A DNA stretch of 63,989 nucleotides, filler included, from Phoronis australis (GCA_002633005.1; 5 parts of 5 records of this genome joined end to end with filler, not necessarily neighbours in it), one strand, 5' to 3'; positions 1-63,989 are shown, numbered from the whole stretch's first letter. The notes: generated by a model from the letters alone, not told the origin. Numbers and translations are program-made.

Positions 1-420
1 CAGTAGCCTGCATCAGAGCTTTCTACCCTCCGCCAGGAAATGAGGAAGACTTTGAGTTCCAAGGATTTTCTTAAAAATTTCACCCATTTATAGATATCAA
101 CAGTTGTCTTAGCCCTGGAATGCCAACTCCTCCACATGACCTATGTATTCTGTTATAAAAACGTGTGACTCGGGGACTAGTTTTATGTAATTCAAACGAG
201 TTGTAAAAATTTGTAGTGACAAATTCCATAGAAAGATCAAACATCGTAATAAACGAATGCAATCGCAGTGCAACCTCAGCGGTATGAAATTGAAGTAGGC
301 ATTCCATGAATAGACTTCTGTGGTTTCAGAATGGTAAATAATTGACACAGCGAGCAGCATTTATTGATGCTCATCAATCTGGTTAAACTTATGGTTTACC
401 TAGGTAAACAGAGGAATTTG
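1..420 (-). pseudogene. Possible decayed Harbinger (DDE_Tnp_4) transposase helix-turn-helix region
   Basis: Frame-hopping fragments IRLLR..NLSLQ / FELHKTS / VFIT resemble the Harbinger HTH segment. It lies downstream of the THAP relic on the same strand. Recognised by eye only. Confidence 0.3.
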
Positions 421-1100
421 TCTCATTGGTGCCCAGTTTGTGTGCTTGAAGCGAACACATTGAACAGTATGGCTGTTACATAAAAAATTGAAAGTTTTGA
501 ATCTGGGCCATAGTCTGAAGTCGAGACTGAATCTTCTGCCCTCTTCTTATACAGTAGAACTCTCTAAATTGGTAGCACTTCAGTGGGAACTTTAGAAAGG
601 TTAGCATTAATTCCGCAGTAACGCCTCCAAATAACTCAAACTTTGATGAAATATCTCAGTGTCACTGGATACAACTTAGCGAGTTCTACTGTAATTCAAT
701 GAGAAATCAAATAACACGAGACATCAACTACTGAATCTCAACCCAAAAGCTCCAGTATGCAATAGCTATAGATGTCTATGACATGGTGTGAAAACACAAA
801 AAGTATGCACATGAGTAGGAATTGGGAAATCTGGAGGGAGTGCTTATATCACTCACTCAAAAATTCCCAAGACAGTGTTCGAATTCTGTGCAAGTGATTA
901 TTCTGTGTACAATTTAGATGAGATTGTCGCACGAAAAGACTGACGACCCAAACAAGTACCTTTTCACCCCCACTTAAGAAAGTCTTCCTTTACCGATCCA
1001 CTGTATGGAACAGCAACAGTTTAGTGCAAATCAAATATACTTAAAAAAGCTATGCCGCAATATTTATAGTCATTGTATTGAAAAACCATTGAAATGTTTC

Positions 1101-1248
1101 CAGGTGCGGATCCCGGATTTTGAGTTAGGGGGTCCAGGGCACGGTATTAGCCAGGATTTTGCCCGTCAGACATTTGCACCCCCAAACAGTCAAATGGAAT
1201 CTGGGAGAATTTTAGGGGGGGCATGGCCCCCCTCTAAATCTGCCACTA
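1101..1248 (+). mobile_element. Short MITE with 5-bp target-site duplication
   Basis: Ends CAGGTGCGGATCC...AATCTGCCACTA, flanked by GTTTC on both sides. A partial inverted copy lies at about 38078-38167. Confidence 0.6.
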
Positions 1249-1450
1249 GTTTCAATGTAAGAACATAGTATATCACTGGGTTTATCTATACAAATGGGAC
1301 AGTCAAGTACCACACGCAAAAGCTTTTCACAATTTCCACTATTGGTACTATAAACACTCTGGCATTGCTATCTGTACCACTATCAAAATTTGATCTAAAA
1401 CATTGGTAGTGACTGTTAAATATGTGACGGAAAGAAATTCCAGTGCTGTC

Positions 1451-1800
1451 CATTGACAAAGCACCAAGTCTGAATTTATCAGTGCCACGGCATCCTCCTT
1501 GGACACATCTGGAGCACCAGCAGTCGGCATTGGAGGGACATCAATTTCTAAGCGAATTTTAAGATCTCCAGCTTCTCTTTTGTTCCGCACTAAGTGGAAG
1601 GTGTTCTCCTTTCATTTACATACTCNCATTGACAAAGCACCAAGTCTGAATTTATCTGTGCCACGGCATCCTCCTTGGACACATCTGGAGCACCAGCAGT
1701 CGGCATTGGAGGGACATCAATTTCTAAGCGAATTTCAAGATCTCCAGCTTCTCTTTTGTTCCGAACTAAGTGGAAGGTGTTCTCCTCTCATTCACATACT
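1451..1800. repeat. ~175-bp near-identical tandem duplication joined at a single N (1626)
   Basis: cattgacaaagcaccaag...catactc occurs at 1451-1625 and again at 1627-1801. Confidence 0.85.
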
Positions 1801-2238
1801 CTGAAAAGCACAACAGCGGCAATTCAAAAGTAAAAAAAACATTTTGAATCTAGAGTTGTCCATGATTAAAATAAAATACGATGATATCTAATTGCAAGTT
1901 TTCGCCTCCTTTTATAACCTTTAAGCAAATGCCAAAACTAGATTTTAATCCTGTTTTTTTAAACAGACTACTTTAGTAATCAAAACCTTGGAATTGAGTT
2001 ACCGTCCTGTTTTACTTTATTCATAGTCTGCATTCTTTTCAAAATACATGCATCTTTTGAGATCAGATTTATTTGCTATGGCTTTTAGGTTTACTGATCC
2101 ATTTATAACTAAATCTTTCACGGAAAAACAACAGATTTTAAACACTTGAGAACTACGGTGATTGTGAAAAAAGATATTGTTCAGCCACTGCGAAAGCGTC
2201 ATGAATTATTAGACATCAAAATTCTCAAGGTAGCTTAC

Positions 2239-2486
2239 CTTTTTATAAGACCAGCTTTAACCTTCATGATGTGTTTGTCGTCAAAGTAGCTGTCCTCAAA
2301 ATGGTCGGAGCATATTTCGGCTCCGACAGATGGCTGACTCGACAGTCATTTTCAAAAGACGAGCTGAGCACACGAAAACCTGCCATAACGCAGCAAGATG
2401 CTTGTCTTTTTAGAATTTAAATGGGCTCATGCCTTCCACCTGGGTGGTGTTAAAATAGTTAGCACACACACACACCGATGCACCAT
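2239..2486 (-). pseudogene. Decayed THAP zinc-finger exon, probably transposon-derived
   Basis: Across frameshifts and a stop it reads MVHRCV/CANYFNTTQVEGMSPFKF*KDKHLAALWQVFV.../QPSVGAEICSDHFEDSYF, matching the THAP C2CH pattern (FPKD, W, CSxHF). It ends at a gtaag donor. Confidence 0.7.
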
Positions 2487-3034
2487 AGCTAAAACACGCC
2501 AAGGTTGAACGGTCTTTGTTCTTCGTGTACTGTGATATAATAGCAGTGAACTGCTTTTTTTGATATGATCTGGTTTGTGTTCCCCAACACCATGTCACGG
2601 TGTCAAAGGTCAACTTTTCGCGCATTTTCTTATCTTCGCTTTTTTTTAAATAACTAAAGATACAATAATACGATGATTTGAATAAAATACATCCAAATAG
2701 CAATACCTTGAAGATATTATTGCAATTTAACATACTTGGACCTTGCAAATTACACTTTAAAGATACAAGTTTGACATGCAATTGAAATTGACTGAAGTCA
2801 ACCCAAGCATCGTGTATATTTTTGCTCCTCAATGGCTTTGAAAAACTGTCTTGAGTAGCAATGAAAATTATAGTTGTAAATTCAATCAATATCTTTTGGG
2901 AAAAATTTCAAAAAGCTTGAAAATTCATTGGATGTTTTTGGGACGCAGTTGGAGATTTTGAGGGAATAAAATATTCACCTCCTAAAATTTACCAGTGGAA
3001 TATATAACACAAGTATTATATTCAAGCACGGCCG

Positions 3035-3040
3035 TTTATT
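3035..3040 (-). promoter_or_regulatory. Likely polyadenylation signal of the lectin gene
   Basis: AATAAA on the minus strand about 100 nt downstream of the stop at 3139. Confidence 0.5.
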
Positions 3041-3138
3041 TCAACATTGTCTTTAATAGTACGTAAATTTCATCAATGCTTTTCAATACATAATTGAGTA
3101 CTTTTTAAGCCATGACGTAGACGCCGTACCATTTTGAG

Positions 3139-3230
3139 TTAAAGTTCACATATGTAACGGGCTTTGTCGCTGCACCCCTTGCTTTCCACGTTCTGGTTAC
3201 TGGGATTGAAGACCGTGCAAGCATTTCCGT
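3139..3230 (-). CDS. C-type lectin gene, last coding exon: C-terminal half of the CTLD
   Basis: tcttttacag|AC GGA AAT GCT TGC... reads (D)GNACTVFNPSNQNVESKGCSDKARYICEL*. It supplies the last three CTLD cysteines and the YICE motif. Too short for the ORF track. Confidence 0.85.
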
Positions 3231-3304
3231 CTGTAAAAGAGCCAAAGGTCACGTGGTATGAGTAATTCAGTAACATTCAAATGCTTGAGTTGCCGATTAC
3301 TTAC

Positions 3305-3319
3305 CTGAAAACACTACAT
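3305..3319 (-). CDS. Putative 15-nt micro-exon (DVVFS) of the C-type lectin gene
   Basis: ag|ATGTAGTGTTTTCAG|gtaagt has a consensus donor and is phase 1-1. It leaves a 74-nt intron to the last exon. Confidence 0.45.
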
Positions 3320-4037
3320 CTCTTGGTGTTGGTGAAAGAAATATATATATTCATTAGAACAAAATTTTAGTTCGAGAGAAGTTCTTTTGTTTTGCGTCAA
3401 CCAATATTTCGAGTATAGTGGAGTATTTGTGGTTATTCGCCTGTGCGACCCTAGCGGAAGTTTTATTCAGACATTCACTAGACTTACATACGACGGATTT
3501 CGGGAGGCAATGTCCTACCACATTGGAAGGACCAAAAACAAACGCGACCGACATGTCATTTGTATGCGTTACGCAAACATAAACCTTCAGAAATTGTCAT
3601 TCGCTCACCCCCACCCCTTCCCCCAATCCCATCATTCATACAACTTTGAACTGCAAAATATCAAGTTTAATACAGAATATGTAATTAATTTTACTGGTCC
3701 TAAAAACTAAGCATGCTGTGTATGTTGATGTACACTGGACGTGATTCATGAAGAGGACTTTTTCATTATTTCAATTTACAATGCTGTGGAAATGTATGGT
3801 TAGCTATTTAGCAATTTGTGATAAATGCAGAGCAAATTTCTTGTCGAACGACTACACTAAAAAGAATACAACTAAAAGTACATACTCAATTCTGTTTATT
3901 TAAAAACGCAGCTTTATTTTAAAAGAACGATGCTACTACAGTTTGTTTGTTACACAGTGTTCGAATTAAATATTCAGCTACAGGGCCGACAATCTATAGG
4001 AGTCAAACTTTGAAACGAGGAAAAGGTAAATTCTTAC

Positions 4038-4568
4038 CAACAACATTCCACACCTCAACGTCGGTCCATTTAACACTCCTTCCACAGCTGAGTGTGCCCT
4101 TGTAGGAGGCATGATGGCAGTAACCGTTAGACGGAAAGTACTCGTTGGTGCTGTCATACGAGTAGCTACTACTGAAGAACATCAGGTCATGACCCCCGCC
4201 AAATGCTGGACCCTTGTGGTAGAAATCGGACATAGCGTGCGTTTGATAATTGCTGTTTATGCTGTATCTGACTGATGTGCATCCTTGTCTGCACAGCCGA
4301 AACACGAAAGCGTTGCTGTCCTTCTTGTAGTCGTTGACACTTGTCCAGGAGACAGAGGCATAACCACCGAACGTGGTTCCGCTCGTTGAATCTTTCCCAA
4401 TAGAGATGGTTGGGCCCTTATTGTTGCATCTGCTGTGAAACACTGAAGCGTTCATAGCATCACGTGATGCCCTGTACAGGAGCTTGAATGTCTTTCCTGG
4501 GAACCATTTTTCCAGCAAAGCTACTTGGTCTGTAGTCAATAGGTTTGAACTAACTATGGCTCCCATGT
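4038..4568 (-). CDS. 531-nt phase 1-1 exon encoding a complete TLDc domain
   Basis: TLDc motifs FKLLYRASRD, FHSRCNNKGPT, FGGYASVSW, DSNAFVF, GPAFGGGHDL and DVEVW. Acceptor tttgaattttag|AC ATG at 4568; donor GTT G|gtaag after 4038. Confidence 0.9.
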
Positions 4569-4971
4569 CTAAAATTCAAACGTATCATAGGTGTATCATC
4601 CGTGCTTCCAAGGTGACACAGTAATTTTCGGTATTGCAATTATAGCGAAACAAGAAAAATGGTAGAACCCGAAATATCAGTTTACACCATTTTTGTCCCA
4701 GGAACATGTTAAAAAGTAGCCGAAATGAAACGCGAAAACTGAGGAGTTTATTCCTCAACGATACTGGTAAAAATTACAGACAGTTAACAGTTCCTTGACT
4801 GAATGAAGCGTAAAATAATATAGTGTATACAGCTAATCTGTGTTGTAAGATGATAAGATTTTGAAATAAGCACAAGTGTTCACTTGGTGGTCATGCATCA
4901 TGAAGAGCCGAAGATTTCTTTTACTAAAATGCTTCTGAAAATTTGTCATTTACTGCCTTTGGTATTAATAC

Positions 4972-5572
4972 CTTTTTCCGAATCTTTTCCAACAGCCCAT
5001 ACGGTGTCCCCTTTTTTCAGCGATTCTTGACCAAGGAAGGATTTCAAACGATGAGAGTCCAAAGGAACTACGTGAGAATTGTCTTCAAGGCATTTCCTTT
5101 TTGCGGTTCCCCAATCCACTGAAACGTTGCTCAGTTTGAAACACGAATGTCCAAAGTAACGATATTGACTTGGGCAGTATAGTTTACTTAGAATGCGCTC
5201 GAATGAGGATGATGACATTTGTCGTTGGCGAATCACCTCCTGTAGTACCCCGGTAGCATTAAGTAGTGAAAAGATATTGCGTAACTCTGTGTGAAAGCTA
5301 TTCATGGTTCTTAGAACCTTTGACTGAAAGTCTCGGTTCTTAAGTCGTTCCTCGCCGCTTTTGTTTAGCATTTCTTCAAGTTCCGATTGAAAGTGAGTTA
5401 TGGTTTTTAGAATGGTCGATTGGAAAATCCGGTTGCTTTTTTCTTGCTCTTTCAATAAAGAGATTACGGATTGTTCGAGAACAGATCTCTTCGCGGCAGC
5501 CGAAGTCGCGTGGAGACACGTGGCTTCGTGACACAGCACTACGATGACTATTACGAGATTAACAGTGAACAT
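4972..5572 (-). CDS. C-type lectin gene, coding exon 1: signal peptide, coiled-coil neck and N-terminal half of the CTLD
   Basis: The ORF starts with hydrophobic MFTVNLVIVIVVLCHEATC, has a heptad-like neck, then YCPSQYRYFGHSCFKLSNVSVDWGTAKRKCLEDNSHVV...VWAVG (CTLD C1-C3 and a WIGL-like motif). Phase-1 donor AAAG|gtatt after 4972. Confidence 0.85.
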
Positions 5573-5841
5573 TTCTACTCATGGTTTTATCGACAAGCAC
5601 ATCTAGGCAGTTTCACAACACCAACGGGCAACAAATGTCCTCAACTGGAGATTGTCAAAGTGATAGGAACCTACGTGTACCATCCTTTTATAATGTGAAC
5701 GTTTGTGATAAGAAAAATATTTCCCTCAAGGTGATATTTTTCTTCAGGCCCATAGCCAGGGGGGTTTAGGGATTCGATCGAACTCCCAACACTGAAAAGG
5801 TCCAGCCCCAGCCCATCTGTTAGAGATATGATATAGATGGA

Positions 5842-5882
5842 CAACAACAAGAACAACAACAACAATAGCAACAGCAACAACA
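5842..5882. repeat. (AAC/AGC)n microsatellite
   Basis: acaacaacaagaacaacaacaacaatagcaacagcaacaac. Confidence 0.8.
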
Positions 5883-6107
5883 AAATTATTGCAGTTACTG
5901 GTACTACTAACTACAGTTATAATTAAGTCTAAAGAATTTGCTTCTGATTGAAAGCGCTTCGCATACTCATCGGACCCTACATGGCCCCAGGGCCCAATTT
6001 CGCCCGAGTGGTGTTTTGGTTCTTGCAGACATTAGAGGAGGCTTGACATCACTCGTTGGCATTGAACGTGAGTGGCTGTTACACCGTTATCGTCGATATT
6101 ATCTGTC

Positions 6108-7494
6108 GCCAAATGGGTGAATGTTAAGCCGTCAAATTATGTGTTATTAAGTTAATTCTTGTTAGAGACGTAAAGTAATTATTTGCGTAGTAAAGTAATT
6201 ACTTGCAGAGTAAAGTAATTATTTGCGGACTAAAGTAATTATTTAAGACTTAAAGAATTAATACATTACGGCGTAAAGTAATTATTTGCGGCGCTTAATG
6301 TTTCTTTATGCCGCAAATAATTACTTTGTCCCATACGCGTTGAATCTGTCGAGGGAAATACGGCTATGTAATAATGTTTTCCGTATTCACCTCCCGCACT
6401 ACTTCAACAGCGACCTCTGACACTGAAGGTTCAAAAAGTAGGTCAATGTCGAAATCGACGTCATTAGCCCGGCGGTTAGATCATCAAATTTTCGGAAAAT
6501 AGCTTAAAGTAATACAATTGTAGCAGTGTAAATACCACTCAGCATGCAACCAGATCTCAATCGTAACATCTGGAACAGGACTGTTAATTATATGACAGTT
6601 CTGTCTCAGTTTTCAATTTCTATATATTATATCGTCAGCAACTCAGGCACCGATAACTCGCCAATATCAAACATTGTTGTCACTGGCCATGACAGCACCC
6701 GATACTATCGGCGACAGTATAACACGAGCAGCAACGACGACCGTGCTACAGAATCCGTAGCCAGCCAGATAGCGGTATGAACACACTGTCGTATATTTAG
6801 TATACAGCTTTGTACCAAGGCTACAGAATCCGTAGAAATGCGACAACGTACCTGCAACAACGCTACAACAGGCACATTCGCCGGAGCTGTCGTCAACGGT
6901 GGCACTTTTAACTTCTTCGTGAAAACAGACGACGTGTAGGCTACGCGCTCCGGTCAATGTCCTAGTTTCATGAATGAATGCAGCTACCCGATGAGGATTT
7001 TACAATGTTATAAATATTCTTGTTATTTATTTATTTTCGAAATGCACAATAACTGTCGTTTTCACACTTTTTATCAGTTTCAAGTAATAAACTGCGACAT
7101 TTAAAACTGTTTTCTTTTACTATAGTAAGTCAGCAACACAACGCACACGTACATACACAACAGGTTGTGATTCGCCACCTAAACAGTGAGGGTGAAGTAT
7201 TTATAAAATGCCGAAAGAAAACAAAAGAAACCAACGAATTCGATGCGTATCGGATAAATACAAAACGCACCTCGAGTGACGTATATGAAATGATATTCCA
7301 CTCGACATTATTCCGCGGAATAATGTCTCGTGCGATATTATTTCATGTACGCCACTCTCGGCACGTTTTGTGTATTGATGCCGCAAATAATTGCTTTAAG
7401 TCGTAAATAATTACTTTACGTTGCAATTAATTACGCCTCCAACAAGAATTATCGTTCACACGTAATTTAACGGCGTAACGTTCACCCGCTTGGC
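6108..7494. mobile_element. Non-autonomous DNA transposon with terminal inverted repeats and subterminal 20-bp repeats
   Basis: The left end gccaaatgggtgaatgttaagccgtcaaattatgtg...aattcttgttagag matches the reverse complement of about 7435-7494. TAAAGTAATTATTTGC units repeat at 6171-6290 and are inverted at about 6310 and 7380-7420. Confidence 0.75.
7254..7379. repeat. ~125-bp imperfect palindrome
   Basis: Centred on gacattattccg|cggaataatgtc, with arms pairing out to about 60 bp with mismatches. Confidence 0.8.
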
Positions 7495-7558
7495 CAATGA
7501 TACACCATAGGGTATCAAGGAAGTTTAGAAGTAAATGTCTATGATTACATGAACTTAA

Positions 7559-8676
7559 AGGAGCATGCCACCCAAAAAACAACCTAATTTGTATCAATTT
7601 AGATCGAGTAGTTCTACTCCATAACGACAAGTGCAGTTGCGTTACCTGACACCTGACAGCAGACGGAGGTGTTGAAATTATCCAATTACGTCATCGGTTT
7701 CACACGCATTCTGTACAGCAGTTCACAACAGGGGTTACTGGTGTCAGCTTATCGCTTGGAATCATCGTTTAGCACCAATAAATCATCGAACTTCGATGTA
7801 AAACCCTTAAAATACACCGAGTTCTTACAAAAACGTGTTCTTTTATTTCGCTCTTACGGATTTATTGGTATTTGGACACACCGTAGCCTACAAAGTTCGG
7901 CAGGCCAATAACAGGTCCGTAGCAGGAGTTTGGGGTGTGTTCGGAGATAATCTCGAAGTATTTTCCGTGAGATACAGACAGGGGAACCTAGATCTGTGTT
8001 GTTTAGACTTGTGATTTTTTGAGTTCTAAACACAAAACGCTTGTTATCCCGGCCAGTGGCTCAGAAACTGATCAGACATCACGAACAAACCAGCCAAAGT
8101 TCAGTGGAAACTTAACTTCCAGTCAAGAAAATACTATACTAGTGAGCCAAAGTAATGTGCACGTGATTATGTTGGTGAATTAGCCACGAAACTGCAAATC
8201 TACTTGCTCGCCGGGGGGCCGCGACTTCAGTTCCGCTTTGGCCACAGCACCGACAGGGCAGAAGTTGTTTGAGTAATGTAAATGTAAATAAAGATTCCCC
8301 TAACATCTGGTCGTGGGGTGGAAATCGAGTTGTTTCACAACAGTTTCTGCCAGCAAACACTAAATTAGCATGAGCTCACACGGCCTTGCGGTGTCCCGTC
8401 AATTAGTTTTATTGCACCTAAAGCCGGTAACGCAGTGATTTATTCATTGTTGGCTTCTCGAGGATGCTTAGTTCGGACAAGCGGGAACGATACACCGCAA
8501 CATAGCGGCATTCACTCTGCATATGAACCACTGACGTCGCTAGCGTCGTTTCTCACCTTCTTCACAGGTTAACGCGACACCTCTTGGCAAGGTAAGGTGG
8601 ACCGTGTGCGAGGCGATGTGGAAATAGACCGATTAAGACGGCAAAAAAGATTAATTAAATCGGGTGGCATTCGCCT
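7559..8676. mobile_element. Kolobok-like non-autonomous DNA transposon
   Basis: TTAA|AGGAGCATGCCACCC...GGGTGGCATTCGCCT|TTAA: 15-bp imperfect TIRs starting AGG, with a TTAA duplication on both sides. Confidence 0.7.
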
Positions 8677-9008
8677 TTAAGCTTTAAAGCAGCGAAAGAG
8701 CTCTCAAAAAGTAATGTGGCGTGAATGTCTTAAAATCGACCAAGAAACAAAACAGCGGAAAATATGATTGTTTTCTGCTATTTTGATATACTTGCTAGCA
8801 TAGTATGGTATTGTGCAGGCATTTCAAATGTCGAATTGACGATGATCTTAAATATCCCTACTTCGTATTCTTTTAAAGGATACTAAATCCTGTGATAATT
8901 CCACCAATTCTCGTTCTGTCACCTGCTAATGCATCACTGGCGTCAATCTCCCAAGTTAAAAGAATTCCAAATCCGATTTTGTCCTGTTAACAGATACTAA
9001 AAAACGAG

Positions 9009-9516
9009 TTTCCCATTCAGTTCTCTAAAACAAATTAATGTTCTGTAACGGCTCGACAACCCTCTAAAATTTTGAGGAAAAATAGAAAATTCCTTACAAA
9101 TTCTGCTGAAGGGGCAAGCATGACCTACACTGTTGGCGAGTTTGCGGCAACTGTGAGAAAAGACCACCCACCAAGGACCATAATGTCCATTTCGTGAGAT
9201 AGTGGGTATGAATTCTTAGTTGGTTCCTGCTTTATCTTACAAGATTGACGCCAATGATGCATCAGCAAGTGCGAGAACGAGGATTGAATGAAATCATCAA
9301 AATAGGGCTTAAAGTTCTTCTTAAGAAATGAATCAATTGAAAATTCATAAACCCCATGTCACACGTTGGACAATATGGTCCTTGGTGGGTGGATTTTTCC
9401 GACAGTTGCCGTGTAATTCGCAAAAAGCGTCACGCTTGCCCGTTCAGCCAACTTTGAAAGGAGTTTTCTCAGCAAACTTTTGAGCGTTGTTTTGTTTCAG
9501 AGAACTGAATGGGAAA
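9009..9516. mobile_element. Foldback/MITE with long (~190 bp) imperfect inverted repeats
   Basis: tttcccattcagttctctaaaacaaa pairs with tttgtttcagagaactgaatgggaaa, and ccacccaccaaggaccata (9165) pairs with tatggtccttggtgggtgg (9375). Confidence 0.75.
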
Positions 9517-9947
9517 GTCAAAATTCAAATCTGGTTTTGATATCTTTTTAAAAATGCAAGAACGTAATTTTCCGTATTCGTAAGTCATGCGGGCAATTTC
9601 GTATGCGCATGAAAACAATAGGTCCCGGAAGTTGTTTTCAGTCTAGGTACAGCGCTCAATGCATCTAATAACCGAAGTATAGTTTACTTTTACATGCATT
9701 TCCAGCGGTATAAGTAACACGCAAAAATACAACCAGATAAAAATTTCGTTAAGTCATTCTCAGACTAAAGAATTCCGTCTGATTTGAAAGTGTGGCCAAC
9801 AGTAACGCGAGAACGTTCTCTTTCTGGACCACATTACTTATCCGAGTTTGACTCACATTCTTTACGAGCAACCGTCACGGCATGCATATTTCCGTCTCAT
9901 CTCAAGAACAAAGAGGTAAGAGTTATCGTTGAGTATACAGATTACCT

Positions 9948-10047
9948 NNNNNNNNNNNNNNNNNNNNNNNNNNNNNNNNNNNNNNNNNNNNTTAATTAAT
10001 TAANNNNNNNNNNNNNNNNNNNNNNNNNNNNNNNNNNNNNNNNNNNN
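9948..10047. other. Artificial 100-bp spacer with six-frame stop linker
   Basis: N run, TTAATTAATTAA, N run. Confidence 0.95.
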
Positions 10048-13000
10048 GACGAAAAAAAGATGGTGATGACAAATGTAGAGTGTCTGCAAAATTCAAGGTA
10101 TGTATCCTTGCACTGAGGGGATTATATTCAGTGGTGTATTTCAGTGTTGTGAAGATTGACACTTTGAAAGTTTAAATTAAAATTCTTGTTGAGTCTGACT
10201 TATTGTTAACCATTCAAATAAATTTCATGCTCTATGAAAATTGATTTTTGTGTGTACATTTTTATGGCTTGCCTGCCGCTACAACAATTTCGGATGAAAA
10301 TGTTGCGAGAATCGCCTTTTTGTTTCTAAAGTTGATACAAATAAGAATTTTTTCAAAATATTTTTATGGACGAAGCAATACATTGGGAGTATAAAAACAC
10401 AAATTACATTTTTTGAAAAAATGAGGATTAAAATTTCAGTCGCTTGCCATTATTTGTGTCCTAAGAAAACTTTTGGTTGTTAAAGTGGAATTTTGAATCA
10501 GTTGTTTTAACAAATTACAGATAATTAAAAACAAGAGAAAATTTAAATTGATGTTTTTGCATACTCATGAGTAGACTTTGTTTATAAATTAAAAGAAACA
10601 TTCTATACATTAACTAGTAAGGACACAAATTTTTAAATTGATGTTTTTGTCATAAAAAGATACTAAATTAACTAAATTTGTTTTGTTTTACTCTGAATTT
10701 TGTTTTTCTTGGCTTACTATTGTATTGAAGGATTCTGCTTTTTTGTCATTCCGTTATATCTGAATTTCTGTATTTCAGTTTGATGTGGAAGATCAGCGCC
10801 CTCTGTGGCTGGCTTATCTTATAGGACTTGCACATGTACGTTCCTTTCAGTGTTGATTGTTTACAAATTTGCAAAAAATTAATAAGAATTGCTTAAAAGT
10901 ACTCAATGATTCATATGATTGGATGTCATTTTGCTAGAAATTTGCACACAGGTCAATGTCACGTGACCATCATATGGTTAGCTGGATGAAGACGTGAGCC
11001 TGCAGGTTTTCTAATTAACAAACTTTGGAAGAAGCTATCCACTGTCCCCTTATGTGATGTCCGCCCCAGAATGGACTTTGATAAACAACATGATTTTGGG
11101 AATTTTCAAACTCCGCCGTGACATTTGAACTGGATTCATGATAGCTTAGTAGGACTTAGAGCGTTTCCACGGTTACCAGATTCAAGGCCTGGTGGGGACA
11201 AAGATCTCATCACATTTGACCATAGGTCGCATGTTGTGACCAAACTATGGTGTTTTGGAAGACTAATAGCTCTTATTTAAGTGTCGGGACTTTTTCAGGG
11301 GGCAATTTAGTCATCAGCTCAGAACTAGGTTCTCTTGAATTTAATCTGAGTTAAATGCAAATTGTGGATTACAGAAAGTAACTTTCATGTCAAGAGCCAA
11401 TACATGGTCAGGATTGCTTGCTGTACATTACCAATGTAAATCGTCTAGAGCTTGGTGTAAATAGTCCCCTAGGCTTTACAAATGACGTTTCCACATCACC
11501 GCAAAGCGATTTCACAGCAAGAGGTCAATACACGATAATCAATGTTCAATGAAATGCAAATTCCATTTCAGGGTCAAATACCTCAAGAGCATCAAGATCA
11601 TTTGCTTCCGGGTCAAAAGAAGGACGTGGTGGACGCCATTGACAAAATATGGAACGCTGTTGACAACGATTCTGGAATCTTCGACACACTCTCCACCACA
11701 GGCTCCATTGCGCCACCCCTGCCCCCTCGTAGAACTTCTGATTCTGCCTCTGGAGGGAGTGGTGGTTCCTCTCGGCACTCTTCATCCAATAGCTCTCTCA
11801 GCCAGCTGGCCTCCCCAACACAGCCTCAGCACAAGTTCTATTCAGAGTCATATAGAAATCAAACGACACCAAGGTGTGTGCTCTAGTGTCTTAAAATAAA
11901 ACAAATGGCAGCTACTGTAAAGGCAATCAAAAAAAGTTTTTTTTCTTCTGATTGCAATTGAAATTTTTTCGTTTGCATGTATTTGGTCACGCTTAACTAG
12001 TGAGAAACGTCAGGCCTTCATGTGCGACCTTTTCTTTCCTTTTTGTAGGTATTTTTGCTTGTCGTACTTTTTGTCAAGATTTGCTGACAAAGGGTATTTT
12101 CCATTTGATGAGTATAGCTTGTACATTCGGTTCTAGTTTTATATTTGCATTACGATTTCTCTCCTGATAATAATGTTGGGGCATAATGCAGTAAAAATTG
12201 GGAAAGCAAAGAAATTGATTGCGTTTCTCAAGGTAGGACTTTGTACCAGGAGTTTTTAGAAGTGGGCAATAGTGGCCTTTCCATTCAAATTTAAGAATCA
12301 CCAGAAATACCGCAAAATTAACTGGCAAATGCATTTTGCAGACTCCACTGTTACAAAACCATACGTCTGAAATTTACATAATATGGTGAATGCCAAAATC
12401 GCCCCTGTCCCAAATTTTCAGAATCACGAAAATTCAATGTCTGCTGGAATATCGGTTGTCCCAAATTTTAGAGACTGTCCAATACTAATTCTTTATCCGT
12501 ACTGTTTGTGCGCATTACGCTTTCACAAATTCAACTTGAAAATGTGCATTGCTTGTGCTAAGCTTTACCTACTTTTTCCTAACTTGTTCTTACTTTTTTC
12601 TACTCGTTTGTGTTAAACTGTTGGGAGGCCTTGAAATCAATCACTGGTAATGACTCCATCTTTGCAGCTGGTTCTTTAACTGTTCACGTGACGATGCTGA
12701 GAACGCCCTAAGAAATGGGAAGACGTACGGTTCATCCCTTGTCCGTCCAGCTACTAGAAGTCAGGACTCTTCTATTGCCTATATTGTGTCTTTTTGTGAC
12801 AATGACGGGTAAGACAGCCTCTGTAATGTAGTGGTTGTAGTCTGAATTGTCAAAATGCAAAATTCAGCACCATAGATTTGTCAAATGGTTGCCATGTGTA
12901 GTGTGTTACAGCAATACCTATATTATGTAATGTGCCATGAAATGACACCATATTTTAATTTAAATTACAGAGATTTCGAATTTTGAGAAATTAATGTGGT

Positions 13001-16000
13001 TCTTGAGAAGACTAAGACTGAAAATATTACAGTGGCCTAAGGTCACTATGAGTGACTGAGGAAACTGATGCATAATGTCAGCCCTCAATTACTTCACGTA
13101 TTTGTTTGTTTTTATTGTAGGGTTCACCATCTGAAGGTTGCAATGCATTCTGGGCTCTTTTTGTTACCAGATATTAAGACGTCGATGGTAAGGATTACAA
13201 CCATAATTCCACATTTTGAAAACCAGTTTTCTCCTCTGAAGAACTGGCATCAATCTTGTTCTCAAAATGGATGACCCAGCCCTGTAAATGACTATTGATT
13301 CAGTACATATAACCAATTCGGGTCTTCCTATTTCACTTCAGAGGTGACTGGAACCTTTCATTAAGACTTGAGGCGAGATCTTTACTTTTCGATTTGAGTT
13401 TCGTGTTATTGGTTTTGAAAGAAATTCAATCATTTTAGGCAGCGTGATCAAATCATACTTTTTAAACTTAATATTGAGATATTGCATTCAATTTACGAAC
13501 ATGACTTTGAATTTTTTGAACGAATAAAGCTGTCAGCATAAACCTGTGTTCCAGAGGCATTGAGAAAGCGAATTTAAGAACTAAATTGTTTACTGTAAAG
13601 TTATAAAATTGGTTTACTATGGCTTGCTCCTTGTAGAAGTGAGAATTCTAGTGATGTCTGAGTTTGGAGGGAACTTACTGTTGTTTATTCCTTGAGGTCA
13701 TCCTTGGCTACGCACATAAAATGGCACATCGTGTGAGACGTCAACTTTTGGATCGGTTGTTGTTAAGGCCTCGCAAACTCTTTTAAACTGAACAAAACAA
13801 TTTAAATTACTTCTCATATGAGTGATACTATTTTGTAACCATTTCTTCATCTTGTTGCTATGAAATTGGATTTTCATGTAGATAAGTATGGTTATGGAAG
13901 TTTAGTTATTTCAATTTAAGAGTCAGAGTGTATGTGTGAATGTTATTGTTGCTTTCCCATTAGAGGTGAAACATGATTTTACTAATTGAAGAGTTTCGTA
14001 GGAAAGGTTAGCTCATGTAGTTGATCTGCAAGTAAAATTTCATTTAAAACAGTAACATTTAAAAGTAAAGCTTCAGTACTCACTCCAATTGTGCTGTCGT
14101 GGAAACAGTAAAGCAAAGAATTCGACGAAGTTATCAGTATAGGTTGCGGCAATGATATACGATCACGCAAGACTCGCAAAATGTGTTCTTTGTTTTTGTA
14201 CTGTAGCTGACTTGCTTTTAATAGATGCTTTTAAAAGAAAAAATATCTGATGAAGAATGACGTTCACAATTTTCATGAACACTCGTAAGGGGCTGGAGAA
14301 CAATTTCCAGTTAGCCTCAAACCCACTACTCAATATTCGTTGGGCAATATGAATGAACTGCGTTGTCTGGTGTCATAGCGATAACTTCGATATCGCAATC
14401 TAATTGGAAAGGTAAATAAAATTTTGGCAAAGCCTCAGTGAACCGGAGTTCCCTAATGGTGAAGCAACTTATAATTAATAATCTCGTGTTAATTGTCCGT
14501 CCAATAATTATGAGTTATTTTCAAAATTCGTATTTGTTCTATATGATGCATTGTTATTTACAGTTCTGTTTGCTTGTGCCATTGAACCCCAGCCATATTC
14601 ACTAAAATACTGAAAATGATTTCCGGGTAAATAAATCTACTGAAAAATGGAAAGAAATTAAACAAATAGTCTGTTCTTTCAAAAGCCCAAAATCCTCCAA
14701 TTAGACGGAAAACGTAGAGACCAGTTACATGTTTTGATGTGGAAGGCAGGTTTATTGTCACTTAAGTATTAGAGATAGATGTCAGTATTTAAAGTATTGT
14801 CTTGGGTTAATTATTTCCTTATTTCAGCACACATTATCTAGATGTTAAATGATAATGACCATCTCATTAGCATATGATTATGTTGAAAAGTACATGTAGC
14901 GTGTCAAGTTCAGAAGATGTTATTGTCAATCATTTTCAGGACAAAACCTTTAGTAGTCTTTATGACATCATCAGTTACATACAAGATATCAACCCTGCTT
15001 TTGTTCCCATGAAAACCAATGACCTCAACATCCTAGGGGTCAGAAAAGACTCGGACTACGATATATTCATCCCTGTCAAACCACCAGGTAAATTACTTGC
15101 TACTTCTGACACAGAGCTTCTAATCTGATAGTTTCCGCCTTATTCCTAAGGCTTCACATTTTGAACTGCTCTTTCTCCCGTTATCTAACATCATCAGAAG
15201 TAGGCCATGCACACTGCCTTATGACTTTTAGTCCTTAAACTTAAGTAAGGCCCTGGTAACTAGTCAAAGTTTTTGAACATCATATCTCAAAAATGGCCGA
15301 TCAAGAGTCATATGAAACTTTCAGACGTGATAACTATTGTGTTCTCCAAAACGCTGTTAGGGATTATTTGATTTTGAAACTTTACACTTTTGCATGAGGG
15401 CTATCAAAATACTCAAAGATGAGAACAAAAAGATAACAACATTTTTTGAAATTACATCTTGAACATTTATATTAAACAAAATTTGGTCAAAACATGTTAT
15501 TGATACTGTTGTTCTGTCATTGATATACTTTTTTTTCTAAATTTTACTCAAAATTCATGTTCACATGACCCAGTTAATGTCAGATTGTTTTACAGTCAAA
15601 AATTAAAGTCTGAAAAAATACAGAGTTGAAACCTATAGTCTTGAGGTTATTTGGCTAAGTTCACATGGTGATCGATAACCTAAACCCTTTCTTTCTTTAT
15701 CATATTTTGCTTATACTGTCTCAAAGAACGTCCACAAGAAACCCGCCCTTCCAGCTTTTGGCCACTTCAGTTTCAATTCTTGCAGTGATTCCCCTCTTAT
15801 TTCACGCAAAATAATCGCCGAATGCATAATGGTCTTTTTTCCATTTTTAAGGGATTTACTCTACTGCAAGTAATTTAAACCCTGCCAAAAACTGTTTTTG
15901 ACATTTTCACAGTACACAGCATGCTAATAATTGAATAAAATATTCTTTATTTTCGGGGAAAAACTCTACGAAATGGAATTTCATTTGTCGGCCATTATTA

Positions 16001-19000
16001 TGTGAGAAAAATTACCCATAATTCACTATAATGCTACTTCCTGTCATTGCACAAAGATTACCTTACTTCACAATTAAAAATAATTCAGACTTAAAATCAT
16101 ACCATGGCTTGAAAATGGGCATTAACTAATTTCAGTTGTCGGTGTTAAGACTAACCTGCCCCAGACTATGATGGTGATCAGTATGACGAGGCAAGTGAGC
16201 ATATTGTCCTGGTCGGTTAGAAAATGGACACATCTACTTGTTATAAATCATATAAATGGTGTCGTAAGGAAGAACAGATGATTTAATTTTTAATATATTT
16301 CATTTTGCAATAATTCCTGAGCATTACTGCCACCACTAGCAACTCCACAACCCCCAACACAACCATCACCACCACCACCACCATTACCGCCACAATCATC
16401 AGCTCCACTTTCTCTACTGAATTAAACGTTCTCCAGTATATCAACAGACCACCACCCAAAACATTTGCCATCAATACCAATTGAAGTAGGTCACTATCAA
16501 ATATTTTGAAAAGGATTTTTCTCCAGAGGCTGTGAGTATTTCATGCTAATAGGAACAAATTTCAAACCAATGTCGCAGCTAAAATGACAGCATAGTACCA
16601 AGGAGTGTATGTAGTCCACTCCGCCATTCTGCCTGGTTCACCACGAAGGTTATTGGTTAAAAAAATAGCGCCCCAAGTGGCGAATATTAGCAACACTAAT
16701 TTTGCGCCGCAATCGGAACCACTGATAAATTCATAATTTAATGACGTTCGATGTGCAATAAAATTACTGAGTTATTGAAAATGGGTAAAATATGTAAACT
16801 AACATCCACTTATAATCGAATGAGAATGAAAATGTGTTTATCGATATTGTATTTGCTTTCATTCTATTGAAGATCCTCCAAAACCCATCATGGTTTTGTT
16901 TCATGATTGAGTTCTTAATAAGGCAAATATAACATTTCATACCTCCGTGGACTACATAATTTTAGTGCTTGCTCCTGGAGGTTCTTCAGGCCAGTGGAAG
17001 TTGCCCCCAGGTGCCAGCAAAAGGGTACAAGGGAGTGCATTAAACCAGGTGGGCGCCAAATGGGTGTTGACCTCCTCCCAGGGGAGGTACGTGGGAGGAC
17101 TGCTAAACAGGTACATGAGCGTTGAGCTCCTCCCATAGTAACAAATTTTGGTGGCCCTCCTGACCATTGGCAACGTGCTGAGGTGGTGATAATATTTGGC
17201 CCTCGTTTTTTGTATAACCCCAAGGACTTTAGCTTGTGATGACCGGTGGCCATCATTCCCCAGTACCATCCTGGGTGTTTTCCAACTTTTCATTACAAAC
17301 TGCTCCCAGCTCACTGCTCGTTACATGTCCACCGAACAATTTGAATGTTTTCCCCGCCATTGAATACACCTGCTACCACTTGCAGACAATTGGTTTGTGC
17401 AGTAGGTGTATCATTGACAGTCAGCTAAGAAGACGAAAGAAAGACAATTCATCACTACCACAACACTACATTCCATTCCATTCTGATGCTCCCTCACATA
17501 CAATTTTCGTAGACGTACGTTGACAACAAAGTATCTGCAGACGGCAGAGCGTAGCATGTGCAGTAGTCTACACTGACGACAGCGGCACCGGGACCGCGAT
17601 CACCTTGTCTTCTAAAGATGAACAGAGCACATAAAATGAAAGACATTGTGTCACATTATTGAGTAACGAATAATCCTTACCTTTCTGGATCCTTAAGAAG
17701 CATAAAAATGACATGTCATGAGTTTCAGTGGATGAATTAGTGCTATTTATTCGCACTGCAAAATGCACGCTTCCCCATTGTTCTTGCGCTTCCCACTTGA
17801 CCGTTGCTTATTCACCACTTAGCGGCGATAACAGCGTGTCTGCTAAGGTTCAGGCTGCCTAGCAATTGTTGGTAGATTCTGTTAATCTCCAACCATCCCT
17901 GTTGAGTCTTTATTTGGTGATGATGTATCTGTGTCATTAGCATGTACTGCAGCTTAGTGTTCATGACGTTATTTGTTGTCATAATAATGTATTCAAATAC
18001 ACCAGTATTAACTCACGAAATTAGCAAGTACACCGAGTAATTTTACGTTGCATCTATATGGGCTTAATCCATGTTTTGAGCTGTTCTCATGTTTAACTGT
18101 GATTGTGCTCAGAGGCCCTGAAAGCAAGGGATGACTGCTACAGAGTGATTGAGGATAGCGATCTTGACGATGGTGAGCAGCTGTATTGTTTGCTGCCAGA
18201 CGATGACGGGCAAGAAATGACGGTGCCCGCAGCTCATCCTGGTGAGTAAAAGGGTGATAACTTCTGTCAGTGTGTTAGGTTGGTATGGAGCACGTGCAGG
18301 TTGGTAATCCCAGGTTACCAACACGTGCTAGGATTTACGATAAAGTATTCACCTGTTTTGGCCAAAACTGTGAACTGTCATTGAAATTTAGTAATCGCTC
18401 AAACTCTCGCTATATTTGTTGGTCTTCATGATACAATAATACATACTAACAATGATCCATAAAAAGATGACTACATTTCGACCACTGTATACTGCCACTT
18501 TCAAACGTTGCATGCGTTCCTGGAATCAATAAATTGGATGCACTAACAGGCTCTGTGTACAAAAAAGCAGCCACCAACTACTAATTATTTCTCGTCTGAA
18601 AATGCAATATATAGTTATGTGCAATTAAACTAATGGATTAAACATTCCTCCAATAGCCTAGCTGTGCTGGAACCAACAATGTTCCTTTGTTGTTGATTTA
18701 GCTACCCATATTCCAAGAGCGAGGGAACGTTCAATGTCTGTTCCATCTGTACTACCATCAGGATGTAAGAATTTGTTGATTTTTGGATTGGTTTTGCATG
18801 TTGTTAAAAGCTGGTGTCTAACAAGCACCATCTTTTGTCGCAAGAGACCAATTTTTGATTCGGACCACTGACACTGTAATGAAACTTGTATCAAAGGTGG
18901 CAAATTAAGATGCACAGGTAGTTAGACAATAGGATTGAGAAAATTATCATTAGTAGCGTCCATGAAAAAATCACTTTTTCTCAAGTTTGGTTCTCAAACG

Positions 19001-22000
19001 TAATGGATCACCCTTTTGTTTAGGTTATTGCTGTAATTCTGTTTGCCCCGCCTTCCTTTGTAAGGATTTTTGATGAATGCCATTCTTGTGAAAGTGCGAC
19101 ATGGTACAAGGAAGTCTATGCCTTGTTGTCAAAAATATTTTCTGGCACATTGTTAAANNNNNNNNNNNNNNNNNNNNNNNNNNNNNNNNNNNNNNNNNNN
19201 NNNNNNNNNNNNNNNNNNNNNNNNNNNNNNNNNNNNNNNNNNNNNNNNNNNNNNNNNNNNNNNNNNNNNNNNNNNNNNNNNNNNNNNNNNNNNNNNNNNN
19301 NNNNNNNNNNNNNNNNNNNNNNNNNNNNNNNNNNNNNNNNNNNNNNNNNNNNNNNNNNNNNNNNNNNNNNNNNNNNNNNNNNNNNNNNNNNCCCCCCCCC
19401 CCCCCCCTAGTCTATTCAAGCAAGGAGGAAAGTTCAGTTATTGTGGTCTTAGTCAAATTTTGGCAGGTTTGGTGGTGGTTTAACTTTATACTTATCCAAG
19501 CTTTGTGGGGTTGTGTGGGAAGTAACAGCTTGGTTTAAGTCAGTGTCAGGCATGGTAATGTTTTTGTGAACCTGAGCTGAGCAGACTGTTAATGTTAACT
19601 TTTACGTGATTGGTTGCGTGTTTACCTCACTTGGATCAATTGTGGTGTTTGCACATTTTTGTTGCTTACAGTAAGATTATGTAGGACTTCATCAACTTGT
19701 GGGCGTAATTTACCAAATATCTACAAAACTGTTGAATTTAACTGACGTAAAAGTATATTTTTTGAAAGTACAAAGACTGTACAATTTTATTTTTGAATTT
19801 ATACCAGTCTGCTATTGATTTGGATCACCATGTCTTTAGTAAAATGTAACAATAAACAAGGGTACAACCGTACCAAAAACGACGCTATCAATAACGTGCA
19901 AAGTTTTGTTGGATGATATCTCAGTTTTCTAAATTATTTCATTTTTATTTTATGCAACTTTCAATTGAAATTTCTTCATAAAATTCATAAAAGTACTATT
20001 TCTGTTACCGCCCCGAACCAAAGTTGACTCCTGTGACTACTTGCTGGCCAATTGTCTTCCGCAGCTTAAAGAATTATTTGAGCTTAGCCTTGAAGTCATT
20101 GGTAGAACATGGTAATTAACTCTCCTAGTTTTCCTCACAAAACTGGAACTTAGGTCAGAATTCTTGACTTGAAAGATTGATGGTGCTTGCGTCTCTTGTA
20201 CAAATTTATTGATGATTGAGGTACAATTAAGGTGATGCAAAACCAGGACTAGTTTCTATTTGTTAGAAGCAACTGCCATGCTCTTTAAGAGTTTTGATGC
20301 CTTTCTACGGCAGACGACACTAGGTGTCGCTAGAGTGCATGATTTCTTGTAGTCTGTCAAATAGATTCACTCTTGTTGTCTTCTTTGCAGAAAACGGTGA
20401 GGACGTTTATGACGAAGGAGTTTCAGGTGCGACCTCTGGTGGAGGCATGTCTGAGCTGCAGAGGACACTTAGGGCGAGACGTAATGTTATTCACGATGTG
20501 GAAGATTACGAATCACGTGAGTAACAGGACTCTATCTCATTGGTTAGAAATATTGGCTCGGGGGCAAATTGTTATGATTTTTTTTCTAGAAAGCACCATA
20601 GATTTTGGTCCCTATTCCATGTTGTTTTATTTGTTAATGGTAAAAATTCATAACCAAAAACTGTTTGAAAGAAAACCTACTTTCAAACTGCAAACAAGGT
20701 ACATACTTTAGATCGATATTTGGAAGGGCCATTGATTCGAGGACCAATAGTTTGACTATCTCCTTAACCCTTTAAAGGATCTTTGTGAGATTTGATGGAT
20801 GTGCTCATATGGAGATGGCAGCCGATGACAATGAGTTTCAGACTAATCGGATTACAGCTGTGTCCCTTGGTGTAAATTCTTTCTCCTATATCTTAGGAGT
20901 TTCTTGGCTTATTTTCATAAGATTTCGCAGATATTTTTGTGTTAAAGATTGACAACGCTACCTTCTTAATTTGGACGAGTTTGATGCCTTCTGCACCATC
21001 TATTGGCCATTTTTATCATGATGGGACCAAAAACACCCACAGAAGCACACCTTTTGCTGTGCTGTCTTGCCAGTGGACGCATGTAATGATCCTCGACATT
21101 GCTTTTGGTTAGTTTATCAGTTAATTTTCATCCGTGCAGAAGGCCAATATGCTGAAGGGTCATTATATTGAAAGGCAATTGGTTTGGAAGGGTTGTCCGA
21201 ATATGGAAAAAGTATACCAAAAGTGGTAAAAATTTCAAATGAAATTAAATGCATAACAATTTGTAATATTTTTACTGTGCTGTAGGAAAATATGCATTGG
21301 GTCTGAATAAATGGCGATTGTTTCTTAAATGGGGTTACTGAGATTTTATTGGAAATGTCGAACTAGCAGTTAAGCTAATTCCTTATCTCTGTGATTGTTT
21401 AGCCAAGTAGTTAGAAACACAGCGTATAGTGACGATGTGAATATGAAGTAGGTTGAAATTGCCAAATGTTTTGAGAATGTTTTTTGTGGCGAAAATGATT
21501 TACCGCAAACCACTGAACTGTCTCCAGTTAGTACATTGTATCTTGATGTGGTGGAGAATAACACTGCCTTGTGAGTTTGTGAGCCCGTAAGGTACGTCAC
21601 TAGTGCGAAGGTCGCCTAGTTTCAGAATTTTTTGGTTTCACAATTACAAGTTGTCAATGAAAGCAATAATTACTGCACTTTGTTTAGCATAGATGATGTT
21701 CAAATAGCATGGTTGTTGAGTTCCTGTTATACATTAGCTTAGTTAGGAGCATGCAAATACATCAGATTTCTTTAAACACCCATTGGTTACCTGAGACGGG
21801 AAGTAGCAAGCTTCAACCTGCCACCAAAGTGTCGAGAAATTCACAAATTAGAATGATGACGTCAATAAGTGCAGAGCCTTAGAGTCATCATTTTTCAGAC
21901 TGTCATCCTTTGGACCACTTGCCGGAATTTCATTTCGGATTGTCCGCCCTTCAGACCATAATGGCCCTTTGCACTGCCAAGTGAACCTCCACGAATTACG

Positions 22001-22633
22001 CAATGTCTGGCCGGTTGTATACTGTATCATTTGTAAAACATGTCAATCTAGAATTACAGTCAATATGAGGGCTTGTTACCTAAAGTCACAAGGGTCTTTA
22101 AAGCCTCATTCTGATTTTTCAGTGTTGAGAACTTGTTCGTAGTCGTTGTTTTTGAAACATGTACTATTGTCCGTGACTTCTCTGTTTTAGCTGACAGCTT
22201 TCCCCAGCCTCCTTCGACAAGGGGGCGTTTCAGTAGCGAAGGAGCAGTACCTGTTGGTGTTATTCCTAGCCAAGGCCGTCGGTTTTCTGGTGCTGCCATC
22301 AATTCACAACAAAACCTTGGTAATAAGTTGCTATTATAACCATCTTCAGTTCTGAATGTAACTTTGATACCTAGGCAGATCCAGGGGGTCAAGGGGTCCG
22401 GACCCCTCTTATTTTTATTTTAATGATGTCCGGACCCCTCTTATTTTTATTTTAATGATGTCAGACTTAGAATTTTCAGATTGTTGACTTTGACCTCCTT
22501 TGATCTGCCCCCTTCCCCACCCTTTAAAAAATCCTGGTTCCACCTCTGTCGTAGTAATAAATGTAATGATAATAATCATCACTTTACCACCACTACAGAA
22601 GCTCAAAAGCAGGCCAATGTCAGTGAGTTCTAA
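10048..22633 (+). CDS. STAP1/STAP2-like PH-SH2 signalling adaptor, 5'-incomplete and multi-exon
   Basis: Phase-compatible exons: 10048-10097, 10779-10835 (FDVEDQRPLWLAYLIGLAH, PH C-terminal helix), 11572-11873 (GQIP..HLLPGQ..PPLPPR), 12668-12808 (WFFNCSRDDAENALRNGKTYGSSLVRPA, SH2), 13121-13187 (VHHLKV), 14940-15087 (KTFSSLYDIISY). Likely tail exons: 18113-18241, 18702-18764, 20391-20516, 22191-22319, 22599-22633. Tail connectivity is incomplete because of the gap at 19158-19391. Confidence 0.75.
12668..15087 (+). CDS. SH2 domain split over three exons (12668-12808, 13121-13187, 14940-15087)
   Basis: Spliced: SWFFNCSRDDAENALRNGKTYGSSLVRPATRSQDSSIAYIVSFCDNDGVHHLKVAMHSGLFLLPDIKTSMDKTFSSLYDIISYIQ. 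The betaB arginine is retained in SLVRP. Confidence 0.85.
16600..17830 (-). mobile_element. Unclassified interspersed repeat, copy 1 (intronic)
   Basis: Collinear inverted similarity to about 35365-36212, including near-identical translated stretches (MSWEQ..WKTPRMVL..DG..AKV.GV..KTRA) and a shared AGGAGTGTA end. Confidence 0.7.
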
Positions 22634-22840
22634 AAGCTATGCTATCACTCAGTCACCATTGTGGAATATGTACAGCATTTCATTGCCTTGCAGAAATTGA
22701 ACTCTGTGAACTGGCTTTGTTGTTTTGACACTTCATTCAGCATCTCACCACGCTTTTCACTAATGTATTTATTTTAGGTAAAATAAAATTAAGTAATGTT
22801 GGTGTTTATTTATTATACTAACAACAGTACAATAGTGTTT

Positions 22841-23051
22841 ATTACTTGGCGCAATAAATTTCGCCAAGTATGTTGGTCTTCCATCAAGTTTTTTGTTGGT
22901 CTGACAGCAAGTTTTTTTACTTGGCGAAATGAATTTCGCCAAGTATATTGCTCTGACACTAAGTTTTTTTTTGTTTTTTTTTTTTGTTTGTTCGCACGAT
23001 ACAGGTCGCAATTTTCGTCCGATCATCACGAAATTTACACATAACACGTAC
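22841..23051 (+). mobile_element. Helentron/DINE-1-like (HINE) fragment present only in duplicate copy 1
   Basis: Two TACTTGGCG...CGCCAAGTA hairpins, then a T/GTTT simple repeat and ccgatcatcacgaaattt. It is inserted at a T-rich site that is empty in copy 2. Confidence 0.5.
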
Positions 23052-23139
23052 NCGGCAGACGACACTAGGTGTCGCTAGAGTGAGTGCATGATTTTTTGTA
23101 GTCTGTCAAATAGATTCACTCTTGTTGTCTTCTTTGCAG

Positions 23140-25383
23140 AAAACAGTGAGGACGTTTATGACGAAGGAGTTTCAGGTGCGACCTCTGGTGGAGGCATGTC
23201 TGAGCTGCAGAGGACACTTAGGGCGAGACGTAATGTTATTCACGATGTGGAAGATTACGAATCACGTGAGTAACAGGACTCTATCTCATTGGTTAGAAAT
23301 ATTGGCTCGGGGGCAAATTGTTATGATTTTTTTTCTAGAAAGCACCATAGATTTTGGTCCCTATTCCATGTTGTTTTATTTGTTAATGGTAAAAATTCAT
23401 AACCAAAAACTGTTTGAAAGAAAACCTACTTTCAAACTGCAAACAAGGTACATACTTTAGATCGATATTTGGAAGGGCCATTGATTCGAGGACCAATAGT
23501 TTGACTATCTCCTTAACCCTTTAAAGGATCTTTGTGAGATTTGATGGATGTGCTCATATGGAGATGGCAGCCGATGACAATGAGTTTCAGACTAATCGGA
23601 TTACAGCTGTGTCCCTTGGTGTAAATTCTTTCTCCTATATCTTAGGAGTTTCTTGGCTTATTTTCATAAGATTTCGCAGATATTTTTGTATTAAAGATTG
23701 ACAACGCTACCTTCTTAATTTGGACGAGTTTGATGCCTTCTGCACCATCTATTGGCCATTTTTATGGGACCAAAAACACCTGCAGAACAACACCATTTGC
23801 GGTGCTGTCGTGGGCGCATTTAATGCTCCACGATGTTGTGCTTGTTAGTTTATCAGTTAAATTTCATCCGTGCAGAAGGCCAATATGCTGAAGTGTCATT
23901 ATACTGAAAGGCAAGTGGTTTGAAAGGCTTGTCCGAATTTGGAAAAAGTATACCAAAGGTGGTAAAAATTTCAAATAAAATTAAATGCATAACAATTTGT
24001 AATACTTTTACTGTGCTGTAGGAGAATATGCATTCTGTCTGAATAAATGGCGATTGTTTCTTAAATGGGTTTACTGAGATTTTATTGGAAATGTCGAACC
24101 TGCAAGGTAATTCCTTATCTCTCTGGTTTAGCCAAATTAGAAAAATAGCGTATAGCGACGATGTGAATATGAAGTAGGTTGAAATTGCCAAATGTTTTGA
24201 GAATGTTTTTTGTGGCGAAAATGATCTCCGCAAATCACTGAACTGTCTATAGTAAGTATCTTGATGTGGTGCTGGAGAATAACACTGACTGATGTGAGCA
24301 TGTGAGCCCGTAAGGTACGTCACTAGTGCGAAGGTCGCCTAGTTTTAGAATTTTTTGATTTCACAATTACAAGTTCTCAATGAAAGCAACTGCACTTTGT
24401 TTAGCATAGATGATGTTCAAATAGCATGGTTGTCGAGTTCCTGTTATACATTAGCTTAGTTAGGAGCATGCAAACACATCAGATTTCTTTAAACACCCAT
24501 TGGTTACCTGAGACGGGAAGTAGCAAGCTTCAACCTGCCACCAAAGTGTCGAGGAATTCACAAATTAGAATGATGACGTCAATAAGTGCAGAGCCGAAGA
24601 GTCATCATTTTTCAGACTGTCATCCTTTGGACCACTTGCTGGAATTTCATTTCGGATTGTCCGCCCTTCAGACCAATGGCCCTTTGCACTGCCACGTCAA
24701 CCTCCACAAATTACGCAATGTCTGGCCGGTTGTATACTGTATCATTTGTAAAACATTTCATTCTAGAATTATAGTCACTATGAGGGCTTGTTATCTAAAG
24801 TCACAAGGGTACTGATTTTTCAGTGTTGAAAGTTTGTTTGTAGGTTGTTGTTTTTGAAACATGTACTATTGTCCGTGACTTCTCTGTTTTAGCCGACAGC
24901 TTTCCCCAGCCTCCTTTGACAAGGGGGCGTTTCAGTAGCGAATTAGCGGTACCTGTTGGTGTTATTCCTAGCCAAGGCCGTCGGTTTTCTGGTGCTGCCA
25001 TCAATTCACAACAAAACCTTGGTAATAATTTGCTATTATAACCATCTTCAGTTCTGGATGTAGCATTGATACCTAGGCAGATCCAGGGGGTCAAGGGGGT
25101 CCGGACCCCTCTTATTTTTACTTTTGTGATGTCAAACCTAGAATTGTCGCATTGTTGACTTTGACCTCCTTTGATCTGCTTCCCCCCCCCCTTAAAAATT
25201 TCTGGATCCACATGTGTGATAGTAATAAATGTAATAATAACAATGTTGATTTCTAATGGTAGTGATGATCACTTTACAACTACTACAGAAGCTCATAGCA
25301 GGCCAATGTCAGTGAGTTCTAAAAGCTACGCTATCACTCATTCAACATGGTGGAACATGCACAGCGTTTCAAGTGCCTTTTAA
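23140..25383 (+). CDS. Second copy of the adaptor 3' exons (23140-23265, 24893-25021, 25289-25383)
   Basis: Same splice sites as copy 1. The last exon reads EAHSRPMSVSSKSYAITHSTWWNMHSVSSAF*, with AATAAA at about 25572. Confidence 0.6.
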
Positions 25384-25811
25384 TGTACAGAAAATTGAAC
25401 TCTGTGAACTGTCTTTGTAGTTTTGACAGTTCATTCAGCATCTCACCACGCTTTTCACTAATGTATTTATTTTAGGTAAAATAAAATTAAGTAATGGTGT
25501 TGTTTATTTATTATACTAACAGCAGTACAGTAGTATTTATTTTTATTGATATAAGCGCATTGTTCATTCTATAATAAAATTTTGTACCCACTCTGAATGG
25601 GGCTTTTTTGTCACTTAGGAATGAGACGTGCGAACAAATCAAATATAAATACAAGTACAACAAATACACTTGCTTGCAGACTTAAAAATGGCAAATTGCC
25701 CATTAGGAAAATGTTAAAATAATAATTTTAATCCTTTTTGATCTGGTAAAATCTGAAAGTAAAGGTATTTTGGAGGGATGCGTTAAGACTGAGTCACATA
25801 AGGGACAATTG

Positions 25812-25911
25812 NNNNNNNNNNNNNNNNNNNNNNNNNNNNNNNNNNNNNNNNNNNNTTAATTAATTAANNNNNNNNNNNNNNNNNNNNNNNNNNNNNNNNN
25901 NNNNNNNNNNN
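25812..25911. other. Artificial 100-bp spacer with six-frame stop linker
   Basis: N run, TTAATTAATTAA, N run. Confidence 0.95.
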
Positions 25912-27057
25912 AAAATTTAAAAAAAGACTTGCTCTCGTTAGAGTCTCGAAGCAGTGGAAATTTTGGCATGAAAGTCTAATAGTGTTGACTGCAAGCCACT
26001 AAAGATCGTGCAGATCGATGTTTCGTGACTTTGCAAAGCCATCGATCACCAGCGTAACGTCACCTGTAAACAGACAGTACCTGGCGGTAATTTCAGGTAT
26101 CCGTCAATTTATGGTAACTGGATTCCTTGGTCAAAACCAACTCACCATGGTACGTTGATCTTGTTTTTTCCTCAAAGGAAGTTTTATACAAAGTATTAGA
26201 CTACCTTCATTGCCAAGGTTCATACTTGTTAAATAACGTTTTAAGTTGTAATAGCAGACCCATAAAGTAAACGGACAATTCCATTAGTGACGGACGTAGG
26301 GCCTACAATCAGAGAACATTTGGGCCAATTGTGAAAAAAGTTTTCATCCAAAGAAAATAATTAATACATCAGTTGTTAGGTCTCATTGATAGCTTTCAAA
26401 GCATGTATCAACTTTTCTCCTATCTTTTTATCTGAGGAAGTTGTCTTTTAAGAGGTGTGACGGACGATCGCAGAGAATTTGAATTTTTTAGAAAATGGCT
26501 GTAAGATGTAGTTCTGAAGTTATGACTCATGGATGTTTGGGGGACGAATAGCAAAAATCTGGCAAAGAGGACCATGATGTTTTCCTCTCAGTGTTCTGTG
26601 TGTTGAAGGTTTGCCGAGTGAATTGCAAAAATCTGACTATTTTGCCGACACGTTGTGGCCGCGATGGTGTTGGCTAATGAGCCCATGGTTGCCGGGTAAA
26701 TAGCAATTATTTGTCCAACAAACTTGTGAAAATATATGAACTAACGAGGTCGTTGAAAGTTTTTCGACTCAATTGCAAAAATCCCACTATTTGACCGACA
26801 AGGATATGTGGCGTAGTGTTGGTTAGTAAAAGAAATCGTAGAAAAGTTTGTCGGTTGAATTGCAGACCGACAAGCTATAAACGTGACCAACATATCAGAT
26901 CGTTGAATTATTTGTCGGTTCTTTAACAACTTTTTGACCGACCCGTCCGTTAAAGAGCAAAAGTTCATTTGGCCGGGTTGTTGGGCAAAAAGCGACGACC
27001 GGTACAAAAAGTATTGAAAACAATGACAAGAACAAAAAAGTGACGCGTTTCATCTGT

Positions 27058-27512
27058 GACCATGCATGCTACCACAATATTGTCAAATGTCGACATGGCC
27101 ATACTCCCCAAAAACGTCCGATTTGTGAATGAAGGTCTGACAGAGAACACCCCAGTTTATGATACTGAGGTGACAAGGAGTGCCACAATCCGAGTATCGT
27201 TTTCGACCGATCTCCACTGAGAAGAAGGTCCCTCAAGTTGAAATGGTTGTGCCAACTGGAGATGGCAGTACAGATGATTCAAGAGAGGAAGATTCCATCT
27301 ATGCCGACAGAAAAAATGGCGACTCTGCAGTTTTTTACTTCCATGACCATGCATGCTACCACAATATTGAATGCGATTCTGACGTCATTGTCAAATGTCG
27401 ACAAGGCCCTGCCCCCCAAAAAGTCCGCTTTTTGCTGATCTGAAAAAGGACATCCCAGTTTAGGATAATGAGGTGACAGGGAGCACCACAATCCCTGTAT
27501 CGTCCTCGACCC
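27058..27512 (+). repeat. Diverged direct repeat, period ~290 bp
   Basis: gaccatgcatgctaccacaatattg...tgtcaaatgtcgaca...gaggtgaca...ccacaatcc..gtatcgt..tcgacc occurs at 27058 and 27345. Confidence 0.75.
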
Positions 27513-29233
27513 CCTCATATTGAAATCGCTATGCCACTTAGACACGGCAAAGTCAAAGCCTCACGAAAGTCCAGATTCCGGCTGGGAGATTTGTTGTCGG
27601 CTGTTCTGTTCAGTGTGGCAGACCGATGACTCTGTACAGCAGCAGCATAGATTTAAAAAATTCCATAGGATGGGATCTAATTTTGATTATTTTCTTTCCA
27701 TGTAAAATTATGTCCACTCTAACTAATTGATTACTGGCTGCAAAGTAGCTACTGCACAACTGTTGAATAGTCAATAAACGAGAGTGGATTAAGACACGAG
27801 ATTTTAATGCAAAAGATCGGCTTTTGGTTACATCTTTTTATGAAGACGAGCACATATGGATTTTTCACTCCAAAAGAACTTGGAGCTAAATGTCGATGAA
27901 ACAATAGAATAAAATTAAGCACTTTATCGCTATTTTAGCCAAGGTTTCTTGATTTTTTTTGAAAACCCGAACAAACAGGCCCATAAACAAGGGTAAGAAA
28001 GGTTGGAAACACGATTCACAAAGCGATGATTAAAAAAAAATAAATCCTCCGCAACCGAGACCAGTACCAATTATGTTTTTCATGGAACAGATTCCACGTT
28101 ATTCGTATCGATTTTATTTTCTTTGCCTTATGCGCACGGAATACTGGCACACTGAAGAATACCAAAAATGGTCTTACTGGAATAATGTTTTCTCTATTCC
28201 AGGCATCCCGAAATTTTTTTGGAAGACACGGAAGTACCGCAACGGCTCTCAATGCTCACCTGACTCTAACAGGCTTCTCATGTTTCACAGAACGAGCATT
28301 TAAAACTCAGTAACTCCATCATAGCTTCAAATCGAACGCAATTTGCAGTGCATAATACATAGAAACAGTCATTTTGAAGCGGTAATAAACCCAGGTCGAA
28401 TAAACTAAATTTTGATTTAGACCAATTACTGCAGCAAAACTGTTCTCAATTTGTTCCGTGCTCAGATGAGAAGTGAGTTTTGTCTGGCAAATAACTGGCA
28501 GTTCGATACTCGACCAAGACCACGCACTACAGGTGGTGCGAACACAAGATACATGGGTACAAGTCGATGCTCGAGTACAGAACGGCTCAAGCGATAAACT
28601 GTCTTTTCCTACTTTGTATACAATGATCCCATCAAGGCCAAGAGACTGAACTGGAAATCTCGAGTTTGTTTCTAGAATCTAGGTGTCATTAAGTGCGACC
28701 TTGGACTAAAAACCCACATGCAAATCTATTGAACCATAATGTACGATACAGCTGAACACATGTCTTGTTTTTTACAGAAAATATGCAACTTAAAAGACAC
28801 GCCTTTGTAACTAGCAGAATTAGGAAACATAATTTTCTGGTTTCGTGCAAAAACTGTAGACGAAAATAATACTCAGATGTTCGTAACCATGTGTAATTTT
28901 TTTGCAAAATTTCGAGTTTTCACGGATGTTGTAGCCTAGTAATTTCCACAAAATGTTAAAATTACATCAAAAGTTTGTCCACCTTTAATACTTGACCATT
29001 ATATGAAATTTGATTCTTTAATTGTAACAAAGATTGCCTGTTTGCCCGCTTCCAACAGAAAAGCCACTTGCGGCATAATTCTTTTTCGCAGAAAAAACAG
29101 GCCACAAACATTTGTCCATTTAATTTTTGATATAAACATTCACTTTGAATTTTCTGTTCATGTTGAACACACAATTAGTGCGTTTGCAACATCAAAACGA
29201 GACATGTTCAAAACTTAAACACTAACCACAATC

Positions 29234-29439
29234 CATGAGCGCACCCAGGGGGAGCCCCCCATTTGGCGAAGGGGGCAACAAAGGTCCCCCCTGAGAGACA
29301 AAAAGTTAGAGAAAATGGGACATAAGTCCACTAAATAAGCGCAAACGAGCACTTCACAGTCCGCCCGCTGTTTTGTTAGCAAAAGTTCCATGACGTCAAG
29401 AATTCGAGCCCCCCATATTGAAGGCTGGGTGCGCGCATG
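29234..29439. mobile_element. 206-bp MITE with 5-bp target-site duplication
   Basis: TIRs CATGAGCGCACCCAG / CTGGGTGCGCGCATG flanked by CAATC on both sides. Confidence 0.85.
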
Positions 29440-31839
29440 CAATCCTGGAGTAACTCAGTTAAATCAGCCTGGGCGTTGTACCCGTCAAGTATGCTACGTA
29501 CGTGGCAAATGCAACGACAACTAAATACCGTTTTCCCCCATCACGACGGCTAATTCTATGTTGGTAACAGAATGTTTGCGGTTATAACGGCAAAACTGGT
29601 TCTAATAACTATTAGGACGGTAATATTCTAATTAGTCACCTTACTTTTTGGTTAATTCCCCTTCTTTCTCGGTTATTAGGTAAGACTATGACGTCATGAC
29701 AGGAATTTCTGGGTCATTTGTCTGAATAATTTGGTCTTGTACTATGTTTGTTGTCATGGACGACAGTGGGCAAATGACAGGGTTTGGAATGACCAATGAC
29801 AAAGAGGAAAATTTTCAGGTGATGTATCGTTCCTCAAATATAGGCTCGTGTCATAGGAATGTCGTTTGTATTGTAAAATTTAACTGAAATAAATGTTTTA
29901 TATGAAAAAGGTCAACATAATGATAAAAAATACCAAACTGGAAATCAAAGCGAAACATTTTGATGGAGTTAAAATCTGTAGCTTTGCACACGTGACAATA
30001 CCGTCCTGAATAACCTCAGTTTTGAAATTGCTGGATCATTCCATAAGAATGGAATTCTGTGGCAAACTTCTTAACCCAATTCAACCTTTTAAGGTACTCT
30101 CAAAACTTTTTCCTCATGTTCAAGTGTTCAAATTCTTGAAATATAGAGTAGCATCGAAAGCGCAATCCGACACAAAGTAGTGACCTCACTGCACACATGC
30201 CAGTAGCAGCTACCATTCTAAGTATTATCAGAACTCCTCAAAGGTGCAATAAGTTGTGCCTTCAGTAAAAAAAAATTAGGCCACTCACATCTTCAAAATT
30301 AATCACTTTTCGATATTCAGATAATAGTCAAAAAAAGAAAAATTTCCAGGTCATGTATCTTCCACAAGTATAGGCTTGGGTGCCAAAAATATCTTTGTTT
30401 TTTCATGAGAAAAGTCAAAATAATGATAAAAAGAGTCGAACAAGAGGAACCAGAAATTGGAAATCAAATAAGAGGAAATCGAAACCAAAAAGATTAAATT
30501 CTCTTAAAAGAGGAAAATTCCAACGGTTGATTGCTTCACTTTTCACCTGGAGCATGGTCTCAAGCAACAATGAACAATAACTTCCTTCCAAGTATAGAAA
30601 TTACTCATTTGAGTAAGGAACAAATTGAAACCAGTTTTGTGGTGTAAATGGTCTTAACCAAAACTTAGTTATTTAGAAGGAAGGTTGGACCACAGACCCT
30701 TCAATGAGCAATAACATATGTGAGCCTTTTTTATAAAAAGATTTGCTTGATATTATCAAAGGTTTATTACTACTTCTAATACAGAACGACCAATCCTAGC
30801 TGCATGTAAAAGATATTCATAGACTATACAGTACAACGCAATGAACTGTCACGAGTATCACTGCATATGAACACTAGAACAAAAGGCTATACATCATCTA
30901 GCTTGTATACAGAAAACAAACGAGAACAAAACTTAAGTGATAACCTCTTACCAGAAAACATAAACATGAGATGAGCACTGGGAACTCTAAACCTCCACAA
31001 TCATACACACATTCACACAACTTCCTACACTCCGTAACCATGGTAACCAACTTAGGATGCGCGACTATTCAGACAATAATTTTTTGCGAAGTTACAGGAA
31101 AAACATCAGCGGAGATGCTCTATTTCTTAAGCATGGGTTTAGGAAACACTAATGGAATTCTGAAGTGCGGACCGGTACTAAGACACTCGCCTTGTCTTTC
31201 AGTTGACACCTGTCAGATCCTTCAATCACTTTCAGAGGTTGCAAAGCTATGCACGAGTCGAATGATATAGTAGTGCTGTTTTAACAAAAAGACATTTCAC
31301 GGACACCGACAATGATGACAATGATGACGCTCGCTTCCAGCAAAAACTATAAAATGACCCACAATAAAGTGAACTCCTCTTGCAATACAAAAATAACAAC
31401 ATACTCAGACTGCAACACCATCTTCAAAACATTATTATGTTACAGCAAAATGAACTCTGAATCTACCGTAATGAGACGCTGGTAACTGAACACAGTCCCT
31501 GAATGTCCTCGATGTGAACCGAGTTCTTGATGATGTCATACGGACAATATGTGTGAAGTTTTGTTTATGAACACGACACTGATGACAACGATGAACCACG
31601 GGATGACGCTTCACTTCTTCTGGTTTGTCTTGTCGTTTAGAGGGTTCTGCACTGGCCTTTTGAAGAGCAGAATGTGAGGTTCTGAAAAACAAGTACAACT
31701 ATATTATTAACAAAATGACGGGAAACACGTTTTCCAAGATAAAATCTCACAATATTTTCAGACGAAAAAGTTGTTTGTACACAGCTGTGATCGAGAAATT
31801 GAAGAACTTTCAATTGCCCTTTGAAGCCAGTTCAAAGCA

Positions 31840-31939
31840 NNNNNNNNNNNNNNNNNNNNNNNNNNNNNNNNNNNNNNNNNNNNTTAATTAATTAANNNNN
31901 NNNNNNNNNNNNNNNNNNNNNNNNNNNNNNNNNNNNNNN
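31840..31939. other. Artificial 100-bp spacer with six-frame stop linker
   Basis: N run, TTAATTAATTAA, N run. Confidence 0.95.
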
Positions 31940-32824
31940 TTGTCGGAAATGCCTCATCCCAAAGCTGACAGGTTTTCAAAGACTTTAAGTTACACAACTT
32001 GCAAAACAAGGCAAAATTGTTATTATAAACATCCCACAACTGGTAACAGACATGCGGTGAATCACTTCCCATGAACTCCTAGGAGGTTACAAATTTTGGT
32101 AAACAACCAATATGTTTAATTAATTATACACTAGTCACTAAAATTGCATAGCATTGCCTTAATGAGACTAATTATCTACAGCATCAAAAACTGTCACTAA
32201 CAGCCATAATAATAATACCTTTGCTTACTTAGAAAGTTTTCCATCTAGTTTATCACCGAAGCCGATGATGTTGCTACCCTTGATTTGTTTTAGGGCTGAA
32301 CTCAGTAGCTGAGTGTTAAGAGCGGGAGATGGAATTTACAGTTATGCATAAAATACATTCCTTATACGCAAAGAAGAGGTAAACTTTGGACAATAGATAA
32401 TAAACAGTGCATCAACAGAATTAAATTGATTGGCAAAAACAGCCAAACAAAATGACAACGCATTTACGCTGACATTGATATCAATACGTTTTCGAGGAAA
32501 ACATGACCGTCATTCTGGAATCGTTCCCAAACTGATCCACAAGAAGTCAGGTCATAGAATCAGAATGGAATGGTCGACGATTTTCTGTACTCGATCAAGG
32601 TGTACCTCGACTGTTATCAACATTGTGTTCAAAATCATTTTACTTTGATGACAGAAAGGAGAACATTAAGCCATGCCCCATATTACTCAATATGCTAGAT
32701 TACCCTTTGAGATAAACATTAGGACTGGCTCGCCAAGGTAAACCTAGACACATACATGTAATAGCAATTACATTTTTCATATTGCCAAGATAAGCAGAAG
32801 ACTGAGTAGCTCTTTCAGAAGATC

Positions 32825-35333
32825 TAACAACAATCTAACAACACTATAATCTACAACAGATACAAGGAGCAGCCACGTCTGGTTGAAACTTTAGTAAATC
32901 AAGCCAAAGGTGATCACCGACACAATCTTTTCAAGAAATTAACAGCATAAGCAAGAATTCCAAAGAATACTGGAACTTCATCAATAAAATACGCGGCAGT
33001 CAACAACAATCCTCCTATCCTGTCATCAACTACAATGGTAACCTAGCCTCAAGTAGTAGTGACAAGTGTGATTTGTTTCTCATTTTTTTCACGAAGAAAA
33101 GCCACATTACACCAACCGAAGTAATTACTTTCCCTTTCTTCGTGAACGTTGTGTCAATCAACTGTCTGACATCCCGGTTAATCAAACTGATGTCCGGAAG
33201 TATCTCAGTGAAATTGACACCAATAAGAATGATGGCACAGCTTTAAGAACCAGCAAGATGATCAAAATGATTGCCAACGAAATTAACATTCCCCTGACCA
33301 ATCTGTTTAGCAAACCTCTTCAGCTAGGCATTTCTCCGTCTTCTTGGAAACATGGAATTATGGTCCCTACTGTATACACAAAAAAGGCTCCAAAACTGAA
33401 ATTTCAAATTATCGCCCAATAACTTTACTTAATACCCTGTCCAAAATTTTCGAGATCAGTACGCAAAGTATTCTTACATTTCTCAAACCAAACTTTATCT
33501 ATCATCGTCAATTTTTTTATTTTTGCGTGGGAACAGCACAGTGGGACAACTTGTTGAAATAGTACATGAGATTCATTTACATTTTGAGAAGGGCGAGAGT
33601 GTCATGTCCATTTTTCTAGATATAGCTTTTGCTTTCGACTGTGTCCCTCACGACCTTCTACTTCACAAACTTCGGTCCTATGGCATTACTGGTAATCTTT
33701 TGAACGTGATCACCTCATATTTCTCTGAAAGAACATACAGTGTTCGTGTCTACGGCGTACTTTCAACTTTATCCCCTCCTGGATTGGTAAACGCAGGGGT
33801 ACCGCAGGGTAGCGTATTGGGCCCTCTTCTCTTCTTGGTTTATATTAATGACCTTCCTGATAACCTGTCATGTAGCACATACCTTTATGCAGATGACACG
33901 GCGCTTTTTTACCCCTTCGCAGGGAGCAGCCATGAATGTTCTTTGCAGCTTCAACACGACTTAAATAAACTAAGCTATTGGCCACAAGATTGGAGAATGA
34001 ATTTCAAACCAGAAAAAAGCGTTGACCTCACCTTGTCCAAATCTATTAATGATCTCTTCCTTGTTGACCCGTCTTATGACCTTAAACTTAATGATGAAAT
34101 CATTCCTAGAAAACAGTCGCACAGACATCTGGGTATACTGTTAGATGAAAAACTTTCATTCACCCCTCACGTTCAGGAGCTCGTACAAAAAACTCAGGAA
34201 CTAATTAACCCACTTAAGCTTGTCTCTCGTCCTCTGAATTCTACACATTTAGAAGTTTTGTTCAAATCCTTTGTACTTCCACACATTGATTATTGTGATA
34301 TTATATATCAGTCTGCAAATACGGGTACACTCCAACATTTGGAGAAGTTACAATATCAAGCCGCCTTACTCATAACCGGAGCTTACAGGGGATCCAATAG
34401 TGTTAAGGTTTTGAATAGTCTCAAGAGGCCCAAACTGTCTACTCGACGCAATCTTCACATGACCACATTTACTTCCAAGGTAATAAACAATGTCAACAAC
34501 GTGTCTGTCAAAAAATATTTGATCTATATACTAGACAAGGCCATCGTATTGATTTGAGATCAACCACCCCATATGCTGTTCCTCCGTCGTTCAGTCAGGC
34601 ATTCAGAAGGTCTACATTCATGGTGTGCATCAACAACTGGAAGTCTCTTCAAGTCTCTGTTAAGGAAAGCAACTCTTTTAAGAGTATAAAAAATAATTTT
34701 GGAACTGTTTTTCATAATTTTGATAACTCAACTCCATTGACTCAATTCTCCTTTACCCGCGATAACGAAATAGCATTGTACAGATCAAGATGTGGCCTTT
34801 TCCTCAACTCTGACAAGTTCAGGCACAACTTTAGCAATGTATCTCCAAACTGCAAATGTGGTGACCATCAATCTTATCCTCATATTTTCTTCAAATGTTC
34901 CCTCATCGAATACCTGAGAGACTCACTCTTTCGTGCACTCAATGATAACCAATCAATTGTTAACGCTCTCAATTCTTGTAATAATATCCCTACTAGAGTT
35001 ACATTGTTACTGAATGGTAGTCCTAACCTTGACTTCCTTCTCAACGAATTCCTTCTAAGCAACGTTTGAAATTTTTTATGTACCGTTTATCAATATTGTT
35101 GCTTCTGATTTCCCTACATGTACATATTTTTGTTTTTATATATCTGTAATTGCATATCTAAGTATTGGAATACTTATTTTATATACTACTTAATTGTATA
35201 TACCTCTATGTATATAAGTTTCATTTATGAATTGTTTAAAAACCAGATATAATGCTTCGTGGTTTCCGGGTTTGTTATTATTTCTTTGTATGTTCTGTGT
35301 ATCCTTCAATAAATATATATCACTTAAAAAAAG
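32825..35333 (+). mobile_element. 5'-truncated, frameshifted CR1/L2-group LINE (ORF2 reverse transcriptase)
   Basis: RT motifs KKGSKTEISNYRPITLL, FLDIAFAFDCVPH, GVPQGSVLGPLLFLVYINDLP, YADD and HLGI. C-terminal CKCG..HIFFKC. 3' AATAAA followed by a short A tail. No endonuclease domain seen. Confidence 0.9.
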
Positions 35334-35364
35334 ACTGAGTAGTGTATTGGGAGAGTTCACTTGT

Positions 35365-36212
35365 GATATCGCCAGGTGGGGAATAGGCAACAGTCAAGTA
35401 GGAACGCAAGAACTATGGGGAAGGACGCACTTTTCAGTGTAATAGCTTGTACTAATTCCTTCACGAAAATCATAGACGTGTCATTTCTTAAGATCTGATA
35501 AGGATCCAGAAATGTATGGAGTAATTGCTATTGAATGATATGATGCACTCTCTATCATTTTAATTGTTCTGCTCAGTGTTAGAAGACAAGTCAACCGCAG
35601 TCCCGATGCCGCCATCCTTTGCAGTGTAGGCTACTGGACAGGCTCCGCTCATCCAGATAATTTGTTGTCATTGTAAGTATACTGTTGTGGTAGTGAGGAA
35701 TTGGCTTGTTTTCTTCTTCTTACTTGTGTTACATCTACTGCAGACAAACCGATTGTGTGCATTGGTAGCATCCTGGATCCTGGCGTATTCAGCAGGGAAC
35801 ACATTCAAAATTATTGCGAGGACATGAGTGAGTTGGGAGCAATTGGTAATAATATGTTGGAAAACACCCAGGATGGTACTGAGTTATGATGGCCGCCAGT
35901 TATTAACAGCAAAAGTCATTGGGGTCATGCCCAAAACGAGGGCCCATAAGTTATCACAGCCTCAGCATTCTGTCAATTACCAGGGGAACAGTCTAAATTT
36001 GTGGCGATAGGAGGGGCTCGACACTCACGTGGTATAACCCATTTGTTTTTACCTGTTTATCACTTCTGCTATTGTACCCTCCTTGGAGGGTGTCAACACC
36101 CGCTCAACTGGTGTTGCTTAGTCGCCGCTTGAGGCACTAGTTTTTCGCCCAAAAAACATTGCGGCAAATGGCAAGATGGCGGGGTGAACGCTCCTAATTT
36201 TCGTACACTCCT
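35365..36212 (+). mobile_element. Unclassified interspersed repeat, copy 2
   Basis: Inverted homologue of 16600-17830; ends ...gtacactcctc. Confidence 0.7.
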
Positions 36213-37878
36213 CGCAGAAAATATGACCGAGTCAATGACTAAAAGACTGCTACTATTTTGTACGTGAAAAGTCCCTCAGAATATAGTTATGAAAATAGAG
36301 CGTCTTGCACTAACCCTTACGTGTTCAAGAACACGCTACATGTCGACAGATTGTTTCAGTCTAGGCACTAGATGAATTGCGATCGTTCTTACAGGATTAG
36401 GAACTACCATAATAGACAAATCTTATAATTTTCATCAGGAACAGCTAATTTAATTCCTACTGTCCTGTTTTTTTCTGTTTTACCTTGTTTCTCCCTTTTT
36501 GAGTGGAAAATAGTTCGTGATTTTCATTCACTTGTGGTTCTGGTAAAGTTCATTCGACTCGTCCAGTCCACCTTCGGTTGAACTTCAATATCTCTCGATA
36601 TTTAGTTATAATCATGGTAAAACCAAGGAAGGACTCTTAATCACATGAGATATAGTGGACTCTGGTTTTCAGGCTATTGGTTTGGCCAATGCTACTCAAC
36701 GGAAGGATTTTTGCTGTATCTTTTGTGTGGTGTGGTTTGGTGTGGATGTGACTGTCAGGATTAGTTGTACCGATCATGGCTGAAGTGTATGGGTTTGCTA
36801 AGTCGACGTGTTTCAATTATATTAATTGAAAAAAAATGTTTTAATGTACTGTCAGCGTGACACACATTTCGCACCTTATACATGTATATGTTAAGATTTC
36901 CTTGTATTGTACTGTTTAACACAGGTGCGACGGGTATTGGCGCTTTCTGGGTCTGTGCATTTATTGTATTGACTATTTCATAACAATCATACAATCATTC
37001 AAAAGCTAAAATTTTGAAAATTTTAAGGTAATTATTGTTTGACTTGTATACTGTTTATGTGCCTTACGCTACACAGTACAATAGCACTGCTTTGTATCGT
37101 TTAGAAATGGCGAGTTGTGTTTCAGCAATTACCAGAGACATCACATTCACGTTTAACGTTATCATATTGCCACACTCCGTTTTTTCTGCATGTTACACAG
37201 GGAATTATGCAGAAGCCATTTTATCGACATCTCTTTTAAAGTAGAAACAACGCCAAAGGTGTTTTTACATGAAGGCGCCCCACTTGTTTTAGCTTACCTC
37301 TTTATCCATTTGTACAGTGAATGCTGTGTTGTAGTTAAGAATGACCCCTACCGGTGATTCAGTGTGAACATATACCCGGATGTTCAATACTGGGGTTAGT
37401 TGTTACTTTCACTCGAGTACTGAACTGGTAAGATGTGTAATGTTTCACCGGTTTCACTATGGAAACGATCGGCGTGCATCTTATGTAGCCGTAACAGTGT
37501 TAGTCTTGCTATGTATGGTTCAACATTCAAACCCTGCTCGACATCTGGGCGAATCGAGATGCAAATGAATAAAAGCGTGAAGTAAAATACAAACTTCAGG
37601 TATATGCTGCAAACATGCACAACCCCATATGCGAACATGGTGTTAATTAAGACAGCAATTATTAGATTTAGAGAGGAGACAGTATTTCTTAGTGCTTCAA
37701 GGGTTTGTTTATTACAATTGTAGGTTAAATATGATACATGTTTACAATGCTATCAATTGCAAAGAAAGGTGTCAGCATGTCTGAAATTTTTAAATTAATG
37801 ACTAACCTAAATCAAGTAAATTTTTTTTCAGAGCTATGAAAGTCATCAGTAGTAGCTTTTACCGCCATCTGTGTCACT

Positions 37879-40800
37879 TCAGACTGTCCCAGGAATGACC
37901 TGAATGAAGTCGAGAGCAATGTCAGATCTAGCCCTTCTTCCCCGTTTGGCTTCGAACACCACCTGCAAATAGTATATTTCTATAATAGCACGCAAAACCA
38001 ACGCAATGTAGAGCTGCAGCTCATGTAAGCCCTCTGATATAAAGCAGGTTTCACTGACGGATTGAGAGGCCGACCAATAGGGCCATGCCCCCCCCCCTAA
38101 AATCTCCCAGATTCCATTAGGCAGTTCGGGAGTGCGGTTCCCTGACAGGCAAAATCCTTGCTAATACAATGGCCTGCCCACCCGACGAGAGGTGACAATC
38201 GGGCTTTGGTAAAACGCAGGTAAATGTTGATATTGTGTGAGATTAGGCTCAGAGAAGCGCCTCATTATGCAGCGGTTAAATTGTCGGCCTCTCATTCTCA
38301 AGTAATAACAAAATGACAGTAATTTCCAACACCGGAAATCGATTTTGACCTGATTAAGGACCATTCAGCAGTAGAAGTGTTAAAAGTCATGTTTTTCGTC
38401 TCGCACGTAAAAGAGGTTGAATGCTATGTGGTGAAAACCATCATTTCATTCAAGTACCCAACACTCACCTATATTTGCACAGATCGATTTAACCTGCTCG
38501 ACCTACATGTAATTCCAAATCGCCACATTCTTTTCTTGCGGACCACTGTTACAAGCAAAAGTGTATTGCAAATATGTTCAACCGAATAAATCTGTTCACA
38601 AGGCAACCTGTGGCTGCACCATGTGACGTAATGGATATAAGTCTGGGTTCGGGTCTTGTTTGGGACTGAAATTTGTTCAGACCTATATTCATCCAGTTAC
38701 GAAAGGGGCCACAGGTGGCGTGCTTACCAGTCTTCAAAATGTTTACGACTTATATTTTCGAGCCAGCCTAAGATTTACTTAGCAAAGCCATCATAGCAAA
38801 CAGTGGTTACCCGCCACTTCTTCTTTTTAAGTCGTGACACGAGCGTAATTGGGGAGTCTCTGACAGCAGTATACTTGGTAAAGATTTGGTATGCATTGAT
38901 ACATCAAATAGAACTCCCATAGGTGTACATTGATTCGTAAAATATAAGCAAGGCCGAAATTTCAGGAAATTATGACAACAAAATGTCGACAATTCATGTA
39001 TGTGCTACGGACCTTCGAAAAAAAAATAGGTGAATGGATATGTGAAGCAAAACCTAGATCACAATTCAGGAAAATACGATTGAACCATAAATTGTCAAAA
39101 ACTCTGCGCAATTGTATTTCATTAGCGAACAATGGATTAGGAATGGTGAGGAAATAATTGTATTCTAAATTACTTGGAGAATGTCATATTAAGACAAGAT
39201 TTTCTTTTTGAGCAAGTATTCAATTCTTTGAAATGCGTATTTAGATTTTATTCAAATTGGAAATTGGTCGAAGTTTTTTAAGATAATTCAGTAAAGTTTT
39301 AGATCCCGTGTCGCACAATGGTCGATTATGGATGTCTTTGTCCTAGTGGGTTACTAATCCTTTAACTGAATTAAATAAAAATGTGGCCATGATAAAAATG
39401 AAGAATTTATAGCTGCTTAATTTATTTTTAGAACGTTTTGACAGTCCGTTTCCAGTGGTGGGATTTTAATAGACTTTAAATCTTATTAGGGAACAAAACC
39501 AATGGGAAGCACATAATTGCAAACTTTTGCAAGATCGAGAGTGTCTGGTAAAAAGTGACGAGTTTCCACAATGAAAGCTTACATAAGCACATGCCATGCG
39601 CTACCGTTGTGTAGGTTTTTTATTACCCTACATCTAAGCGAGTATACAATTATCCTTCTAATTTTGCTCTCGATTAACCATTGTTTTCTAAATGCAACGG
39701 CAAGGGCTAAACAACGGGAAACGAATACATAGTTTTATGTCATTTATCTCTAAAGTGACAAAATTCATCAACATAGTAATGAACCTATAACACTTTGGGA
39801 CTAAATGGGGTATCTTCCATCTCGGTTCCACAAATTTTTAGTACCGAATGTGTTATTTCCAAAGGAGGTGCCAACTTGCTTTGCGAAGTACTTGTTCAAC
39901 CCTACCTGCTTGATGTCCGTTCGGTCCACTCGAATGCTGCCAACGTGCCAGGAATTCCCTTGGTTTCCCTTTTTTGACCAGATGGGAGACCCCATTGCTC
40001 CGTTGGCGTCCACGAGTCTAACGCTCAACGACCCCATTGTCTTCCCGTACATATGGTAAGCCCACGTCAATGTAAATGGCGTTCCTGTAATAGTTTTGGT
40101 TGAATTTACCTCAGAAACAACTGCAGTAATAATATTAAACGTAAGGATTAATCAAGAGTATTCGAGATGAATGTTGTAAATTTAAATGTGACATAGTAAT
40201 TTGTCAGCTTCAATTGGTGCGGAATGAGGTCATCAAAAGTAACATAACCTACATGTACTGCCAAAGCGATTTCGCAATTGTTTCTGCTTCTTAGTTCCAG
40301 AAAGTAGTGCCAAATATTATAGTGCATGCGTGATAAGTTCATTGTTTGCCACAACTCCTTTCCAACTCAAAGTTCTTTCTTGTGCACCTTATTTCATGGC
40401 TGCACGACCAATAATAACTGTATATTTGCCGTTGACTATCACCTCTTATTGTCAACGGAAGCGTGTATATGCAAATAATTGTGAATCATGCCATAAAACA
40501 TAATTGGTCCTCTTTATTAATTCGATTCCGTTGTGGGTTATTTAGTTGATAAGTTATTCAAAAAATCCAACGGTGAAAAGCAAAAGTGCTGCGGGATTTA
40601 TTTTTATACACGTTGCTTTGAAAGTTACGGCGTTTTAAGCTTTGCTTATCCTGGTTTGAATATGAGTGGCAAAGATCTCAACCTTTATCCAAGTCTTTAG
40701 TGCACTGATCATGTTTTTGTAAAAAGGAAACCGAAGCCCGTGCAGTTACGCGGGGGTGTTCCTTTGTCCCGACTTAGGCTTACAACTACTTGCCCACAGA

Positions 40801-43800
40801 GTCAAGTGTTCAAAGGTTTCGCGTTTCTCATTTTAATCATTCATTTCTGCGTTAAGTCCTGATATGGAGTCAGTCCTGCTGTGGAATATTATGGTCATAA
40901 ACTGTAGACAATCACCGCATTTGTACATTTTGGTATCAAACTTAATTGTGAACAAATACGCTCTTTGTTTTAAAAAATGTTTGGGGTGTGTTTGCGGTGT
41001 TTATCTGGGTCAACCTTTGCCCCACTGGATTTGTGAAAATTAACATTTTGATGCTGGGCACCTTCTTTTAATGTTTAGGAACTTTCAAGTTATCAGATAA
41101 GAGTGTTGATAGCATTCATATCTTCATGCGTGACCATCTTCATGTTTGTACTTGTGTCACGCCGCATACTAGACTGCTAATATCCTAACCTGTAAGAAAG
41201 CACGCAATCTGGCGGGCTTTCCTTGTTATAGTCAAAAAGCCCATATGTTGCAGGTAACTCTAACCTGATGGAAGCACTGGCACACTTACCCTGAGTTAGT
41301 AAAGCTAGGAATTCGCTAACAAGCAAGAGTTCACAAGATTACGTGAGATGATGCCGTGTATTTTAAGAGAGGAAGCGTGATTTTGGCTATTATTTTTGAG
41401 GGTCCAACTGAACATTGCCCTGGCGAAGAGACAGCTTAAAACTGCTACAGTATATCGAAATGGCTCCCGGATATATTCCATCAGTGTTTTTCTGTTCTCT
41501 TTTACAGGAAATGGTTACTACGAAAAAAACTCAAGATAGGAAATGCCGTTTTGTAAATAATTATTATTGGTTGAAAATTTCATCTGCACAATTGGAAAAG
41601 AGGGAGCAAAGAATTTTATTGGGCAAAGGTTGAACTTTACTGCCTACAAAGAATTCTCCTCCATGAACCCAATTGGATTATCATAGCGTGAGACCAGCGT
41701 TCAAAATGCATTGTGGCCCAGGTGCAGTGGATTTGCGGCCGGATAAGTGAACTTTCACGCACAGACACTATGTGGATGTGGTCCCATATTCTAGGAGTTG
41801 AGCCAGGGGGGGCAGCACGCTTATTTGCTGAATCTCGAATACAGTGTGAGACGTGTTTCGCAGAAGCGGCTGTATTCACCATGCCAATGCCACGGGGCTT
41901 TCTCTTTGCCACATTCAGTCTGCACAGCAAGTGACTCCATGCTCTCCGTACTGTGATGCGATTACTACCAACTTACTTTGATTTAGGATTTTAATCCCTA
42001 CAGCTAAACAAGTGAAACTTTTATGCATGAAAAGATCTGTACATGTGAATTTGAAGTACGGTAATAAAGACACAATTGATGTACTTTGTGATATAACCAT
42101 CATCACAACTGCATGGGTGGCACAAAACAGGTGGCTGGGGGGAGGGCTAGAGCCTCCCACTTTTGTCAGTGCTTCGCCACCCGTTTGTACAGTGAAGTAA
42201 CTTTAACAACAGCATTCAACAAATAATGAATTTCGATAAGGAAAAAAATGGATGACAATAGCAAATAATACTTAAAAATGTTGACAACAGCGCAGCTCTT
42301 GTGTGATATTTTTGTTCCCCAACTCAAGCATGTATCACCAGGGCAACTTCCCATGTTTAGCTAAACTCGCTAAAGCTGATTCCCTCACAATAGCTGGTGC
42401 CCATGCGAAGCGATGTTTCTAAATTGATATCGGCCAACATTACATATAAGGTCTTGCTGTTGTTGAGTTGCTTGCTTCTGCGTGTCTGATAGTCAGCCTG
42501 TGCTGTAATGAACCTAGTAACCAGCAAGAGATTGGTTACTATATTGGGCTCACCATTTTCCGGGGATACTGCGACTCTCGCCAATTTTCGCTTCTTGATG
42601 ATCGCTTAACATTCAATGTACCTTTTATAGGAAAGACGTTCCAAACTAAGCAAAAAACGCCTTGGAATAGTAGTCGTTACCATTGTTGATTAGAATACAT
42701 CCTGCTTAAGTTGCGGTGCTTTAATGGACACATGAGAAGAAATTCCGTGAAAACTACTTCCCCAACATATACAACCAGTCTCTCAATATGATCCTTGTAT
42801 TCCTAATGAGCACTAATCAGTGGCAGATCTACGTTTTCAGAAAGGGGGCAGGGGTTAGGATTCAAGTGAATCTGATACGCGTAGGCGAGCGGAGGGAATT
42901 TCGGCATGGGTTTTCTCTTCCCCTGTAAGATTGTTTGTGGTTTTTAGTAGCTGATTTCGTTTTACTTGCGGCATTTTTTCAATTTTTATTTTTTATCTTG
43001 TCTCTAGGTTCTGGGTGTGAATCCCCTGAACCCCCTTGTTGATCCGCCTCTGCTACAACAGTAGGAAGGCGAAAACTTGCAATTAATGGGAATCCAGTAC
43101 CCACCGCAAAACCACGGTCGTAGTTTTTCACCAGAATAATCCTCTTCACTGCAACACTCACCGGGTGAACTGGAAGGTGTTAACAACAGTCTCGCCACTT
43201 TTCTTCTTCTAACATTAGTAGCTTCTGCGTAGACGTAATAGTTTCCTTCGTAGGCGGAGCTAGGTCCTGTCCTGGCGCTTGGTGTTCCACCCTACAAAAT
43301 AACTGCCTCCAGATGGGGTTCTTTACAAACATCACCACTGTGAAATTTTTTCATAAAATTGTCCATAACAAAACGCCGTATATTTTTGACGTGACGACTA
43401 AATATTAAATTTGAGTCAATTTGAAGGCACTCGATTTGGCACATCGGCATGAGCTTGATTTTTGATTAAAATACAGAGCAATGGTGTCAGAGTCAGGAGT
43501 AAGCAGTATTTTCAATTTTTATTTGCCATTTCGAGAGAAATCTGACTTGTATTTTAGACTACAAAGCAAACCTCTTGTAAATACCTCTTTTTAAATATGT
43601 ACAGTAACTCTGAGCAAGAAGACACGAAAAAAAAAACGTTGTAGAAAAAAAAATTGTCAACGATTTTCAATAAATAAAGAAAATATTAGTATAAATCCAA
43701 CGCTAATAGGTTTTGAAGGTGTTGTACATATTTGCGAGTAAGTTTTGAAACTTCTTCATAAGAGACTGGCTAAAATGTCTGAAATACCACTTAGCCAGAG

Positions 43801-46800
43801 AAATCGACGAAATTATTGAGCTTAGAGTACGTGCAAAAGGGCGTTTGCTACCATAGATTTCTTTTCATTTTTATAGAGCAAAGGCATGGATGGTAAATTT
43901 GCGTCATGTTATCGGTATGCGCTGTCGATTAATTCAAAATTGATGACAGTTTAGCAAGTGACAAATGTCAACTCCCGAGTGAACTTCGCCAGTTGTTGTG
44001 TCCGTGCAGCAAATCTCATACACAGGTGCGTGTTATACATGTAGTTATGATTTAGATGGGGAGCGCACTTTTTATTGAAACTTCGGCGGGTAAAGATGCT
44101 CCTTCTTATACTTGACATTTTAACAGCCATCAAAACCGTTGCCAATGTCCTTGTAAACATCCGGCAATTACTGATATGATGTACCAGTTTCACAATAAGA
44201 CAAATGAATAAAGAAAATATGTACGGTTCTATAAAGGTTTTCCTCTAATTTTTTACCAGGACGTGTACTTTTGCTTAAAACTGCCGTATCCTTACGACTA
44301 GTCAAAGCGGACCTCAGTAGGAATGACTGCGGGGAACAAACTTATGATTGCACAAAAATACCACTCATAATATGCAAAAAAAACAGAAACAGTTCGGGCA
44401 ATGATTAATCAAATTTGTGTCAAAAGAGCCAAGACCAGAATAGAAAGCAACAATTAAAAATAACAACGCTTTGATGTTAAAGTTTGTATACGTACAGTGT
44501 GCGTTTTCATGGGCGTAATGACTTTCATTCAGCAATCTTCCCTAAACTGTTCACATGCAACTCAGGTCACAGAATAAGACAAAAGGGTGCTCAAAAGGAT
44601 GTTTTGTTTAATTAGAGAAAAAGCAAATCATTATGCCATGTTACATATTGTTCAATATACGTTTTGATCCAGGCTACCCTTCGACATAAAGGGATTGTGT
44701 GAAATCACCTGTTTCTAAGCAATCGAATTAAAAAAATAACGCCACTCTCTGTCCCCACCTTTTGCCTACAATGTATCAGCGAACGTAACACTTAGAGGAA
44801 CAAACATTGGCACCAGCCGTCTTTCAAGAATGTCTTCTTGTTCACGCAATATAGCCTGTGGTTTCACAGTGTTAGTTGTTACATGGCCTCCATTAAAGAG
44901 CTTGGACAACACAGATGTTGATCTTTGGGAGAAAACTGAACGTAACAGCATAAATAACTTTCCGTAATTTGCCAGGTTGTTAGGCTACAACTCTTGCTGG
45001 CGTTTGACTAACATCCCACGACAATTTAAAAGTAGAAAATAGGCACATAACCAACTCACAGTTCTTGTAACCCATGCGTAGTCTGCGTTTGGTGCGTTAG
45101 CAAATCCTTTGCACAGCGCCCCATTCTCGAAATCACACGTCAGAAGCACCTTCTTTTCGAAAACAAAAGTGTCCAGGGCGATGTCCCCTTGCCAAGTTTG
45201 TATTTTAGTTCCAGCAATAACAAGCTGAAACAAGTAAACTGTCTGAACTGAAACTTCTGACATCAAACATGTTCCGTAAACTGAAATGTGTAAGATTTCA
45301 CAAGAGTTACTGCAACGTGTGTGGGTGCGTTGTGTGTCTCTGCATTGATACATTGTTTCGGTGCACAAGATGAGCTTATCAGTTTTGTAATCCCATACAT
45401 AAAAAATGGGGTGTGTACATGAATTCCAACCCATTATTTAGCCCAGCAATGATCATCGGCGAAAAGGAAGTGGACAGTTGCCATGGCTTCAAGAATACTA
45501 AAGAGTTATTGTTATCAGTTTTAAGCAATGTTCAAAGCAGAGATTCAATACATTTAACTTGTCAAGCATATTGTCTACCTTGGTTTCCTCGCTCGTCACA
45601 ACGTCGACACTTGATGATTGCCAAACATCGCCATGGTTACCGGCCTTTTGGAATAAGATGGTCTCTTTTCCACTTTTTTGTTACCATGGTCAAAGTAAGA
45701 TTCCCCATAAAATAACCACCGTACATGTGCCACTTGAAGGAGAAACGATAATCGCCAGCTGAAAAATAAATTTTAAGGATCAGGCAATTTTTACGTAAGT
45801 AAAAGAGAATGTAGTTTTATAATGAGGTTAAAGTATCAATATTTTTTGCAGTTAAGGTAGCAGCAAATCCGCGTTTTGTCCAAGAAGCGAATTGTTGCGT
45901 TAGACAATTCAATGCATAAACTGGTCAGCACGGATTCCCTATTACCCTCAAAAGTGATTTCAGGGTTTGCAAAGAACTGGCTGTTGTATCGATTCAGATG
46001 CAGGAGCATCACACAACTACTCTCTATTTTCGTCTCTCACTCCCCAACCCACTCTCTCTCTCCCTGTCTCTTTACTCGCCTCCCCTTCTCCCCCTCCCCC
46101 ACTTCGCTTTTGCCCCTCCCTCCCTCCTTCCCTCTCCCCCTCTCTTTTTGTCTTTTTCTTTCTCACCATTTCTCTCTCCCTTTTTCTTTCTCTCTCACAA
46201 TCTCTTAGACAATTATTTTCAACTTTTGTTGTTTCCGATGCACCTCCTCTTGCATTGACAAACGCTGTGTGTAGTACAGTCAAAACTCCTTTCATGTGTA
46301 CCTCCCTGACGTCAGATGCCGCCATTCGTTATTAGACAGAGTACAAGCATAAACCGTTAAGCAACCAGAAGATGTCAAAATAGTGAAAACTAAACTAATC
46401 CAATGACACTAGCATCAGCAGTCGGCTAAGGAGAAAAGCTTCAATAGCCGCATAAGAAAACATACTAAGACCAGTAACTAGTCATTGGTATCCCTCTTTC
46501 CATATGACAGAGGAATAGCCCATTAATATGATCGATTACCACTCTCCAGGCAAGCACATTTTTCTAGTGATATGTATTGATAATTTCAACACCGTACTTG
46601 CAAAGTAGTCCGTGTAAATCTTTGCGATGCTGTAGAATGGAATGAGAGTCACCTCCGCGTATATATATCCTGTGCCCTGATCCCCGCCGGAAGGACCTGT
46701 ATTAGGTGAGTGTGTACCACCCTGGAAGTAGACAGGTAAAATTATCTGTGATCAAGTACATTGTATTCTCCCTGTCAACTTTAATGATAAAATTACGTGC

Positions 46801-49742
46801 GTCGATTTGTTGCTTCAATTCCATCACATGGTCAAAATGGTGGACAAAACTTTGGGCTCGTAATCCGTATATTGGAAGACGAACGATTAAACAGGGCATC
46901 TATGGTGCCATGGTTAATGAAGTTGTACTAAATTAATTACATCGTGTTTAGGAAATGCCAAAAGATATTGCGACACCATTTTGACGGTTACCGAATATAA
47001 CCATCATACATGTAACATGTGATACGAGGAAGAGAACTGATGTGCGATGGTGAACAAATTTTGACAAGCAGTCAACATGGTTCAAATGTTTCACCAAATA
47101 TCGACCGTGAAAGTTGCATGTTTTAAATAGGCATGGATTACAAAAGCTCGTCAATAATAACTTGAAAACAATTCTTGGTCCAATAACCAACCTCAAAATC
47201 TAGTAGAGAGTCATTTGCTTTTCCCTCTTAGGAAATATCAAAAAAAATCTTAAAATTCCTGAATTTTTTAGTACGCGCAAAGAAACTAATCTCCCCAACA
47301 CTTATTATACATTCGTGCAAGCACTCTTTGTAAGTTATGTAAAGTCGCTTGTGGTCAAAAGCTATATTTTGCAAAGGGGGAATGTGCAACGTCTACCAAA
47401 TAAGGAGACGTGTTTTGCCTCGTGGGAGGAAAATCGACGATTTGCCGTGCAAGTGATAGGTCGCTTTTTTCAAATTTTAAACTAAACGAAAATGCTTTGA
47501 TATCAACAGAAGTTGAAAATCTTTACGGATAAAAACTAAAAAAACCCTGGTGAGCAGGTTAAAATATATTCTAGTGGCATGGAACCACTTTCAATGTTGT
47601 AATTCAGTCACTTTATTGCAATCCAGGGCTCTTTAATAAGGATCACGTGCCCTGGGATGACAATGCTGGTTACCGTCATTAACAAAAGTAAAGAGGAGAA
47701 CAGACACGTCAAAACAAATTTCAATTTTGATTTTGAGTACATAGATTTGGCATCTTGCCCGCAGTCTTTACTTGCGAAGACCAGGGCCCGGTCTCCAATC
47801 TCCGTACTCAGACTCATACTCATACTCGAGATTGCATACTCAAAATCGTGCTCACTGGAGTCGTACTCAAAAAAGCATATCTAATTCGTATTTCGAGTAG
47901 ACTCCAAACGTACTCAAATCTGACACTCATACTCGAGTTGCTATGGAACTCTTTATGATGTGAAATGCAAAATCACGCAAAGCCGCGCTGATTCATCGCT
48001 CCCTATTGAAATAGACCACCCCAAGAACTAGGCCTACATTATCGTCTGCTGTGGATACAACTACAAGAGTATGTTTATAACGTGGAATTCTGAGTGTTCT
48101 GTAACTGTTATTCATTTTTTAGTTTCAATAAATATTCTCATGCCATTTCTTTGATACATTTGGCAATTTTTAAGCTTTACTTCTCGAGTTCCTCATCCAG
48201 TCCCAAAAATGTTTTAAGAAATATGTCACAGCTTGTCACATCACATCTCTGTTGCTAATTTAGTCTTGACATAAAACCCTTGCTGTGTAGGCCTACGCTG
48301 ATGTCAAACTTTGATACTGTATCTTTGTATTTTACCGGGATGTATCAAGTGAGTTGACATTTGGCACGTGAGTTAAAAAATACTGGTACAAGCATTCAGA
48401 TTTCACCAGTGACAGTGAACGGGACGAGACGTCTACTTAGAAATCGGCAAACACAATCTGGAATTCCATTTGGGGATTGAGGAATTTGTTGATGACTAAG
48501 TTATGATGAGAAATGTACCTGACAGGGAAGCAAACTTTTTTTAACTTCCCTCCCCTCCTCGTTTTTTGGAAACCCTATAAAACGTAGGCACACATACCAA
48601 AATAAGGGCAGCACAAACTTCTCACACGACTCTTCCCACAACTGCTTTCGACGCTTGTTATGACTCGCCGACAAGGAATTACAATGCGCCTGTTGTCAGG
48701 AATTGTAGAGGTAGAATGGCGGCCATAAACTACAGTGATACGGCGGGTTAATAAGGTGAAGAATAAGAAGATTTAAGATGAAAACTATTATCTCTGAACT
48801 GAAATTGAATTGCTGAGATACGGTAAGAGGAGTTATTTTTTAGATTTGCTGTGTCTATTGGTTCCCTTTCGACATTTTGTTCTCTGGCTCGTATTTATTT
48901 TCGAGTACGATTTCAAGCACACTGCCATACCAAACTTGAAATAGATTCAGAATTTTTACTCAAAATCGTACTCGAAATATAGATGAGATACACTTCAGTC
49001 CGAGTACACTCGAAAACTGAGTACGTGCTGAAATTTCGAGTGCAGATTTTTCGAGTATGACATTGAATACACCAAAGCTGAGTCTATGCTCGAGTTGAGT
49101 ATGAAGTGTGAATTTGAGCATGATTCGAGTCTGAGTACGGAGATTGAAGACCGGGCCCAGAAAGTAACGTCCCTTGGAAATCGCAGATGTATACTTATGG
49201 CACTAAACACACCAAAGTGACATTGTCGGCTGGTCTTTCAGAAAGTTTGGCCTTCGTATTTTTTCGGTTAGGAAGTATTTCTTATTGTATTACCCCGGGA
49301 GTTGTGCGTGAACAAAATACAAACCACGTGCTTTACCTTGACCCCAGGAACAGGGGATAATTGCCACCTGTATTTTGATGATCGTCGCGCTTAACAACGA
49401 AGCCTCATTAGAACACAAGCATCACGTCCTCACAAGATCGACACTTGTATCTCAAAATTATTTGTTAAGACTGGCTCGTTTAACATTTCAGTGAATCTGC
49501 AGAGCCAATTACATGTTGCCGTATGCCGGTACGTAATAAGCTCGCTACTTGCGCAATAGATGGTTTCAGTTCCTCATAGCCAGCGTAGGTGTTTTATAAA
49601 TTTGGGTGAATGTTTCACATCGCAAGATGTGCTCCGTGTGGCGATTGACTTACGGAATTCGGTGACCAGTCGAAGTTATCATCAGTAGCCTGTTTCCACC
49701 CACAAAGGTGGCCGTCGTCAAAGGTGCACGATATCCCATCAA
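37879..49742 (-). CDS. Protein with two tandem MAM domains, multi-exon; first exon not located
   Basis: Exons 49742-49654 (SCTFDDGHLCGWKQATDDNFDW), 49367-49337, 46696-46598 (GYIYAE), 45758-45579 (FSFKWHMYG..GNHGDVW), 45224-45060 (GDIALD..TCDFENG), 43291-43162 (TPSARTGP..YYVYAEA), 40084-39906 (YHMYGKTMGSL..GNQGNSW), 37962-37879 (VVFEA..SDIALD..*). All are GT-AG and phase-compatible apart from one frameshift at about 45676. Confidence 0.85.
42818..43052. mobile_element. MITE in an intron of the MAM gene
   Basis: Imperfect TIRs CAGTGGCAGATC...GATCCGCCTCTG with G- and C-run subterminal tracts. Confidence 0.55.
46020..46205. repeat. Polypyrimidine (CT-rich) low-complexity tract
   Basis: Nearly pure C/T; it explains several spurious ORFs in the track. 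Confidence 0.85.
47782..49160. mobile_element. Non-autonomous DNA transposon with ~34-bp TIRs and TACTCR subterminal repeats
   Basis: cagggcccggtctccaatctccgtactcagactc matches the reverse complement of gagtctgagtacggagattgaagaccgggcccag. Multiple tactca/tactcg units on the left are mirrored by gagta units on the right. Confidence 0.85.
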
Positions 49743-51909
49743 CTGCAAACAAAAGCTTAATGGTGACGAAATAACCAAACCGTTTTCCCTGAGAGATGAC
49801 TCAAGCTTGAGTGCATTGTGCTATGTATTTTCGTGTCTGAATTGTTTTTTTCTGCTTCATTAAGAAAACAACGAAGTTATTAGATTTATCTGGATTAATA
49901 ATAGTGCCCATCCCAGTCTACGTATAAGTACCTTGCACGGATTACGCGTAATCTATACACCAACCCCTATTCACTATGAGGAGGCAGTTCGCCATAATGT
50001 CCTTCCTCTACTCAAGGTTGCGTTTTCGAGTCACACGGGGCACACTGCTGGTCGCTTGAGTCAAGTCCCTAGATCCTCAGCTCTGTTTCAACTAATAAAG
50101 CATAAAGATGGTCCAAGGTGATCAGTGCGATGGGCCTTACTGAGCAGCATGCATAGGTCTGGTACAACACTATTTTAAATTAATTATTGAAATAATGAAA
50201 GGATATGTCTTATTATTTAGCTATTCCTTAATCTTCATATAATGAAATCACAGAAATGATAATTCTGCATTTCCCATAATTTTAACATTTCGTCGCGCAA
50301 AAGAGATGCAATTTGCCTGTTTCAGTTCAACGTGACCTTTGACCTCTCATTTGACCTTGACTTTGACCTTGCATCCATTAAGTAATACCAGAAATGGACT
50401 CTCCATCCCAAAAAAACATTGGAAACCATGAATTGCTGGATCCTACACGGTATCATGTTCAGAATGTGGAATTTAGGTGAAATTCAAGATTGCGAAAGCC
50501 GCCATCTTAAATTAAAAAAAATGCTCAAAATTGCACAAAGTGCAACCAAGTTAACTTTATTCTTCTAACCATATATAATAATTTCCAAAAGAAAGCTTTA
50601 CAGTAAACAACTTTGCAGGGTCAACTGTTTGGCAACTAGACGAACTATCCAATTGCCGTTATTGAGTGTTGCTCGCCAATATTTCAACTAAACAGTTTCT
50701 TTTTCACATCATCTATTGTTAATGCTGTATAAAACATTACGATGTTGACCATTTGGCATAATTTGGAACATAAAATCTCAGATTTGTTGATCGGAATCAA
50801 ACCGAGACTTTAAAGATTGTGCCATGTTAGTTACTATTGCTCGTTTAGCAGACTCTATGCAGTTTCCAGTTCTTGTGCCAAAACTTTGAAGGTTACTGAA
50901 CACTAACTTGTTTCAGAGAACCTGAACGGAAATTCGTTTTCATTATCTGTTACTAGGCCAAATCCAGTTTCGGTGTCCTTCTAAGAATAGGCCTACACCA
51001 TAACCCCAAGCACTATTGCAATTTGCTCCTCAGTTACTACGCATTAAACTGACCTACATACTTGTACTTCAGTAAGAAAACACTGACCATTAAACAATCC
51101 GGTGACGTACTCTGTAACATATAGGCATTGCGCCAAAACCATCATCACTGGACACATGTCAAAACTTGAATGGGAAGTTTTGAAAGAAGCTCAACAACCC
51201 GAGAAATTATAATTACATGTACGACGAGCCCCACAGTCGAAAAGCGTTTTGACACGTGATGTATTGTAAGGACAACCGTGCTGTCACCTGTTGATAAGAT
51301 GTCATATCTCATTCCAAAGGATATATTCGATATCTAGAGCACTGGATTTTTTTAGTTAAAGAAATGATCGACAACAGAAAATTAATTTTTTTAATTTTTA
51401 AGAAGGTCTTCTAGTTGAGCAATATTTTTTCTGAGAATATGGTTGTGTAGGAGTACTGATCTGCATTTACTATCCTTGGTCGTGTATGTGCTTCAATTCT
51501 TGCCAGTGATGTTTATTATTATGTTTACTGTTTATCCAAGCTTCTTATAAGTCCACCTGCATTTACAAAAGGCGGTGAATGTTCGGACTGGGGTGGTTGA
51601 AAGACCAAATGATAATATGGTGGAATGAGTAAGGTATTCTTGTTGAAGCTGCTCTTATGTAATAGTTTAGACATTTCCTCGTCTGCGGTTGCCGGAGCCA
51701 CCGGCGTTTTATGTACGCATTAGAGGAATTATTAGTAAACGTTATCTGCTTAAATGAAAACCTGTTGTCAACCTTAGGTCGGGGGACTTTCTTGTGAGAT
51801 AACATTTAGTTAAAGGGTGTGTTAATTTGGGATTTTCAAATAAACGTCCTTCTACATATACATGCATGCATAGTCAGAAAATCTGTTGAAGATCTTCGCA
51901 TTGCCGACT

Positions 51910-54900
51910 ACACTTGAGAGATACCAACATGTGCCTAATTTCAAAACGAGGTCAAAACAGCAGAGAGCTCTACTGCCGTGCAATACTAGAGGGCGAAATT
52001 TTAAGTGAATTAAAGACTTTTGAGAAAAATCATATGCTTCCAGAGACAACGCGTATAGATTTAAACAAATCAGGTCTATTGTGGAAATTCAAAATATCAA
52101 CACAATTCGCAAATGTGATCGAGCAAGTTTAGACGATGACATTGATCAGCAAAAATAGAAGTTGGCGGTTTTACTGTTGAATTCTACAAATAGTTTTGGA
52201 AAAAATTATCAAATTCGTTATTTAGGTCAATTAAGTATAGTTTTGAAGTGAATTCTTTCCCAGCTTCACAACTGCAGAGGGCAATTAAAGTTTTGCCAAA
52301 AATGGTAAGCCTAAAGAATTAAAAAATGGCCTCCTACTCCTTTGTTAAATATAAAATAAAAAACGTTTTCCATCGTGTTTAGCACAGGGACTGAAAAGGG
52401 TTCTTGAAAAAATGTATCACCCAGATCAGACGTGCTTTTTTATCTGGGCCAATAATTGTTGAAAAACACCAGAATTCCTTTTGACAGTTTGCATTATACG
52501 GGATTGGTCTTGTGACAATAGTGAATTTTGAAAGAAACATTTGATTCATTGTCCTAGAGTGGGTTGTTTAATGTTCTTAAAGCCTAACTTCAAAGGAATT
52601 TTGTTACTTTAGATCAGATAGGCTAACCAAAAATTACTAGCAAACAGTTGGTAAAATAAGAAAATGCGACTTCAATCACGCAAGTGTAAGTCCGTCAAAT
52701 GATAAGTGAAGTTGCCTATACCTGCCCTATTGCGTCACCGTGAGATTCAAGCACAAATAACAAAAAGGTTGTATTGAATAGGGATCTAAACTGAACAGAA
52801 CACCATTGCGTGCGGATGTTATTCGCAGCTGTTTGAATTAAAAGTGATACTCGCGGTGACGTAGACAAAAGCAGACTAACTTTTCGTTACATTTGGCAAT
52901 TTATGGCACTAGTGGGCTAAAAGCGATGCTCTTAACATACTTTAGGAGCCAAATTTACAGGCGTTATCGTTGAAGATAGGCTTTAAAATGTTTTTTAAAA
53001 TGTTTGAATGGACAAAAATATTAACTGAAAACTCACAGCTTTGCGTTATAAAAATGGCATTGCCTGTGACTTTCCTCAAGTTGAACGAGGTTGAAATCAA
53101 CGGGACCCAATGTCGCCTTACTTGTTCGTGCTTTACACTGAAATCTTAAGCTGTATCTTTAGAGATGATAATGAAGTAAACAGAATTAATTGTGGAGCTA
53201 TAGAGGTAAAAATTGCACAGTATGCCGATGATGAAAATATTGTAACAAATGGTTCCGAAAAACCTCTCAAAACGGCTGAGGATCAATTTGCTTAATATTC
53301 AGGTCTTAAACCTAATATTGAAAACAACGAGTGTATATGAATTGGAAACAGGAATTACGATACTTCGATACCTGATTTTGCATAAACTATTAAATGGTCA
53401 AAAACAGAATTTTTTAACTTCGGGGATTAAATTTAGTGTAACTATAGACGACATGATCGGTTTTAAATTTAGTGCAAAACTCATTAATATTCAGAATACC
53501 TTACGCTCTTGGTCCTGAAAAACCTCTGGGCTTTGGGAAAATTTCCGTTTTAAAATTGTTAGTACTGGCAAAGTTTACGCATGTTTTCTTAAGTTCCCTA
53601 ACACCAATTGACGCTTTCAAAAAACTGAAGAAAATGTTTTTTTCGGTGTACTTGGAGTAAGAAACAAGATAAATTTCTCGTAAGACAATGGTTCAGGATT
53701 ATACGAATCATGGTCTCAACGTGGTTCATTTATTTTCCTTTTCTTAAATCTCTTAAAGCAACGTGGTTAAAACACATGTATATTATAAATTGACAAAATA
53801 GTTCAGCCTGGATAAATAACTTTCGGAATTCAAGTCAATTTGACATTGAAAGGATGTTCAATGTAGGAAAAAATAGTTTAATGCTACCCCAATCCACACG
53901 TAATCTTTTGGAAGGATGTGTTTGTTTCAATATTTGAGTTTGATTTTTATATTAAACGCATTCAACGAAGAGGAAAAGATAACATCCCTTCCTTTATGGT
54001 ATAACACAAAAGTTCGAATTGGAGGAAACCCAATATTTGTCCCTACTTAGAATAAAAAGTGTGTGAGATTCTTAGGTAATTCTATTGACAAAAACGAAAA
54101 TGTCTTGTCATACACAGTTTTTCAGACAAATTTGGTCTTACACCTTTCTTGTGCAGACAGACAAATTGCTTAAATTTCTTTTAAAAAAGTATATCGTTTA
54201 CTTATGCAAAAGAGTCTCATCCAGTTATCACACAACTCTGGCAACTTTTTGGTAGGTAATCGTGGTTTATATAGTTTAACAACTTTGTTTCAAAAACCAA
54301 AATGATAAGAAAAATGAGAACACATTTTTTGTTTCGCAAGATCATTGACCGAATGAAAGTTATGTTTTGAAACGTCTGTTTTTTATTCTCCCAGTGTTAG
54401 ACTCAGGGGGTTTCAAATGATAATTGTACACACCAATTTAGCAACAAAAAACTTTTTAATGCAAATTGGTATTTTTTTTCAACTGACCGATGTACCTTTT
54501 GTGGCAATGGACCTGACAGTTTATAACATTTATATTGAGGTTGCACTTTTGCTAAGGCTTTTCAAAAATATTTGTTGGATATTATATTTACGCAAAAAAC
54601 GTCGATATATTTATAGATTTTCAGATTGTTATATTTGATAAACTGGAAATAAGAATGGACTGTGGAATATTATCGTTACTTTTGCAAATAAGCATACGTG
54701 TACATACTGTAGAAGGCTGAAAGTAGAAACTAACTTTTAGCACTTTTCAAAAAAGAATTAGAAATATATTTGGAATTCGAAAAAATAATTATTGGAAACA
54801 TGGATTAGATTTATTTCTCCAAAAATGTCTGCTTTACTCTTTAAAAAAGAAATAAAGAAGAGAAAAGTATATTTGGTGTTGCTGTTTTGTGAAATTAAGA

Positions 54901-54995
54901 TTTCGGTGAAATGCGTGAGTTTGCGTTTGCGTTTGTGTGGCATGTCAGTGGGGATTTCTGTCTTTGTACTGCGTTATCATTATTGCAATAAATGT
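51910..54995 (+). mobile_element. Heavily decayed L1/Tx1-type ORF2 relic
   Basis: GFTVEFYK at about 52165, (Q)RDPMSPYLFVLYTEILS and IAQYADD at 53100-53230, GKISVLK..LAKFTH, and 3' AATAAA at about 54987. Many stops and frameshifts. Confidence 0.8.
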
Positions 54996-55388
54996 TTAAA
55001 ACAATATTGGACGACCCTATTGACTCACTGAATTATGGAGTCAGCCGATTATTCTTTAAATGACTTAGCTACGATACTTCATGCGCCCTGTGATCTGCAT
55101 TGTGAATTCACTTTGTTTCATTTTGTGTACGCCATGCCATCCCTGTAATCAGGCGTTTGTAATTTGCAATACCAGCATCATGCCTAAAAACCTTTGTAAA
55201 TTACCAGTTTGTTTATATTCTGTACAAGGAAGACGTAGACTGATACGGCAGATGTGTTTATTTTCTCAAACTGAGATACGTGTAGATACAGGCTAATAAG
55301 AATTGCGTCGGGCTTCCGGTTCCGGTCTCGGCCAATGAAGGCGTTCTAATTGGTCTTCTTGGGAATTTTGCCAATATTTTTGATAACT

Positions 55389-56258
55389 ATGCCGGGTAGA
55401 AATCAACGAAAAGCACTTCGCTCTCAAAGCGCAATACAAGAAGAAACGAATCCGGACGAAAGCGCTTCTACTAGCACAAGCTCTGGAAATGTTGCTATCG
55501 CCAGTGACTGTGAGGCCGACATGACAGTTTCCAGGCCGGTAGAACTCAGCTCAGACTCTGACGGAACGGTAACCTTGTCCGAATTGAAGTTCCTAATCAT
55601 TGAGTCAACTACTCGCTTGGAAACAGTCTTCTCTGATAGATTTTCTAAGGTTGAGGACAGAATGTTGGATTTAGAAACAACACAAGAATTTATTTCTAAC
55701 AGACTAGACGCAGTGGAAAATAAAATTCAAGAGGCAAACCTCCGTAGGCTTGACCAGGTTGACATTCTGCAAAAGCGTTTAGCTCATGATGAATGGAGGT
55801 CTAGAAGATATAATCTCCTGTTCTACGGTATAAATGAACCCATTCGTGACACAACCGGTAAAAATGTTGAAAATGTTGAACAGGTAGTCAAAGGCTTCAT
55901 AGAAAAAAAACTTCTACTTCAGCACAGTTATGTTAACTCGCTCATGTTTTCTAACTGCCACAGATTGCCGAAACCTCAGCAGTCCAGAAAGCCCGATGCT
56001 CCTAGAGCAATTGTTGTTAAATTTGTGATGATGACTGACCGAAACAACATTCTAGCTGCTGGGTCAAAGTTGAGAGAGAAGGGTCTTGCTGTCCGTACCG
56101 ACCTGCCGCCATTGTTAAAGCAGAAGAGAGGAGAGCTGGCACACATTGCCTATGATTTGAGAAAGCAGCAGAAGATGTTCACTCGCATCAAGGAAGCTCC
56201 TGATATGATTTGGTTGGAGGTACGGAAAAGCAAGGAAGAACCATGGAGAAAATTTACA
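55389..56258 (+). CDS. LINE ORF1-like protein (L1 ORF1/Transposase_22-type coiled coil plus RRM-like domain), cut off by the spacer
   Basis: Uninterrupted frame of about 290 codons from ATG 55389. Coiled coil followed by RSRRYNLLFYGINE, CHRLPK, PRAIVVKF and VRTDLP...KRGEL. Confidence 0.8.
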
Positions 56259-56358
56259 NNNNNNNNNNNNNNNNNNNNNNNNNNNNNNNNNNNNNNNNNN
56301 NNTTAATTAATTAANNNNNNNNNNNNNNNNNNNNNNNNNNNNNNNNNNNNNNNNNNNN
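56259..56358. other. Artificial 100-bp spacer with six-frame stop linker
   Basis: N run, TTAATTAATTAA, N run. Confidence 0.95.
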
Positions 56359-56439
56359 CATCAATAAGATGTAACATATATTTCATAGATAAGAGCAAAG
56401 CAAAGCATTGAAATGCGCCCACGACTGCACTGCAAACGG

Positions 56440-57230
56440 GATGCTTTTTAGAGCTTTCATTGGTACTATAAAAACAACCACTAGAGTGCCACAGCAGTCG
56501 CACCGGTCCTAAAAACAACATCAGTTGTGCTGCTGTCAGTGGGAAATGTCTACAATTTTCTTAATAATCGCTTGGCAGATAGTGAAGCTGACAATCAAAA
56601 ACAGACTTGTAACTAATAAAAATGTCAGCTAGGTGGCACAAAATACATCAAATCTGCTCGAAAATAGAAAGGTGTTGCCAACTCTAAATAGAAGCCCATT
56701 TGCCACTACGGGGCGCCACAGTAGTCAGACCCATCCGAAAGTCAATGCCTCAAAAGGAACACATCTGCCAATTTCTGTATAATGATCCTTGGACAATAGA
56801 GAAGTGGATGCCAAAAAACAGATTCATAATGAAAATGGTCACAAGGTGGCACAGATATGAAGAATCCATCCAAAGACGGGAATATATAGACATTTCCTTA
56901 TCAGATACCAATTTGTGTATTTTCATGAAAATCTGTCCAGTCTCTAAGATACAGGTGCAAATACAAAAAAAATAAATTGCCACTAGGGGGTACAACAGTA
57001 GTTGGATCCAGCTGAAATTCATCAAAATTTGTAGTCACATCCATTTCAAAAGATCCTGCAAAGGATCAGGGAGATACAGACACAGGTGCAAGAAAACAAA
57101 ATTGCCACTAGAGGGCGTCATAGCAGTCACGATCCCCAAAAAACAAACGTCAGCCGTGGCATTTGCAGCAGGAGCACGTCTGCTAATTTTCATAGTTATC
57201 GCTCAAGCAGTTTGGCAGCTAGCTGATTGG
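56440..57230 (+). repeat. Decayed tandem array (~125-150 bp units), probably the interior of a Helentron-like element
   Basis: Recurring (aattg)ccactagrgggcgy-ayagyagt unit at 56478, 56626, 56703, 56839, 56980 and 57105. Confidence 0.55.
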
Positions 57231-57459
57231 CACTGTGTTGTTTTTGGCGGGTTTAAGTGTCTTCAAAACATTTCGGGAAATTTTTGCAAACGCATTCCAG
57301 TGGTACATTGGTAAAATTGATTTGACATAAGTTACACGGAAGGTGTTGCCTTTCCTGAAAAAACAGAAAAAATTCCGTGTGGAATTCTCACATTTTTAAA
57401 CTATATCGACTGTACAAAAATTAAAATCATTTGGAGTACTGGAAACTGAGGTAAAACGT

Positions 57460-58960
57460 ACCTGTTTAAGAGAGGGGACTCTAAAGAGTTCATCAACTGT
57501 TTGACAGCATTGTCAAAGTCACCTTCCAGAAGAATGGGTAGAATATCTGAAAATCAAAGCATTTTATCAATTATAAATACCATCTGATGCTTAAGAATAT
57601 AATAACTACCCATATATCTTATAAACATTAGTTTTTAAAACTGAAAATGAAATCAGAGTTTTCCTTAAATAACATTCCCTGGTATGTAGTCATGTAGCAT
57701 AACACTATTCAAAGGTAAACACACAACACATCAATACCAATCATCACATATGACAAGTTCATTCTTAGTCGTTCATAAGCTCAAACCTTAATTACATAAG
57801 AGATTACTAGAGACGACCTGCATTTTAATAATGTATATCTCCAGGTGGCAGACATGCTTTGCCACGGAGCTTGGCCATATATAATTTACAGATATTCTTC
57901 ACTTATTTCAATAAAAAATCAGGCAAGGTCATTAAAATAAAATTAAATGTTCCCCAGATGTTTTTTTTAATTATACCAAAGGAAGGACCAGTATGATAAA
58001 TATATTTACCTTCTGCAAGGCTTTAAATAGTAACATGTTAACAAAGTTTATAGGTGGTTAGTCTGAGTCCTTCCACTTCTTACACTTAATGGAATCAGAA
58101 ATTTCACCAAGTATGGTGTTGACTTTCTTAAGATTAATATTGATAATCACTTTTGGAAAGATTTTTTGAAAGTGTAATCTTCAGAGCTCCCGTAAAAATT
58201 TGAGAATCAAATTCATATTGATTTTCTTAACCAAACATTATGAATGAGCAGTGACCTGGAGGCCAAGGGAAACTGCAGTTTTTACAGGAACTGGTTTCAC
58301 GGAGGCATATTTATTATTAAGGACCTGTTTTCTCCAGAGGGCAATATTTTGAGTTACTGATTTGCCAGAGATGTGTTTTAGGTATCAATATTAACTTTGT
58401 GAAATATAATAGTCTTGTTTCAGTAGTTGTTAAGTACAAACATAAATGAGGTATTGATGAAAATTTTTACTTCTTTTCTAAAACTAATTCAAGTTATAAA
58501 CAACGACTCTTGCTCCTCTTGTGGACAGTCTGAACACTTTGAAGCACTTGTTTGGGACTGTCAAACAGTGAACTTATTTTTTGGACAAGTGTTAACAATG
58601 AAATTTGTAACGAATGAATTCTTCATGTGTAGCCACTCCCCTGCAATAATGTTATCTTGTTTTTGATGAACAAGGAAATCTTAAAAACATCATTTTACTA
58701 TTGGGTAAACAGTTTCTTTATTGTAAGAAGTTTGTACGGAAAAAGTTATTGCCCTTCAGTGCTTTTATAAAGTCCAACAAACAATACTATTTGAGTGAAA
58801 AGTATAGTGCTTACAAAAATTAGATGTTTTAGTAGCAATGGTGTAACTTTGAAACTATTTTTCTACGTAGCCTGCAGAATTAGGTGTGCATGTGTGTACC
58901 GTACGTGTGCGTTTGCGCGACTGTGTCTTTTTGTATATGTGGCTTTTTTCAATAAAGGTG
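57460..58960 (+). mobile_element. Decayed 3' portion of an L1/Tx1 ORF2
   Basis: CCHC-like remnant NDSCSSCGQSEHFEALVWDCQTV, then IILLGKQFLYCKK, a GT-rich 3' UTR and AATAAA at about 58951. Confidence 0.6.
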
Positions 58961-60522
58961 CAAAGGAAAAAATTCTTTACTTATTTCCAACAAAAGTCGT
59001 TGCAAAAATTGCAGTTTTTGTATTCTTCAAAGGACAATAGCTTAACAGAAAATAATGGAAACTGCGCCAAATATTGATTTATGACATCTGTACATAATAA
59101 ACTAACGATAGACTAAAATTTTGTAAATGTTTATTTTTTGAAAAAAAAAAGAATTGTCACACTTTTGAAGCGCGAGTCATAAAACAACTGCCATCTGTCG
59201 GATTATTTCGTGGGTAGTTTGACTATAATCAAGTAAACACAAGGCGAGGATGAGAACAGTGATCGTTTATTCGACTTCCAGCGATAAGAAACCGGAATGC
59301 CGGGAGCGTCACCTAGTGGTGAACATAGATAATACAACACCATCGAGAGGTTTTGCAAGAACACAGTATAGTTACTTTTTTAACTGCCTTACCAGGGAAG
59401 AAGTCTTTCAGACACCTGAGTGCCTGCTGCTTAGTCATCTCCAACTGTTCTGTACTCTTGACTGTGTCATCACTAGTCATGAGGACACCTTTTGGCCAGA
59501 TAACTAACCACAACTGGGACAAGTAGTAGGCAAATCGGTCACGACTTGTCAGCTCGTCAATTTCTTTATGAAGCCAGCTGGAAAAGGGATAAGACCAGTT
59601 GGACTAGCAAAATGGTCATACATTATAAAGCAGAGATCAGCGATGTTCTTGGTTATCAGATCTTTTTTTTCTCGCAGGTTTGAAGATGGCAATTCAAAAT
59701 GAAGTAATAGATATAGATATTCTTTCCACTGTATTTATTCATACAAAGATTCACATTAAAAGACATTGTTAATATAGAAACAACAAAAATCACACCGTGT
59801 ATTTTTTACATATATAACTAAATAGTACATGATTTGGACAGATTGTGATTCACAGGGTATAAATTCATATTTCAGAATCAATAATTCTCCATTTTGACAG
59901 CTCACATCTTCACATTGACCGCTGCTACAGTAACATGATTTTAATTCTTTTTAAAAACTGTGAAGTGATGGAAAATAATATCATTGTGATTTATCTTGGG
60001 ATCATCTTGTTCATTAACCATTCATTACCACTGAGCCACCAACACGTCATCAAATATTTTAAGCCTTTTTTACGTCATCCATATTTTGACGTCACTTTTG
60101 ATTTTACATGACCGAAAAATGTAAACCAACAAGAGAATGCAATCCTGCCTCAAGGCATCATAGTTCCTTTCATCACACCATTACACAAAGTCAAAAATGT
60201 TCAGAAATTCAATACAGGTCACTTGCGCGGACTTTAGCCCATGCACGCAGAGTGTGATGACACACATTTTGTGATTGTACTGATAAAACGATGTGACGTT
60301 TATTGGTTGTTTTGCAATAAAACCATCGTTGTGTGACCACAAAACATATCCTTCCCAAAATATAATTGAATGTTTCTTTATTTTTTTCAAGCATCAAATG
60401 AAATCTTTCCACATTTTCAGTATAAAACTGGTAACTGTCTTACCAAACATGTAATTGACATATGATCAAGAGCCTAACAGCCTCCTTTCATGAATTACTT
60501 AACACATGTAATCAAGTAATAA

Positions 60523-60667
60523 AAATTATTGACTTTCACCGGGGTCAATATGTAGGTTTTCATATCCCAAAAATGTGATAATGACCAAAGCAGAGCCAAG
60601 CTCACTATCACATTTTTAGTGACTGTATGAAAACTAATATACTGACCTCAGTGAAAGACAATAATTG
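60523..60667. repeat. ~145-bp imperfect palindrome (foldback MITE-like)
   Basis: aattattgactttcaccggggtca...aaaaatgtgata pairs with tatcacattttt...tgacctcagtgaaagacaataatt. Confidence 0.7.
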
Positions 60668-61484
60668 CAATGCTACTGATTTTTCTTACAAAAAGTGAAG
60701 TTCAACTAAGATTGCCATCTTCTTGGTGAACCATCAGAAACATAAAAAATTCAATATCAAATATTGGAGAGTGTAAAAAACAATCACATCATTATGTACT
60801 ATATTTTACTCAGCATCTACAAAATCATGAAACATTTGTTTCCTAAAGTATTGAATTTTTTGAGGCCAAAAATGCGTAGTTGTTTCTGGTCTGTCCCCAA
60901 CTCATTTTTATACCTAATGAATGAATTTCAGCAAGGGTCAGCTATTCAGCAAATGTTCAAAGAAATGACATTACAATAATAACAACATTAATAATTATCA
61001 ATAACTCAAGGTAACCTCAGTATTACAAATGAACCATCCATGTGGACCTACCATTCTAAAGCTTTACCACCAGCGATTTGAAAAACTTTCAAGATCTGAT
61101 CCGTAATTAGGGGACTGGAGCCATTGGCTGCTTGAGCTGCTAATTCCAATATGGCCGACGTCAAGGGAATATCATTATCAGGACAGAAGCGTGCACGACA
61201 ATCTGCAACACAAAGTGGTATACATACAAAATTAACAAGGGCAATGTGGAGAATTGAAATATGCCCACGACTGCTCCGCAAACAATAAGTTTCAAGGGCT
61301 GTATGTATCACAAAAATGGTCATTAGATAGCACAGAATATGCCAAACACATCCGAAAACAGTAAGGTGTCGTTGTCTTCCAGCTAGATTTCATAACAAGC
61401 GCAACACGGAGCGTTCACATGCACCCACAGTATGCATCGCATATAGCGCAGATACAAGGAATAACTACTATTTTAAAGCATTCC

Positions 61485-61735
61485 TACTAAATGGAGCAAT
61501 GCCCCTAGGGGGTATTAAAGGTAAAAAACTAAAACTGCAACTGCGAGCACATTAGTAATCGGATATGTCCGAAAATTCGCTCATGATGTCCCATCCATGA
61601 AAGAAACATATCTGCAAAACTCTCATGAAAATAAAACGAAGGGACTTGGAAATGTAGCAGTGGATGCCCCATGCCAGATGGACGGACAGATGACGTACGG
61701 ACGGACAGGGATGACTGGACATAATATGCCTAAGT
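61485..61735. mobile_element. Helentron/DINE-1-like short element
   Basis: A terminal GC hairpin (atgcccctagggggtat) at one end and a GGAC/GGAT microsatellite near the other. Confidence 0.45.
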
Positions 61736-63308
61736 ATAAATATTGTGAGCTAGCTCATTCAGCCATCTACCTTGTCTCACACAAGACCGCTGCTCATTGA
61801 CTCAATATTTTTCCAACTTTCTATCCCGAGGGTTAGTGTATTTCCTTACTACACGCTTTCGTTAAGACCCTTCAGACACTTTCTTGTTACTTTTTTGTTG
61901 TTTCACCAATTACGATTGGCACTTCTATGTAAACACCTTAGGTGTTTTTTCATATGCTAATCTTGCACAGTCTTGTCTTCATTATTTTTTCTACATACAT
62001 CAAAATAGATGACATTATTCAACAGCCCTTATCTTGATTTACTCTGCAACATTGCTCGTTGCATACCCCAGGCAAAACAGATTACAATAAAAATAAATAT
62101 TTGAGTGCATAAAAAGGCACAGAGATATTTACATCACTCTCAACATTTATTGAGCGTGTCTTTCAGCTAAACTGCCTTCCTCAGTGAGCTAATGTATATC
62201 TTATGGTCAGTGACCATTTTCACTTAATTTTAACCACAAAATTCATTAACGAAAAGCCCATGATAAATAAATGCATTTAGTAAAATGCACAATATAATAT
62301 ACACAACATGAATTGTAATATTTCAAAGGCAGTCCTTCAGAAGTCACATAAAACTGTGCTCACTCATTGATTTTTTCAAGCTGTATCATTAAAGACTCAC
62401 AGATAATAACTATTGTTTGTCCACTATTTAACAGCAAAGACTAGATGATGTACAATGATAGCAAACCTGTACTTTTAGTAGAACGAGGTTCCAAAGTGTT
62501 CTCTGAAATGTTTAAGTTTGGATTGTCACTTCCATCCGCCTCCTGTCGAAGTCCTATGTCATTACATTTCACAGATGTCCCTGAAGAGGGGGTTAATGAC
62601 TGCTCTTCAGCCATGGAGGGCTGAAAGTGGGGACAATCAGATTAACAGAATTAACACCAGTTCTCAATGTAAGATCCCCCATCACCGCACATCCCTTGTT
62701 CCATAAAGAATGAATTCACTGCACTTCTCAGCAAACGCCCTTTATTACAATGAATAACCTATTAACATAAACCAATACTGTACATATACCCCAAGACTTT
62801 GTGGGATAAAATCCCCATTGGGGCTAAAGACAGAATTATTGAGCTATTCCGACACCAGATGTCATGTATTACCACAACACATTTTATTATAAGTAGTTTT
62901 ACAATTAGTACCACTATGGCTGTTACCATGAATGTGACAATAGTCCATAATGGTTTGTACTTTGTTCTGGTCCAGTTAATTGTTACCTGGGTGAGAAAGC
63001 TAAAGCGCATATTGAGAGCGTCCTTGTCGTCAGTTTCCTCACGGGCATGTACTGCTTCTTGTTGTTGCTTCCTCTTGGTCCCTTGCGCATCATCCACGGC
63101 AGGAATTGTGGGTAACGCCGTCACCAGTCGGTCTTTGACAACAGACATCTTCCTGGCAACAAACTGAAAGACAAGTTTCTCGTTAGATTTCATTAAACGA
63201 TCAATTGTGTTCATGCTGTTTTAATTCAACAGAGTAATGAAATGGTTTCACACCATGATGATGAGCAAGTGGACTTATTTCTAACACAAAACCAACAACT
63301 ACATTCAA

Positions 63309-63340
<32 letters not shown>

Positions 63341-63405
63341 TGATGATGATGATGATAACAATAATAATAATAATGATAATAATAATAATAATAATAACAA
63401 CAACA
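63309..63405. repeat. Compound (AAT)n(GAT)n(AAC)n microsatellite
   Basis: Direct reading of the sequence. Confidence 0.9.
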
Positions 63406-63989
63406 GCCTCAGTATAACCATATTAATTCAGGTAAACACCCACATGTTCGTCATACTGCCCACCTCCGAAATTTCGAAATTCCACTTTTGAACACCCATG
63501 CTCAGCTAACCTTTTGCCCCAATTTATGCAATTTAGACTTCCTTGAAAGTGGCCGAGTCTCTGTGAAAACTTGCCTCAATCAGAATTTAGCACCCATAAA
63601 ACACACAATTCACATTCCTTGGAGTAACAATTAGTCAGTTTTTGTGGAGTCTTCCTTTATTTGGCTGGTAAAATAACCCATAACCCTCATGCTCTTTACT
63701 GAAGAAGACATGAAATAGTTCTTTCAGCTCATGCACCTTCCAATATTACCATACTCGTACGTGGAGGAAACAGCGCGTGACCACTAAGTTCATTAGGGCA
63801 GTAATAGTTGTATCAAAAAAATTTAAAGACATGCTACGATCACTTCATTCTAGACCGTAAGCCCCTAACTACATTGTCCACAATCTGCTGCTTTATTTTA
63901 CTCTTGAAGTCCAAAGTCAGTGCAGCTCCCTAGGCATTAACTCAATCGTTTGTTCGGGTGATGGTGGTGGTGGGGGATGATGGGGGTGC

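Follow-up and report, generated by a model that had tools for sequence, protein, structure and literature searches.

In Phoronis australis, a C-type lectin domain (CTLD) is almost certainly interrupted by a complete TLDc domain, so that two halves of one fold flank the whole of another. The gene lies on the minus strand of a 63,989-nucleotide stretch of DNA (GCA_002633005.1; five records joined end to end with filler), which is called the window here and from whose first letter all positions are counted. Its three exons, once spliced, would yield one 407-residue, likely secreted protein.

Gene Structure and Splicing

The positions of the exons, introns and other features are listed in Table 1. 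A first-pass annotation of the window had joined two separately called ORFs (4946-5572 and 4003-4566) and an uncalled exon (3139-3230) into one gene, and had read from it the order signal peptide, neck, N-terminal CTLD half, TLDc domain, C-terminal CTLD half. The coordinates were right, and the junction reads that include exon 2 carry this order in a single spliced gene. The phases are also as it had given them. The TLDc exon is 531 nt long with phase 1 at both ends, and the frame stays open whether the exon is included (407 aa) or skipped (230 aa). The spliced protein contains six CTLD-type cysteines, at residues 133, 144, 161, 382, 397 and 405. Seven read ends are stacked at 5645 in run X3.

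Table 1. Features of the TLDc-CTLD gene and its transcript, in window coordinates.
Feature	Position	Strand	Description
Likely core promoter	5658..5692	-	TATA-like box 5692-5686 and initiator-like element 5663-5658; found by motif search, putative function
Exon 1, coding part	4972..5572	-	601 nt, phase 1; predicted signal peptide, helical neck, CTLD N-half
Neck length difference	5254..5298	-	In-frame 45 nt (15 aa), absent from most reads; 153 and 99 reads skip the stretch
CTLD N-half	4972..5176	-	aa 133-200; cysteines 133, 144, 161; stops just past the WIGL-position Trp (codon at 4999)
Intron 1	4569..4971	-	403 nt, GT..AG, phase 1; junction 4972>4568 with 224, 124 and 2 reads in the three raw RNA runs
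Exon 2	4038..4568	-	531 nt, symmetric phase 1-1; complete TLDc domain
Ala codon at a near-invariant TLDc glycine	4456..4458	-	Putative equivalent of mouse Ncoa7 G815
Intron 2	3231..4037	-	807 nt, GT..AG, phase 1; contains candidate mini-exon 3319-3305; junction 4038>3230 with 207, 130 and 3 reads in the three raw RNA runs, plus a contig from the fourth
Exon 3, coding part	3139..3230	-	92 nt; CTLD C-half, cysteines 382, 397, 405; without WND motif
3' UTR	3034..3138	-	AATAAA at 3040-3035; reads start at 3034 in X2 and X3

No second copy of the gene is present within the window, and a scan of 58 of the window's 66 long ORFs found no related gene among the neighbours. A MAM-domain exon (39804-40151, minus strand), a sorting-nexin C-terminal exon (59316-59603, minus strand) and a reverse-transcriptase fragment (33433-34554, plus strand) have no visible tie to the TLDc-CTLD gene; together with the spliceosomal-type introns, these elements mark the stretch as most likely animal DNA. 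Positions 20343-20708 and 23092-23457 are near-identical duplicates around short N runs, possibly a local duplication or an assembly artefact.

Four runs were mapped at 88% likeness: three raw RNA runs from one study, with 18-19% of each run analysed, and a set of contigs. A junction was reported when it had three reads from two starts. Both inclusion junctions are present in all three raw RNA runs, with totals of 350 and 340 reads, and read depth in X2 and X3 is some hundreds over the exons and less than 4 over the introns. A junction that skips exon 2 (4972>3230 or 4972>3319) is not among the eight reported in the three runs of this study. Set against the 350 and 340 inclusion reads, its absence indicates that exon 2 behaves as constitutive in the samples read. 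Skipping would amount to fewer than three reads per run, and a junction of four reads at a depth of about 330 was reported, so skipping is likely below about 1-2% in X2 and X3. The junction check that the first-pass annotation had called for thus found 4972>4568 and 4038>3230, and found neither 4972>3230/3319 nor any use of 3319. For this gene, these samples lend no support to its idea that alternative splicing switches the TLDc domain on and off; the word cassette fits the phases of exon 2 only, and the splicing seen is constitutive inclusion. The candidate mini-exon in intron 2 is ruled out by a depth below 1 over 3284-3397 and by the lack of any junction at 3319.

Mapped reads number 206, 159 and 5 per million records in the three runs, a roughly 30-40-fold spread between samples, which indicates that expression depends on the sample. 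The reads come from different individuals under the same species label and are mostly 95-99% alike to the window (at least 95% for 2,276 of the 2,628 reads of X2). The 45-nt stretch of the neck that most of them lack is not an intron, as it has no GT/GC..AG ends in any of three registers, and it is likely a length difference between alleles or paralogs. Because the reads come from other individuals and most are without this stretch, the expressed gene is a near-identical allele or a close paralog of the one in the window. Low read depth on both strands flanks the gene at 2600-2830 and 5790-6000 and may reflect repeats or a neighbouring transcript.

The N-terminus and the CTLD Halves

The predicted signal peptide covers about residues 1-24, with a hydrophobicity peak of 3.33 in the first 30 residues, and this hydrophobic N-terminus suggests that the protein is likely secreted. 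The helical neck, at about residues 28-130, contains an internal repeat of 32 residues and a heptad pattern of modest strength, in which no more than 6 of 8 a/d positions fit; judged by its sequence the neck likely oligomerises. Four N-glycosylation sequons are found in the spliced protein.

A PDB search with the final 76 residues encoded by exon 1 gave 114 matches at E ≤ 10, the lowest E being 9.7e-8. The best 60 of the 114 are all CTLD proteins by name, and the CTLDs of dectin-2, mincle, PLA2R and DC-SIGN are among the matches. The top ESM Atlas matches for exon 1 are Lectin_C clusters at 0.88, which we take as a lead only. By the PDB and Atlas matches, the N-terminal CTLD strands and the two helices are present with cysteines C0, C0' and C1. 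Both PDB and profile alignments place the tryptophan near the end of exon 1 at the WIGL position, and the three residues that follow it are degenerate. An alternative reading, in which WAVG corresponds to the W..GEP stretch further along the loop, is disfavoured by the profile alignment, which places WAVG at the WIGL position, though at low score.

Exon 3 alone has a weak Lectin_C match (positions 81-106, E 0.034) that falls below the Pfam cut-off, and its five PDB matches at E ≤ 10 are all CTLD proteins (CD94 or mannose receptor). C3, C2 and C4 stand in CTLD spacing, so that the profile support for this half is weak but consistent. When the halves are joined, the resulting loop-less CTLD scores 9.1 bits against a bacterial CTLD profile, compared with 7.0 for the best of 200 shuffles.

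The long loop of a CTLD normally bears the Ca2+ sites and the EPN/QPD motif, and it is described as a variable, independently evolving region of ligand specificity (PMC7618208). With the insert removed, the window's protein has 13 residues between the WIGL-position tryptophan and C3, versus 38 in the canonical coral CTLD of the Stylophora pistillata protein P0210, and the TLDc domain therefore replaces nearly all of the long loop. The first-pass annotation had put the TLDc domain inside this loop. The position stands, while a loop retained around the insert does not; the TLDc domain is found in its place. That annotation was correct in seeing no sugar motif, as neither EPN nor QPD occurs in the spliced protein sequence. 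The WND motif of beta-4 is likewise absent from exon 3, which has VES at that place. The loss of the long loop, EPN/QPD and WND makes this a predicted CTLD-fold scaffold and not a Ca2+-dependent lectin, and a form that skipped exon 2 would be a loop-less CTLD rather than a working lectin.

The TLDc Domain

Exon 2 matches the Pfam TLD model (PF07534) with 84.3 bits (cut-off 24.5) over positions 4-169 of 170, at E 1.2e-23 to 1.6e-23, and is the only one of the three exons to pass a Pfam cut-off. It has four PDB matches at E < 0.001, all to mEAK-7, one of them at E 6.3e-6. The conserved TLDc core is kept, including the Cys, FGGY, GPxFGGG and EV motifs, the buried glycines and the C-terminal Glu. 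The conserved cysteine is present in 60 of 60 aligned TLDc rows; the insert contains five cysteines in all, an odd count.

One near-invariant glycine is replaced. Its column has Gly in 59 of the 60 rows and Ala in the window's protein only. These rows were chosen from the matches of this search. As NCOA7 and OXR1 are not among them, we infer equivalence to mouse Ncoa7 G815 from position: the site aligns with the HGxS glycine of mEAK-7 and precedes the next conserved glycine by 30 residues, as G815 precedes G845 in Ncoa7. The Ncoa7 G815A mutant is reported to be soluble and to have lost V-ATPase binding (PMC8608904). The exchange may therefore be a sign of changed TLDc function.

Comparisons with PDB and Pfam profiles did not connect TLDc by sequence with a known recognition fold. 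Kinship with ficolin or fibrinogen-like heads in particular has no support from these sequence profiles, as no such match occurs among 53 PDB sequences (E ≤ 10) or in Pfam for 34 members.

Related Transcripts from Outside the Window

Divergent reads with a joint at window position 3214 carry an exon-3-like sequence, one codon shorter, that is spliced to a TLDc end (19, 21 and 4 reads). An exon-3-like sequence is also joined to a different upstream sequence without TLDc (32 and 18 reads). This upstream sequence reads KPQSN in frame, has no acceptor AG at its end and does not occur in the window, and its Lys is as far from the junction as is the Lys at the end of exon 1. The exon-3-like variant on the non-TLDc joint matches the one in the TLDc joint of 4 reads. 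The related transcripts retain the exon-3 cysteine. At least one expressed paralog is thus located outside the window, and the reads suggest a TLDc-less relative, formed through skipping or as a separate gene; the non-TLDc joint is known from a 30-letter consensus, which is too short to tell one from the other.

Bacterial Proteins with the Same Nesting

Two of the 150 best TLDc matches, P0055 and P0029, have a CTLD that contains a TLDc domain immediately behind the EP motif. In P0055 the nested stretch covers 307 residues (4571-4877), with Lectin_C at 19-94 and TLD at 104-268 of the stretch, and in P0029 it lies at about 3860-4115. The 307-residue stretch led to locus L007 (L007:6001-6921), a reading frame of 6,000 aa with abundant Cu-binding_MopE repeats. 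Such repeats and several TLDc domains characterise a family of giant bacterial proteins (P0055, P0029, P0160; L007, L012-L020, L023, L024). A match over nearly the whole stretch occurs in at least 12 of the 107 genomes of the bacterial class to which G001 belongs, some of which are near-identical pairs, so that the independent cases are fewer. From the repeats we presume that this class may be Myxococcota. In P0029 at about 3690-3830, a CTLD has another or larger insert at the same loop site, as does L021, where the CTLD halves are about 290 residues apart. No TLD-plus-Lectin_C cluster was found for the bacterial nested query in the ESM Atlas, which covers clusters of at least 50 (best match 0.78).

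A structure was predicted from aligned sequences, 11 of them nested and 27 with TLDc only. The model has a mean pLDDT of 89.6 and a pTM of 0.64; single-sequence folding of the P0055 stretch gave a pLDDT of 33. Solved CTLDs superpose on its residues 1-307 with Z 20.3 and rmsd 1.8 for 125 aligned positions, TLDc on residues 96-271 (Z 22.0, rmsd 2.0), and Foldseek recovers both folds. The CTLD is closed around the insert in this predicted bacterial structure, so a CTLD can plausibly close around a TLDc domain. By analogy, the two CTLD halves of the P. australis protein likely do the same.

Searches with the P. australis sequences found no close relative of this layout. Among longer proteins, exon 1 was matched by none of 612 candidates and the TLDc exon by 9 of 395, none with Lectin_C. 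The window's CTLD halves are absent from the best 150 of 8,211 cluster representatives, all of which are at most 46% identical, and a metagenome search returned six loci with distant TLDc only. A literature search, covering mostly open-access papers, found no published description of a TLDc domain inside a CTLD in animals or bacteria. Both domains are known, and the nested layout appears to be undescribed. The first-pass annotation, which knew of no described protein of this kind, agrees with this search; the nesting is not unique, as the giant bacterial proteins share it.

Origin of the Nested Architecture

The TLDc exon is symmetric in phase 1, and several fish CTLD genes are reported to have an intron downstream of WIGL (PMC514892). 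Together these features fit exon shuffling into such an intron, and the TLDc exon likely entered in this way, through an intron lying just downstream of WIGL.

Whether the animal and bacterial forms share an origin is a separate question. Phylogenetic reconstruction groups the 11 bacterial TLDc rows with support of 100/96 and leaves the window's domain outside that group, unplaced on a long branch. A single origin, by transfer or by ancient descent, would account for the identical domains and nesting order; moreover, the row most like the window's TLDc domain in the 60-row set is a bacterial nested one (40% identity), and a single clade of the window's and the bacterial nested TLDc domains is not rejected by an AU test (p 0.193). 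We nevertheless regard it as quite improbable. In the bacterial proteins WIGL is intact, the loop continues as far as the EP motif before the insert begins, and the C3-C2 pair is absent; the animal insert comes after the WIGL position, with an intron at either border. These differences in insertion site, intron boundaries and the C3-C2 pair would favour two origins.

Possible Function

The nested protein is probably a secreted oligomer in which TLDc domains serve as binding surfaces. The helical neck would oligomerise and so cluster the CTLD scaffolds, each of which would present a TLDc domain where the sugar-binding loop has been lost. The TLDc domains would then form a Ca2+-independent, multivalent surface for an extracellular ligand, most likely microbial or matrix, rather than for the V-ATPase. 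The steps differ in strength: the nested architecture is nearly certain, secretion and closure of the CTLD are likely, and the ligand-binding role of TLDc, which we infer, is the weakest step.

The symmetry of exon 2 would also allow a switch, in which splicing, in a paralog or in tissues outside the sample, would produce either a head tipped by TLDc or a bare CTLD without its loop. In the related transcripts the exon-3-like sequence is joined both to a TLDc end and to the KPQSN sequence, which resembles the end of exon 1, and its variant on the latter joint is that of the 4-read TLDc joint. For the gene itself the reads speak otherwise, with no 4972>3230 junction against the many inclusion reads and the low bound on skipping in X2 and X3, and the short consensus of the non-TLDc joint may stem from a separate TLDc-less paralog. 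We consider such a switch unlikely. It is distinctly unlikely that the TLDc domain has an extracellular redox or oxidative-stress role, with the CTLD and the neck confined to targeting or stabilising it. TLDc proteins do guard against oxidative stress, and some are immune-induced (PMC5614904); the conserved TLDc cysteine is kept in an insert that has five. That review, however, reports no enzymatic activity of OXR1 or of TLDc (PMC5614904), G815A also weakened the stress protection by Ncoa7-B (PMC8608904) where the window has Ala, and the cysteines of a secreted protein would likely be disulfide-bonded.

The CTLD halves could be a decaying remnant that does not fold, with a secreted neck and TLDc head doing the work, as the low scores of the C-half (E 0.034) and of the joined CTLD (9.1 bits), the degenerate WIGL and the loss of all Ca2+ motifs might indicate. 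All six cysteines are nonetheless in CTLD spacing, both halves match CTLDs, the related transcripts keep the exon-3 cysteine and the bacterial counterpart is predicted to close, which together make decay very improbable. An intracellular V-ATPase regulator like NCOA7, OXR1 or mEAK-7 is scarcely credible: the domain is a true TLDc whose four PDB matches at E < 0.001 are all mEAK-7, but the signal-peptide-like N-terminus, the sequons, the disulfide-type CTLD and the Ala at the putative G815 site all argue against it.

The preferred reading, a secreted oligomer with TLDc binding surfaces, departs from the settings in which TLDc has been studied, namely as a cytosolic V-ATPase binder and stress-protection module with no known enzyme activity (PMC8608904, PMC5614904). 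With TLDc at the ligand-facing site of a predicted secreted lectin fold, and with a change putatively equivalent to one that blocks V-ATPase binding, the protein offers a small, expressed test case for extracellular binding by TLDc. A broader and more doubtful generalisation is that TLDc is an unrecognised extracellular ligand-binding module, grafted twice (in an animal and in bacteria) into the CTLD long loop, where it would replace calcium-sugar recognition; the animal family, which would also have TLDc-less, loop-less heads through a paralog or skipping, would then carry interchangeable tips. The bacterial occurrence of the same nesting suggests that the long loop of the CTLD repeatedly serves as a socket into which whole domains are set. 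The gene also illustrates how split domains escape annotation: a Pfam cut-off is passed here by the TLDc exon only.

Comparison with Known Systems

Tetranectin (PDB 1htn), the collectins and lectins with DC-SIGN-type necks resemble the window's protein in having a signal peptide, a helical neck and a six-cysteine CTLD. The window's protein differs from them in that a 177-residue TLDc exon stands for the long loop and that it has no EPN/QPD motif, no WND motif and no collagen region. OXR1, NCOA7, TBC1D24, mEAK-7/TLDC1, TLDC2 and IFI44 (PF07534) share with it a complete TLDc domain with the conserved motifs; the window's TLDc, by contrast, is predicted to be secreted, is nested in another domain and has Ala at the putative G815 site.

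TLDc domains are found beside extracellular domains in corals (EGF, and Lectin_C in P0210) and choanoflagellates (FN3), several of them in proteins with signal-like N-termini, so a secreted TLDc is not unique by itself. P0026, a protein with a signal-peptide-like N-terminus, combines four TLDc domains with EGF-like and MACPF domains. The coral EGF-TLDc proteins and P0210 (S. pistillata LOC111347279; Lectin_C, EGF, TLD) are animal cases of this neighbourhood, but their domains are in tandem, and the CTLD of P0210 is whole with a full loop. The giant bacterial proteins share the nesting itself, as their TLDc domain lies within the region of the long loop and the CTLD resumes past the insert. They differ in being mostly 5,400-6,400 aa long, in bearing the insert after the EP motif with the first half of the loop intact, and in having neither the C3-C2 pair nor a neck.
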